Source: a virus
Taxonomy: Duplodnaviria > Caudoviricetes
IMG/VR virus record: IMGVR_UViG_3300043464_002149
Reading direction: 5' to 3' (one strand)
DNA: 64,000 nt
Part shown: positions 1 to 64,000 of the stretch, piece by piece
Layout: the number at the start of each line of letters is the position of its first letter
How positions within the stretch are numbered: position 1 is the first letter of the stretch
The notes under the pieces: model-generated
What the model was told of the DNA's origin: nothing
The model's database searches: none
What the model saw: the letters and a program-made list of their open reading frames with translations, nothing else
Position numbers and translations under genes: made by a program

Positions 1-9398: not shown

Positions 9399-10511
9399 AT
9401 GAGTACTGTTATAAGCGCACCAGAAAAAGAAAAACTTTATAGTCAAACATTACACCTTTTGGGTATGCCAGTAAGAGGTGTTGAGTTGACGGAAGAGCAA
9501 ATGGACTCTTTTCTTGAATTATCTGTAAATGAATATGATCAACTAGTTAGTGATTGGTTAATAGAATCTCAATGGTCTTCTTTGGCTGGTTTAGATGTTG
9601 ATACACAATCATTAACAAAGGCGTTTACAAATAGAGACATTAATTACGAAACCCAATATACCTATTCCTATTCTAAAATCGTTGGTTTACAAGCCGGTGG
9701 ATCTTGGGAATTGAAAAAAGATTATATAACCCTAAGTGGAAATACTCAAATATATGAAATCCCAGCCGGAAGAGAAATAAACGAATTATTATGGTTTACA
9801 AGAGCTGAATTAACAGACTCTATAGTTGACCCATTTTTAGGTGGTTTTGGTGGTCTTGGTGGTGTTGGTTTTGGTGGTGTGGGTGGTTTTGCTCAAATGG
9901 GGGCATCTGGTTCTTATTTCTTATTACCGGCATTCGATTTATTGTTAAGAATGCAAGATAGAAATATGAAAAACCGTTTAATTGGTGGTGATTTAACTTA
10001 TAGAATTACTGCGGGCCCTAACGGTAAAAAATACATACACTTAATGAACGTTCCTGGTGGGAAATTTGATTTCGGTTCTATACAAACAAACAATAGAGTT
10101 TGGTATTGGTACTATGACACATTTGATAGGGACACATGTCTGAAAGAAAACAAAGATGTTGTTAAATTACCTTCAGATGTAATGACAGACGAACTTCAAT
10201 GGGATGAATTGAATAAACCAGCACAAAACTGGGTAAGAAAATATCTAATGACTTACTGTAAAGAAGCATTAGGTAGAATTTATGGTAAATTCTCTGGAGA
10301 TTTAAAAGTGCCAGATAGTGATGTTAAATTAGATTATTCATCATTATTAACAGAAGCCAAAGACGAAAGACTTAAGCTTAATGAAGAATTAATGCAAAGA
10401 CTAGAAAGACTTCGCCCAGATAAAATGCTTGAAAGAAAAGGGAATGAAGCTGAGAACCTTAATAAGGCTCTCAAGTTCAGACCAATGACAAATCCATTTA
10501 ACGTTATCTAA
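9399..10511 (+). CDS. neck / head-tail adaptor protein (gp13-like)
   Basis: LGMPVRGVELTEEQMD at the N-terminus; WVRKYLMTYCKEALGRIYGKF...LDYSSLLTEAKDE at the C-terminus. Confidence 0.7.
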   Translation: MSTVISAPEKEKLYSQTLHLLGMPVRGVELTEEQMDSFLELSVNEYDQLVSDWLIESQWSSLAGLDVDTQSLTKAFTNRDINYETQYTYSYSKIVGLQAGGSWELKKDYITLSGNTQIYEIPAGREINELLWFTRAELTDSIVDPFLGGFGGLGGVGFGGVGGFAQMGASGSYFLLPAFDLLLRMQDRNMKNRLIGGDLTYRITAGPNGKKYIHLMNVPGGKFDFGSIQTNNRVWYWYYDTFDRDTCLKENKDVVKLPSDVMTDELQWDELNKPAQNWVRKYLMTYCKEALGRIYGKFSGDLKVPDSDVKLDYSSLLTEAKDERLKLNEELMQRLERLRPDKMLERKGNEAENLNKALKFRPMTNPFNVI

Positions 10512-13414
10512 TCTTCTATTGCCGCATGTAAAGCATAGTCGTGACCGTTCTTTTCAATTAGATCGTCTTCTTCATGTTTTTCTTTAACACTTTCAGCTTG
10601 AAATGAAACAACTTTTCTGTTGTACTCTACCCATTTTTGATCAACATGTTTTAAACTATCTTCAACATACATAAAGAACGGATCTCTATTAATTCTATTC
10701 CAAAATAATACTTCACCATCAGATAAAGTCATTACTTCATCTAAACTATCTTGCCCTTCTGCTTTTAAAGGAAATCCAGAAACTAATTCACATTGTTTCT
10801 TCGTGAAATAAACTCTATTAGATGGTTCATCAATTAAAATATCTTCTCTAATCTCTGGATTAAACACAACTAATAATGGTTCAATTCTTTTATTAAAATT
10901 GGTAATATAACGAGCAACATTATAATCACCAGTCATATCAGGATTATTCATTAATTCACGTTCAGAAATCATGTAACAATTAATCTTGATGTAATCCGTT
11001 GGCATATTCTTACCATGAACCTCATAATATTCCTCTTGTTGCTTCTTTGTTGCTTTTGTAATTTTTTGAACATCCCCATCTGCTTTCTTAGTACCATTAT
11101 TGACATAATATATGGTTTCACCAAGAGTTGCTGGATAATCTTTCTCAACAATTAATTCCATATGGGCTTGTCTAGCCATTGTTGCACCAGATTTTGTTAA
11201 TTTCTTACAATGTTTTTTATAATCATCAACAGATTGTTTTACACGCGATTTATTTGCAATTTTTGCTAATGGTATTTCTTTATTATATAATTTTTCTATT
11301 GTTTCATAATAAAGATTTAAAAATTCAACACCATCACCATTAAGTAAATGTTTTAAACCTTCATCTAAAAATTCAACCACATATTGTTGTAGTTTTTTAG
11401 ATTTAATTGTGTTACCAGTTAGTTTAATTTTTTCTTTACCCTTTTTAATTAATTTAATAATGTAATTTTTTCTTGATACGTTAATACAAGCTGGTGCATG
11501 ATAATCAATATCAAGTCCCATTTCATTTCTCATGAATATATCATTGAATTCAGCGGTATCGGCATCGACACCAAAATATTCTTTACCCTTTTCAACTAAT
11601 TCATTATTACCTAATCCAATATATCTGTGATCTGCAATATCTTCTGGTGTTTCAAAGTTTACACCATCAGTGTCCATAACGAGAGGTTTGTAACCTTTTT
11701 TCATGTAGAACATAATCATCATACGAAGACATTGACGACCAACACATGTAATAGTTTCACCCATATTCATATCACCCCACGGAAATACTTGAGGTGCAGA
11801 TAAAGAACCAAAATATGCGTTAATGAAAATTTTAATTGGTAATTGTTTTCTATCATACATTTCAGCTTGTACCGGATCTTTATCTTTTAAATCAGCGGCC
11901 AATCTTTTATATAAGATACGAATATTACGGAAGTATTTTAACATGGTTTTTTGTACTCCCATAATGTCACAATCTGGAAATACATCGTACACCAACTGAA
12001 TTGATGGATATAGTGATGCATAGTCAAACTTAACAATATTTTTAGAATACCCTACCGTCAATAATCTTGATAAACCTCCAGTAATACTTCTTTTTTCATC
12101 CTTAGCTGGTATTGCTAAATCGTTTTCAAACGACCAAGCTAACATGAGAATTTTCCAAAGAGTAGCGGTACCCATTGTTGCAATTCTTTCATATGTTGTT
12201 GGAATTACTTTTGATAATAAAAACGTTGATTGACTAAATGAATCATCGACAACCATAGTTTCATATAAGTCATCATCTAGATATTGCTCAATGATTTTTC
12301 TACCTGGCCAAACCTCAAACTTACCAGGATATTTTTCTAACAACCCTTCAGTACCCGGCTCACCAATTTTTTTATAACCACCTGTTTTAGGGTTAATGTA
12401 GTATGATTCATTTTCTAAATATATTTTTGAAATGAAAGCACCATCAACATACACACGATCCGGTTTTTCTTTTTCCAAATATTTGGTAATGTACTTCAAA
12501 CCCCACGATTTGATTTCAGAATTAATTGCTTGTGCTCTACGAACAGAGTGTGCAATATCAACAATACTGAATCCCCATAAAACATACTGTGTAAACGGTT
12601 CTACTTCATTTGCCAATTTTAAAACACCCTCTTTGGTTTTAATACCATCTGTGGTGAATATTTGTGTCAACTTTTTAATGTCTATACCTAAAATTTCAGC
12701 TCTTTTTAAAATAAATGGTAAGTCGAACGCAGCTGAGTTATAACCACTTATGATTGTTGGTTTTAAATCTTTAATAACTTTAAAAAATTCTTCAATACAT
12801 CTCTTTTCTCCATCCTCACCATATGCATCCAAAAGTTTTCTGTAACCACGGTTATCCTTAATACCAATAAGAATTATGTTATTCTTTTCTGGCTCAAGAC
12901 CCGTGGTCTCAATATCGAATACCATTCTGTGAACTTCATTATAATCCTCAATACCTTTAAATAATCTTTTTTTCTTCTGTATAAGATATTGTTCTACAGG
13001 TGTTAGTATAATAAATTGTGATTTAAACTTCTCCCCCCATGGATCGATACCACCATCTTTAAAAAATCTTATAAGTTCCTGATATCCCTTAAGACTCTTA
13101 ACCATGTATTTTAATCCGGCATCAAGTCTTTCATTATCACCCGTTTGTAACTTGGTACTTAAAATACCATATTCGCCCATCTTCTTTTTTTGAAGGGCTT
13201 TACTACCGCCATAAAAATTAAATTCACTTAAGTCTCCAGCCCACAGAAATGGTATAAAGGTGTCTTCTGTGACATACTTACCTCTTACTGGATCTTGTAT
13301 AATTTTGTAGATTTTATTGTCTTTGTAATCATATTCAACACCGACAATGTACTTCTCCGGATCGGAGCCATTCAAGAAGTCCTCGATAACTTCTTGAGAA
13401 ATAATCTCTTGCAT
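10508..13414 (-). CDS. family B DNA polymerase with 3'-5' exonuclease
   Basis: FDIETTG, GYNSAAFDLPFI, FDYASLYPSI, KIFINAYFG, MDTDG. ORF track starts at GTG 13435; ATG 13414 is likelier. Confidence 0.95.
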   Translation of the reverse strand: MQEIISQEVIEDFLNGSDPEKYIVGVEYDYKDNKIYKIIQDPVRGKYVTEDTFIPFLWAGDLSEFNFYGGSKALQKKKMGEYGILSTKLQTGDNERLDAGLKYMVKSLKGYQELIRFFKDGGIDPWGEKFKSQFIILTPVEQYLIQKKKRLFKGIEDYNEVHRMVFDIETTGLEPEKNNIILIGIKDNRGYRKLLDAYGEDGEKRCIEEFFKVIKDLKPTIISGYNSAAFDLPFILKRAEILGIDIKKLTQIFTTDGIKTKEGVLKLANEVEPFTQYVLWGFSIVDIAHSVRRAQAINSEIKSWGLKYITKYLEKEKPDRVYVDGAFISKIYLENESYYINPKTGGYKKIGEPGTEGLLEKYPGKFEVWPGRKIIEQYLDDDLYETMVVDDSFSQSTFLLSKVIPTTYERIATMGTATLWKILMLAWSFENDLAIPAKDEKRSITGGLSRLLTVGYSKNIVKFDYASLYPSIQLVYDVFPDCDIMGVQKTMLKYFRNIRILYKRLAADLKDKDPVQAEMYDRKQLPIKIFINAYFGSLSAPQVFPWGDMNMGETITCVGRQCLRMMIMFYMKKGYKPLVMDTDGVNFETPEDIADHRYIGLGNNELVEKGKEYFGVDADTAEFNDIFMRNEMGLDIDYHAPACINVSRKNYIIKLIKKGKEKIKLTGNTIKSKKLQQYVVEFLDEGLKHLLNGDGVEFLNLYYETIEKLYNKEIPLAKIANKSRVKQSVDDYKKHCKKLTKSGATMARQAHMELIVEKDYPATLGETIYYVNNGTKKADGDVQKITKATKKQQEEYYEVHGKNMPTDYIKINCYMISERELMNNPDMTGDYNVARYITNFNKRIEPLLVVFNPEIREDILIDEPSNRVYFTKKQCELVSGFPLKAEGQDSLDEVMTLSDGEVLFWNRINRDPFFMYVEDSLKHVDQKWVEYNRKVVSFQAESVKEKHEEDDLIEKNGHDYALHAAIED

Positions 13415-13505
13415 ATTTTTAAATTTGAGTGACACATTAGCTTACGGATTAACCGTAGTTAGCCTTTACTCAGTAAAAATACGAAAATTTAATGAGAAAA
13501 AAAAA

Positions 13506-13874
13506 TTAAATAATGTTGATAAATAGTTTTTCCTTTACAGGGGTGATAAGTTTTGTGGTTGGGTTGGAATTTGTATCTAAAAACTGCACAATAAATTTAC
13601 CTTCAAACTTACCTATTTTTGATGTTTGAGCCTCAGTGAATCTATATGTAATATAATATTCATCAGTGGTCTGATTGTATTTTTTAGTTCTTGTGGTTAA
13701 CAATGCGGTACCATTTAAAATCTCTGGCTCACCGGTTTTATGATCAACCATTTCAAATGTTATATCCGAATTCTCCAATAGATCATTGAACGACGACTTA
13801 TCATTTTTGCCGTCGTCCACTAATCTCATCTTTAATATCGGGTCAGTTGCCCCTTGTCTGATAAAAAATTCCAT
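13506..13874 (-). CDS. BppU N-terminal-like baseplate/fibre adaptor protein
   Basis: FFIRQGATDPILKMRL...YRFTEAQTSKIGKFEGKFIVQF...LITP pattern of BppU-like Ig folds. Confidence 0.5.
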   Translation of the reverse strand: MEFFIRQGATDPILKMRLVDDGKNDKSSFNDLLENSDITFEMVDHKTGEPEILNGTALLTTRTKKYNQTTDEYYITYRFTEAQTSKIGKFEGKFIVQFLDTNSNPTTKLITPVKEKLFINII

Positions 13875-14116
13875 TATTTAATTGTTAATAAAAATTGGTT
13901 TCCAGATTTAATTGGTGCAGTTTCACCTTCTTTCAATTCACGTGACATATAAAAGAATTGTTCTTTTACCACCTCAAATGGAAATTCAATTTCACCTTTA
14001 ACCACACTCTTAATGTGTTCAATTGTTAACGGTTGGTCAACGTTGAAGGTTCTTTTATATCTTTTTAATTTCTTTTCGTTCTTAACGATTAAAACGTCTA
14101 TATCTAATATTTTCAT
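13874..14116 (-). CDS. hypothetical protein
   Basis: 80-aa ORF translationally coupled to the next gene. Confidence 0.55.
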   Translation of the reverse strand: MKILDIDVLIVKNEKKLKRYKRTFNVDQPLTIEHIKSVVKGEIEFPFEVVKEQFFYMSRELKEGETAPIKSGNQFLLTIK

Positions 14117-14144
14117 AATCTATTTTATAATTTTTTTTTAATTA

Positions 14145-16244
14145 TTAATCGGTAAACCAGATGTAATCATTCTGTGTTGTTTCACCATCGTGGTCATCCA
14201 TCATAACAGATGTTATTGTATCTTCACTAACTAAGAAAAACTTTTTAATTTCTTCAACTTGGAATACTACTGTAAATCTATCTTTTGCAGTATATACAGC
14301 ATCCCAACTCGTATATTCTGTTGTGTAACTGTTTAATAATGTTCCTGTGAAATCATACAATCTTATTTTAATGTCACTATCTCCAGATTGATTATAAACC
14401 ATCATAAACTTATCCACTCCAATAAAAAACGAGGCATTAAGATATTCAGGTACAATAAATTCTGAACTAATTCCACTATTGGTTAAAACTCTACCAGTTC
14501 CATTAGTTGATGACCTTAATAACATTACACTTGGTTCTTTGAACGTAGGTACAAAAAAACTGTTTGGAGTGTTGGTATTATTATAATAACCTGTTGAAGT
14601 AAATCCTGTACTACCACTGTAAACATAATATCCGTGTTGAACATTGTCACTTGTAACATAACTTAAATATGCTACGTCACCCTGGTAATTAAGATTATAA
14701 GTATAATTACCGTCTAATGTTGGATTTAAACTATCGAGAATTGTTCCATTTGCATCAGTTAAAAAGAAAAACCATTCAAGTCCATCATCAGTGGTAAAAT
14801 ATGATATTGACCTGTTCCCAATTGATTCGTCACTAAAACTTGTTACTCCTGATACTGATTGATTAAAATCTGTAATTGTTACACCCGTGTTTGTAATTGA
14901 TAACAAACCAAGAGTGTTACCCGTTGTTTCAATTCTAAACTTAATGTTATTACCGATGTCAGGGTTGGTTGTTATTAGTCTATTAGTACCATTTGTAACT
15001 ACATATGTTGAAAATTGTGACTGACCATTTAACATATAAACAATGTCATAATGTGATCTTACCGATGTAAAATATTCTTCATTACTAGACACTGTTTTAT
15101 AAAACGCAATCGAAACACTTCCATCAACAAAATCTTGAGGCCAAAAACTATCATCACCTTCAAGGTCAACAGATGTGTAATTAACACCTCTAACGTGACT
15201 TGATAAAGTTAACGTTTCTGTTGTGTGATTATAATGAATTATTTTGTAATCGACACTATTGTCTTGAGAGTTCCAATAAACTACGCACATTTTATCTGTT
15301 CCAAGAAAAGTAAAATCTACAGAGGTATATGTTTCACCCGTAAGTGATACAGTTTCTAAAATTTCACCGTCGGTGTTATAAATTTGTAAATTTGTGTATG
15401 TACTAATTTCACCCTGTAATCTAGTTTCAACAACAATAAAATCAGTTGATGGGGAAATCATATGGTCAACATATGTACCATCTTCCCAAGTCTTGAATGG
15501 GATAGTGGTACCATCGGATTTCATAATAATTGACACACCATCTCCATTATGTGTCCATCCAGTTCCGGTTGGTACTTCCCATTCTTTTACAATAAAAGAA
15601 TTATCACCCGTAACCGCTTCATAATCCCAATCAATATCGATATAATGTGTTATGGGGTTCCAATCATAAGTGTATATCTCAGTACCGTTGAAATATTTTA
15701 ATATCCCGTTATCTTCATCTTCAAATGTAATCCATTTACCATTTAAAGTACTAAAATTATATTCTTCAGTAGCGCCACTATATTGTCCAACTATGGCATT
15801 TGACGCATCTGTGAATACTATTAACCTTTCGTCCATATTGTCTATACCTCTAAAAAGATAACCAAATCCAGATTCTGTCAATGGAAGAAGACCATCATTT
15901 TCCCAATAAGTTGAATCAACACCTAAGTTAATAACCTCGGCGGTGAAATCGTTAAAGTTTAATGTGGCAACACCATAGTTGTCTGAATTCCTCATTCTAT
16001 TAGAATGAACAAATAGTTGTGAACTTAATACTGGTTCATCTACGGTCAACGTATATGTGTAATCATACTCTGGCAGGTATAAAGAATATACACCATACGG
16101 ATGTGAGTTAATATTATTAAACGGAATCGTCTTAGTCCCAAGGTTTACCGTGGTACCTGATGTTGTTCCTGTATATGGTGTGAATGTCACCGTTGCGGTT
16201 TTACCACTTAGATTTTCACTTAATATTCTTGCACCTATTGCCAT
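14145..16244 (-). CDS. virion protein, beta-rich (possible fibre or receptor-binding protein)
   Basis: 699 aa, rich in Thr/Ser/Gly and aromatic residues; TATTTAT motif upstream at 16267-16273. Confidence 0.5.
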   Translation of the reverse strand: MAIGARILSENLSGKTATVTFTPYTGTTSGTTVNLGTKTIPFNNINSHPYGVYSLYLPEYDYTYTLTVDEPVLSSQLFVHSNRMRNSDNYGVATLNFNDFTAEVINLGVDSTYWENDGLLPLTESGFGYLFRGIDNMDERLIVFTDASNAIVGQYSGATEEYNFSTLNGKWITFEDEDNGILKYFNGTEIYTYDWNPITHYIDIDWDYEAVTGDNSFIVKEWEVPTGTGWTHNGDGVSIIMKSDGTTIPFKTWEDGTYVDHMISPSTDFIVVETRLQGEISTYTNLQIYNTDGEILETVSLTGETYTSVDFTFLGTDKMCVVYWNSQDNSVDYKIIHYNHTTETLTLSSHVRGVNYTSVDLEGDDSFWPQDFVDGSVSIAFYKTVSSNEEYFTSVRSHYDIVYMLNGQSQFSTYVVTNGTNRLITTNPDIGNNIKFRIETTGNTLGLLSITNTGVTITDFNQSVSGVTSFSDESIGNRSISYFTTDDGLEWFFFLTDANGTILDSLNPTLDGNYTYNLNYQGDVAYLSYVTSDNVQHGYYVYSGSTGFTSTGYYNNTNTPNSFFVPTFKEPSVMLLRSSTNGTGRVLTNSGISSEFIVPEYLNASFFIGVDKFMMVYNQSGDSDIKIRLYDFTGTLLNSYTTEYTSWDAVYTAKDRFTVVFQVEEIKKFFLVSEDTITSVMMDDHDGETTQNDYIWFTD

Positions 16245-16307
16245 AGTTTGTTAATTTTTGTCTATTATAAATACTTTATTTTGTTGTATCTTTTATTATT
16301 TGTTATT

Positions 16308-18956
16308 TTATAGTCCATATTTTGATTTACTTGTATTGTAGTTACCCAAAACCTGAGATGCGGTCAATGCACTATTATACACTCTAACTATACCAACACT
16401 ACCATTTAACCATTGAGGGAATTGACCACCGTTAAACGAACCAATATATAATGGACTTGTGGTATTTTTAATACTATTAAATGTGTGTGAAGTACTTCCA
16501 ATTAAACTACCATTAATATACAACGCTAAAGAATTTGTTGATACATTTGTCCACACACCTACCACTTGATACCAAGTATTAATACTTAAAGTGGACGATG
16601 TTGATGTAACACCCGCAGAACCGTTTGCCATTTCCATATATGTATTACCGTTGGAAAGAGTTCTCAAACCATACCCCCAATCCGCCGTATTACCACCATC
16701 AGTTTTTGCAATAAGAGTTCTAGTTGCTCCTGTAATTGTTGATTGATTTACCCACATTTCTATTGACCAATCACCAGCTGTTGGTTCCAATATTGGATTG
16801 TCAGGAATTGAAATTTGTGAAGAGGTTCCGTTAAATGTAAAGTATGGTGATGTGAATGTTAAATTTGACATCGTTCCGTGCATACCCACACCACTTAAAT
16901 CATTAATAGTTGTTCCGGTACCCGGATAAGATGATGTGTTAGATGGGTCATAATGTAAAATTAAACCATTTGTTGTGATACACGCAATAGTTATTGACTT
17001 CGCAATTATATTTGAAGGGTTTTCAGTTTCCCTTACAGCCACCCAAAACGTTCCACTTGATGCTGGAATTAATAAACCAGAGGCTCCACCAGTAATAGGT
17101 TGCCACGTAGATGCGTTAAGTGCAGCATTTTCTGTTGTAAACGTTCCATTACTATATTGGTAATTATTAGATGCCGAACCAACGAAATTACTAAATCTAA
17201 TTGAACCATTATTTTCACAATTACCTGAAATTGAGAAATTTAATGGAGGTATGGTCGGTGTTACTGTAGGTGTGCTCGTTGCAGTCGGGGTCGGTGTACT
17301 CGTTTCAGTCGGGGTCGGTGTACTCGTTTCAGTCGGGGTCGGTGTACTCGTTTCAGTCGGGGTCGGTGTACTCGTTTCAGTCGGGGTCGGTGTACTCGTT
17401 TCAGTCGGGGTCGGTGTTGGAGTGCTTGTTTCCGTAGGGGTCGGTGTTGGTGTACTCGTTGCCGTTGAAGTAGGGGTTGGGGTCGGTGTAGAACAAATCC
17501 AAGTAGTTACTGAACTATTATAGTTTTGTAAAACATCTGAAGATGAAATCGCACCATCCCATATTTCTAATCTACCAAATTTTAATGCAGAATATGAACC
17601 ATCGCCTAAGTTTGTACTATCTGCGGTGCCTATTGCATAATATAAACCATTACCACTTTGGTATGGTGCTTGTCTAACAACTGTTGATGAACCAGCACTT
17701 TGACCATTTACATATGCGGTTAAAGTTGTATTGTTCTGTACAAATCCAATATAGTACCAATTATTAAGAGGTGTCGATATTGATGATATTATTTCACTAC
17801 CATATGGCCAAACACTAAACTTTAATGCTCCACTAACCATTTCAATTTGTGAATCGTGCCAACCAATGTTTAAAACAGCACTACCTTGTTCACTCAATAT
17901 TACACCATTATCTGTTAAATAAACCCAAAGAAATATAGATGTATCTGTAGAATCATAAAGTGTATTAATTGAGGTGTTGGTTAAAATATATTGACTGGTA
18001 CCGTTCAACACTATTGACGAAGTACATCCATCATTTTGATATGATGGTGAACCAATTATACTTGCATTTGTGTTACCCAAAATGTCCGTAACCGTTGTTC
18101 CACTTCCAGAATATGATATTGAATCATTTATGTTTAAGTCAACAATTTTGTTATATGGAACTATTGTCGGTGTTGGTGTCGGTGTTGGTGTACTCGTTGC
18201 AGTTGGTGTCGGTGTTGGTGTACTCGTTGCAGTTGGTGTTGGTGTAGGTGTACTTGTTGGGGTTGGTGATGGTTGTAATAATGAATAACTTAAATCGTTA
18301 TTTGGTATTAATGTGTATGATAAATCTGTGTTTGGTATTAATGTATAAGTAAAATCATTATTTGGAATAATGACATATAGTAAATCATTACCAGGAATAA
18401 TCACATATGTGAAATCATTTTCTGGTATAGATGGTGTTACTGTTGGTGTTGGCGTTGCTGTAGGGGATGGGGTAGGTGTTGGTATTGAACAAGAAACATC
18501 ACCACAATCTAAAACGACCCTTAAATCATCTAAATCATAATCAAATTCTGAGCCTAAATCAAGACCTACAATTTCATAACATACACCATTTCCAAGACTA
18601 TATATTATTCCTGTTAACCCACTTGTTAAACTTCTACCTATTTTATTGTGTGTTTGATCACAATCCCTTAAAAAGTAATAATAATATGCTATTTGAGTTT
18701 CGGTTGGCGTCGGTGTAGGTGTCTCTGTTGCCGTTGGGGTTGGTGTAGAAGTCGCAGTTGGTGTTGGGGTCGGCGTTGGTGTTGCGGTATTTGTTGGTGT
18801 AGGTGTACTAGTAGCCGTAGGTGTGATAGTAAATGTAGGTGTAGGTGTTGGGGTAATAGTAAAAGTGGGTGTGGGGGTCGGTATGACTTGACCATCATTA
18901 GGTCTAACCACAAAAATTCTTGTTGCTCCAACTCTTGACGATATTTTACTAATCAT
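16308..18956 (-). CDS. virion adhesin-like protein with Pro/Thr linkers and two LamG/concanavalin-like domains
   Basis: (TP)n tracts; LamG-like segments NNWYYIGFV...LTAYVNGQ and NTWYQVVGVW...LALYINGS...VRVYNSALTASQVLGNY. Confidence 0.8.
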   Translation of the reverse strand: MISKISSRVGATRIFVVRPNDGQVIPTPTPTFTITPTPTPTFTITPTATSTPTPTNTATPTPTPTPTATSTPTPTATETPTPTPTETQIAYYYYFLRDCDQTHNKIGRSLTSGLTGIIYSLGNGVCYEIVGLDLGSEFDYDLDDLRVVLDCGDVSCSIPTPTPSPTATPTPTVTPSIPENDFTYVIIPGNDLLYVIIPNNDFTYTLIPNTDLSYTLIPNNDLSYSLLQPSPTPTSTPTPTPTATSTPTPTPTATSTPTPTPTPTIVPYNKIVDLNINDSISYSGSGTTVTDILGNTNASIIGSPSYQNDGCTSSIVLNGTSQYILTNTSINTLYDSTDTSIFLWVYLTDNGVILSEQGSAVLNIGWHDSQIEMVSGALKFSVWPYGSEIISSISTPLNNWYYIGFVQNNTTLTAYVNGQSAGSSTVVRQAPYQSGNGLYYAIGTADSTNLGDGSYSALKFGRLEIWDGAISSSDVLQNYNSSVTTWICSTPTPTPTSTATSTPTPTPTETSTPTPTPTETSTPTPTETSTPTPTETSTPTPTETSTPTPTETSTPTPTATSTPTVTPTIPPLNFSISGNCENNGSIRFSNFVGSASNNYQYSNGTFTTENAALNASTWQPITGGASGLLIPASSGTFWVAVRETENPSNIIAKSITIACITTNGLILHYDPSNTSSYPGTGTTINDLSGVGMHGTMSNLTFTSPYFTFNGTSSQISIPDNPILEPTAGDWSIEMWVNQSTITGATRTLIAKTDGGNTADWGYGLRTLSNGNTYMEMANGSAGVTSTSSTLSINTWYQVVGVWTNVSTNSLALYINGSLIGSTSHTFNSIKNTTSPLYIGSFNGGQFPQWLNGSVGIVRVYNSALTASQVLGNYNTSKSKYGL
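17284..17417. repeat. perfect 24-bp coding tandem repeat x5 plus a partial copy (GTCGGGGTCGGTGTACTCGTTTCA)
   Basis: Copies start at 17284, 17308, 17332, 17356 and 17380; encodes TETSTPTP on the minus strand. Confidence 0.9.
18281..18428 (-). repeat. five degenerate 30-bp (10-aa) coding repeats, IPxNDxxYxx
   Basis: IPENDFTYVI IPGNDLLYVI IPNNDFTYTL IPNTDLSYTL IPNNDLSYSL. Confidence 0.85.
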
Positions 18957-18962
18957 AATATA

Positions 18963-19544
18963 TTAACCAAATGTTGTAAACGTTCCTAAGATATTCCAAG
19001 ATGATCCAACTCTAAGTGCTGTTAATCCTATTACATCAGTTTTATTTGAATTACCCACTGGTTGTTCATTATTTGCCCAACTAACAGTAACACTTTCATT
19101 ATTTAATCTATATGAAGAAGCGATATATGGTGTTGATTCTTGTTTTACTATAAATGTTAATGAAATTGCACTTAAATTTTCGGTTGGTACGTTTGATACA
19201 TTATATGTGTTATTATTTAATGAATTTGTTAAATAATATACTGAACCATCGTTATAATCAAATTCATATGTTGACGTTCCACCACTAACCTCAAGCACTA
19301 TTTTTTCATTTACACTACCGATATTCAATGAACCACTAAAATTAACATTTTCTTGTACTGTTAAATTTCCATTTATAAATTGACTACCAGTGAAATGGTG
19401 TGATCCACTATCTACTAGTATTTGTCTAAGTTGATTTAAAGTGTGTTGATATGTTACCCCAGAATGAACAACGGGTGTTAATCCATTAAGCGGTAAACTT
19501 GCTAACGATCCGCTGGGTAATTGTGATATTTTTTTTCCTGCCAT
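18963..19544 (-). CDS. virion structural / fibre-associated protein
   Basis: MAGKKISQLP N-terminus typical of fibre-associated proteins; C-terminal W...P...KTDVIGLT beta domain. Confidence 0.5.
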   Translation of the reverse strand: MAGKKISQLPSGSLASLPLNGLTPVVHSGVTYQHTLNQLRQILVDSGSHHFTGSQFINGNLTVQENVNFSGSLNIGSVNEKIVLEVSGGTSTYEFDYNDGSVYYLTNSLNNNTYNVSNVPTENLSAISLTFIVKQESTPYIASSYRLNNESVTVSWANNEQPVGNSNKTDVIGLTALRVGSSWNILGTFTTFG

Positions 19545-19557
19545 TTAAATAAATATT

Positions 19558-21006
19558 TTAATAAAGTATTGTATTATTATCTTCTGTTAAGGTATATTCT
19601 CCAGATTCTATTAATAATCCATCTGAAAAATATCCAATTAATTCGTCTTCACAGTCTAAACCACATATGAAGAAATCATATTGATTTAATCTTGTTAAGA
19701 AGTTATGTCTTACGTGGACAAAATCTAGGGGTTCTTCATAATATTTTATTGATTTTATATTAAAGCAACATACACCCCTGTGGTTGATGTCCATCTGTTG
19801 TGACCCTCCCCAAGATTGGATAAATGGTTGTGATCCTCTATTTGATGCCACAACCTCCTCCCAGTTTTCTTTTTTATATATTGGCCTACCGTTTAAATAA
19901 ATTTTTAATGTACCCAATCTTCTTTGTCTTTCATCCGCCCACTTTTTGTTTAAAAATTCATATTTTTCTTCATAAGAAGCAATTTGATTACTCGTTACGG
20001 CGGTAACTACGGTATCTCTATAATCTTCAATTTTCCAACCTAATAAATCATTCCAACCACCATGATTTTCAACATCACAATCTGTGTAGTGTTTATATCT
20101 ATCAAATACTATTGTTATATTAAAATCTTTTGTTTGATCCGTTGTACATAATTGAGGTGTAACGTCTGATTCAACATAATAACTTTCAGTATATCCACTA
20201 GTAGTATGGCAATAACCAGAATATCTTGTGGCAGTCCACATTATTTTTCTGTCTGAAGTAAAACCAAAAGACAAACTATTATCTGCGATACTTGAATAAT
20301 CGCTTGGACCTCCAGAGCCAAAATAATAAAACTTACCACCTGCTGACCATGGTAATGACTCTCTATTAAATATAAAATCCAGTGACCAACCCTTTTCTGT
20401 TCTTCTTTTTATGATTGGAGAAGAACATTCGTTTGGTTCAGGTTGTATAAATTGGTACGCCCAGGGCTTAACACCATATTTTGGGGTAATACCGCAACAC
20501 GCGGTAGGTCTTTGTAGTTTACCTGTACATTTATAATAAAAATACTCGTCAACAAAGCTTGAAATTATATCAGCTTCATTAATACCCATATTCAAATCTA
20601 TAAAGATTGGATTATTATAACCGGTTATTCTCATGTAATGTACCTTACCATCATTATCATTAAACAAATAAACGTCATTATTTAATATTTGATATTTGTG
20701 GTAAAAACTTAAACCATCACAAAAAGCATCAAAGCTTATTGTTGTTGAATATCCAGAATATGGATATGACGAGTTATTTACCCTATTATCATACTCAGAT
20801 AAGGTAATTGTGGTTCTAACACAAGCAAAATCCTCTAAACTATCATTTATTTTAAGAGTAGAGTAAGTTATTGGTCTTGATAAATCTAAAACATCATCAT
20901 TATGATCATCTATAACCTTTGCTATCTCATAATCATAAAATTCTGAAGTATCTAGCTTAGAATCCAGTTTAGTTCCATAAAACTTTAAAATATTCTGGCT
21001 GTTCAT
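19558..21006 (-). CDS. virion protein with concanavalin-like C-terminal region
   Basis: ORF track starts at 21027; ATG 21006 lies 6 nt after TATTTAT. LKIYLNGRPI...IKYYEEPL, ending LLIESGEYTLTEDNNTILY. Confidence 0.5.
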   Translation of the reverse strand: MNSQNILKFYGTKLDSKLDTSEFYDYEIAKVIDDHNDDVLDLSRPITYSTLKINDSLEDFACVRTTITLSEYDNRVNNSSYPYSGYSTTISFDAFCDGLSFYHKYQILNNDVYLFNDNDGKVHYMRITGYNNPIFIDLNMGINEADIISSFVDEYFYYKCTGKLQRPTACCGITPKYGVKPWAYQFIQPEPNECSSPIIKRRTEKGWSLDFIFNRESLPWSAGGKFYYFGSGGPSDYSSIADNSLSFGFTSDRKIMWTATRYSGYCHTTSGYTESYYVESDVTPQLCTTDQTKDFNITIVFDRYKHYTDCDVENHGGWNDLLGWKIEDYRDTVVTAVTSNQIASYEEKYEFLNKKWADERQRRLGTLKIYLNGRPIYKKENWEEVVASNRGSQPFIQSWGGSQQMDINHRGVCCFNIKSIKYYEEPLDFVHVRHNFLTRLNQYDFFICGLDCEDELIGYFSDGLLIESGEYTLTEDNNTILY

Positions 21007-21059
21007 ATTTAGATAAATATCTTTCATAGGATTTGATATTTATATAAAAAACCATTTAG

Positions 21060-21791
21060 ATGAATAATTTTATTAAACAAGTGATTGAAGAAAAGTTTGC
21101 ATCAAAAGCACAGCAAAGATTTTTCTATGCTCAGGCCGGTAAAGGGGGTAAAAAAGGTAAGAAGTGGGCAAAATGGGCTAAAGAATTCTCAGCAGATACG
21201 GATTTTAAAAAAATACCGGAAAAAGCAGAAAAAGAAGATGAAATTGAAGAAATTGTTGATGATAAGGGAAATATCAAAAGAAGTGATGTTCCATTAGTAA
21301 TAAAAAAGAGCACAATTGGATCAAAGAAGAGAACAGACAAAGTTGTCAAAACTGGTGCTGGTGCAATGGGAACTCATGGTGTTCACGGTACACATACAAC
21401 TTTAAAATATTGGGCTGAATCTGATATGAGTGGAGCTTTAGGGTATGATGATACTCTTGGTGATGACGCGACATATGATCAAGCATATGAACATTTCACA
21501 AAAAAACTAGGATTAAGTGATGAAGAAGCTAAAGAAAGATTAAAAGCACTTGGATACATTCCTGGAGAAAAAGATCTAGTTAGACTTGTTGAAAATCCTA
21601 AAAAATATATGAACGATTATATTGAAAGTGTTTTAGTTAAAAAAACTGACGATACTGACGTTCTAAGTAAAGACGAAAATAAGGTGGAATTAAACCCACT
21701 TATTAAAAAACAAATTGATTCCTTGAAAAAATCCTTAAAAAACAATAATATATCTATAGATAAGATTATAAATCATTTGAAAAGTGAATAG
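21060..21791 (+). CDS. hypothetical protein, probable head-associated/internal protein
   Basis: VIEE-KFASKAQQRFFYA module, several xxE-S/N sites, TATTTAT upstream. Confidence 0.5.
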   Translation: MNNFIKQVIEEKFASKAQQRFFYAQAGKGGKKGKKWAKWAKEFSADTDFKKIPEKAEKEDEIEEIVDDKGNIKRSDVPLVIKKSTIGSKKRTDKVVKTGAGAMGTHGVHGTHTTLKYWAESDMSGALGYDDTLGDDATYDQAYEHFTKKLGLSDEEAKERLKALGYIPGEKDLVRLVENPKKYMNDYIESVLVKKTDDTDVLSKDENKVELNPLIKKQIDSLKKSLKNNNISIDKIINHLKSE

Positions 21792-22278
21792 TCAATTAAA
21801 AGACAATGTGTATGATGTTCCAAACGATGTTTTGGAAAAAATAACTTCAGCTTTATCTTCTGTGAGTGATGAATCAACTCATGGCGTACAAAGAGCAAAA
21901 AGGCTTTGTTCTGAAAAGAAGGTAACATATGGTCAATTAAAAAGAATTATACACGACATAAAAACAATAGATAAGGAAAATGATAATTTAAGGTATGAAT
22001 TGTATGGTGGTGAATTGATGGAAAAATGGGCAAATACATTTTTAGATGGTCAAAGAGGGTTAGTTAAATCGAAAAAACAATCATCACAAAAAATAAATAA
22101 TTTAACCGGAATGAATGGTGTAAGAAAGAATCCGTTCCTTAATACCCATAAAAAATCTGAAGAAAAACCAACCTACACAAATTTTTTAAAGTCTAATTCA
22201 GATAAAACTTCCGTATCACCAATAACCTCAACAGGTATTTTCGAAGAAGTTGAAAGAATAAAAAAATTAATGTTATAA
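21784..22278 (+). CDS. hypothetical protein
   Basis: GTG start coupled to the upstream stop; ends IFEEVERIKKLML. Confidence 0.6.
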   Translation: MNSQLKDNVYDVPNDVLEKITSALSSVSDESTHGVQRAKRLCSEKKVTYGQLKRIIHDIKTIDKENDNLRYELYGGELMEKWANTFLDGQRGLVKSKKQSSQKINNLTGMNGVRKNPFLNTHKKSEEKPTYTNFLKSNSDKTSVSPITSTGIFEEVERIKKLML

Positions 22279-22281
22279 ATT

Positions 22282-22935
22282 ATGCCAACACAATTAGAAA
22301 TAATCGCGGAAAAACAAAGACAAGAACATCTTTCTAGAAATTCCTATATTGAAAAAAATGGTTACTCATCAGTACACGAAAACGCATTATCAACAGGTGA
22401 CGATAAAGGTAAGGGTGAAACAGATAAGATAGGTTCATCTACCGACATTCAAACTAGAATGAGCAATATTGTTAAAAATACATATTCTGGAGAAAATTCT
22501 TATGGTATAAACAATCCTAACGCGTTATCTGATGGTGATGAAAGAGGAAAGGGTGAAACAATTACTATAGGATCGAAAACTGATATTAATACTAGAACAG
22601 AATTATTGTCTAGAAACATATATAGCAATACAAAAGGTTATGGCGTAAACAATCCGAATGCTATTTCAGATGGTGATGAAAAAGGTAAAGGAGATAATAA
22701 TGGAAAAGTTGGATCTCTAACTGATATTAACACAAGAACAGAATTAATAAACAAAAATGTTTATAAAGGTGATAATGGTTATTCAAGTATTCACCCTAAC
22801 GCATTATCTGACGGTGATATAAAAGGTAAAGGTGAAGTTAATACACAAGTTGGTTCTTCAGTAGATATTAATAATCGAATTGACTCAATTGCACGAAACA
22901 AATACGGGGAAACTAAAAGGTATCCAGATTTTTAA
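22282..22935 (+). CDS. protein made of four 46-47-aa repeats (NALSDGDxKGKGE...GSxxDIxxR)
   Basis: The repeats are visible in the translation. Confidence 0.7.
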   Translation: MPTQLEIIAEKQRQEHLSRNSYIEKNGYSSVHENALSTGDDKGKGETDKIGSSTDIQTRMSNIVKNTYSGENSYGINNPNALSDGDERGKGETITIGSKTDINTRTELLSRNIYSNTKGYGVNNPNAISDGDEKGKGDNNGKVGSLTDINTRTELINKNVYKGDNGYSSIHPNALSDGDIKGKGEVNTQVGSSVDINNRIDSIARNKYGETKRYPDF

Positions 22936-22936
22936 T

Positions 22937-23938
22937 ATGAAATTAGAAGAAATAATTGAAGAGCAATACGATTCAATTTTAAAGACCAGTAAAAATAGAC
23001 CATTGGTAGATGCTATTGTTAATAGACATCCTATTACTTTCTATTATAGTGGGCCAAGAAAACCTAAAAAGAAGAGTGTAAAAGCGGGTTACCGTGTTAA
23101 AGCCGAAGCAGTTGCTCTTGGCGCAAATAAGCATACAGGTAATTTAGTTCTAAGAGCATATATAGACGATCCGTCTAAATCAAAAAGAGGTACACCTACT
23201 AAAGTTGGTAAAGAAAAATCAAATTATGGTTGGAGGACATTTTTAGTAGCTAGAATGTCAAGTATTCAAGTTATTTCAAATGAAACCTTCAACACAATTA
23301 GAGACAAATATAATGGAGGCGCCGACGATGCTTCTATGAGTCTTACTTATGTTAAAACAGATTTTAGTTCAACCCCACCAAAACCAAAAATTGGCGACAC
23401 TAAAAAACCAGAGAAAAAACCTACAGCTGAACCCGAAAAACCAAAACCACCAACAATTACAAAACAAGCTAGAAACGTTGATGCTGAATTGAAAAAATTT
23501 GATGACGAATTAGCGACTATTGAAAATGAAATTCAGACCGCTTTAGCTTCATATAAAGAAAATAAAGGCACACCGGAAGAAAAGAAATTTATTGAGCAGT
23601 TAAAGGTTCTTGGTGATAAAAAGAAAGAATTATTAAATAAAATTGCTGACACTATCACTAATATTGGTAAAGACGTAAAACCGGAAGATAAGCCAAAAAT
23701 AAATGCATTTACTAGAAGGGTTTCAGCAAAAAAGAACGATCCCGAAACACTTATTCCGTTACCAGCAGAAAAACCAAGCAAAACACCTAATCAAAAAGAT
23801 CAAACACCTGAGGTAAAGGATAAAAAATTACCACAGGTACCTAAAAAAGAAAAACCAACTGAAGATCCTGATGATAATCGTTATGATTTAAATGAAAACT
23901 TTGTAAATCGAGTAAAAAAACTTATTTCATACTTTTAA
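22937..23938 (+). CDS. WYL-domain-like protein with a Lys/Pro-rich and coiled-coil tail
   Basis: AIVNRHPITFYY...RVKAEAVALG...LVLRAY...WRTFLVARMSSIQV..ETF matches the WYL pattern. ATG 22937 follows the upstream stop (ORF track 22880). Confidence 0.55.
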   Translation: MKLEEIIEEQYDSILKTSKNRPLVDAIVNRHPITFYYSGPRKPKKKSVKAGYRVKAEAVALGANKHTGNLVLRAYIDDPSKSKRGTPTKVGKEKSNYGWRTFLVARMSSIQVISNETFNTIRDKYNGGADDASMSLTYVKTDFSSTPPKPKIGDTKKPEKKPTAEPEKPKPPTITKQARNVDAELKKFDDELATIENEIQTALASYKENKGTPEEKKFIEQLKVLGDKKKELLNKIADTITNIGKDVKPEDKPKINAFTRRVSAKKNDPETLIPLPAEKPSKTPNQKDQTPEVKDKKLPQVPKKEKPTEDPDDNRYDLNENFVNRVKKLISYF

Positions 23939-23977
23939 CTTTATTTTAATCAAACAAACAAATATATTTATAATATT

Positions 23978-24529
23978 ATGGGAAACGGTACAATATCAGA
24001 AAATGATTTAATGCACAAATTAGTGCAAGCAAAAAAAGTAATGAATAAAGTTGACGGCGGTGACTTCGAAAGAGGGCACGTCAATGAAAACATTTTAAAA
24101 AGTGCACCAGAAGATATCACACCACAATCTGTATCTGCAACTAGAGAAATGCCAGTGCCTAATATAGATAAAATAAAACAATCTAAATTACCGGACGCTA
24201 TTAAACAAGCGTATATCGATAACCCAATTCCACAAATATCATTAAATGAAACCTTAGATATGGATTTTGTAAAAGGGGCAAAAAAATTAATGGAAAAAGA
24301 AGGTTTAAGTAAACCAACCCCTCAACAAAAACAAACAACTGGTACAGCAAATATTGATATGAACGCAATAGCTGTTTTAATTGAGAACACCGTTCGTAAG
24401 GTTATGGATGAAAAATTAAATCAAATTCTAACAGCACAACAAACAACATCAATAAATGAAAATCTGGTGTTGAAAGTTGGTGATTCTGTTTTCAAAGGTA
24501 AGATTACCGGCGTAAACAAAGCTAAGTAA
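23978..24529 (+). CDS. hypothetical protein, probable head-associated
   Basis: ISE-N, VNE-N, LNE-T, INE-N sites; TATTTAT 6 nt upstream of ATG. Confidence 0.5.
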   Translation: MGNGTISENDLMHKLVQAKKVMNKVDGGDFERGHVNENILKSAPEDITPQSVSATREMPVPNIDKIKQSKLPDAIKQAYIDNPIPQISLNETLDMDFVKGAKKLMEKEGLSKPTPQQKQTTGTANIDMNAIAVLIENTVRKVMDEKLNQILTAQQTTSINENLVLKVGDSVFKGKITGVNKAK

Positions 24530-24580
24530 TATTCACTTTTATTTTTTATTTCCTTATAATAGACATATAAGATTAAAAAA

Positions 24581-25807
24581 ATGTCTAAAATAAGAGTATT
24601 AGCTATTCCATCTGATAGCCACGGTGTTGGTAAGTACAGAGTACTAGATCCATTTAAATTTATTGGTAATAAACATTCTGATGAAATTCATGTAGATATT
24701 GTAATGAATTTAGAAGACAATGATAGCGTATTTGATAATTACGATGTTGTTGTTTTCCATAGTTTTATTCATATGGCTCCTCATGAAAGAAACATGGAAA
24801 GAATTGAATGGTTAAAAAAACGAGGAATCAAAGTCGTAATGGACATTGATGATTTTTGGTCTGTAGATCAAAGACACCCAATGTATGAACAAATTAAAAA
24901 ACAAAACATAGCAGAAAAAAAAGTTTTATTTTTAAAAGCTGCTGATTATATAACATGTACTACTGAATCTTTTGCAAACGAAATTAAAAAACGAATAGGT
25001 GCAAAAAATGTATTTGTTTTTCCTAATGCTGTTGATGACACAGAACCACAGTTTCAATCAAACCCAATTAAGTCTGATAAGATTCGATTCGGTTGGTTAG
25101 GTGGATCTTCACATTTGCACGATATTGAACTAATGAAAAGCGGTATTGAAACCACACAAAACCAATATAAAGATAAATCACAATTTGTTTTATGTGGGTT
25201 CGATTTAAGAGGTAGTGTTCACGAAATTGATAGATCAACCGGTCAAGTAACACAAAGACCAATATTACCACATGAAACAGTTTGGTCAAAATATGAAAGT
25301 ATTTTTACTTCTGGTTATAAAGTTTTAGACACAGATTATAAAAACTTTCTATTATCATATACCCAATCAGATTATCCAACTATGGATGTTCCATACGTGA
25401 GAAGATGGACACAAGATATTAACAAATACGCATTGAATTACAATTATTTTGATGTTTCATTAGCCCCACTAGTTGAATCACATTTCAATTCTTGTAAATC
25501 TCAGTTAAAAGTTATTGAGGCAGGATTTCACAAAAAAGCGATTATTGCAAGTGAAAATATGCCATATACTCTAGATTTAATTTCAGCAGTTGATGAAGGT
25601 AAATTCAAAGATACAGGTAATGCGTTGATGGTATCTTCTAGAAAAAACCACAAAGATTGGGGAAAACATATGAAAAGATTAATTGAAAACCCTAATATGA
25701 TTGAAGATTTGGGTAATAGATTATATGAAACTGTTAAGGACAAATACGCACTAAAAAATGTTTGCGCTGACCGCGTTCAATTTCTCAAATCCATAGTAAA
25801 TAAATAA
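24581..25807 (+). CDS. GT-B fold glycosyltransferase (GT4-like)
   Basis: GVGKYRVLDP, VVMDIDD, RFGWLGGSSH, DVSLAPL...CKSQLKVIEAG. Confidence 0.8.
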   Translation: MSKIRVLAIPSDSHGVGKYRVLDPFKFIGNKHSDEIHVDIVMNLEDNDSVFDNYDVVVFHSFIHMAPHERNMERIEWLKKRGIKVVMDIDDFWSVDQRHPMYEQIKKQNIAEKKVLFLKAADYITCTTESFANEIKKRIGAKNVFVFPNAVDDTEPQFQSNPIKSDKIRFGWLGGSSHLHDIELMKSGIETTQNQYKDKSQFVLCGFDLRGSVHEIDRSTGQVTQRPILPHETVWSKYESIFTSGYKVLDTDYKNFLLSYTQSDYPTMDVPYVRRWTQDINKYALNYNYFDVSLAPLVESHFNSCKSQLKVIEAGFHKKAIIASENMPYTLDLISAVDEGKFKDTGNALMVSSRKNHKDWGKHMKRLIENPNMIEDLGNRLYETVKDKYALKNVCADRVQFLKSIVNK

Positions 25808-25866
25808 TTTTTGGTTTTTTGAAAAAAAATGACTATATTAGTTTATAACATTAAAATCAAAAAATT

Positions 25867-26097
25867 ATGTATTACTTAGTTACAATCGGTTATGAAACCG
25901 AACAAATGGACAGAGAGGGTAACCCTAGAATTAAAAAAGTAAAATACGTCCTCCAGGCGGAATCAGTTGAAGAAGCAACAATCGTTGCTGGCAAATACAG
26001 ATCTGGCGACATTAGAGGAAGTGAAAGCTTAAGTATAGCAAAAATGCCAATTGAATGTGTAATAGACGCGAAAAACACTCCGGAATATTACAAGTAA
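25867..26097 (+). CDS. DUF4494-like small protein
   Basis: YLVTIGYE...KKVKYVLQAESVEEA pattern recalled from Bacteroidota and their phages. Confidence 0.5.
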   Translation: MYYLVTIGYETEQMDREGNPRIKKVKYVLQAESVEEATIVAGKYRSGDIRGSESLSIAKMPIECVIDAKNTPEYYK

Positions 26098-26098
26098 A

Positions 26099-26668
26099 AT
26101 GATTTCGAAAGAAAAAATTGAAAAAAACAAAAACAAGTTTCTTGAAGTAAATGAAACTTACAGCATTTTTACAAAAGAGTTAGAAGAGTTTCTGGGTGAT
26201 GATTTTTATCATTGCCCAGCTTCTCCTTCTCTGGATTTATACGGAGCGTATCCAGGTGGTTTATTGGATCATCTTTTAAAGGTTTGTAAATATTCCCTTT
26301 ACATAAATGATATTCTACCTGAAAAAATAAAATTAGAAAAAAACAAAATAATAAAAACTGTTTTTTTATCTCAAATAGGAAAAGTCTTCTTATTTAAACC
26401 AAATCAAAGCGAATGGCACAGAATTAATCAAGGTAAAATGTATGTATACCAAACAGAAGGTATGATAGCAATGAAACCGGGTGAAAGAAGTGCATATTAC
26501 GCATTAAAATATGGTTGTAATTTAACTGAAGATGAATACCAGTCAATAATTAACACAGATAAAGATTCTGATGATAAAATGGCAAAATGGCATTCATCAA
26601 TGTTATCACAGATATTAAAACACGGATTTGAACTAGCATTAATAGAAGAAAAATATGGAAGCAAATAG
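26099..26668 (+). CDS. YhaM-like HD-fold protein with a degenerate active site
   Basis: CPAS...AYPGGLLDHLLKV is present, but the expected HDIGK reads SQIGK. Confidence 0.55.
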   Translation: MISKEKIEKNKNKFLEVNETYSIFTKELEEFLGDDFYHCPASPSLDLYGAYPGGLLDHLLKVCKYSLYINDILPEKIKLEKNKIIKTVFLSQIGKVFLFKPNQSEWHRINQGKMYVYQTEGMIAMKPGERSAYYALKYGCNLTEDEYQSIINTDKDSDDKMAKWHSSMLSQILKHGFELALIEEKYGSK

Positions 26669-27272
26669 TAATTTTTTGAACATCTTAGAAAAACTTAAAG
26701 AGTACGAATCTATTTTATCTACGGATGAAAACGCAGATTTAGATGAAACTTTAGTAAATGAAATAAACCAAACATTAGATGAGTTGAATGAAGAAGTTTA
26801 TACCGCACAAGCGAAAGAGTTTTCTTCATTTTTTATTAAATTCATTAATAAATCAACAAATGAAGATCCCAAGTTTGCTTATGAGGGGGATAGTGGATTT
26901 GACTTAAGAGCAGACATTGAAGAGCCTATTGTGATACAACCTTTTAAGCGGGTTTTAGTACCAACAGGATTATATTTTGAATTGGTTAAAGGTATTGAAA
27001 TACAAGTTAGACCAAGAAGTGGTTTAGCAGTAAAACATGGTATTACTGTGTTAAATAGCCCAGGAACCGTTGATAGCCACTATAGAGGCGAGGTCAAAGT
27101 ACCATTAATAAATCTAGGCGAAGAGCCTTTTAAGATTGAAAAGGGTGACAGAATAGCTCAGGCTGTGGTTTGTCCAGTATTTGGGGAAGGTAAAATTCAA
27201 TTAACTAAAACGGACGAAATAAACGACACACCTAGAGGAGAAGGCGGCTTTAATTCTAGTGGTATTAAGTGA
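26655..27272 (+). CDS. dut: trimeric dUTPase with an acidic N-terminal extension
   Basis: DSGFDL, PTG, RPRSGLA, PGTVDSHYRGEV, GDRIAQ, RGEGGFNSSG. Confidence 0.93.
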   Translation: MEANSNFLNILEKLKEYESILSTDENADLDETLVNEINQTLDELNEEVYTAQAKEFSSFFIKFINKSTNEDPKFAYEGDSGFDLRADIEEPIVIQPFKRVLVPTGLYFELVKGIEIQVRPRSGLAVKHGITVLNSPGTVDSHYRGEVKVPLINLGEEPFKIEKGDRIAQAVVCPVFGEGKIQLTKTDEINDTPRGEGGFNSSGIK

Positions 27273-27318
27273 TATTTATAAAGGTGAAAAATAACCGTTA
27301 AAATTAAAAATTAAAGTT

Positions 27319-28032
27319 TTGATAAAATCAAGAAATAAAACCGTCGTTTTAGAAGAGAGAAAAACACCACATAAGCAAAGAATCAAAGAACTGATCAAAA
27401 AGCCCAAAGAGAAATTTTTAACACAATCACAAGAAGAATATTGGAGAATATTGGGTGAAAATCAAATAACATTATGTTTTGGCCCAGCCGGGGTTGGTAA
27501 ATCTTACATAGCCATGAAAAGAGCTATAGATCTACTTTGGGATGACGATAACAAATATGAGAAGATTATTATTGTTAGACCAGCAGTTGAAGCTGAAGAG
27601 AAGTTAGGCTCACTTCCTGGCGGTTTAGAAGAAAAGTTAGACCCATACATTTATCCTTCATATTATCTTTTAAATAAGATTATTGGGAAAGAAGCGAGAG
27701 AAAGAATGAAAGATGAGGGATATATTGAAGTTGCTGCATTGGCTTACATGAGAGGTTGGAACGTTGATAATACAATCCTAGTTTTTGAAGAAGCACAAAA
27801 CGCAACACCAGCACAAATAAAATTATTACTAACAAGAATCGGTTTTAATTCAAAATTTTTCCTATCTGGTGATTTAGAACAATCAGATAAATTTAAAGAT
27901 AAAACTAAAACGGGTCTTTACGATGCTAAGAAAAGATTAGAAAATGTTAGAGGCATTGGAATTTTTGAATTTGGAAATGAAGATATCGTTAGAAACCCAA
28001 TTATCGGCGAAATCTTGAAAAGATACGAGTAA
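27319..28032 (+). CDS. phoH: PhoH-family ATPase
   Basis: FGPAGVGKS, IVRPAVE..EKLGSLPG, LAYMRG, EEAQN, LTRIG, GDLEQSD, DIVRNP. Confidence 0.93.
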   Translation: MIKSRNKTVVLEERKTPHKQRIKELIKKPKEKFLTQSQEEYWRILGENQITLCFGPAGVGKSYIAMKRAIDLLWDDDNKYEKIIIVRPAVEAEEKLGSLPGGLEEKLDPYIYPSYYLLNKIIGKEARERMKDEGYIEVAALAYMRGWNVDNTILVFEEAQNATPAQIKLLLTRIGFNSKFFLSGDLEQSDKFKDKTKTGLYDAKKRLENVRGIGIFEFGNEDIVRNPIIGEILKRYE

Positions 28033-28075
28033 TTACCCATTTACTTTATTAAATTTAAACCCTATCTTTTGAAAT

Positions 28076-28717
28076 ATGAACATATATATTTCAATTGATG
28101 GGGTTTTACGTAATTTCATAAATAGATTTCATTATCATTATGAAAATGCATACATCGATGTTGATGTAGAGGCAAGTGAAGATAAGTTTGATTACAAAGT
28201 AATTGAACCTATAACAAATCTAGATCTATCAGATCATTTTCTTTTTCAATCTAAGGAGCAAAAAGATTTTTTTCAGTACATTGAATATCCAATGGAACTT
28301 TATGGCCATTCTCCGGTGAGTTATAACAATGTATATAACGAACTAAATAAATTTGTTTATGATTACAAAGATCATAATGTCACAATCATTGGTTTAGACG
28401 AACTAGGTAAAGCAAGACCTGCAACATTCTTTTTTTTATCTAGAAGTGGTTTTATGGTAAACAATATCAAATTTGTTCTAAGTAAAGATTTAGAAAAAGA
28501 ATGGGAGAATGTTGATGTTTGGATAAGTGATTCTGAAAAAATATTACAACATAAACCAAAGGATAAAGAATTTATATTGTTTAAAACACAATATAACCAA
28601 CACTTTACTTATGAAAAAACAATTAATAAATTAAGTGATATCAATATTGATGGAAATAATATATTAATTGATATTAATAAAAACGAAAAACTAATAACAG
28701 ATGGCGGAATTTTATAA
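28076..28717 (+). CDS. HAD-like 5'(3')-deoxyribonucleotidase homologue with a degenerate motif I
   Basis: N-terminal IYISIDGVLRNF (canonical DxDGV has Asp at the first position); YNQHF near the C-terminus. Confidence 0.5.
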   Translation: MNIYISIDGVLRNFINRFHYHYENAYIDVDVEASEDKFDYKVIEPITNLDLSDHFLFQSKEQKDFFQYIEYPMELYGHSPVSYNNVYNELNKFVYDYKDHNVTIIGLDELGKARPATFFFLSRSGFMVNNIKFVLSKDLEKEWENVDVWISDSEKILQHKPKDKEFILFKTQYNQHFTYEKTINKLSDINIDGNNILIDINKNEKLITDGGIL

Positions 28718-28985
28718 CAAAAACTATTACATCGATATCGATGGAATGATAGAAAAATGTAGAACAGGCGGTACTCTACAAGATGAGGATGGGAAAGACG
28801 TTATGGAAATAAATGTTTTCAAATATGAACTTTTAAAAATGATGTTAGATAGAGTACTAAATGAAATTGATGATATTGAAGAGGATGATGTTCTTTCTTC
28901 ATTAAAACCAAGTCCAAGTTCATTATCATTTAACCTAGCATTCAACACCCTAATTCAATACGGAATAATAAACGAAGAAATATAA
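28701..28985 (+). CDS. hypothetical protein
   Basis: 94-aa ORF overlapping its neighbours in an operon. Confidence 0.6.
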   Translation: MAEFYNKNYYIDIDGMIEKCRTGGTLQDEDGKDVMEINVFKYELLKMMLDRVLNEIDDIEEDDVLSSLKPSPSSLSFNLAFNTLIQYGIINEEI

Positions 28986-28989
28986 AAAA

Positions 28990-30057
28990 ATGAGTGAAAA
29001 ATTAAAAAACATCGAAAAATTACAAGACGCACTACTGAGGTTGGAAACTAAAGAAAATAAAATTTATTTTTTATGTTACGACACTAGAGGTGCAGCTAAA
29101 GCTTCTGTTAAGCACATATATGATATGGCACTTTTTCTTAAGGAAGCAGGAATGGATAGCAATATACTAGTAGAAGATACGAGTTTTGCTGGGGTATCTA
29201 GCTGGTTAGGTGAGGAATATAGTAAAATACCTGTTGTTTCAATTAAAGACAATAAAGTTGAAATGTCAATTGATGATGTTTTGGTAATACCAGAACAATA
29301 TTCTAATGTTTTACAACAATTATCTAATATTAGATGTACTAAAATTATGTTAGTACAACAGAAAGAATATATGTATGATTCTTTACCAATTGGTAGCCGT
29401 TGGAAAGACTATGGTATTGAAAAGGTTATTACAACAACCAATGCTGCTAAAAAGTACATTAATGAATATTTCCCAGAAGCGTTAGTTTTTGTTATTCCTC
29501 CAGTAATCGAAGATTATTTTACAAAATCAGAAAAGTCACAAAAACCATATATTGCAATTAGTGTAAGAGATCGTGTTAAGCACAGAAAACTTATTTCTGA
29601 ATTCTATTTAAAATACCCACAATTAAGATGGGTTACATTTAAAGATATGGTACAAATGTCAAATAAAGAATTCGCAGATTCATTAAAAGAATGTTTAGTA
29701 TCGTTATGGTTAGATGATGACAGTACTTTTGGTACATTCCCATTAGAATCAATGAAATCTAATGTGCCAGTTGTTGGTAAAATCCCATCAACAGAACCTG
29801 ATTGGTTAAGTGAAAATGGTATATGGACATATGATGAAAATAAGTTAGTTGAATTGTTAGGGACTTATACTTTAGCTTGGTTAGAAGGTGCTGGTATTAC
29901 CGATGAGGTAAAAGACAAAATGATGGAAACATTAACACCATATGATAAAGAAATAACAAAAAATAATGTCATTAACATATTTGAATCTTTCAATTCAAAA
30001 AGAGTTGAAACAATAACAAAAGCATTAGAAAAATTAAAAGAAGAAGAAACAGTATGA
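28990..30057 (+). CDS. GT-B fold glycosyltransferase-like protein
   Basis: VLVIPE, STFGTFPLESMKSNVPVVG (ExxG/PxxEA-like GT4 signature). Confidence 0.65.
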   Translation: MSEKLKNIEKLQDALLRLETKENKIYFLCYDTRGAAKASVKHIYDMALFLKEAGMDSNILVEDTSFAGVSSWLGEEYSKIPVVSIKDNKVEMSIDDVLVIPEQYSNVLQQLSNIRCTKIMLVQQKEYMYDSLPIGSRWKDYGIEKVITTTNAAKKYINEYFPEALVFVIPPVIEDYFTKSEKSQKPYIAISVRDRVKHRKLISEFYLKYPQLRWVTFKDMVQMSNKEFADSLKECLVSLWLDDDSTFGTFPLESMKSNVPVVGKIPSTEPDWLSENGIWTYDENKLVELLGTYTLAWLEGAGITDEVKDKMMETLTPYDKEITKNNVINIFESFNSKRVETITKALEKLKEEETV

Positions 30058-30839
30058 AAAATATAACAGTAGTATTACCAGTTCACAAAATCGATGAAGA
30101 TTATAAAGACATGTTACAGTATTCTGTAGAATCGGTTAAACAATTTTATAATGATGTAAAATTATTAATTGTTGCCCCGAATAGTTTAAAAAGTGAACTA
30201 AGTAAAATTGATTTAGGCCAAAAATTAGAAATTAATTATCACTACCATAATAGTGATACTGATTTTTGTACACAAATAAATGAAGGAGCTAGTAAATGCG
30301 AAACCGAATGGTTTTCAATTCTTGAGATTGATGATGTGTATCAAAAAGTTTGGTTGTCTAGTTTAAACCAATATATGGTAGAAAATCCAGAAGCAGAAGT
30401 TTTCTTACCAATTGTAAAAGATATTGATGAAAAGGGAAATTTTACAAACTTTACAAATGAATCTGTTTGGGCTTATGGCTTTTCTGAAGTTCAAGGAGAA
30501 TTAGATAATGAAGTTTTATTAGAATATCAGAGCTACCAAATAAGTGGCGGTCTTTATAAAACTAAAAAGTTTTTAGAAGTTGGTGGTTTGAAATCAAATA
30601 TAAAATTAACCTTTGGTTATGAACTTTTATTGAGATTGACACACAATGGCTCTAAAATTGTTGTAATTCCAAGACTTGGTTATAGACACGTGAATTTAAG
30701 AGAAGATTCTCTTTTTTGGAAATATAAAAATGATGAAACCTTAAAGTTAGGTGAAAAGGAAGCTAAATTTTGGATTGATACAGCAAAAAAAGAATTTTTC
30801 TTCACAAATAAACGAGAAGTAAATTATAATGAAAATTAA
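30054..30839 (+). CDS. GT2-family (GT-A) glycosyltransferase
   Basis: ITVVLPVH, FCTQINEG, WFSILEIDD (xDD), ELLLRL. Confidence 0.75.
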   Translation: MKNITVVLPVHKIDEDYKDMLQYSVESVKQFYNDVKLLIVAPNSLKSELSKIDLGQKLEINYHYHNSDTDFCTQINEGASKCETEWFSILEIDDVYQKVWLSSLNQYMVENPEAEVFLPIVKDIDEKGNFTNFTNESVWAYGFSEVQGELDNEVLLEYQSYQISGGLYKTKKFLEVGGLKSNIKLTFGYELLLRLTHNGSKIVVIPRLGYRHVNLREDSLFWKYKNDETLKLGEKEAKFWIDTAKKEFFFTNKREVNYNEN

Positions 30840-31537
30840 TGCCAAGAAAACGAACCCAAAAAGTTTATTTTGGGGAGGATCAAGAAAAGGCGGTAGTTAA
30901 GTACTTAGAAAGTAGTGACGATGCAGAAAGAAACAAGATATTCAACGAATATTTACGAGAACCCCTAGTAATAATGGTGGAAAGTATTATAAGAAGATAT
31001 AAGCTTTACCGAAAAGATTTTGAATTTGAAGACTTACATACAGATACAATGTCTTTTTTAATTACTAAAATCAATAAATTTGACCATACAAAAAACCATA
31101 AAGCATATTCATACTTTGGAACCATATGTAAGAATTACTTAATGGGGGCCATTCAAAAAGATACAAAAGACACAAATAGAAGTATTTCATATGAAGACAT
31201 ATCAGAAGATATTGAAAGTAGGTTAGATTTTTCATATACAATAGACGATTATCATGTTGACTATTCTAATGTTATTATCACACTTACAAACAAACTAGAA
31301 GACTTTGTGGAAACAGAAGAATTAACAGATAATGAGAAGAAATTAGGATATGCTCTTTTAGAGATTTTTAGCAATTTTGAATCGATTTTTCAAATAGGTG
31401 ATGGTAACAAGTTTAATAAAAATTTAATCCTCCTATCATTAAGGGAAATGACATCCTTATCCACTAAGGAAATTCGTATATCATTAAAAAGATATAAGAC
31501 ATTATATGATGGGATATTGGGGGGATTTTTAGAATAA
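30839..31537 (+). CDS. phage late sigma factor (T4 gp55-like)
   Basis: Sigma region-2-like segment DTMSFLITKINKFDHTKNHKAYSYFGTICKNYLMGAIQKD. Confidence 0.65.
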   Translation: MPRKRTQKVYFGEDQEKAVVKYLESSDDAERNKIFNEYLREPLVIMVESIIRRYKLYRKDFEFEDLHTDTMSFLITKINKFDHTKNHKAYSYFGTICKNYLMGAIQKDTKDTNRSISYEDISEDIESRLDFSYTIDDYHVDYSNVIITLTNKLEDFVETEELTDNEKKLGYALLEIFSNFESIFQIGDGNKFNKNLILLSLREMTSLSTKEIRISLKRYKTLYDGILGGFLE

Positions 31538-31552
31538 ATCTATTTATTATTT

Positions 31553-31921
31553 ATGAGACCACCAAGAAAAACATTATCATTAGATACCGACTCAGCTCTG
31601 GCACTAATGCAAGAAATCTACCATGATATTGTAGAACAAAAAAACACGGCAACATTAATAATGAAAAAGATGCTTTCTTTTATGAAAGAGTCTGAAGACA
31701 TGTCAGTTATTGGACCAGTTATTAAGGAACAACAAAAAATCCTTAACGAGTGTACAGAGAAAAAAATCTCTCTGGTTAAGATACAAAACGCCTTAATTCA
31801 GAAAGGTGCGACATCAGATAAATTCGCTCCAGGTAAGTTAACACTAACAGATGAGGATAGAGAGATGTTAGAAAAGCTTATGGATGATGATAAAGATAAA
31901 GGACAAAAATTTGAGCTATAA
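31553..31921 (+). CDS. hypothetical coiled-coil protein
   Basis: 122 aa, helical; TATTTAT 5 nt upstream of ATG. Confidence 0.6.
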   Translation: MRPPRKTLSLDTDSALALMQEIYHDIVEQKNTATLIMKKMLSFMKESEDMSVIGPVIKEQQKILNECTEKKISLVKIQNALIQKGATSDKFAPGKLTLTDEDREMLEKLMDDDKDKGQKFEL

Positions 31922-33816
31922 TGTACGATTTAAAAGAAAAACGAGCACAAATTAAATCTAAACTTAGAGCTATTCAAGTTGCTAATAATTTAAAAACTAG
32001 CGGAATAGAGGGTTTAGGTAAATTTGATGACACGATTGAAAACCTACAAGGCCAAATTGGTAGTACTATTGAGGGCTTTACTGATAAAGTTAAAAATAAA
32101 CTACCGAATACCGAGAATTTATTTGAAAAAATAACGAAAGATCTTGAACAAATCTTACCTAAAAAAAATAATGAAAGTTTATTAAGAACAACAACTAGAG
32201 ATGCTGTTAAGCGTACATCAGCTCTTATTAAACCAATTTTTTTAAGTAATATAAGAAAGCTATTTTTTGCAAATGATAGCGATTTTGGTTGTGGAGCCCA
32301 AACATTAATGCCAGTTAGTGGATTAACCATTTCACCAAAAGAATTTGATCCTTTAGATATATTACAAACTAGCCCATTTGATAATTTGGGTAAAATATCT
32401 TATGAAGGTCAGCAATCTTCTAATAAAATAAAAATGAATAGGGTTTTTTATGATACATTTAGTACTAGCCCATATGCTTTTATTCCTGAAGATGAGACAC
32501 AATTATTTAAAATGAACTGGAATGGAGGTATTCAAAAATTTGAAATAACAGAAATAGATACAACAACAGTGACGGTTGATAAATTTATAACCAACTATTA
32601 CGAATCAATAGAATTCCCTAGTCTTACTGACGTTGTTAAAAATACATTTAATTTTATTATTCCGGTTGGGGACGCTTTAACTATAACCCCTGGTGGAAAA
32701 AGTAATCCAGCATTTGATTCAGCAATAAATAAATTAAATAAAACTATAGAAAAATTAACCGGGTATTGTGGTGACACTAATCAGGATTTAAAACAAAACC
32801 CAACAGATCAATTTTCTGAAAGAGAAATGGATGTTTCAACATTTTTTGATTTTGATGATGTTGAGGGTATTGATTTAGACGATGAAAGTAGAAGATTAAA
32901 TAAGGTATTAAGATTCACAGACTGTAACAACTTTGATTTACCAATGAATCAAAAAATTGTTGAAGACTTTGCATTTTATGCTTCTACCAAAAATGAAGTT
33001 GAAGTTTTTAAAGCGTTTGATAGTGCTTTAGTTAAAACAGCTAAAGACGCAGCAAGCAAAAATATATCAATTCCATTTCCTAATTTTTTACTTAATTTAC
33101 AACTTAATTCTTTAAAGAATTTACCTAAAGCATTACTTTCAGTAGTGATGTCTCCTAAATTCTTTTTTCCAATTGTAGTTTTATGGAAAATGTTAAAAGC
33201 AGCGTCAATTACTGCGTTTATTAATGTTAAAACAATAATTAAAAATATTTCTAAATTCTTATATAACACATTAAAAGATATTTGGAATAAATTCTTAGAG
33301 ATATTCTGGAAATTAATTAAACCACAAATTTTAGTTATCATAAAAGATTTAATTAAAAGAATTACAAAAAACTCTAAATCAAGATTAAAAACCATTATTC
33401 TTGCTTTAATAGATATATTAAGTATGATTATACCATTTGTTGGTATTAAAAGTTGTGAAGACTTCTATAATGCTATATTACAGGTATTGAACTTAGTAAG
33501 GGTTGGTGTTAATCAAAAAATTAATGGTCTATTATTACAGTTAAGTAAAAGATTACCAGGATATAGTGAAGATAGAGCAGCAGCAAACGTTGCTCAATTA
33601 CTAGAGGCAAACGGTATACCAACTGGCGATCTTTTTGGTGAAGAAAATAATGTTATGTCTTTTGTTTCATCTATTTTAAAAGGACATCAAAAAGAAATGG
33701 ATGAAAATTCATTTGTACAAGTTAGCTTAGATTATGCTCAAATACCGGTAGCACCATTGGGTGGTGCCGCAATAATACCTCCAGGTTTATTAAAAGCACA
33801 TGGTAAATTAACATAA
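31921..33816 (+). CDS. hypothetical protein, probable baseplate/tail component
   Basis: 631 aa, coupled to the gp5-like gene; no recognisable motif. Confidence 0.45.
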   Translation: MYDLKEKRAQIKSKLRAIQVANNLKTSGIEGLGKFDDTIENLQGQIGSTIEGFTDKVKNKLPNTENLFEKITKDLEQILPKKNNESLLRTTTRDAVKRTSALIKPIFLSNIRKLFFANDSDFGCGAQTLMPVSGLTISPKEFDPLDILQTSPFDNLGKISYEGQQSSNKIKMNRVFYDTFSTSPYAFIPEDETQLFKMNWNGGIQKFEITEIDTTTVTVDKFITNYYESIEFPSLTDVVKNTFNFIIPVGDALTITPGGKSNPAFDSAINKLNKTIEKLTGYCGDTNQDLKQNPTDQFSEREMDVSTFFDFDDVEGIDLDDESRRLNKVLRFTDCNNFDLPMNQKIVEDFAFYASTKNEVEVFKAFDSALVKTAKDAASKNISIPFPNFLLNLQLNSLKNLPKALLSVVMSPKFFFPIVVLWKMLKAASITAFINVKTIIKNISKFLYNTLKDIWNKFLEIFWKLIKPQILVIIKDLIKRITKNSKSRLKTIILALIDILSMIIPFVGIKSCEDFYNAILQVLNLVRVGVNQKINGLLLQLSKRLPGYSEDRAAANVAQLLEANGIPTGDLFGEENNVMSFVSSILKGHQKEMDENSFVQVSLDYAQIPVAPLGGAAIIPPGLLKAHGKLT

Positions 33817-33817
33817 T

Positions 33818-34015
33818 ATGGATAAAGAAAAATATATTGAAATAGCAACAGATTGTGAAAACAGGAGCAACAAAGATCTTGTAGAAGCTAGGGATTTTTT
33901 TATTAACGAATTTGATGAATTGAAAATAGTAATAATAGATTTAACTAGAAAATTAGAAGCAGTAGAAACATTATATAATAAAATTAATAGCGAATTAAAT
34001 AAAAGGTATAAATGA
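33818..34015 (+). CDS. hypothetical coiled-coil protein
   Basis: 65-aa ORF within the operon. Confidence 0.6.
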   Translation: MDKEKYIEIATDCENRSNKDLVEARDFFINEFDELKIVIIDLTRKLEAVETLYNKINSELNKRYK

Positions 34016-35502
34016 AAATAATTGATATTGGTATTTGTATTGACAACAAAGATCCTAGAGGTTTTGGTAGAATTAGAGCTAGAAATACCGAAGAACTAGA
34101 TAGCACTAGAGCAAATGCTGTACCTTATAAGGACAAATGGTCTAAAGACGACCCATTTGTATATTCACCATTTTTACCAAATCATATCAATGTTATACCA
34201 CAAGAACAACAGGCAGTAAAAATAGTTAGATATGATGACAGTAAAGGATTACAAAACCAAGAGTACATTGCCGGTCCATTCACCACACCTCACAACTTTA
34301 ATTATCAAAACGAACTATCGCAATTAACTGAAACATCATTAGGTCAAAGAGGAGAAAAGACCCCCGCAATAAAATCTTTCACAGGTGATAAAAAAATTTA
34401 TGATGATGGTTATTTAAGACCAGAATCGGTTGGTAGTTTACCAAAAATTGATGATATTTCATTAAATGGTAATTACGGATCTGATATTATTCTAACAGAA
34501 CATGGTGTGCAATTAAGGGCTGGTATTTTAATTCATAAAAATAATGCCACAAAAACCCAAAAAGAAGACTTGGAATTATATCCAATGTATTCACAAAAAC
34601 ATTCAAAACTATCTTTAAAAAAGTTTCCTAGTACAAAAAAATTAGATAAAAAAATAATTGAAGAGACGACTATTCCTAGTATTGACATAAAACACATTTT
34701 TGAATATGATGTGGACAGTTTAACAGCACCAACAACAATAACATATTCAATATATCGAATTGAAAGAAATGAGGGGGATAAGTACAAATCAGATGTTTTT
34801 AACATCAACACTGAATTAAATAGCGAAACCTCTAAACTTATACATACAGAAACTGTTACCATTTCTTCAGAAACAAACGACGCTAAATTACAAGAAGCGT
34901 ACATTCAAATTAGAGATTTCATATCAAAATTAGATACAGATAAACTGATTGATGTGGTGCCAGGATTAAATGATGAATATGCACACCCGTTTTATTTCAG
35001 ACCTAAAAATACTTTAAGAACAAAACCGAACGCAAACTCTTTTTTACAAAATATTGTACATTTAGACAAAACAAATGGTTTTGGTTTTTTATATAGTCAG
35101 AGCTCTCCAGATGTACAACCAGTAACTAAAATAGTTGAAAGACCATATTTAAAAAAAATTAGTGAAGTTGATCAAAGTTTTGCTGCTTTAACGGCTGATA
35201 AAGTATTGTATTTATCTACAAGTTCACAAGGTACTGACGGTAAAAAAATAGACTTTCGTGCATTAGATAAGTACGAATATACCGAAGAAGACTATATTAT
35301 GAGAATTGTACCAAATACGTTCTCATCAGTTAGGGGAGAAAAACTAATAGAAATATTAGAATTAATGACACTTATTCTCCTAAACCATACTCATGGTATT
35401 TTAACACCACCAAAGTATTTTAAGGCTACCGTAAATGAATTACAAAAATTAATATCAAGAGCAAAACAAGATATGGTTAATAGTTCGATTAGAATAAATT
35501 AA
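34012..35502 (+). CDS. baseplate central spike/hub protein (gp5/VgrG OB-fold-like N-terminus)
   Basis: IGICIDNKDPRGFGRIRAR...IPQEQQAVKIV; C-terminal VRGEKLIEIL...NHTHG. Confidence 0.55.
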   Translation: MKIIDIGICIDNKDPRGFGRIRARNTEELDSTRANAVPYKDKWSKDDPFVYSPFLPNHINVIPQEQQAVKIVRYDDSKGLQNQEYIAGPFTTPHNFNYQNELSQLTETSLGQRGEKTPAIKSFTGDKKIYDDGYLRPESVGSLPKIDDISLNGNYGSDIILTEHGVQLRAGILIHKNNATKTQKEDLELYPMYSQKHSKLSLKKFPSTKKLDKKIIEETTIPSIDIKHIFEYDVDSLTAPTTITYSIYRIERNEGDKYKSDVFNINTELNSETSKLIHTETVTISSETNDAKLQEAYIQIRDFISKLDTDKLIDVVPGLNDEYAHPFYFRPKNTLRTKPNANSFLQNIVHLDKTNGFGFLYSQSSPDVQPVTKIVERPYLKKISEVDQSFAALTADKVLYLSTSSQGTDGKKIDFRALDKYEYTEEDYIMRIVPNTFSSVRGEKLIEILELMTLILLNHTHGILTPPKYFKATVNELQKLISRAKQDMVNSSIRIN

Positions 35503-35525
35503 TATGATATTTATTAAATAAAAAG

Positions 35526-36899
35526 ATGTCATATTTTCGTTCATATTTTGAGAAAAATAACACCATATTAAAGGATTCCCAGGTTAATACTTCAAAGAAT
35601 CCTAATACTGAACTTATATACGGATCAACATTTTCAAAGTTCCTATTTAAGGTAGATTTTACCGATCTTAAACAAAAGGTAGATTCTGGTGAGTTTGTTG
35701 TTACAAGCGATACAACACATACATTACACCTAACAAACACCATATTTGGTGATGAAACCCTACTTAGACAAAAGAATGGTAGGGGAAGAGACAGAACAAC
35801 CTCATTTGATATAATTGTATTCAAAATAAATGAATTTTGGGACGAAGGTGTTGGATTTGACTATGAGGATCAAATATTTGATTTTACAGATGGTAATAAC
35901 ACATTCGATGAAAGACCATCAAACTGGTTTAACAGGACCACATTAAACAGCTGGACTAGTCAAGGTGTTTACACAACATCCCCAACTATAGTTAAAACTA
36001 TTCACTTTGACAATGGTAATGAAGACATTCATGCTGACATTACAGAGTATGTAAACGGTATCATTGTTTCTGGAAATACAGATCATGGACTAGGACTAGC
36101 CTTTGCTGTATTATATCAAGATATTGAGGCCGAGGTTGATCAATCAGTAGCATTCTTTACAAAGTATACACAAACATTTTTTGAGCCGTATGTTGAAACC
36201 TTTTTTGATGATAAAATTGATGACGACAGACAAAACTTTATTGAAAAAACAACACAAAATCTTTATTTATATGTTACAAAAGGTACCAATTTTTATGATC
36301 TAGATAATTTACCCGCAGTAGATATTACAGATGCTGCTGGAAATGTTATTGTCGGTTTAGGTAATTTACCAGCAACAAAGGTAAAAAGAGGAGTGTATAA
36401 AATCACATTTGGCTTAGATGGGGTATTATGTGATGGAAAAAGATTTTATTATGATAAATGGAAAGGGGTGAGCTTAGATGGTGTATCCATAAACGATATA
36501 GTGCAAAAATTTGTACCAAAACCATATTCATCAAAGTTCTCTGTTGGAGAAAACGAAACAAACCTCCAAAGATATTCTGTTCAATTTTTTGGTATTAAAT
36601 TGAATGAAAAAATTAAAAGAGACGAAATAAGAAAAATTGTCACAACATTTAGATCAATCGATACCCCTAAAAACGTTCTTTTAGATGAAGTATCATATAG
36701 GGTTTACATTAAAGAGGGTAAAACTAATGTTAATGTTTTTGATTGGACACAAATGGACAAAACAAATGAAAATTCATTCATGTTAGATACATCTTATTTT
36801 ATACCTAGAGAGTATTATCTAGAAATTAGAGGTAAAATGCATAATGAGTACATTTACTACAATGATACTATAAAATTTGAGATCGTCTCAGAAAAATAA
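35526..36899 (+). CDS. virion structural protein (baseplate-associated)
   Basis: Beta-rich 457 aa; DITEYVN...DHGLGLAF; late motif upstream. Confidence 0.5.
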   Translation: MSYFRSYFEKNNTILKDSQVNTSKNPNTELIYGSTFSKFLFKVDFTDLKQKVDSGEFVVTSDTTHTLHLTNTIFGDETLLRQKNGRGRDRTTSFDIIVFKINEFWDEGVGFDYEDQIFDFTDGNNTFDERPSNWFNRTTLNSWTSQGVYTTSPTIVKTIHFDNGNEDIHADITEYVNGIIVSGNTDHGLGLAFAVLYQDIEAEVDQSVAFFTKYTQTFFEPYVETFFDDKIDDDRQNFIEKTTQNLYLYVTKGTNFYDLDNLPAVDITDAAGNVIVGLGNLPATKVKRGVYKITFGLDGVLCDGKRFYYDKWKGVSLDGVSINDIVQKFVPKPYSSKFSVGENETNLQRYSVQFFGIKLNEKIKRDEIRKIVTTFRSIDTPKNVLLDEVSYRVYIKEGKTNVNVFDWTQMDKTNENSFMLDTSYFIPREYYLEIRGKMHNEYIYYNDTIKFEIVSEK

Positions 36900-36914
36900 A
36901 ACTATTTATATATT

Positions 36915-37358
36915 ATGGATATTAAAAATATTGTAAAAAAACACCTATTAGAAGCTTTAGAAGAAGGTGGACAGAAACCAGAAAATTATATGTTTTTTGG
37001 TAATATAGAACAAATGGCTAGACAATGTAACCTTTTAATGAAAGAAGATCATACTCGTATTGATTCTATTTTAAAAGAACACGACTGGGCACAAGATCAC
37101 ATTGCAGAAGCTAAAAGTCTATTAGACCAAGTTTTTGATTTTTTAATGAACGAAACAAGCAATGTAGAAGATTCATTAAATGAGGCTAAAGAAGATATTG
37201 ACGAAAGTAAAAATAAGCCTACAAATGCGAAATTATGGTCTAGAGCCAAGTCTTTAGCAAAATCTAAGTTCAAAGTATATCCATCAGCATACGCTAACGG
37301 TTGGGCCGCAAAATGGTATAAAAAGCACGGTGGCGGTTGGAGAAAAACAAAAAAGTAA
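36915..37358 (+). CDS. two-module head-associated protein (HDWAQDHI module plus KFKVYPSAYANGW module)
   Basis: Modules are separated by LNE-A and IDE-S; the second resembles a DUF5872-like basic domain. Confidence 0.5.
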   Translation: MDIKNIVKKHLLEALEEGGQKPENYMFFGNIEQMARQCNLLMKEDHTRIDSILKEHDWAQDHIAEAKSLLDQVFDFLMNETSNVEDSLNEAKEDIDESKNKPTNAKLWSRAKSLAKSKFKVYPSAYANGWAAKWYKKHGGGWRKTKK

Positions 37359-37359
37359 T

Positions 37360-38109
37360 ATGAAAATATTAGTAGGTGAGGAGGATTTAAAATATATTGA
37401 AGAATCTCTAAATAATGGAGAGGTTCTACAAGAGGATCTTAGAAGATGGTTCAAAGAAAAATGGGTTGATGTCAGTAAAAAAGTTGGTGGTAAACACCCC
37501 CCTTGTGGTAGAAAAAGTGCGGACGGTAAATCATATCCTAAATGTAGACCATCTAAAAAAGTATCAAAAGAAACCCCTAAAGTTGCTTCTTCTTATGATA
37601 AAAAAGAAAAGAAAGCAATGACCACACAAAAAAGAAAAGCCGAAAAAAAGGACCCTAAAATAGGTACGGGTAATAAACCAACAAGGGTAAAATTCGATGA
37701 AGAAATGAAATCAAGAAAAGTAATTCAAATAACTGAAGAACAATTTAAACGTTTATTCGAGTACAACGAACAAACCCCTGTTTTAGTTTATGAAGATGAA
37801 TCAGGTTCAGTTGAAAATACCAATTATATTGCTGATGATATTTTAAATGAAGCTATATATCAGGGCCGTAAGGTTCAACTTGGAAAAATCATGCAGGGTG
37901 ATATTAAAAAGTTTAAAGTTTATGTCAAGAATGATAAGGGTAAGGTGGTTAAGGTAAATTTCGGCTTTGGAGGTAAATCCGCAAAGGGAAAAAGAATGGT
38001 TATTAAGAAAAATAATCCTGAAAGACGTAAATCGTTTAGAGCTAGACATAATTGTGCAAATCCTGGTCCACGTTGGAAACCTCGTTATTGGGCGTGTAAA
38101 ACTTGGTAA
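37360..38109 (+). CDS. multi-module basic protein (LRRWFKEKW...YPKCRP and RRKSFRARHNC...YWACKTW modules)
   Basis: ATG 37360 follows the upstream stop (ORF track 37330). The modules begin after LQE-D and LNE-A. Confidence 0.55.
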   Translation: MKILVGEEDLKYIEESLNNGEVLQEDLRRWFKEKWVDVSKKVGGKHPPCGRKSADGKSYPKCRPSKKVSKETPKVASSYDKKEKKAMTTQKRKAEKKDPKIGTGNKPTRVKFDEEMKSRKVIQITEEQFKRLFEYNEQTPVLVYEDESGSVENTNYIADDILNEAIYQGRKVQLGKIMQGDIKKFKVYVKNDKGKVVKVNFGFGGKSAKGKRMVIKKNNPERRKSFRARHNCANPGPRWKPRYWACKTW

Positions 38110-38117
38110 TTTTATAA

Positions 38118-38432
38118 TCAGATTAGTCTAATCTTTGACCAATACCAGATTTTATTATCAGAATACCTATGGAGGCTTTTAGCCTCTTTTTTTTCGACTA
38201 ATTTACCCATTTGAACTAAATGTTCATGGTTTCTTAGATCTACCCCAATATTAAACCCTCCGTCGCATTTATCATGCGTAGTTTCTCTCATGGGTTCAAC
38301 ATACTTACCCTCATCAAAAAGTTTAAGCATTTTAACCATTTCATCTTTCTTCATCTTACAGTCTATGCCCCTTTGATTTATCATTTTTTCCAGGACATCG
38401 GTACGCAATTTACTATAATCTGTTTGATTCAT
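38118..38432 (-). CDS. small protein with an N-terminal HeH/SAP-like helical motif
   Basis: YSKLRTDVLEKMINQRGIDCKMKKDEMVKML. ATG 38432 is preferred because the ORF-track start at 38513 spans the terminator. Confidence 0.45.
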   Translation of the reverse strand: MNQTDYSKLRTDVLEKMINQRGIDCKMKKDEMVKMLKLFDEGKYVEPMRETTHDKCDGGFNIGVDLRNHEHLVQMGKLVEKKEAKSLHRYSDNKIWYWSKIRLI

Positions 38433-38472
38433 AAACACAAAAATAAATAATATTTCGGAATATTCCAAAAAC

Positions 38473-38502
38473 AAAAAACCCCCCGAATCCGGGGGGTCTT
38501 TT
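38473..38502 (-). terminator. intrinsic terminator after the major capsid gene
   Basis: ACCCCCCG-AATC-CGGGGGGT hairpin flanked by A and T runs. Confidence 0.85.
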
Positions 38503-38519
38503 ATATTATACAATTAAGA

Positions 38520-40262
38520 TTATCTTAAAGTATCCAAGCTAAATGTGCTCAAGCCACTTACGTTGATCACACCGAAGTAACGGTTGTTAACCATTTTCTT
38601 CGCGTATCTTGTCATGATACCTTTGATTGGTGTCATGTTAAATGGATTGTACATTGTTGGTGTTAATTGTAAAGGTACATATGGTGCGTAGATGTAACCA
38701 GCATCCAATAATGATTTACCTTTGTGACCGATCACGATTTTACCTGCTGGTAAATATGGATCACGGTATACTTGATAACGACCAGCTAATGAACCGATTT
38801 TCTCAATACCCATGTTGTATTGATCTTGCTCAGGAGCAGCATTTGATACGTGGAAATACTCTAAATCGTCGAATACTGCAGAAACTTCTGAAGATACTAC
38901 GATCCAGTTAGCACCACCTCTCAATGTTGTTTTATGGATTTGAGCAGAAATTTGGTTGATTTTTGTAACCAAAGTTTGGTTCCAGTCTTTCTGAGTGTAA
39001 CCCATAAATGGTGTTCCACCAGTTGCACCGTACTTCCACTCGTTGTAATCCCACTTAGCAGTCCAAGCAGCACCTTTTCTAAGGTCACGTAAAATTTCAC
39101 GGTCAACCTCAGCAGCGATTTGCTCAGATAATAAAGCTGTTAATTCAGCTTCAGCATCGATGTTATGGAACGCAGAAACGTCTTGTGCTAATTCTGGAGA
39201 CCAGCTAGCTCTTAATTTTCTTTCAGTTACAGAAACTGTTACAGAAGAAAGATCGAAAGAAACCTCACCGATTTCATCTTCAAATTCTAAAGTTTCGTAT
39301 ACTCTGTAAGTTACTTTGAAGTTAGCTAAAGCTAAATCGTTAGAACTGAAATCAGATGCTGCGAAACCTGAAGTTGTACTGTATGATTCTAAGTCAACGT
39401 TAAGGTAGATTAAACCTTCTTCGTCACAAATATCATTGAATCTGTTAAGACCAGAACCACCTTTTCTACCATACTCAACGATACCTTTACCATATTTTTG
39501 AGTTACAATGTTAAAGTTTTTAACACCGTTGTTAGCAGTTGTGTTACCAGTGATTTCAACTTGTAAAGAAGCTAAGAATTCTTCAGTGTCCATAGCATTA
39601 CCATTAACACCTACTAATTTACCTTGACCGTCTTTAGTGAAACCAGAAAGAACGATAATTGCGCTAGATACAGATGCACCACTTAAAGCAGTTGCACTTG
39701 TAGAAGCAGCGCCATTAGAGAAAGCTACGAATGCATGAGGGTTTACTTCAGCAACTGTGAAAGAACCTTTTGAATAATCAAAAAGACCTTGATCAGCAGC
39801 ATCTGAACCTTCATAGAAACGATCGTAAAGACTTCTAGCACTTGTTGTACCAGTTTCATAACCTAATGTAGCAGCATCGCTATTGCCTGGCATACCAAAC
39901 GGTGCTCTGTGTGCATTAGATTGTCTTTCTTGAATTTTAGGTACGAAGTAGAACAATTTACCAATTGGTAAGTTCATAGCTTGTACAGAAACGATGTCAT
40001 TCGCTAATAATTTAGAGAAAACACGACGGATGATAGGGAATACCACTGTCTCGAATGATCCTGAAGAGTCAGAAACTGCTGCTTCATTGATTAAATAAGA
40101 CGCTTGGTTTTCATACAACTGTGCGATGTTATCTTTTTGATGGCCGTCAAGACCTTCTAGGAATCCTAAGTCTTCCCATTTTTTGATGGTATCTTCTTTG
40201 ATAACACGTAAGTGCTTAAGACCGATGTTACCAACCATACCTGATTCTAATAATGCTCCCAT
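38520..40262 (-). CDS. major capsid protein (T4 gp23-like)
   Basis: SVQAMNLPIGKLFY, RKLRASWSPELAQD, EAELTALLSEQIAAEVDREIL, GYIYAPYVPL, GIMTRYA. Confidence 0.97.
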   Translation of the reverse strand: MGALLESGMVGNIGLKHLRVIKEDTIKKWEDLGFLEGLDGHQKDNIAQLYENQASYLINEAAVSDSSGSFETVVFPIIRRVFSKLLANDIVSVQAMNLPIGKLFYFVPKIQERQSNAHRAPFGMPGNSDAATLGYETGTTSARSLYDRFYEGSDAADQGLFDYSKGSFTVAEVNPHAFVAFSNGAASTSATALSGASVSSAIIVLSGFTKDGQGKLVGVNGNAMDTEEFLASLQVEITGNTTANNGVKNFNIVTQKYGKGIVEYGRKGGSGLNRFNDICDEEGLIYLNVDLESYSTTSGFAASDFSSNDLALANFKVTYRVYETLEFEDEIGEVSFDLSSVTVSVTERKLRASWSPELAQDVSAFHNIDAEAELTALLSEQIAAEVDREILRDLRKGAAWTAKWDYNEWKYGATGGTPFMGYTQKDWNQTLVTKINQISAQIHKTTLRGGANWIVVSSEVSAVFDDLEYFHVSNAAPEQDQYNMGIEKIGSLAGRYQVYRDPYLPAGKIVIGHKGKSLLDAGYIYAPYVPLQLTPTMYNPFNMTPIKGIMTRYAKKMVNNRYFGVINVSGLSTFSLDTLR

Positions 40263-40295
40263 TTTTTAGTTTGTTTTATTTGTTTTTTTAGTTTA

Positions 40296-41459
40296 TTATT
40301 TTAATTTACTCATTAAGTCTTTCATTCTTCTGAATTGTGGGTTTTCGTAAGCTTTTGATTCAGCCAACATTTCTTGTGAAGAAGAGCTTGAAGGAGTATT
40401 TGCAATTTTCTCAACTACAGACTCTGTTACTGGTTTTTTAGTATCTAGTTCTGTTTTGATAGAATTATATAGATTTTTAGATTCGTTTATAGTTGAAATT
40501 GAATCAAATCTCTTTAAAATATTCAATTTCTCTTGTTTTGTTGTAGAATGTTCAGTGAATAAACGTGTTGCATAAGCTAAATTTGCGTTGAACACTGCAA
40601 CTTCATTAAGTTTTTCTTTGAAAAGAACTAAAGCTTTTTTGTATTCAGCATTTTGCTTCTTAAGGTTGTCAACTTCTTCATTCATTGCACCTGCAGCAAA
40701 TACTTTCTTACTTTTTAAACCAGCTCTGTTAGCTTCATTTTTATCACCATGAGTGTTCCATTTTGTTCTAGCAGCTTCTGTTGCTTCAACTTCCATAGTA
40801 TCGTCTTCAGAAACTTCTTCTTCAGAATCTTCTTCGTCGTCTAATGTAATTTCGTAAACAGTTTCTTCTCCTTCACCTTCAGCAACATCTTCCATAGACT
40901 CTTCTTCGTTCCAATCTTCAGAAACTTCCATTTCTTCTTGATCTTCTTCAGATTCGTCTAGTTTAATGATGTACTCATCATCTTCGTCTTTAAGTTCGAT
41001 ATTGTTACCGTCCTTTTTAACTACAATACCATCTTCATCAGACATTGCTTTAAATACTTTTAATACCTCTTCATCAGAAGCATTAGTCATATCAAGCATA
41101 TCATCATCTGCAGCTGGCATATCACCCATTGACGGCATATCATCCATTTCTGGAGACTCGTCATCGATGTCTTTAGATGGTTCATCATTTATCGAGGGGA
41201 TTTCTTCATCATCAGCATTCTCAGCTTCATCTTCATCATCTGAATCTGGCTGTTCTGACATATCTTCTGATTCCTCTTCTGTAGGTTCCATAACATCTTC
41301 TTCAGTTGCTACTTCTTCCTCTTTTTCTGACTCTTTAAGCAACTCATTTAGTTCTTGCTTCATTACTGAAGAAAGTATACCTTTTGCGTTTTGCTTTACC
41401 GCTTCTTCAAGTGTATTAACTTGAAGTAATGCTTGTTCTAGAATAGATTTTTCGGTCAT
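40296..41459 (-). CDS. prohead scaffolding/core protein (gp22-like)
   Basis: Very acidic, with a C-terminal coiled coil (LNEVAVFNANLAY); lies between protease and capsid genes. Confidence 0.8.
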   Translation of the reverse strand: MTEKSILEQALLQVNTLEEAVKQNAKGILSSVMKQELNELLKESEKEEEVATEEDVMEPTEEESEDMSEQPDSDDEDEAENADDEEIPSINDEPSKDIDDESPEMDDMPSMGDMPAADDDMLDMTNASDEEVLKVFKAMSDEDGIVVKKDGNNIELKDEDDEYIIKLDESEEDQEEMEVSEDWNEEESMEDVAEGEGEETVYEITLDDEEDSEEEVSEDDTMEVEATEAARTKWNTHGDKNEANRAGLKSKKVFAAGAMNEEVDNLKKQNAEYKKALVLFKEKLNEVAVFNANLAYATRLFTEHSTTKQEKLNILKRFDSISTINESKNLYNSIKTELDTKKPVTESVVEKIANTPSSSSSQEMLAESKAYENPQFRRMKDLMSKLK

Positions 41460-41499
41460 CTTTTTAATTTATTTACTATATAAATATACACATAATCAA

Positions 41500-41537
41500 A
41501 AAAATCTACTTTTCAATATTGAAAAGAGTGATTTTTT
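41500..41537 (-). terminator. hairpin / probable terminator between protease and scaffold genes
   Basis: Perfect 18-bp palindrome CTTTTCAATATTGAAAAG (41509-41526) with an extended stem and flanking A/T runs. Confidence 0.55.
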
Positions 41538-41549
41538 CTCGTTTTATTA

Positions 41550-42239
41550 TTATTTGCTTAGAAAAGAATCTAGCCTACCCATTAGTTTTTTCATTCTATC
41601 TTCAACAATAGGCTTTTCCTCAACAGTCTCATTGAATTTATCCTTGTCGCTAATATCTTGAAACACATAAGCGCCAGGTGTAGATGGGGAAGAAACTAAA
41701 TCAAAACATACCAATTCAAAATCATCTTGAACAATATTTTGTCCTTTGATTTGTTTTAATGAACCAACACCTCTTGATGAAATACCTAATGTAACCCCGT
41801 TTAAAATTAACATAGCTGCTTGATCACCTTTACAGCTAACAATGCCCATTTTTCTCCAACCTGGAGATGTTAATATTTTGATTTTACCCATAAGGGTTTT
41901 ACCATCCCACCATGTTTCTGTAATTGTGTGAGATACTCTATCTAGATCGATAAGAGAAGAAGATGGGTGATTTAATTCGTTTAGTGCAGACCCCTTTTTT
42001 ATTATTGTTTGGTATTTTTCATTTTCCCTTTTTAAAAGATTTTCAGGGTAAATTCTACCATTCTTATTTGGGGTATCGAATTTTTGTAAAACAGCATACA
42101 GAATAAGATCCTGATCGGTATCCTTATTCTGTATTTCTGTTATTATATTTTTGTTTTTATAATCTTCGGGTGAGATGTGTCCAGCGTCGTATTCTATTAA
42201 AATCCCCTTACCCGTTTCATTTGGTCCCAATACTTTCAT
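41550..42239 (-). CDS. prohead protease (T4 gp21-like)
   Basis: NKNGRIYP, ELNHP, GISSRGVGS, FDLVSSPSTPGA. Confidence 0.93.
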   Translation of the reverse strand: MKVLGPNETGKGILIEYDAGHISPEDYKNKNIITEIQNKDTDQDLILYAVLQKFDTPNKNGRIYPENLLKRENEKYQTIIKKGSALNELNHPSSSLIDLDRVSHTITETWWDGKTLMGKIKILTSPGWRKMGIVSCKGDQAAMLILNGVTLGISSRGVGSLKQIKGQNIVQDDFELVCFDLVSSPSTPGAYVFQDISDKDKFNETVEEKPIVEDRMKKLMGRLDSFLSK

Positions 42240-42283
42240 TTATTGATATATTAATATACCATATAAATACAAGCATTTTTGAA

Positions 42284-42712
42284 TCAAATCTTACATTTAT
42301 TAAAATTAAATAATGTTTTATCAGTTAAACAGTTATCAATCGACGTTTGAATAAACGTTTTTAATAATGTTTTGATATTTTGTGATTTAACGTCAAAAAA
42401 ATTATCTACAAATAAAGTTACTTCTAAGTTCATAAAAGATCTTTTATCTACTTTTATACCTTTTGTCCTAATATCAAGATCTACAATACTTTCTTTTTTG
42501 AAATAGCTATTGAAATCATATGACCTAATATGCTCTTTTAAAGTTTTTCGTGCAGACATTATCGTTCTGTCAAAATCTAATTCTTCATTTTTAGGAGCTA
42601 CCCAAGCATTTAATTTCAAATAAATGGTTTTTAAATTTTTATAATCTACGGTACCATAACCGATTTTTACTTCTTTATAATCCCCTAAAGGAATATATTT
42701 CCCAATTTTCAT
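42284..42712 (-). CDS. hypothetical protein
   Basis: 142-aa ORF divergent from rpsU. Confidence 0.65.
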   Translation of the reverse strand: MKIGKYIPLGDYKEVKIGYGTVDYKNLKTIYLKLNAWVAPKNEELDFDRTIMSARKTLKEHIRSYDFNSYFKKESIVDLDIRTKGIKVDKRSFMNLEVTLFVDNFFDVKSQNIKTLLKTFIQTSIDNCLTDKTLFNFNKCKI

Positions 42713-42794
42713 TAACTTTTACATAATTTTTTTTTATTTTATGGTGTAGTATAATAATAAGAAAAAAATTTTAATTTTCCAAAAAAGTGGGTTA

Positions 42795-42801
42795 TATTTA
42801 T
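42795..42801 (+). promoter_or_regulatory. candidate late promoter TATTTAT, 5 nt upstream of the rpsU ATG
   Basis: GGGTTA-TATTTAT-TCCAT-ATG; no Shine-Dalgarno-like sequence between motif and ATG. Confidence 0.55.
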
Positions 42802-42806
42802 TCCAT

Positions 42807-42998
42807 ATGATAATAATTGATTTAAAAAAAGAAAAGAACCTAGAATCAGCACTAAGAACTTATAAGTATAAAGTTCAAAGAGTAAAACAAGTTCAAAATT
42901 TAAGAGAAAGACAAGAGTTTGTTAAACCCTCAGTAAAAAGACGTGCTGAAATTAATAAAGCTATCTATGTTCAAAAAAAGAAAAACGGTCTTGATTAA
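42807..42998 (+). CDS. rpsU: phage-encoded ribosomal protein bS21
   Basis: 63 aa, NLESALRTYKYK...LRERQEFVKPSVKRR...KAIYVQ (S21 signature F.KPS..RR). Confidence 0.93.
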   Translation: MIIIDLKKEKNLESALRTYKYKVQRVKQVQNLRERQEFVKPSVKRRAEINKAIYVQKKKNGLD

Positions 42999-43747
42999 TT
43001 ATCAAGACCATTTCTTAGTTCTATTAATCTAAAGTAATTTAATCTAGAGGTTTCTTTATTATTAACCTCTTCTTTTACCTTATTTAATTTATTATTCATT
43101 TCACTATCTGTAGATTCAGTTAAAATAGACTCTATTTTCGAATTAATATTTTCCTTTAATTCGCTTGTTTTTACAACAATATCATCATTAGTCAAAGACA
43201 TTATGTTTTTAAATTCAACTTGCTGTTCCTCACTTAATGTATTACCATAAAGCACATTAAAATTGTTTGCTAAAACCCCATATAATAAATTCTCATTCAT
43301 TGTGAATGGTACAGTGTTTTTTTCTTCAGTGGAAGCTTGCTTCTTTTTTGTTAGGTGTTCTATTAATTTTTTTCTAGCAATTACCTTATTTTCAATATTA
43401 GATAATGTATCTTGCGTAAACAACTGGTCTAAAGATTCATATAATTCATTACCCTCAGTCTCAAATTCGCCTAGTTTTGCGTTTAATTCCTCACAAAAAA
43501 CCAAAAGCTCATTATTGATAGATTGACTATTTAATAAATTCTCAAGCCCCTCAACATATAATTTTGCTGTTTCTTTATCTTCAATGAATTTGTTTTCCAT
43601 TTCTTCATAGAACAGATACATCTCTTTGAATTTTTTGTTTTCAGTTATTGATTTAAGAATATTCTTTAATTCAGTTTTATTCTTTTCCCCGTAAGACTCT
43701 GTTAATTTTTTTATTAACTTACTTTTAATGATGCCAATTTTGCTCAT
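42995..43747 (-). CDS. prohead core-associated protein
   Basis: Helical; LTE-S, ITE-N, MNE-N, LTE-S sites; directly downstream of portal. Confidence 0.55.
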   Translation of the reverse strand: MSKIGIIKSKLIKKLTESYGEKNKTELKNILKSITENKKFKEMYLFYEEMENKFIEDKETAKLYVEGLENLLNSQSINNELLVFCEELNAKLGEFETEGNELYESLDQLFTQDTLSNIENKVIARKKLIEHLTKKKQASTEEKNTVPFTMNENLLYGVLANNFNVLYGNTLSEEQQVEFKNIMSLTNDDIVVKTSELKENINSKIESILTESTDSEMNNKLNKVKEEVNNKETSRLNYFRLIELRNGLDN

Positions 43748-43749
43748 TT

Positions 43750-45549
43750 TTATTGATTTAAAATGTCTTTTATTTTATTTTCTATTTCATAAATATTCTT
43801 CTTAGCCTTCTCAAGATCAAATAAATCTGAAATATCTGTACTCTCACCTAATAAATTATTAATTTTTATTTTCCTATTCTCACTTAATGGTTCAGACGCA
43901 GCCTCACCACCTCCACCAGACGGAGATGGAGGAGGCATATCCATACCACCTTCTTCACCACCTTCCGCAGCTGCTGCATCTAATTTTTGTCTTTCTTCTT
44001 CCGGAATACCGTATTTAGAATCGACTTCATCAAATATACCAGATCTAGGAATAATTTTAGCGGTGTTAGTTAATTCAGTACCCATAGCTCTTTCCAAACG
44101 TTGTTGTTGAAGATCTAGGATAACTTCATTATCACTCATACCTAAAATATTTTTCTTAGCCCAAGTATGTGAAACTGGTAGAATACCCACTTGAGATTGA
44201 TCTGATGTTGCGTCTTTATAAAGAGTAACTTTTTCTTTCCATTGTTCAATCTTTAATAGATCTGCTTGAGATGATGGATTAGTTAAACCTAATGTAAAGT
44301 TTTCTAATTCATCTTCTAAACCTAAAAGATATAAATGTATTAATGCAATTTTGTTTAGCTCTTGAATTAATGACTTCTGAACTCTATTAATTGTTCTCGC
44401 AAAACGAATATCCATCAAAGCAAGATTCTTACCATCACCAACAACTTCTTCAAAACCTAAAAATGCTTTAGGTATACGAAGTGCTGCTAATAGTTTCTTT
44501 TGAATGTATTCAATATCGGCGATCTCACCTAAGTTCTGTGCTCCGGCTAATGTCTCAATTGGACTAGGCGCTGCTGGATCACGAACAGGTATAAAATAAT
44601 CTTGATCAATAGCCATTTGATTATATCTCATATCCACTTGGCCGTTCCTTTGATCAACTACAGTATCTCTTTTAAATTTACTTGCAACACGTTGTACATA
44701 CGCTTCAATATCTTTATCATCCATGTTACCAACAAACACTTTAAACACCCTTCTTTCTGGTGCTCTTGATGTTCTATAAATTAACATAGCGTCTTCAGCT
44801 AAAAGTAATTGTTTCCAAATTCTTCTAACTTTATCTAACATGGATGTACCATAAGGAAGCTTTCTATCGTCACCCAATAATCTAAAGTGAGCAACCTCCC
44901 ATGATTGGAATTCCATATCTTTATTGGTCCAACTAAAACGTAATTCTTTAATTGGCATTTTTATTTCACCCTGGTTTGGTGTTCTAGTCTTTGCACCTTC
45001 CCATCTTTCTATTTCAATGTTTGGTAATTGTTGACAACCAATAACCCCCTTTTCAGGATCACTTTTTAAATACACAAAGTTGTCTCCATATTTGCATAGG
45101 TTTCTAGCCCACATTTGTAGGTTAGTGTTAATATCTAATCTATTCTCAAATAAATCAGTTAAAATATCTTTAACTCTAGTAGATTCTGAATAAACACTTA
45201 GTATTGTTCCCTTTTCAGATATTGTTGTTGATTCTTCAGAATAAATGTCTAATGCTGCTGAAATTTCAGGAGTAAATTCCATTGATTCAAAATCATAATA
45301 CGCAGCTAATCTATTTGGTTCATAATAAACTGATTGATTATATAATGAATTATCTAATTTCGCCCACTTATCAAAAAGAAATTGAGATTGTTGCGCCTGT
45401 AATTTAGCCTTTTCAAATTCAACTGGATCATCAGTTTTCAGTAATTCTTCTCTAGAAAAATTAAATGAGGGTGGGTTTATATCACCTCTATTCTGAAAAC
45501 CAAATATTTTGGTTAATTTTTGAAAAACGGTCAAGTCTTGATTTGCCAT
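43750..45549 (-). CDS. portal protein (T4 gp20-like)
   Basis: EISAALDIY, PYGTSMLDK..RIWKQL.LAEDAMLIYRTSRAPERRVF, DYFIPVR, IETLAGAQNLGEIADIEY. Confidence 0.95.
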   Translation of the reverse strand: MANQDLTVFQKLTKIFGFQNRGDINPPSFNFSREELLKTDDPVEFEKAKLQAQQSQFLFDKWAKLDNSLYNQSVYYEPNRLAAYYDFESMEFTPEISAALDIYSEESTTISEKGTILSVYSESTRVKDILTDLFENRLDINTNLQMWARNLCKYGDNFVYLKSDPEKGVIGCQQLPNIEIERWEGAKTRTPNQGEIKMPIKELRFSWTNKDMEFQSWEVAHFRLLGDDRKLPYGTSMLDKVRRIWKQLLLAEDAMLIYRTSRAPERRVFKVFVGNMDDKDIEAYVQRVASKFKRDTVVDQRNGQVDMRYNQMAIDQDYFIPVRDPAAPSPIETLAGAQNLGEIADIEYIQKKLLAALRIPKAFLGFEEVVGDGKNLALMDIRFARTINRVQKSLIQELNKIALIHLYLLGLEDELENFTLGLTNPSSQADLLKIEQWKEKVTLYKDATSDQSQVGILPVSHTWAKKNILGMSDNEVILDLQQQRLERAMGTELTNTAKIIPRSGIFDEVDSKYGIPEEERQKLDAAAAEGGEEGGMDMPPPSPSGGGGEAASEPLSENRKIKINNLLGESTDISDLFDLEKAKKNIYEIENKIKDILNQ

Positions 45550-45554
45550 ACTAT

Positions 45555-45561
45555 ATAAATA
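45555..45561 (-). promoter_or_regulatory. candidate late promoter TATTTAT, 5 nt upstream of the portal ATG
   Basis: Minus strand AATAG-TATTTAT-ATAGT-ATG. Confidence 0.55.
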
Positions 45562-45593
45562 CTATTCTATTTAATCTAATTAATTTTTAAGGA

Positions 45594-47387
45594 TTAATCA
45601 ACCCTTTTTTTTGACCCAAATAACCAAGAATATTGTGTGTACTGTTCCTTAGCTGGTATATTTGATGTTGATGATTTTGCATAAGGAGAACTGTCAACTT
45701 GCATCATACCAACTTGATCAAAAGATGACCCGTATGAATAAGCGGTATTTTGTGGCGCCTCATACGTTCTTTCAGACATAACCCAAGATTCTAACATTGC
45801 TTTATTTTGTTGTTCATTTCGTTTTAATTGTGTAAAAGAAATATCACCAACATACATTGCAATAGCCATACTCATAATTCCATCATCATGAGCTCCCTTC
45901 ATGTGGTTAGGTTTACCATTTATGTAAACAAATGTGTTTAGTTCATTTAATAACCTATGTGATCTAATGATGAAATCATGTCTTAATTGTTCTTCAAAAC
46001 ATGATACAATTTGTGTTCTCTTATTATTGAAATTTATTCCAGGTATTTTTTCTAAAGCTTTATGGTTATATTCCCACATATTTTTAGTGTTAACACCATC
46101 AATAAATAAATCTTTATAATTCATTTCTTGTAGCTTTCTTGATGTTGCTACACCCATACCCCCAGTAATATCAATAACAATAAACGCATTATATAATACA
46201 CCCCATTTATATGCAATAGAGGCTAAATCGTCTGGTGGTATTTTACCTATGTATTCTAATACCTGTTCTCTATCATCAAAATCAATAATATTGATTGCGG
46301 AAAAATCTTCACTATCACCTCTACTAACGTCAACACCCATAATATATCTATGCCCCTCTAATGGTTCTTTCCATTGCCATAAAGTACCTTGCATATATTT
46401 CTCATTAGGTGCTTTAACCATTGTCTTGGCTATTTTCTCCATAGTTTCCGAAGGTATAACACTATCACCCGATCCTAAGAAATCACATTCAAGTTCTTGA
46501 GCAATTTTTCTCTTATCATACTTGAATTTTTTTGACATAGATTCGAACCAACTTGAATATGGTTGATACCCTTCATCCATGTATTGAGCATATTTTGTTA
46601 AATCATATTCTGGATCATTTAATGTTATTTCATCATCATTATATTGTTCTCTATTCAACATATAATGTACAATATCTGGGACTTTTAACCATTTTAGATC
46701 TTTAGTATAACGTGGATCTTTAAACCATCTTAAATCTGTAATATGAAAGTCGTTAATACCTCTTATTGCTTGTTCATATACACCATAATAAATTGGATCG
46801 TAACCGTTTGGTGTTGAAATCAATATAATCTTACCACCGGTAGATAAAGATGCCATAGAAGCCGCCCAGAAGTCTTCACCAGCCTCAATATACGCGGCCT
46901 CATCAAATACAAGTACTGTTGGTGTAAAACCACGAAGAGCATCTGTAGATGTTGCAACGGCTTTTACCTCAGATCCATTATTTAATCTAAATCTACTTTC
47001 CGAGTTTTTATCAGGTGAGAATCCCACATTAATCCATTCTGGCCACTGATCTAAAAAATGACGAACTTTATTAGCCATTTCAATGGCTGTGTCTCTTTTG
47101 TTAGCAATAATCAATACTCTCTCCGGATTTTCTGGTTTTGCTAATTGTAGTTTTTTCGATAACCATGCAGCTGTTACTGTTGTAACACCAGCCTGTCTAT
47201 ACTTTCTAGTGATATTTTCGTTATATGTTTCGTAATCTTTTAATAATTGAATCTGATCTGGAAACAATTCGAGCGGAACATATTTCTTTTGAGTATTATC
47301 ATATGTTTGTAGATATGTTCTCAACGCATATGGTGTATCTTTAATTACACGTGCATACTCTTTTAGTTGTTCTATTTTGTTGTTCAT
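45594..47387 (-). CDS. terL: terminase large subunit (T4 gp17-like)
   Basis: RKYRQAGVTT (deviant Walker A), VFDEAAYI, ISTPNG, MGVDVSRG, HDDGIMS. Confidence 0.93.
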   Translation of the reverse strand: MNNKIEQLKEYARVIKDTPYALRTYLQTYDNTQKKYVPLELFPDQIQLLKDYETYNENITRKYRQAGVTTVTAAWLSKKLQLAKPENPERVLIIANKRDTAIEMANKVRHFLDQWPEWINVGFSPDKNSESRFRLNNGSEVKAVATSTDALRGFTPTVLVFDEAAYIEAGEDFWAASMASLSTGGKIILISTPNGYDPIYYGVYEQAIRGINDFHITDLRWFKDPRYTKDLKWLKVPDIVHYMLNREQYNDDEITLNDPEYDLTKYAQYMDEGYQPYSSWFESMSKKFKYDKRKIAQELECDFLGSGDSVIPSETMEKIAKTMVKAPNEKYMQGTLWQWKEPLEGHRYIMGVDVSRGDSEDFSAINIIDFDDREQVLEYIGKIPPDDLASIAYKWGVLYNAFIVIDITGGMGVATSRKLQEMNYKDLFIDGVNTKNMWEYNHKALEKIPGINFNNKRTQIVSCFEEQLRHDFIIRSHRLLNELNTFVYINGKPNHMKGAHDDGIMSMAIAMYVGDISFTQLKRNEQQNKAMLESWVMSERTYEAPQNTAYSYGSSFDQVGMMQVDSSPYAKSSTSNIPAKEQYTQYSWLFGSKKRVD

Positions 47388-47391
47388 ATAT

Positions 47392-47398
47392 ATAAATA
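47392..47398 (-). promoter_or_regulatory. candidate late promoter TATTTAT, 4 nt upstream of the terL ATG
   Basis: Located between a terminator hairpin and the ATG. Confidence 0.55.
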
Positions 47399-47400
47399 TA

Positions 47401-47425
47401 AAAAGTGGTCAAAATTGACCACTTT
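47401..47425 (-). terminator. intrinsic terminator upstream of terL
   Basis: AAAGTGGTCA-AAAT-TGACCACTTT hairpin with a T-run on the minus strand. Confidence 0.75.
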
Positions 47426-47428
47426 AAT

Positions 47429-48754
47429 TTATTTAGACAATCCCACGTTGGTACCTCGCAAAAGGTCGTCTAAATCATCGGGACCGTCATCGTCGTCATC
47501 ATTAGAGCCATCGTAATTGTCATCATCATAATCTTCATATTCCTTTTTTAATAAAATTGCTTCTCGCATAATTTCATTAAACACTTGAGTAGCTAATCTA
47601 TTTTTTGATTCGTCTTGACTTACCACATTAGAAATTATTTTTAAAAACTCTTTTGCTGGAATGTCGTAAAGAATTTTTTCAAACCAACTAATTAAACCTT
47701 TGTTTTCGTCTAAAAACATTTCATCTGGTAACAACATGCGTAACTTTTCATATAACTCAGGACCCATTCTCAATTGAATTGGCTCGTTACTTAATACATC
47801 TGTCTGTCCCATCACCTTTTGTGCCATTCCAGGTTCTTTAGGTAAACCATGTCTAGCTGTAGCCTCTTTTATACCCTTAATCAATTCGTGACATAAAACA
47901 GGAAACATTGTTCCTTTAGCAACTATTTTTGTGTCTACTGAATCATCTCCTTCATATTCACCCTCATCACCGCCTCCTTCAGAATCTGGTTCATCTAGAA
48001 AATTTTGACCGATCACTCCCGAACCAGTTTGACTCATTCTATCTATCATTTCATCCATTGTAAAATACATGAAATCCGTGATTGACATAACTCTTCTATA
48101 TAATGGATAAAGTCTAGGGTCAATTTCGTCTAATTTTGATTTTACTTCTGGTTTTTCGTAAATATGGTGTGCTTTTTTAGCTGCACCTTGTACGATTGCA
48201 TTGATAATATTTCTTTTGTGTTTCTCTAATTCTAATTTTTCTTCTTGAGTTAAATCTTCAACATCAAATGAAGGTATTTGAATTCCAGATTCTTCGTCAT
48301 CATTCTCTTCATCGTCAGTTTCTTCTTCAGGTGAATATCTAAATTTTGAAGTGTCTATACTTCCAGTTTCATTCAAACTAATTTCAAATTGATACCAATT
48401 AGGATTTATTTCAGTTTCATCAATACATGCTTGTAGAGCTAATTCTTTTAATGCTGGAATATGATTATTTTCAATTCTAACAATTTGAGAGAATCCAGAC
48501 ATCATTTCGTTAAACAACATACCCTGTACTTGTTGAGAACTTAAGTCTTGAATATTTGTAACTCTTCTTAAATGGTCAACAATTTTCTTAAACCTTGCGC
48601 CAATTAAACGTTCAACATCCTGAGGGCCTCTACCCATAGCTGGGTTTGAACCGTATAAACTATCTGGACTACCGGCCGTTCTTTCCAAATTAGAACCCAT
48701 CCTTTCTGGATAGTTACCATAATCTATAGCTTCTTTAATTTTTTTACTTTTCAT
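47429..48754 (-). CDS. hypothetical acidic head-module protein
   Basis: 441 aa; KRNIINAIVQGAAKK and FPVLCHELIKG motifs; acidic linkers. Confidence 0.6.
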   Translation of the reverse strand: MKSKKIKEAIDYGNYPERMGSNLERTAGSPDSLYGSNPAMGRGPQDVERLIGARFKKIVDHLRRVTNIQDLSSQQVQGMLFNEMMSGFSQIVRIENNHIPALKELALQACIDETEINPNWYQFEISLNETGSIDTSKFRYSPEEETDDEENDDEESGIQIPSFDVEDLTQEEKLELEKHKRNIINAIVQGAAKKAHHIYEKPEVKSKLDEIDPRLYPLYRRVMSITDFMYFTMDEMIDRMSQTGSGVIGQNFLDEPDSEGGGDEGEYEGDDSVDTKIVAKGTMFPVLCHELIKGIKEATARHGLPKEPGMAQKVMGQTDVLSNEPIQLRMGPELYEKLRMLLPDEMFLDENKGLISWFEKILYDIPAKEFLKIISNVVSQDESKNRLATQVFNEIMREAILLKKEYEDYDDDNYDGSNDDDDDGPDDLDDLLRGTNVGLSK

Positions 48755-49689
48755 TAGTTATTACTAAAAATTTTGTTAATCATGTTAATTACCCTAGACT
48801 TCGCTTCTTCACCACTAATCTCCTTAGCCTTAGCTTTTGGTACAGGATTAGGTAAAGGTTGTTTTTTGGGATCTTGTGGTCTTTGTCCTGGATGTCTTGG
48901 CTTTTCTCTTGTTGGTCTATCTGTATCTGGCTTAGATGGTGCTGGTTTAACATCCGGCTTAACATCTGGTTGTGCCATATCAAATTCATTCATAAATTCA
49001 GGTAAATGATCAATCATTTCTTTCTCATATAAATCAGAAGATTCATTAATTTTTTCTTTTACTAATGAAACCATATCACCTTTAGTAACTAAACTATGGT
49101 AATTAGAATTAATAGTATTTTCAACAAACTCATGTAAATTTTTGAAAACTGGTTTTACCTTTTTAGATTTTCTTAATTGTCCAACTGAGATTACCTCATC
49201 TTCTTTAACTTCCTTAAATTTTATTGACTCATTTGTATCTCTATTATACCACTTTTTATTCTTTTCATTCCAACGATAACCTAAATTCATGGCCGCTTCA
49301 GCAAATCCATCATCGTCAAAATCTTCGCTACCGTATTCCCCATAATTCCATCCCATATCAGACATAGCATTGTATAATTCCTCATCAGTTTGCCCATCGT
49401 CTGATTTAGATGATTTTTTAGTATCTTTCTTTTTAGAACTTTCTTTAACTTCAATGTTTTTATCCTTAAGAATACTTGGATCATGTGCTGCTTTATCTAA
49501 AATTGCATTAACAGCCGCTTTATCTTTTGGATCACCAGCAGTATAAATAGTTTTAGTTGTTGTAACTGTTTGAGCTTCTTTTAAAACCTTATTTGCAAAT
49601 TTTTCTAATTGCTTATCGTTAAAACTAACTAAAGTTTTTTCTGAAAATCCTTCAGACATTAGTTTTTGTATTAATTGTGCTCTTTTCAT
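48754..49689 (-). CDS. hypothetical head-associated protein
   Basis: Many xKE/xNE-S sites; Pro/Lys-rich C-terminus. Confidence 0.55.
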   Translation of the reverse strand: MKRAQLIQKLMSEGFSEKTLVSFNDKQLEKFANKVLKEAQTVTTTKTIYTAGDPKDKAAVNAILDKAAHDPSILKDKNIEVKESSKKKDTKKSSKSDDGQTDEELYNAMSDMGWNYGEYGSEDFDDDGFAEAAMNLGYRWNEKNKKWYNRDTNESIKFKEVKEDEVISVGQLRKSKKVKPVFKNLHEFVENTINSNYHSLVTKGDMVSLVKEKINESSDLYEKEMIDHLPEFMNEFDMAQPDVKPDVKPAPSKPDTDRPTREKPRHPGQRPQDPKKQPLPNPVPKAKAKEISGEEAKSRVINMINKIFSNN

Positions 49690-50087
49690 TTTAATTTAAA
49701 ATTTATTTCTTCGTTAATTAATCTAAGCCCTTTGGTTGCTAATTTAGTAGTTACACTTTCTAATTCTTCAGCAAAATGAAAAGAAATCCTTATTGGTCTC
49801 TCTTCAGCCTCCATATCAAAAGCTTCCCATCCTAAAGCAACAATCCCATCAACAGCGTCGATTACACCAAAATAGTCAGAATTTTGTACTAGTTCAAGCT
49901 TTAAATCACAATTTTTTAATAGCCCAACTAAATCGATACTTTCTATTTCTGGTGGTATTGCTCTACCTGCAGATGGGATTATGAACCACTCTTCTACTAA
50001 TGTGTCTGGATCATTACCAAAGATAAATTCATATTGTCTTTGGCCCTTATAGTCTTGACCCAGTTCATTAATATAGAGTAGATACAT
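49686..50087 (-). CDS. hypothetical protein
   Basis: 133-aa ORF coupled to its neighbours. Confidence 0.65.
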   Translation of the reverse strand: MYLLYINELGQDYKGQRQYEFIFGNDPDTLVEEWFIIPSAGRAIPPEIESIDLVGLLKNCDLKLELVQNSDYFGVIDAVDGIVALGWEAFDMEAEERPIRISFHFAEELESVTTKLATKGLRLINEEINFKLK

Positions 50088-51136
50088 TATTCAAAATATT
50101 TACTTAATGTTGTGTTGATACTTTCGTTTATATCATTTAATTCAGGAGTGATATCTAATTCATCTTCAGCCTCTTCTTCCGGATTAATTTTAGTTCCATC
50201 AGGATTTCTTGATAAAGGTTCTAAACCAGCTTCACTTCTTTCGAAATCATCAGTGTCAAAGAAATAATATTCACCCAAATCTTGTTCTTCCTCTTCAGGA
50301 GATTCAAAATTTGAATTAACCAACTCTTCTAATTTAGAAATTCTTTCTGCTAAATCATCTTCAGGTGTTGGCTCATCTTCTGCAGATGGTTCATCACTTG
50401 GTGCTGGTTCTTCACCTGCTACTGGTTCTTCAGTTTCATCTCTATCGAATTTTTTACCAATTTCCTCAATATCGTCCTCTTCTAATTTGTCAAGGTCAAC
50501 AGCAGAAATGATCATGTTCAAAACGTATTTGATATCATCACTTTCCATTTTAACTTGCTGATCCCTTAATTCTTGTCCAAGTTTTCCTGCAAATTTTTGG
50601 ATTTCCGCCATATAATCTGATCTTTTACCTTCTTCAGGAGACATAGTTGGTTCTTCACCTGACATTTGTGGTTCATCAGCAGGCATTTCTGGTGCTGGTT
50701 CTGGTGCTGGTTCAGTATCGCCGGCTGGAGGTAATGCTGGTGGCATATCGTTTACAGCATCTTGAGGCATTGGAGCCTCTTCTTTTGGCTTATTTGGCTT
50801 TAAAACATATTTTGTAACTTCTTCATTCAATTCTTGAGAACTTAATAGTTCAAGTCTTTTCAATGCTTCAGCATATGAAGTAAATCTATTTTTATTCTTC
50901 ATAAACAATCCACCGATATAATCTAAGGCTTGTTCATTTAGTCCTTTTTTCACATAATAACCATCTTTTTCTCTAACAATACCATAAACACCATTAGAAC
51001 TCTCTTTTACAAGTTCTGCATTTTTAGTTTGTTTTGAAGATGATGATCTTTCGTTATAGTAGGCTAACTCAAGGATTCTCCTCATTTTTTCGTCCCCTTG
51101 TAGCTTTTCGCTACCTATAGGTTTTAAATCTCCCAT
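50087..51136 (-). CDS. hypothetical acidic/Pro-rich head-associated protein
   Basis: MGDLKPIGSEKL N-terminus, PAPE/EEP linkers, ends INESINTTLSKYFE; late motif at 51171-51177. Confidence 0.6.
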   Translation of the reverse strand: MGDLKPIGSEKLQGDEKMRRILELAYYNERSSSSKQTKNAELVKESSNGVYGIVREKDGYYVKKGLNEQALDYIGGLFMKNKNRFTSYAEALKRLELLSSQELNEEVTKYVLKPNKPKEEAPMPQDAVNDMPPALPPAGDTEPAPEPAPEMPADEPQMSGEEPTMSPEEGKRSDYMAEIQKFAGKLGQELRDQQVKMESDDIKYVLNMIISAVDLDKLEEDDIEEIGKKFDRDETEEPVAGEEPAPSDEPSAEDEPTPEDDLAERISKLEELVNSNFESPEEEEQDLGEYYFFDTDDFERSEAGLEPLSRNPDGTKINPEEEAEDELDITPELNDINESINTTLSKYFE

Positions 51137-51208
51137 TGTAATAATATTAAAATAAGCTTATTCTTAATCAATAAATATTGAATAAAAGGAAAAAAATACA
51201 GTTTACAA

Positions 51209-52000
51209 TTATGATAGAGATAATTTTTTGTTTGATACCTCTTTTTTCAAGTTCATTAATTTTTCTATGTATCCGTTTCTTCTTAACAATTTGAATGTTA
51301 AGTTTTCATATGAATATTCCCCACCAGTAGTTAAACCGGTCTTTCTAAATTTTTTGAGTTTATCTCTTAGATCTAATATTTGTTTTGTAACATCATTTCC
51401 CGAACTAAAAGAGTCTAATAATGTGTCAATTTTCTTTGCAAAATATTCACCTTTACCTAAAATTTGATTTGTATCTATCGTTTCTTTTTTTGCTGATGGT
51501 TCAACTACCCATTCATTATTAAGAATAGAATAAACACCCGTTGATGAATGTTCTTCATCTATATCTTGAACATATATCTCAACATCAAACCCTTTAATTT
51601 TAATATCATTTTGTTCATTCCACACGCCCTTTTTAGCATCAAAAAATTCTTTTACTATGTCATTTAAAGCTGTGGATGTTGATTTATCTCCATCATTTAG
51701 TTCATCCATATCAACCAATATATGTAAATCAACGTCAGAATATTCGGACCAGTTATAGTTAGCTAAAGAACCGGTTAATATAACGTCATGAATAAAGAAA
51801 TCAACCCCAGTAAAATCAATAAAATTATCAGTTATTTCCAATAATCTATCAACAATCTCTTTTTTCATCACATAAGAACCATTACCCCCTTTTTCAAATA
51901 TAGTAGGGCATAAATGATCTTTTATTTGAAAAGATTTGATAATTTTATTATCGACCTCCGGATCTGATAATTCTAAAAGTTCATCGACTAGATTATTCAT
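51209..52000 (-). CDS. Pol-beta superfamily nucleotidyltransferase
   Basis: ILTGSLANYNWSEYSDVDLHILVD (hGS-x10-DhDh) and a third acid in VEIYVQD. Confidence 0.85.
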   Translation of the reverse strand: MNNLVDELLELSDPEVDNKIIKSFQIKDHLCPTIFEKGGNGSYVMKKEIVDRLLEITDNFIDFTGVDFFIHDVILTGSLANYNWSEYSDVDLHILVDMDELNDGDKSTSTALNDIVKEFFDAKKGVWNEQNDIKIKGFDVEIYVQDIDEEHSSTGVYSILNNEWVVEPSAKKETIDTNQILGKGEYFAKKIDTLLDSFSSGNDVTKQILDLRDKLKKFRKTGLTTGGEYSYENLTFKLLRRNGYIEKLMNLKKEVSNKKLSLS

Positions 52001-52245
52001 TAACTGACTTTTTTAAACTTATATTTTGTTTTAATATTACTGTTTAAAAATGAACCTTGAGAATCACTCATTCTGAATTTAGTGAACAGCTCCCAAGGAA
52101 CACCTTCGTATTCATAAATACTTCCATTATTAAACACAATAATCAATTGTGATGTTTCTGTGTTATATGTTGCTGATTTAATATTTGTTGATTTAATATC
52201 AACATGAATCAGCTTACCATCGATTTTTTCTGAAATAATACCCAT
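52000..52245 (-). CDS. KTSC-domain protein
   Basis: IKSTNIKSATYN...LIIVFNNGSIYEYEGVP...SQGSFLNSNIK. ATG 52245 is preferred (ORF track 52323). Confidence 0.85.
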   Translation of the reverse strand: MGIISEKIDGKLIHVDIKSTNIKSATYNTETSQLIIVFNNGSIYEYEGVPWELFTKFRMSDSQGSFLNSNIKTKYKFKKVS

Positions 52246-52284
52246 ATTCTCTTTTTTATAAAATATAAGACTTTTTAAAATAAT

Positions 52285-52308
52285 AAAAAAGCCCCAATTA
52301 ATGGGGCT
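52285..52308 (-). terminator. intrinsic terminator after the Hsp20 gene
   Basis: AGCCCCA-TTAAT-TGGGGCT plus a T6 run on the minus strand. Confidence 0.75.
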
Positions 52309-52329
52309 CAGATTTTGCAACAATAAATG

Positions 52330-52698
52330 TTAATTTAATGAAATTAACCTCTCCAATGATTTCTTTTTGTCAACTGGTAACGTTAATTCAAGAATACCAT
52401 TTTCAACTTTACCAACAATATCCTTTTCTTTAACGTCATCCGGAATATTGTATGCTTTTACAAAATTATTTACGAAATACGTTCTTTCGTCTTTTTCTTG
52501 TTTTTCAAATGATATTTTCAATATACCATCTTTTGTTGTAATTTTTAGGTCTTCCTTAGTTAAACCAGGAATTGACAATAAAACTTTGTATTCGGTTTCA
52601 TTTTTACGAATACTTGTTTGCGGCCCAACCGCAATACGTGTTGCGTCAAACGCTTTGTCCACAACATCAAAAAACGGGTCTTTAAATAATGTAATCAT
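52330..52698 (-). CDS. small heat-shock protein (Hsp20/alpha-crystallin)
   Basis: IPGLTKEDLKI...DGILKIS...KAYNIPDDV....GKVENGILELTLP. ATG 52698 is preferred. Confidence 0.92.
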   Translation of the reverse strand: MITLFKDPFFDVVDKAFDATRIAVGPQTSIRKNETEYKVLLSIPGLTKEDLKITTKDGILKISFEKQEKDERTYFVNNFVKAYNIPDDVKEKDIVGKVENGILELTLPVDKKKSLERLISLN

Positions 52699-52740
52699 AG
52701 TTTTTATTTTTTTATTTAGCATTTTGCAAATTACAAACCA

Positions 52741-52796
52741 AATGTCTAAAACTGACATTTAGACATTCGTTAGACATTTTTTTAGACATTTTGTCA
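52741..52796. promoter_or_regulatory. GACATT direct/inverted repeat array in the hsp20-clpC divergent promoter
   Basis: GACATT at 52754, 52762, 52773 and 52785; inverted AATGTC at 52741; TTGTCA at 52791. Confidence 0.55.
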
Positions 52797-52855
52797 ATCA
52801 TTATCTTTTTTTTTATGAAAAAAAATCCGTATGTTTGCTTATAAATCAAAAAGTT

Positions 52856-54874
52856 ATGCCAGTAGACTTCGAATACGAGGAAAATCAAAGAACAAATCCG
52901 AAAAACAGAAAAAGTACAACAGGTACACCTATTCTAGATAATTTTTCTAGGGATCTAATTAAATTAGCTCAAGAAGGTAAGATTGATCCAGTTGTGGGTA
53001 GGGACAAGGAAGTTAAAAGAATCGCGCAAATTCTTTCTAGAAAGAAAAAGAATAACGCAGTCATTGTTGGTGATGCTGGTGTTGGTAAATCAGCTCTAGT
53101 TGAAAAATTAGCCTTAATGATATCCAAAGGTAATTGCCCATCTAATTTACTAGATAAGAGAGTCGTTTCACTTGACCTCACATCTCTTGTTGCTGGTACA
53201 AAGTATCGTGGGCAATTTGAAGAGAGAATTAAAGCAATCTTACATGAACTACAAGAAAACCCAGATGTGGTTATCTTTATTGATGAATTACACACTATGG
53301 TTGGTGCGGGTAATGCTAGTGGCTCTATGGACGCCGCTAATATTTTAAAACCAGCATTAGCAAGAGGTGAGATTCAATGTATCGGTGCCACAACATTTGA
53401 TGAGTTTAAAAAACATATCGAAAAGGATGGGGCTTTAGTTAGACGTTTCCAAAAGATCATCTTGAAAGAACCAACAGAAATTGAAACAATTGAAATATTA
53501 AATAATTTACAAAAATCATATGAGGACTATCATAAAGTAACATATGGTGAAGAAGTTATTGAAACAATTGTTAGATTGTCCGGAAGATATATGACCGATA
53601 AACAATTTCCAGATAAAGCAATCGATGTTTTAGATGAGCTTGGTTCAGAAAAAAGAGTTGTAACAAAAATCCCAGAGATTGTTGATAAATTAAAAAAAGA
53701 AATTGAAGATATTAGAAATAAAAAGATTGAGGTGGTTAAAGCTCAAGTTTATGAACAAGCAGCAAAATTAAGAGATGAGGAAAAAAGAGTCCTTAAGAAA
53801 TTAGAGGATGAGAAAATTAAATGGTTAGACAAACAAAAAGGTAATTTAATACCTGTAACAGTTGAAGATGTTTATGAGATTGTTTCTAACATAACAGGAA
53901 TACCAATCACAAAAATTGACAATAATGAAGTAAGTAACTTACTTAATTTAGAAACTGAATTATCAAGTAAAGTTATTGGTCAAGACGATGCAATTTCTAT
54001 CATATCTAAAGCCATTAGAAGAAATAGGGTCGGTATTAAAGATAATAAAAAACCTATTGGTTCGTTTATTTTTATAGGTTCCACAGGTGTTGGTAAGACA
54101 TATTTGGCTAAAAGCTTGGCTCAATTAATATTTGGATCAGAAGAGAAAGTTATTCGTGTTGATATGAGTGAATATATGGAAAAACACGCGGTATCTAGAT
54201 TAATAGGATCTCCTCCAGGGTATGTTGGTTATGATGAAGGCGGTCAATTAACTGAAAAAGTTAAAAACAACCCATTCTCGGTAATCCTGTTTGATGAAAT
54301 TGAAAAAGCACACAAAGACGTCTTTAATATCTTACTTCAAATATTAGACGAAGGTCATCTTACAGATTCATTTGGTAGAAAAGTTAATTTTACCAATACC
54401 TTGATTATCATGACTTCTAATGTTGGCGCAAAAAAAGTATCCGAATTTGGTAACGGTGTTGGTTTTTCTACAACCAGTAGCCAAACACAACAACATGAGG
54501 TTAAAAAAACAATGATACAAAAATCATTGAAACAACAATTTAACCCAGAGTTTTTGAACAGGATAGATGATATTATTTTATTTAATTCTTTAAATGAGGA
54601 ATCACTTAAAAAGATTATTGGCTTAGAAATCAATAAGTTATCACAAAGATTGAAAGAGAAAAAATATCTTATTTCTTTTGATGATTCTGTTTTGAATGAA
54701 ATTATTCAAAGAAATAAAGAAGAGGCTTATGGTGCTAGACCAATAAAAAGAATAATACAATCTCTTTGTGAGGACTTTTTAAGTGATCAAATTTTGATGG
54801 GGACAATTAAGGAAAATAAACCCGTTAAATTAATTTATAAAGAAAAAATGGTCTTAAAAACGAAAATCATATAG
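52856..54874 (+). CDS. clpC: ClpC/ClpB-family AAA+ chaperone lacking the N-terminal Clp-repeat domain
   Basis: GDAGVGKS, FIDELH, GSTGVGKT, LFDEIEKAH, UVR-like middle coiled coil and a VGF loop. ATG 52856 follows a TATGTTTG Bacteroidota-type -7 element. Confidence 0.85.
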   Translation: MPVDFEYEENQRTNPKNRKSTTGTPILDNFSRDLIKLAQEGKIDPVVGRDKEVKRIAQILSRKKKNNAVIVGDAGVGKSALVEKLALMISKGNCPSNLLDKRVVSLDLTSLVAGTKYRGQFEERIKAILHELQENPDVVIFIDELHTMVGAGNASGSMDAANILKPALARGEIQCIGATTFDEFKKHIEKDGALVRRFQKIILKEPTEIETIEILNNLQKSYEDYHKVTYGEEVIETIVRLSGRYMTDKQFPDKAIDVLDELGSEKRVVTKIPEIVDKLKKEIEDIRNKKIEVVKAQVYEQAAKLRDEEKRVLKKLEDEKIKWLDKQKGNLIPVTVEDVYEIVSNITGIPITKIDNNEVSNLLNLETELSSKVIGQDDAISIISKAIRRNRVGIKDNKKPIGSFIFIGSTGVGKTYLAKSLAQLIFGSEEKVIRVDMSEYMEKHAVSRLIGSPPGYVGYDEGGQLTEKVKNNPFSVILFDEIEKAHKDVFNILLQILDEGHLTDSFGRKVNFTNTLIIMTSNVGAKKVSEFGNGVGFSTTSSQTQQHEVKKTMIQKSLKQQFNPEFLNRIDDIILFNSLNEESLKKIIGLEINKLSQRLKEKKYLISFDDSVLNEIIQRNKEEAYGARPIKRIIQSLCEDFLSDQILMGTIKENKPVKLIYKEKMVLKTKII

Positions 54875-54920
54875 TTTTTTACTAAATATTTGACTTTTTA
54901 TGAAAAACACATATATTTAT

Positions 54921-55027
54921 ATGCTTGAAGGTTCTCTTTGTCGATTACCTTTTCGTTTTTTTCAAAAGTAAGCGGGGTTGAATCCGCCGAAAGACCTATA
55001 AACCCCGACATCTTGTTGGGGTTTTTT
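54921..55027 (+). ncRNA. candidate structured small RNA (three-way junction, T-arm-like hairpin) ending in an intrinsic terminator
   Basis: Promoter-like TTGACT-16-TATATT overlapping TATTTAT, several stems, terminator AAACCCCGACA-TCT-TGTTGGGGTTT-TTT; only a 16-codon ORF. Confidence 0.45.
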
Positions 55028-55073
55028 ATTACCATTTGGTTTTTACGTTTTTTTTAGTTATATTAAACATAAT

Positions 55074-55292
55074 ATGAAAAAATATACATTTATTTTGGCT
55101 CTTGGTGTAGCACTTACACTAACAGCATGTGGTTCAGGATCTGCCACAAAGGAAGCAACAGATTCAACTGCTGCACAAGTTGATACAACTGCTGTACCTA
55201 CAGCTGATTCGACAGCAAGCGTAGTAGAAGCCCCAGTAGCGCCAGCTGACCCGTCTAAACCGGCAGCACCAGTAACTGAAGCGGTAAAATAA
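55074..55292 (+). CDS. small Ala/Thr/Pro-rich lipoprotein
   Basis: MKKYTFILALGVALTLTA-CGSGS lipobox; low-complexity mature part; own promoter-like element and terminator. Confidence 0.8.
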   Translation: MKKYTFILALGVALTLTACGSGSATKEATDSTAAQVDTTAVPTADSTASVVEAPVAPADPSKPAAPVTEAVK

Positions 55293-55294
55293 GA

Positions 55295-55327
55295 AATGGG
55301 CCAGATAACCTGGCCCGTTTTATTTTT
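55295..55327 (+). terminator. intrinsic terminator after the lipoprotein gene
   Basis: AATGGGCCAG-ATAAC-CTGGCCCGTT followed by a T-rich run. Confidence 0.8.
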
Positions 55328-55398
55328 AATCATTCTAAAATAATGTGTAATTTGTTTTTTTGGATTTTTTTATTTATTTTTATGATATAAACAAGCAA

Positions 55399-55575
55399 AT
55401 GAAACAAGACTCACAAACTAAAATCTTATTCATAGCGACCATTATTATGCTTTTAATGGTTTTTTTAATTGCAAAACACTACAGAAATGAAGTGTTTGAA
55501 TTAAAACGTGATATTAAGAAATTAGAAATACTTATAGAAAAGCATGGAAGAGATAGTACAAGAATACAAAGGTGA
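55399..55575 (+). CDS. small single-TM protein with a coiled-coil tail
   Basis: ILFIATIIMLLMVFLIA hydrophobic segment. ATG 55399 is preferred (ORF track 55360). Confidence 0.55.
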   Translation: MKQDSQTKILFIATIIMLLMVFLIAKHYRNEVFELKRDIKKLEILIEKHGRDSTRIQR

Positions 55576-55975
55576 TTTAATTTTACTTAGAGGAATACCT
55601 GGTTCAGGTAAAACTACTCTAGGTGATATTATTTTACAAACAACTCAGCAACAAAGCCCAGATGTTTTGTCTGCTGATAATTTTTTTGTTGACGAAAAAG
55701 GTAATTATAATTTCGACGCAACAAAACTAAAAGAAGCACATAATCTATGTCAACAAAAATGTGCGGAAAGAATGCGTTTAGAATTTTCAAAAATTGTTGT
55801 TGCAAATACGTTTACACAAGAATGGGAAATGGAACCATATTTTGAAATGGCAAAAAGGTACCGTTACAGAATTCACACTTTAATTGTTGAAAATAGACAC
55901 GGTAGTAAAAACATACATGATGTACCTGATGAAAAACTGGTACAGATGAAAAATCGATTTGATATTTCTTTGTAA
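55544..55975 (+). CDS. stand-alone P-loop kinase (AAA_33 / polynucleotide-kinase-like)
   Basis: LRGIPGSGKTT, LSADNFF, IVVANTFT, HDVPDEKLVQMKNRF. Confidence 0.8.
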   Translation: MEEIVQEYKGDLILLRGIPGSGKTTLGDIILQTTQQQSPDVLSADNFFVDEKGNYNFDATKLKEAHNLCQQKCAERMRLEFSKIVVANTFTQEWEMEPYFEMAKRYRYRIHTLIVENRHGSKNIHDVPDEKLVQMKNRFDISL

Positions 55976-56030
55976 ATGAGTAAGTTCATTAGTTCTTATA
56001 CAAAAAATTCACTACTTCAAAAAAACCGTA

Positions 56031-57233
56031 ATGGTCTCCTTAAAAGATTTAGAAAGATATTATCAAGATGGTTTGTTATTAAAACAAACACATCCAAGAC
56101 ATGATTTAACCATTTGGAATTATTCTTCAAAGGTTCAATATGAAAGATTGTGGGATGATGTTACCACGCAATGTCGCGGATTAGTTACAAACTCAAAAGG
56201 AGATATAGTTGCTAGACCATTTAAAAAATTCTTTAACTATGAAGAACATAAACCAGAAGATTTACCAAATGAATCTTTTGAGGTTTATGAAAAAATGGAT
56301 GGATCGTTGGGTATTCTTTTTTATTATGAATATGAATTGAGTGATGAAAATAGATACAACATATGGTTTAATAACAATTATGAAACGGGTATGGAAAGAT
56401 TCTTTGATCCCAACAACTTGCCTGACTTCGATAACTCTTATTATGAACCAACACCAAAAAATAAGGGTGAATGGATATTAGCAACTAGAGGGTCATTTAC
56501 ATCACCACAATCAATCAAAGGAAAGGAACTTTTAGAGAAATATAATTTTGAAAGATTACATACTGGCTACACATATTTGTTTGAAATTATATACAAAGAA
56601 AATAGAATAGTATGTGATTATGATTATGAAGATGTTGTCTTATTGGGAATGATTGATACAAAATCAGGAAACGAGGTTAACATTCATAATAATAACGAAG
56701 ATCTTCGTTTTACAAATATGGTTTCCAACATTGGATTTCGTGTTGTTATGTTATATAAAACCTGGGGTGAAGGGTATGATTTATTGAAAGAGGAAATATC
56801 TAACGACAGAGAAGGATATGTTATTCGTTTTAAAAACGGTTTTCGTATGAAAATCAAAGGAGAAGAATACAAGCGCCTTCATCGAATATTAACCAACATT
56901 TCTAATAGAGATATCTGGGAGTATTTAAAAGATCATAAACCATTTGATGAGATTTTAGATAAGGTACCGGATGAATTTTATGATTGGGTAAGTAATACCG
57001 CGGACACCCTTTTAGAGAAATACGAAGAAATTGAAAAAAAATCTTTAATTGATTTTGCCAGAATTATAAAAAGCTGTAATATTGATGATAGAAAATGTTT
57101 TGCATTAGAAGCGTTAAAATGTAATAACCCTTCCATTTTATTTTCAATGCTAGACAAGAAAGATTATAGAGATATAATCTGGAAAATTATTTACCCAACT
57201 TACTCAAAACCCTTTAAAAATGATGAAAGCTGA
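56031..57233 (+). CDS. T4 Rnl1-type RNA ligase
   Basis: QCRGLV, ARPFKKFFNYEE, EKMDGSLG (motif I), ATRGSF, TYLFEII, EGYVIRF, MKIKGEEY. Confidence 0.88.
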   Translation: MVSLKDLERYYQDGLLLKQTHPRHDLTIWNYSSKVQYERLWDDVTTQCRGLVTNSKGDIVARPFKKFFNYEEHKPEDLPNESFEVYEKMDGSLGILFYYEYELSDENRYNIWFNNNYETGMERFFDPNNLPDFDNSYYEPTPKNKGEWILATRGSFTSPQSIKGKELLEKYNFERLHTGYTYLFEIIYKENRIVCDYDYEDVVLLGMIDTKSGNEVNIHNNNEDLRFTNMVSNIGFRVVMLYKTWGEGYDLLKEEISNDREGYVIRFKNGFRMKIKGEEYKRLHRILTNISNRDIWEYLKDHKPFDEILDKVPDEFYDWVSNTADTLLEKYEEIEKKSLIDFARIIKSCNIDDRKCFALEALKCNNPSILFSMLDKKDYRDIIWKIIYPTYSKPFKNDES

Positions 57234-57564
57234 AAAAGACAAATTTAATGTGTTCGTTAAAGGAAAGTACAAAAACTTTGAAGACTTTCTTGAAAAGAAT
57301 AAAGATCTAATTTACAATGGTGTAATAGATAGTTTTAAAGAACTTTTAGGTTCTAGAAAAAGAAAAATCAAATACACGGTAAATGCCACAGTAAAGCTGG
57401 AAACAAATGAAGTGGTTGAGTGGAATACGGAATTTTTATTACTGAAAAAAGAACCGGATATTCTGATTGATCATATAATGCAACATTATGAAAGTAATGA
57501 AGATTACGAAAAATGCTCTGAAATATTAAATTTATATAAAGAGTTGACAAATAATGTGAAATAA
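57220..57564 (+). CDS. hypothetical protein with a C-terminal UVR-like motif
   Basis: YESNEDYEKCSEILNL. Confidence 0.55.
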   Translation: MMKAEKDKFNVFVKGKYKNFEDFLEKNKDLIYNGVIDSFKELLGSRKRKIKYTVNATVKLETNEVVEWNTEFLLLKKEPDILIDHIMQHYESNEDYEKCSEILNLYKELTNNVK

Positions 57565-57576
57565 TCTATATTACTT

Positions 57577-57617
57577 TATAAACGTATAATAGAGGTACGT
57601 TTAGTCATTTCTTGCCA
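57577..57617 (+). ncRNA. candidate short ORF-less transcript between a TTGACA-17-TATATT promoter and a terminator
   Basis: Promoter 57544-57572; hairpin AAACGTA/TACGTTT (57580-57602); no start codon before the terminator. Confidence 0.3.
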
Positions 57618-57651
57618 AAAAAGCCCTCGTTTTAACGAGGGTTTTTATTTT
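57618..57651. terminator. bidirectional intrinsic terminator between convergent operons
   Basis: AAAAAGCCCTCGT-TTTA-ACGAGGGTTTTT. Confidence 0.85.
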
Positions 57652-57671
57652 TGTGCTATTGATAGATAATA

Positions 57672-59087
57672 TTAAAGTATCATTCTTGATCCAATTAAAA
57701 AATTACTTAAAAATGGCGATCCAGCTGCCGTATTACCACTTAATTTGTAATTTATTGTGAACCCAAATCTTTTTGTTATTTTATAATCAAAAGATGAACC
57801 AAGTAAAAAACCGACACTCTTACTTACTGTTGATTCGCCAGTAAGACTATTCCAGGAAATAGGCGCAAACATAGTAAACACTTGTGGTGATATACTTAAT
57901 TTCTTATTATATTGATAAGGTTTTGTCCAAAATGCAACAACAGATGATGACATATTATGATCATATCCGTTATCCATATTTTTAAGCATTAAATTAATTA
58001 TACCAACATTATATCCAAATACCCCATATTTTAGGGTTGGTTTAATATATGTGTAACCCATTAAATTCATGTAATTACCATTTAAATAAGCAAATGCTGT
58101 TGAATATGAATGTATGGCTTTTAGTTTACCATTAGCAAAGTCCATTTTAGTATAACCACCGCTAACTATAAATGTCTTTAAATCGCTCATAATAACAGTA
58201 TTAGCTGAATAACTTTCGTCACCCATTAACGACGATTTAGAAACACCAATTGTTGCTGATTGTAACCATCTACCATCTGGAGATTCTATAACTGATAAAT
58301 CTGAAGATAACAACATCGGATTTGATACAGCCGCTTTTTCTTTTTTCTTTTCTTCCTTTTTCTCTTCCTTTTTTTCTTCTTTCTTTTCCTCCTTAGATTC
58401 TTCTTTCTTTTCTTCTTTTTTAGATTCTGATTTTGATTCTTCTTTTTTCTCCTCACTCTTACTTTCTGATTTAGATTCACTCTTACTTTCAGATTTTGAT
58501 TCCGTTTTAGCCTCTGTTTTAGTCTCAGTTTTACTTTCTGAAGAAGAACTTGAACTAGATGATGATGATGATCCACCAGAGCTTTGTGATGACGAAGATG
58601 ATGTACCACTGCTAGCTGGTGCCGGTGGTGGTGTTGAGGTTGTTGGTGGTGGTGTACTTGAAGCACTGCTTGCAGCTGCGCTACTAGCCGAACTACTTGC
58701 TGCTGAACTTGCAGAACTACTTGCAGCAGATGACGCTGCTGACGATGCCGCACTACTAGCAGCCGCAGAAGCAGCATTTGCAGCTGTTTGTGCCGCAGCA
58801 TTTGTTACTGCTTGTTGTACAACAGGATTATTAATTATAGGGCAAGTAAGAGACTCATATGTCGCTTTAGTAGTTAATAGCCACGCCTGTACAACACCCG
58901 TTTGTACTTCTAACGGTGAAAACGTTCTTATTTGATTATAAAATGAAACAGTTGCATAACCATTAATCATTGTTGTTGTAGCAGTCTTTTTTTCACCACT
59001 ACATTTATCAATGAAAGTTTGTGTATAGGTTTGACCGAACGATTTTATCGAAATAAAAATAAAAATAAAAAATAATATTTTTTTCAT
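57672..59087 (-). CDS. exported protein with low-complexity linkers and a C-terminal outer-membrane beta-barrel-like domain
   Basis: Signal peptide ..KSFG-Q; Ala/Ser, Pro/Thr and Lys/Glu tracts; alternating amphipathic strands ending FLIGSRMIL. Confidence 0.65.
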   Translation of the reverse strand: MKKILFFIFIFISIKSFGQTYTQTFIDKCSGEKKTATTTMINGYATVSFYNQIRTFSPLEVQTGVVQAWLLTTKATYESLTCPIINNPVVQQAVTNAAAQTAANAASAAASSAASSAASSAASSSASSAASSSASSAAASSASSTPPPTTSTPPPAPASSGTSSSSSQSSGGSSSSSSSSSSSESKTETKTEAKTESKSESKSESKSESKSEEKKEESKSESKKEEKKEESKEEKKEEKKEEKKEEKKKEKAAVSNPMLLSSDLSVIESPDGRWLQSATIGVSKSSLMGDESYSANTVIMSDLKTFIVSGGYTKMDFANGKLKAIHSYSTAFAYLNGNYMNLMGYTYIKPTLKYGVFGYNVGIINLMLKNMDNGYDHNMSSSVVAFWTKPYQYNKKLSISPQVFTMFAPISWNSLTGESTVSKSVGFLLGSSFDYKITKRFGFTINYKLSGNTAAGSPFLSNFLIGSRMIL

Positions 59088-59881
59088 TACTTATTATGTA
59101 ATCCAATACTTATTTGATTGAAATTTCTTATTGGATCTCGATCTAATTTTAATGTAAAGAATTTAAAGTCTCTTATTATACCAAATTTAAATGTTGTAAA
59201 ATTGGAATTTGATTTAGGAAATGATATACCTCCAAGCACATCTCTACCTTGGTATCTAATATTCTCATTACCAAATCCAATCATACCATGAACACCTAAT
59301 TTGCCAAATCTTTTCCCACCACCAAGATACAATGTACCTTGTTTAATAAAATCATTATTACTTAATGGGAAATCTACTTCGTTAATTCTACCATATGGAT
59401 AATATTGATTCTGATCAATATCGTAAGACATTGTATAATCTAAAATAAAATATCCTTTTTTTCTCCCTACAGCACCCCAAAAAGATACTTGTTCATTATT
59501 TGTATAACCAAAACCAAAAGTGGTGTAAACAGATTCTTTTCTAATAGTGTCTCTTTTACCATTTTCATATACATGAATTACACTTCTTTGTCTCCAACCC
59601 AAATCGTCATACCAAATGTATGGAAATGGTTGATACCAACCCCAGTTTCCCCAATAGTATCCAAATTGGTTAGGTCTACCCCAATTTTGAATTCTAACCC
59701 TACCACGTGGATCTGGTTGAGGTGAGTTATTTCTCCATCTACTAACATCATTTCTTTGTGGAACAGATGGGGTTATTCTAGGTGTCTCTACTCTTTGTTG
59801 AGGAGGATTATTTCTCCAAGATGAAACTTGACCAAACATAAGTGATGGTACAAGCAATAGCGCTAATAATATAAATTTCAT
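59087..59881 (-). CDS. exported outer-membrane beta-barrel-like protein with an Arg/Trp/Gly-rich N-terminal region
   Basis: Signal peptide ..LMFG-Q; strands YTTFGFGY, LYLGGGKRF, VHGMIGFG, FKFGIIRDF, ISIGLH. Confidence 0.6.
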   Translation of the reverse strand: MKFILLALLLVPSLMFGQVSSWRNNPPQQRVETPRITPSVPQRNDVSRWRNNSPQPDPRGRVRIQNWGRPNQFGYYWGNWGWYQPFPYIWYDDLGWRQRSVIHVYENGKRDTIRKESVYTTFGFGYTNNEQVSFWGAVGRKKGYFILDYTMSYDIDQNQYYPYGRINEVDFPLSNNDFIKQGTLYLGGGKRFGKLGVHGMIGFGNENIRYQGRDVLGGISFPKSNSNFTTFKFGIIRDFKFFTLKLDRDPIRNFNQISIGLHNK

Positions 59882-59908
59882 ACCTTATTGTTTTATTATA
59901 AATATAAA

Positions 59909-59934
59909 AAAAGGAGGTTATAATGCCTCCTTTT
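59909..59934 (-). terminator. terminator after the CsgG-like gene, immediately followed by TATTTAT (59898-59904)
   Basis: AAAAGGAGG-loop-CCTCCTTTT hairpin. Confidence 0.8.
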
Positions 59935-59956
59935 ATATAAAAATTAATATTCTGTA

Positions 59957-60676
59957 TTATTTTGTGAATATGCCTTTTTTAATCATTCTATCCAGAATGT
60001 TAGCACAAGCGATATCTAATGCCTTTTTAGTTGCAATTGATATTGTGGATTGGTTAAATTTGATTGGATCAACTGTAGCGTCTGACAAAAGCGTCAATTC
60101 TCTACTTGTTTTAGCTTCACCCAAACCAGATGCTCCAAACACAATACCAGTTTCGGCATTTGTGAATCTAACTTGTAAACCAATTCTTGTTACCATATTA
60201 TCTTTAATACCATCCTTTAGGTTGATAGTTTCATCTTCAGAAATTGAATAATCATAACATTCGATCGTTACAAAATACTCAGCTAGATTAATCTTACCTC
60301 TACCATCTAGTTTGTTTTCAGATATGCCTGCTTGTGACGCTTGGAATTGTTTAACCATTCTATTTTTAATTTCTGTTTTATCTTCTGTAAATTTAAATCT
60401 ATTTAAATTCTCTAGATATTCCATAGAAATGTTAGCAACCCCAAGACCTACTCTTTTTTCTTTTAATTCTGGGTACATCTCATATACTTCATCAGATATT
60501 CCCGCTTTTAAAATTTGAATAGGTATTTGCGGCCCCTCATAATCAAGATATGCCGAAATATCTTTTTTCTTTTCAAAATCAGCTTTATATTCTTCTGTTT
60601 TTGTCTTTCCAATTGTCTGAGCATGTGAAGTTATACCGATTAGTATAACAGTTAATAATAGAAATGCTTTTTTCAT
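59957..60676 (-). CDS. CsgG-family (curli transport-like) exported protein
   Basis: Signal peptide ..TSHA-Q; GLGVANISMEYLENLNRFKFTE...AEYFVTIECYDY...IGLQVRFTNAETG pattern of the CsgG/TolB-N-like fold. Confidence 0.65.
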   Translation of the reverse strand: MKKAFLLLTVILIGITSHAQTIGKTKTEEYKADFEKKKDISAYLDYEGPQIPIQILKAGISDEVYEMYPELKEKRVGLGVANISMEYLENLNRFKFTEDKTEIKNRMVKQFQASQAGISENKLDGRGKINLAEYFVTIECYDYSISEDETINLKDGIKDNMVTRIGLQVRFTNAETGIVFGASGLGEAKTSRELTLLSDATVDPIKFNQSTISIATKKALDIACANILDRMIKKGIFTK

Positions 60677-60682
60677 ATGTCT

Positions 60683-60901
60683 TTATTTATTATACCAGAT
60701 ATTTTCTGGATTGTTTTTAAATGTCCCATCAATTTTCCAAGAGATCTCGTTGGCGATTCTTCTCATTTCTTCATCTTGATGTGTTGCTATTAAAAATACA
60801 CCGTATAATTGAAATACTAGCGCGAACATAATCCATGTACCGCTTAATACTAGAAATGTATTAAATAATAAATCTTTAGTTTTAGTTAATAAATTTTTCA
60901 T
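60683..60901 (-). CDS. small membrane protein
   Basis: Long hydrophobic segment LFNTFLVLSGTWIMFALVFQLYGVFLIA. Confidence 0.6.
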   Translation of the reverse strand: MKNLLTKTKDLLFNTFLVLSGTWIMFALVFQLYGVFLIATHQDEEMRRIANEISWKIDGTFKNNPENIWYNK

Positions 60902-60922
60902 CTTTTAATATAATATTGTTTT

Positions 60923-61183
60923 TTATCCCTCCACTTCCTCTTCTTTTTTAAGGTTTTTGTTATTGATCCACTTATCTACAGATGCAATACCAAACGCCCC
61001 AAGAGTGATAACTAAAAAGCCATCAAATATGAATTCGTTTATTACTAATGGTTTACCCATATAGCCTGTTACTAAATCAACAACTAATGCGATTACCATA
61101 CATATAAAAGATGAAAATCCGACTACCGATTTTTCGTTAATAGAGTTGTTGTCATTAAATAATTCCTTTAAGAAACTTGCCAT
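60923..61183 (-). CDS. small two-TM protein (holin-like size and topology)
   Basis: Two hydrophobic segments and a charged C-terminus KNLKKEEEVEG. Confidence 0.5.
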   Translation of the reverse strand: MASFLKELFNDNNSINEKSVVGFSSFICMVIALVVDLVTGYMGKPLVINEFIFDGFLVITLGAFGIASVDKWINNKNLKKEEEVEG

Positions 61184-61226
61184 GTTTTTTTAATTTTTGT
61201 GTTTGTTTATTTGTTTTTTTTTTATT

Positions 61227-61865
61227 TTATCCTTCCATTGTCATTTCTGCGTAATCATCTCTGATTTTACCACACTTAAGACATTCTTCGGTTCCATCAC
61301 CATCTAGGTCACCCCAAACGTGTTCACATTGTCTATGTGCAAAATATTCATCGATTTTACCATCACCATCAAAGTCTAAACCATCCATAACACCATCACC
61401 ATCCTCATCAACTTCAACACCAACTTTGGTTTCGGTTTTGAAAGGACTTTCGATATGTTGTGGATTATTTGGTTCTGATTTTACATTTAATTCTGTTGTT
61501 GATTCTGATAATACTAATGGTGCGGTTGACATTGGTACAATTGGATTATTTGGCATATCGGCAGTATTACTTAATGATGTGCCATCTTCTTCATCCATCT
61601 TTTGTACTAACATTTTATCCTTATCAGTATCGCTGAACCAATAGTCAATGATTTTACCATAAGAACCAATAAAAGCACCTAATAACAATAATAGAAGTTC
61701 TTTCCATTCTCCTTCTATTGCAGATTTAGAAAATATTGCGAAGAACATTCCTCCTACAATAAACATAAATCCACCCAATACCAACGCAGTGATATACCAT
61801 CTACGCTTCATCATTGCATTTAATAAATCTTTAAATCCACTTGGTTGTTCAGTTTTTTCTACCAT
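61227..61865 (-). CDS. two-TM protein with DxDGDG Ca-binding-like loops and a C-terminal Cys/His cluster
   Basis: DEDGDG, DFDGDG, DLDGDG; CEH...CLKC. Confidence 0.65.
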   Translation of the reverse strand: MVEKTEQPSGFKDLLNAMMKRRWYITALVLGGFMFIVGGMFFAIFSKSAIEGEWKELLLLLLGAFIGSYGKIIDYWFSDTDKDKMLVQKMDEEDGTSLSNTADMPNNPIVPMSTAPLVLSESTTELNVKSEPNNPQHIESPFKTETKVGVEVDEDGDGVMDGLDFDGDGKIDEYFAHRQCEHVWGDLDGDGTEECLKCGKIRDDYAEMTMEG

Positions 61866-61867
61866 TT

Positions 61868-62113
61868 TTATTTATTTTTTTTTAAAAGAGATTTTATATC
61901 ACAATAACAGGAATTAGCGCCGTGAGCTATTGCCATTAGTATCCACATTAAAGTCATTTCACTCAACCCAAAAAAAGTTTTAGGATTATCAGTACTTAAT
62001 GTGTTTGGTGAACAATGTGTTATTGATTGTATTGGTTCGTAAAAATAGAACGCTAATCCTAAAAAAATTATAGAAACCCAATATCTTAGTATGTAGTATT
62101 TTACATTATTCAT
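61868..62113 (-). CDS. small membrane protein
   Basis: Two hydrophobic segments. ATG 62113 is preferred (ORF track 62158). Confidence 0.55.
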   Translation of the reverse strand: MNNVKYYILRYWVSIIFLGLAFYFYEPIQSITHCSPNTLSTDNPKTFFGLSEMTLMWILMAIAHGANSCYCDIKSLLKKNK

Positions 62114-62151
62114 ATTATTATTTCTTATCTTTTTCAAGACCATTTTAATTT

Positions 62152-62469
62152 TTACCATTTAGGGGCTTCTTCTTTAAATTCATCACCATCTTTCTTTTTA
62201 ACAGGTTTAGCTGGTTCTTTAACTGTTTCTTTTTCTTTAATAATCACAGTTTTACCCCCACCACCAGATGCTTGTTGAGCTTGTTGATTTGAGTTTGTAA
62301 TGTTAATTACTGGGGCTGCTTGTTGTACCGGAGCTGGTTCATCACCACCCGTAATTTGGGTTACACCCCAAGTTCCTAGGCCCATAACTGCTGTTGTTGC
62401 TACACCTATAATGGTCTTTTTTAATCCTGACCAAGTACCGTCATTTGCACTTTCTACTTCTTCTGACAT
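62152..62469 (-). CDS. single-TM protein with a low-complexity tail
   Basis: TIIGVATTAVMGLGTWGV segment; PVINITNS; ends FKEEAPKW. Confidence 0.6.
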   Translation of the reverse strand: MSEEVESANDGTWSGLKKTIIGVATTAVMGLGTWGVTQITGGDEPAPVQQAAPVINITNSNQQAQQASGGGGKTVIIKEKETVKEPAKPVKKKDGDEFKEEAPKW

Positions 62470-62509
62470 ATTTGTTTGTTTTTTAATTTTTTATTTTATT
62501 TTATTAACA

Positions 62510-63229
62510 TTATGCACCTAATGCTTTACTGAATCCATTAGGACAAGTTCTAGTACATATCAAATCCGCAATAATAGGTGCTACTGCAGTTCCGATTGCA
62601 ATACCAACTCCAGCAGGGGTAGCCCATAATGCCGCCGAATCTAAACTATGATAGATACAATTTGAACATACGTTTCTTAATAATTCTGAATCAATATTTT
62701 CACCAACACCAGGTATTGATAAAAATCCATCTGCCACTATTACACCCATTGCCGTTGATACTGCCATTTTAGCTGCCACATCTGCAACGTAAAGAACAGG
62801 CGTAGCCATCAACGATAATGTAGTTGAAGTTGCCGCTCCAGCAGGTTGTGCTGGTGTAAATGCCGCAACAACACCGGCAGAGATTACTGCGGTTATTGCT
62901 ATATTACAAGCGTTTTCGTCCGCCCAGTTATATGCCATCACAGCACCATCTTTTACCACTTCATATCCCTCTTTAACACCAGATTCTATTTGATTTCCAA
63001 CATTAATAAGTACCGGCATAACTTCTTCTTCCCATTCTCTACCTACCACATCTTCAACTCTATGATTTATTTCAGGATGGTCGTGAATGTATCTTATTGC
63101 TTTATTGGTTAATCCCCACGTATCACACGCCGAACAAGGTCCATCTCCTCCGAATCCATACCATCTTACATAGTTATCACCACAATCCGAGCGATGATAA
63201 ACAACTCCGTCTCCGTTTCTGTCTGCCAT
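62510..63229 (-). CDS. Cys-containing protein with hydrophobic Ala/Gly-rich C-terminal helices
   Basis: 8 Cys, no signal peptide; segments IAITAVISAGVVAAF and GVGIAIGTAVAPIIA. Confidence 0.6.
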   Translation of the reverse strand: MADRNGDGVVYHRSDCGDNYVRWYGFGGDGPCSACDTWGLTNKAIRYIHDHPEINHRVEDVVGREWEEEVMPVLINVGNQIESGVKEGYEVVKDGAVMAYNWADENACNIAITAVISAGVVAAFTPAQPAGAATSTTLSLMATPVLYVADVAAKMAVSTAMGVIVADGFLSIPGVGENIDSELLRNVCSNCIYHSLDSAALWATPAGVGIAIGTAVAPIIADLICTRTCPNGFSKALGA

Positions 63230-63255
63230 AATTTTTGTTTTTTTTGTTTTTTAAT

Positions 63256-63636
63256 TTATTGTATTTTATTGAAATCTGTTATTCCTAATTGCTTACCATT
63301 TGTATCGAATAATCCAATTCTGTATGCTGATGAAGGTAATGCTTTAGTATAGACTTTTAGTAAATTATCTCCAGCAACAACATTCATAGTTTCCTTAGAA
63401 ACTACTCTATTTGCAATATCAAATATTCTAACTGTAACTGATCCGGCTGTTTCTGTTTTAACATTCATGGCAACTTCAGATGTAACAAATGCCGTCTGTA
63501 GTTTAATGCCCACAGAATTTGTCATCTTAAGATCTTCAGACACCGACTGAGGCTCAGGTAAAATATCGTCTTTATAACATCCCGTTAAAATTGCGGATAT
63601 TAATACCAATAAGAGAGTTTTTTTCATTTTTGTCAT
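63256..63636 (-). CDS. lipoprotein with a T9SS C-terminal-sorting-domain-like Ig fold
   Basis: LTG-CYKDD lipobox plus K(D/E)2 export-signal-like motif; VRIFDIANRVV...GDNLLKVYTKALPSSAYRIGL...FNKI. Confidence 0.6.
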   Translation of the reverse strand: MTKMKKTLLLVLISAILTGCYKDDILPEPQSVSEDLKMTNSVGIKLQTAFVTSEVAMNVKTETAGSVTVRIFDIANRVVSKETMNVVAGDNLLKVYTKALPSSAYRIGLFDTNGKQLGITDFNKIQ

Positions 63637-63638
63637 TT

Positions 63639-63980
63639 TTACTTTAATATTATTATTGTCTTTTTTAATTCTTTTTTATTCTCATCCTCAAGCACTAAAT
63701 ATAAATATCTAGCCTGTATCGATTTGGTATAAATCTTTTTCATATTTTCACCATTTTGCCCAACAAATTTTTCTCTACTTACCACTTGCCCACTTTCTTT
63801 ATCAATCAAAGTCAATATATAAATACCATTTGAAGGCAAATCAAAATATATTGATTGATTATTAATAACGTTACTTTCATTCACATTAAATATTTTCTCT
63901 ATAGGTGGTGTTGGTGTTGGTAATTCGGGTTTAGTGCAACCCCATAATAATACAATAAACAGAAATACTATTTTCTTCAT
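63639..63980 (-). CDS. lipoprotein, probable paralogue of the downstream CTD-like lipoprotein
   Basis: LWG-CTKPE lipobox; YILTLIDKESGQVVSREKF..GENMKKIYTKSI..RYLYLVL. Confidence 0.6.
   Translation of the reverse strand: MKKIVFLFIVLLWGCTKPELPTPTPPIEKIFNVNESNVINNQSIYFDLPSNGIYILTLIDKESGQVVSREKFVGQNGENMKKIYTKSIQARYLYLVLEDENKKELKKTIIILK

Positions 63981-64000: not shown

Follow-up and report, generated by a model that had tools for sequence, protein, structure and literature searches.

Genomic context of a small RNA gene downstream of clpC

The 64,000-nt stretch of DNA analysed here, referred to below as the window, comes from a jumbo phage of the T4-like type that encodes terminase, portal, gp23 and bS21, the same layout as that given for freshwater Bacteroidota phages (PMC9723584). 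The bS21 gene (42807..42998, +; Pfam PF01165, E=1.5e-10), which has no Shine-Dalgarno (SD) sequence upstream, lies antisense inside the terminase/portal/capsid cluster, as assigned by Pfam. A gene for a clpC-like AAA+ ATPase, recognised by Pfam and from the loci of relatives, spans 52856..54874 (+). It is the constant upstream neighbour of the gene under study, designated E, which is predicted to specify a non-coding RNA of about 100 nt (54925..55030, +; both ends putative). A Pnk-like kinase and an Rnl1 ligase, both confirmed by Pfam, are encoded 0.5-1 kb from E.

The ClpC-like protein begins with its first AAA module almost at the protein start and keeps the UVR motif. A small ORF at 57220-57564 (+), with a C-terminus that looks UVR-like by eye and no Pfam match, might encode a ClpC partner. 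It has been speculated that bS21 phages possibly encode a protease that removes host bS21 (PMC9976891).

Conservation of E

Eighty loci were fetched from IMG/VR through the upstream ClpC (75-91% identity). E was found on the same strand in 77 of them, the other three ending at or inside E, and was therefore kept in 77 of 77 informative loci, always downstream of clpC, even with another gene inserted between the two. Many of the 80 loci belong to the training set of the E model, so that the model scores for these loci are not independent; the raw sequences themselves show the conservation plainly. E is single-copy within the window. Its 71-nt core folds no better than shuffled sequences (z=+0.22), and sigma70-like sites in the window are rarer than expected by chance (6 found vs 15.6 expected).

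An exact 16-mer scan with the H2 hairpin of the window (described below) returned 33 matches, all unrelated to E; a pattern scan of genome contigs yielded at least 120 loci, and 0 of the 100 scored passed the E model; a loose viral pattern scan gave no new members among 97 loci scored. The R1 search of 151 Bacteroidota genomes gave 0 matches among the 33 candidates scored per genome, a weak negative, and no match to E was found in cultured phages. In one freshwater metatranscriptome (n=1, contigs only), the word share was 0.06 and E was not covered, which makes this data set uninformative. No Rfam 15 family came near its gathering score for E, the best match being driven by the terminator (31 vs 47 bits), and none reached the gathering threshold for P, the partner RNA described below. 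Neither Rfam nor the literature held a description of E or P; the supplements of PMC10690425 lay outside this literature search, and E and P could be among the unnamed candidates of that study.

E folds into two hairpins

Folding of an alignment of 67 distinct E sequences by RNAalifold gave a consensus of two hairpins, H1 and H2, with 97.6% of cells paired. H1 (54929..54950, +) comprises an AGGU/ACCU stem (54929-54932 with 54947-54950), an internal loop, UC/GA pairs and the loop UUUGYC. It is 97.8% paired and carries 13 double changes, all at the single pair 54932/54947; the UC/GA pairs are uninformative because they are invariant. H2 (54972..54987, +), the sole hairpin of its type within the window, has a 5-bp stem with double changes at all 5 pairs and a near-invariant 6-nt loop, GUUGAA, whose closing pair varies among homologues. 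The stems of E contain 22 G-U and 5 A-C cells, a ratio that favours the + strand as the RNA strand.

The initial annotation had proposed a three-way junction of helices P1, P2 and P3. On the same alignment, this junction pairs 82.8% of cells, vs 97.6% for the two hairpins. No compensatory change is seen in P1, whose U-A pair is disrupted in 14 of 67 sequences and whose C-G pair is disrupted in 26 of 67, and E variants with 5' GGA retain 3' GACC, against P1 pairing. P2 is 70% paired, and is able to form in the lineage of the window but not conserved. The junction was abandoned on these grounds, whereas its third helix persists as H2, and the AAGGT/ACCTT helix that had been offered as an alternative fold is the conserved H1. 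The covariation downstream of clpC that had been suggested as a check thus supports two hairpins and the terminator. Readings of E as an HDV-like, pistol, twister, ZTP, preQ1, T-box or sarcin-ricin-like element were rejected; the core motifs that mark these RNAs are not conserved in alignment A1.

Promoter boxes and terminator

The motifs first listed for this locus, TTGACT (54890-54895), TATATT (54912-54917), TATTTAT (54914-54920) and the strands of the three helices, all lie where they were placed. TATTTAT (54914..54920, +) is a late-promoter box, conserved 7-15 nt (mostly 8-9) before the E core and also found on the coding strand ahead of many of the window's virion genes. It is overlapped by TATATTTA (54912..54919, +), a candidate early or host-type promoter element identified by sequence comparison as a variant of the -7 box, differing by one base from the Flavobacterium sigmaA consensus TAnnTTTG (PMC9723704). 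Among relatives, A and G interchange at the last -7 position in the promoter of the next gene. Bacteroidota promoters have a -33 consensus of the TTTG type, and TTTG at 54889..54892 (+), 19 nt before the -7 box, is a putative -33 box of this sigmaA type.

These host-type elements distinguish E from P. TTG occurs 18-22 nt upstream in 63 of 104 E homologues vs 4 of 42 P genes, and TA precedes TATTTAT in 98 of 104 E homologues, 0 of 42 P genes and 7 of the 44 boxes in the window. The dual promoter claimed for E is thus plausible as an overlap of a host-type and a late box, but the host-type part fits the Bacteroidota arrangement (TTTG-19 nt-TATATTTA) better than the sigma70 type originally assigned. 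Such a promoter would be active both early and late.

The predicted intrinsic terminator, a hairpin with a U-tract (55000..55030, +), was recovered by a program scan and covaries among relatives. It is 99.4% paired with 8 double-change cells, is present in 95 of 104 homologues and has an unusually conserved stem. With its promoter box and terminator conserved and no conserved ORF, E has the organisation of the stand-alone non-coding RNA unit that had been proposed, and it very probably gives rise to a real RNA. An imperfect inverted repeat (54880-54919; TAAATA ... TATTTA, with T-run and A-run arms) extends across the E promoter, is conserved in most relatives and may be an operator.

A partner RNA, P, encoded on the opposite strand

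A scan for the reverse complement of E with a longer spacer revealed P, a conserved family of about 105 nt. Its elements are, in order, a late box, a 5' hairpin with the loop UUUGGUC, a variable linker, AACGAAAAGG, AGGURUU, AUCUCGRCAAAG, a hairpin and UUCGUUU; the late box is the only promoter element of the P gene, which has no host-type box. About 40 contigs carry both E and P; in every case the two are encoded on opposite strands, and the distance from E to P, which lies downstream, is 5-41 kb. P is not in the window, where the best match scored 20 bits vs 76-102 for true copies and the flanking genes of P are also absent. Since P lies outside this window, we infer the P of the window phage from its relatives, and would expect it some 15-30 kb downstream of E, on the minus strand and close to tmRNA. 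In a colinear relative (81% nucleotide identity over 11.6 kb), a tRNA cluster follows the point at which the window ends, and P is located 23 kb downstream of E, beside tmRNA. In one relative, the P model matches the reverse strand of E (E-value 2e-4).

In G260 (92% complete), E is present and P was not found among the 150 of 251 candidates scored; on the side where a sister record has P at a distance of 23 kb, the G260 contig ends 16.8 kb from E. In G272, a distant bS21 phage (ClpC 60% identity), a weak P-like element was detected with no detectable E. More distant phages (L790:1501-1607, +, from G272; L789; L791) contain weak P-like elements, scoring 34-41 bits, which include ATCTA and a stretch resembling an SD and have no TATTTAT directly upstream.

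Several features recur around P. It is often convergent on or close to tmRNA (L981:14973-15367, +; L550:1890-2302; L548:1041-1478), and an ORF in L548 appears SmpB-like by eye. In clade A, a group I intron match (L545:581-793, +) lies beside P, with a 173-aa Cys-containing ORF near it.

Complementarity and covariation between E and P

Three conserved blocks of E (A, B and C) are complementary to P in antiparallel order. Block A (54934..54944, +) is complementary to UCGRCAAAG of P, and block B, CCUUUUCGUUU (54948..54958, +), to AACGAAAAGG. Block C, GACC (54993..54996, +), is complementary to the loop UUUGGUC of the P 5' hairpin; both strands are conserved in their alignments and show no covariation, with which this pairing is compatible. 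The invariant blocks alone prove little, as the P blocks also pair within P. Between blocks B and C, a variable linker of E (54958..54971, +) co-varies with the variable linker of P and is a candidate toehold.

The linkers match lineage by lineage, as in UAGUCU:AGACUA, GAAAACU:AGUUUUC and AUAAGUA:UACUUAU, and cognate linker duplexes are more stable than non-cognate ones (-5.6 vs -4.2 kcal/mol). With one row per ClpC clade, the linker covariation gave a median p of 0.0005 (maximum 0.0025), in a test that was designed after the pattern had been seen and used 19 groups from a partly unresolved ClpC tree. Reversed and complemented linkers as controls gave p=0.24 and p=0.66, respectively. Two pairs came to light after the linker test: a 15-nt perfect E:P match with 3U:3A in L724/L785, and 3U:3A again in the colinear relative, whose lineage is near that of the window.

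Block A contains a Y/R column that combines as U-A in 14, C-G in 12 and U-G in 8 of 34 cases, with no C-A. The C variant is found in 5 separate parts of the tree and is matched by G in P each time; there is one nested U-A row. This wobble asymmetry, in which U-G is kept and C-A never occurs, is expected of RNA pairing and not of DNA repeats.

Against the P of a relative, E ranks first of 15,990 window segments, with the second-best segment, a G-rich repeat, just 0.4 kcal/mol weaker. The net gain of the E:P dimer is modest, at -9.5 kcal/mol vs -5.0 +/- 2.7 kcal/mol for shuffled E, and block B mismatches its own P in three lineages (L114/L120, L077 and L573). Comparative sequence analysis establishes the E gene, its two hairpins and its lineage-wide complementarity to P, and E probably pairs with P in vivo. 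The "switch-like" character once suggested for E therefore holds only in trans, because its conserved single strands pair with a second phage RNA.

P copies the leader of host rpsU

In Flavobacteriales, the anti-SD is sequestered by bS21, bS18 and bS6, and rpsU is typically the sole strong-SD gene, translated faster by bS21-less ribosomes (PMC7797042, PMC9976891). An rpsU leader with an extended SD and autoregulation by bS21 have been described for this order (PMC7797042, PMC9976891, PMC13000453). In one Flavobacteriales genus, presumably Flavobacterium, the rpsU leaders read AACGA(G/A)AGG(A/G)GGUG, and 71 of 121 genomes contain exactly one AACGARRGGRGGTG..ATG site, which is at rpsU in those checked. 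P copies the Flavobacteriales rpsU leader, including the extended SD, without its start codon, with AUC near the place of the AUG. The duplex of P with the Mesonia sediminis 16S 3' tail was computed for three cases and comprises about 14-15 bp (-19 to -24 kcal/mol); an oligo in PMC13000453 gives the same tail for F. johnsoniae. A bS21 gene is present in 17 of 20 records carrying E or P, the other three being less than 30% complete.

AAC, AAT or AAA before the SD is conserved in the host rpsU leaders (L907-L932, L835, L840) and copied by P. These bases have no pairing partners in the mature 16S tail. The host bin G384 has four bS21 matches, on C79, C196, C197 and C207; three are divergent, and these may be phage contigs.

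Proposed mechanism

We propose, with a probability of roughly 0.55, that E is a trans-acting antisense RNA, made earlier than P, which restrains P as a ribosome decoy; the background for such a decoy is provided by PMC7797042, PMC9976891, PMC9723584 and PMC13000453. The E 5' half resembles the P 3' strand, so that pairing could start at the linkers and continue by strand displacement. In this scheme, the unpaired linkers of E and P would nucleate pairing, the E 5' half would displace P's own 3' strand, block B would cover the AAGG half of the P SD and block A the site of the missing start codon, and GACC (block C) may dock on the P 5' loop. Because E has a host-type box besides the late box, it would accumulate first and hold P in check; because it has the late box too, E and P would overlap in time. 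Once P outnumbers E, P would grip the freed anti-SD of bS21-less ribosomes, and this threshold might time the shut-off of host bS21 resupply during loading of phage bS21.

Modelling indicates that E lowers the AAGG accessibility of P from 0.66 to 0.12 and weakens P-16S tail binding by 3.3 kcal/mol, from -13.8 to -10.5 kcal/mol, without loss of binding. Overall, an inhibitory net effect of E on P is slightly favoured. A wider scheme is offered only tentatively: E would mask the host rpsU ribosome-binding site as well as gate a start-codon-less anti-SD decoy, such that bS21-less ribosomes are denied host bS21 and given phage bS21.

Alternative explanations

The main rival, which we consider unlikely, is an obligate two-part RNA made up of E and P, in which E serves as scaffold or activator. 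E would break the GAGGU/AUCUC hairpin of P, AGGURUU would be offered to the ribosome or to a protein within an internal loop, and GUUGAA would be a docking loop. The pairing evidence serves this arrangement equally, both genes carry the late box, the SD core of P alone is folded against the invariant AUCUC, and E, P and the 16S tail coexist in a three-strand model. However, the computed exposure of AGGURUUY barely moves (0.46 to 0.50) and tail binding becomes weaker; the host-type box is confined to E, and G272 has a P-like element without detectable E.

Another possibility, rather unlikely in our estimation, is that host rpsU mRNA is the main target of E, with P serving as a sponge, a late mimic of that target, in the manner of AgvB towards GcvB. 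Block B forms 9 bp with the start of the host rpsU leader, and would mask the 5' end of the extended SD, halting host bS21 synthesis. The single AACGARRGGRGGTG..ATG site in 71 of the 121 genomes suits such a target, and rpsU ranks 1-6 of 692 start regions for 12 E variants. In L114/L120, L077 and L573, pairing of block B with host leaders is favoured over pairing with its own P by 2.6-7.5 kcal/mol (median host), and the phage's own bS21 leader escapes E (-4.1). Yet block B matches the host leader automatically once P copies rpsU, and shuffled block B also reached rank 6 or better in 4 of 40 trials (median about 29). The variant in the window pairs with host rpsU over 9 bp including 2 G-U (-10.8, rank 5 of 692), but it fits P better, with 10 Watson-Crick pairs; block A and the linker vary with P and not with the host, and the host genus itself is inferred. 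Masking of the host rpsU leader by E in addition to its action on P may perhaps occur, on weak support. A 21/25 match between the E 5' half and rpsU codons 7-15 was set aside as probably incidental; it needs G-U pairs and is weaker in the block A C variants.

It is improbable that the two loci are DNA-level repeats, whether protein or recombination sites or relics of duplication, in which RNA pairing is incidental. The blocks are indeed direct repeats at the DNA level, and the invariant ones are explicable by each RNA's own fold; on the other hand, G-U is tolerated and A-C avoided, the short lineage-specific linkers co-vary, and both loci possess a promoter box and covarying hairpins of their own.

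Very improbable is the original suggestion of a tRNA mimic that would decoy anticodon nucleases or serve as a substrate of the neighbouring RNA-repair enzymes. It drew on the proximity of the kinase and ligase and on the window reading GGTTGAATCC, taken as a T-arm in P3. The junction on which the mimic was built is not conserved, and the loop of H2 is not in T-arm register because it has 6 nt and a variable closing pair, where a tRNA has a 7-nt loop closed by G53-C61 on its 5-bp stem. E has no acceptor stem or anticodon arm, and, as the first reading had recognised in calling it non-canonical, no D arm or CCA; ARAGORN found 0 tRNAs in the window and 22 true tRNAs in a close relative. E also does not go together with the repair genes: the L976 locus has E but neither kinase nor ligase, and no E was detected within 2.5 kb of the 25 most distant homologues of the kinase. 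A 16-codon peptide gene can be dismissed as highly improbable, for although the frame is open from the ATG at 54921 to 54971, 74 of 104 homologues have no start codon at this site, the U-run length varies freely, and the ATG, which directly follows the late box, precedes the site where transcription is likely to start.

Comparison with known systems

Two marks of an anti-sRNA or sponge are seen in E: conserved trans complementarity to another small RNA and, as far as sequence can tell, a stand-alone non-coding transcription unit. E represents an apparently undescribed RNA family, which would work like an anti-sRNA and is tied by covariation to a mimic of the rpsU leader. One parallel is the AgvB/GcvB anti-sRNA system (PMC12197685), in which a phage small RNA also pairs with a small RNA and one of the two mimics an mRNA target. 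Unlike AgvB and GcvB, E and P are both phage-encoded and co-evolve over three blocks and a linker; the mimicked element here is the rpsU SD, and no sequence relation between the systems is known.

The type VIII toxin-antitoxin system CreT/CreA (PMC10097628) likewise has an RNA with translation-initiation signals checked by a second RNA. CreA works through Cascade on transcription, whereas E is predicted to act by direct RNA-RNA pairing; CreT needs a start codon, whereas P is without one, and 5-41 kb separate the E gene from the P gene. The host rpsU leader, which P copies and of which block B is the complement, is cis-acting and translated, and no RNA acting in trans on the leader is described in PMC7797042, PMC9976891 or PMC13000453. 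The bS21-encoding freshwater myoviruses of PMC9723584 share the genome context of E, and that paper makes no mention of "small RNA", "non-coding" or "promoter".

YrlA-type Y RNAs and tRNA-like RNAs have in common with E a hairpin whose loop resembles a T-loop minus one base. E differs from them in lacking the T-arm register, D arm, acceptor stem and CCA. A Ro60/TROVE gene was found in 0 of 5 large records, 3 of them at least 90% complete, while the control was found in 2 genomes.

Among the ribosomal proteins encoded by phages, bS21 is the commonest, and both the reason for this and the way in which phage bS21 gets past host autoregulation are open questions (PMC9723584, PMC9976891). Two RNAs that co-evolve and act on the one SD-dependent circuit of Flavobacteriales would be a concrete mechanism for phage bS21, and could be tested in F. 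johnsoniae with the existing rpsU'-gfp reporters and bS21-less ribosomes, with no need for phage culture. E and P also clearly illustrate covariation between RNA genes that lie tens of kb from each other.

Two further observations concern the region near the end of the window. In a close relative, 22 tRNA genes (L975:242-4322) follow the region just past this end. A 239-aa protein encoded at 62513-63229 (-) is identical on 14 contigs, an unusually strong conservation, and some of the contigs that share it belong to phages just 72-84% alike nearby.
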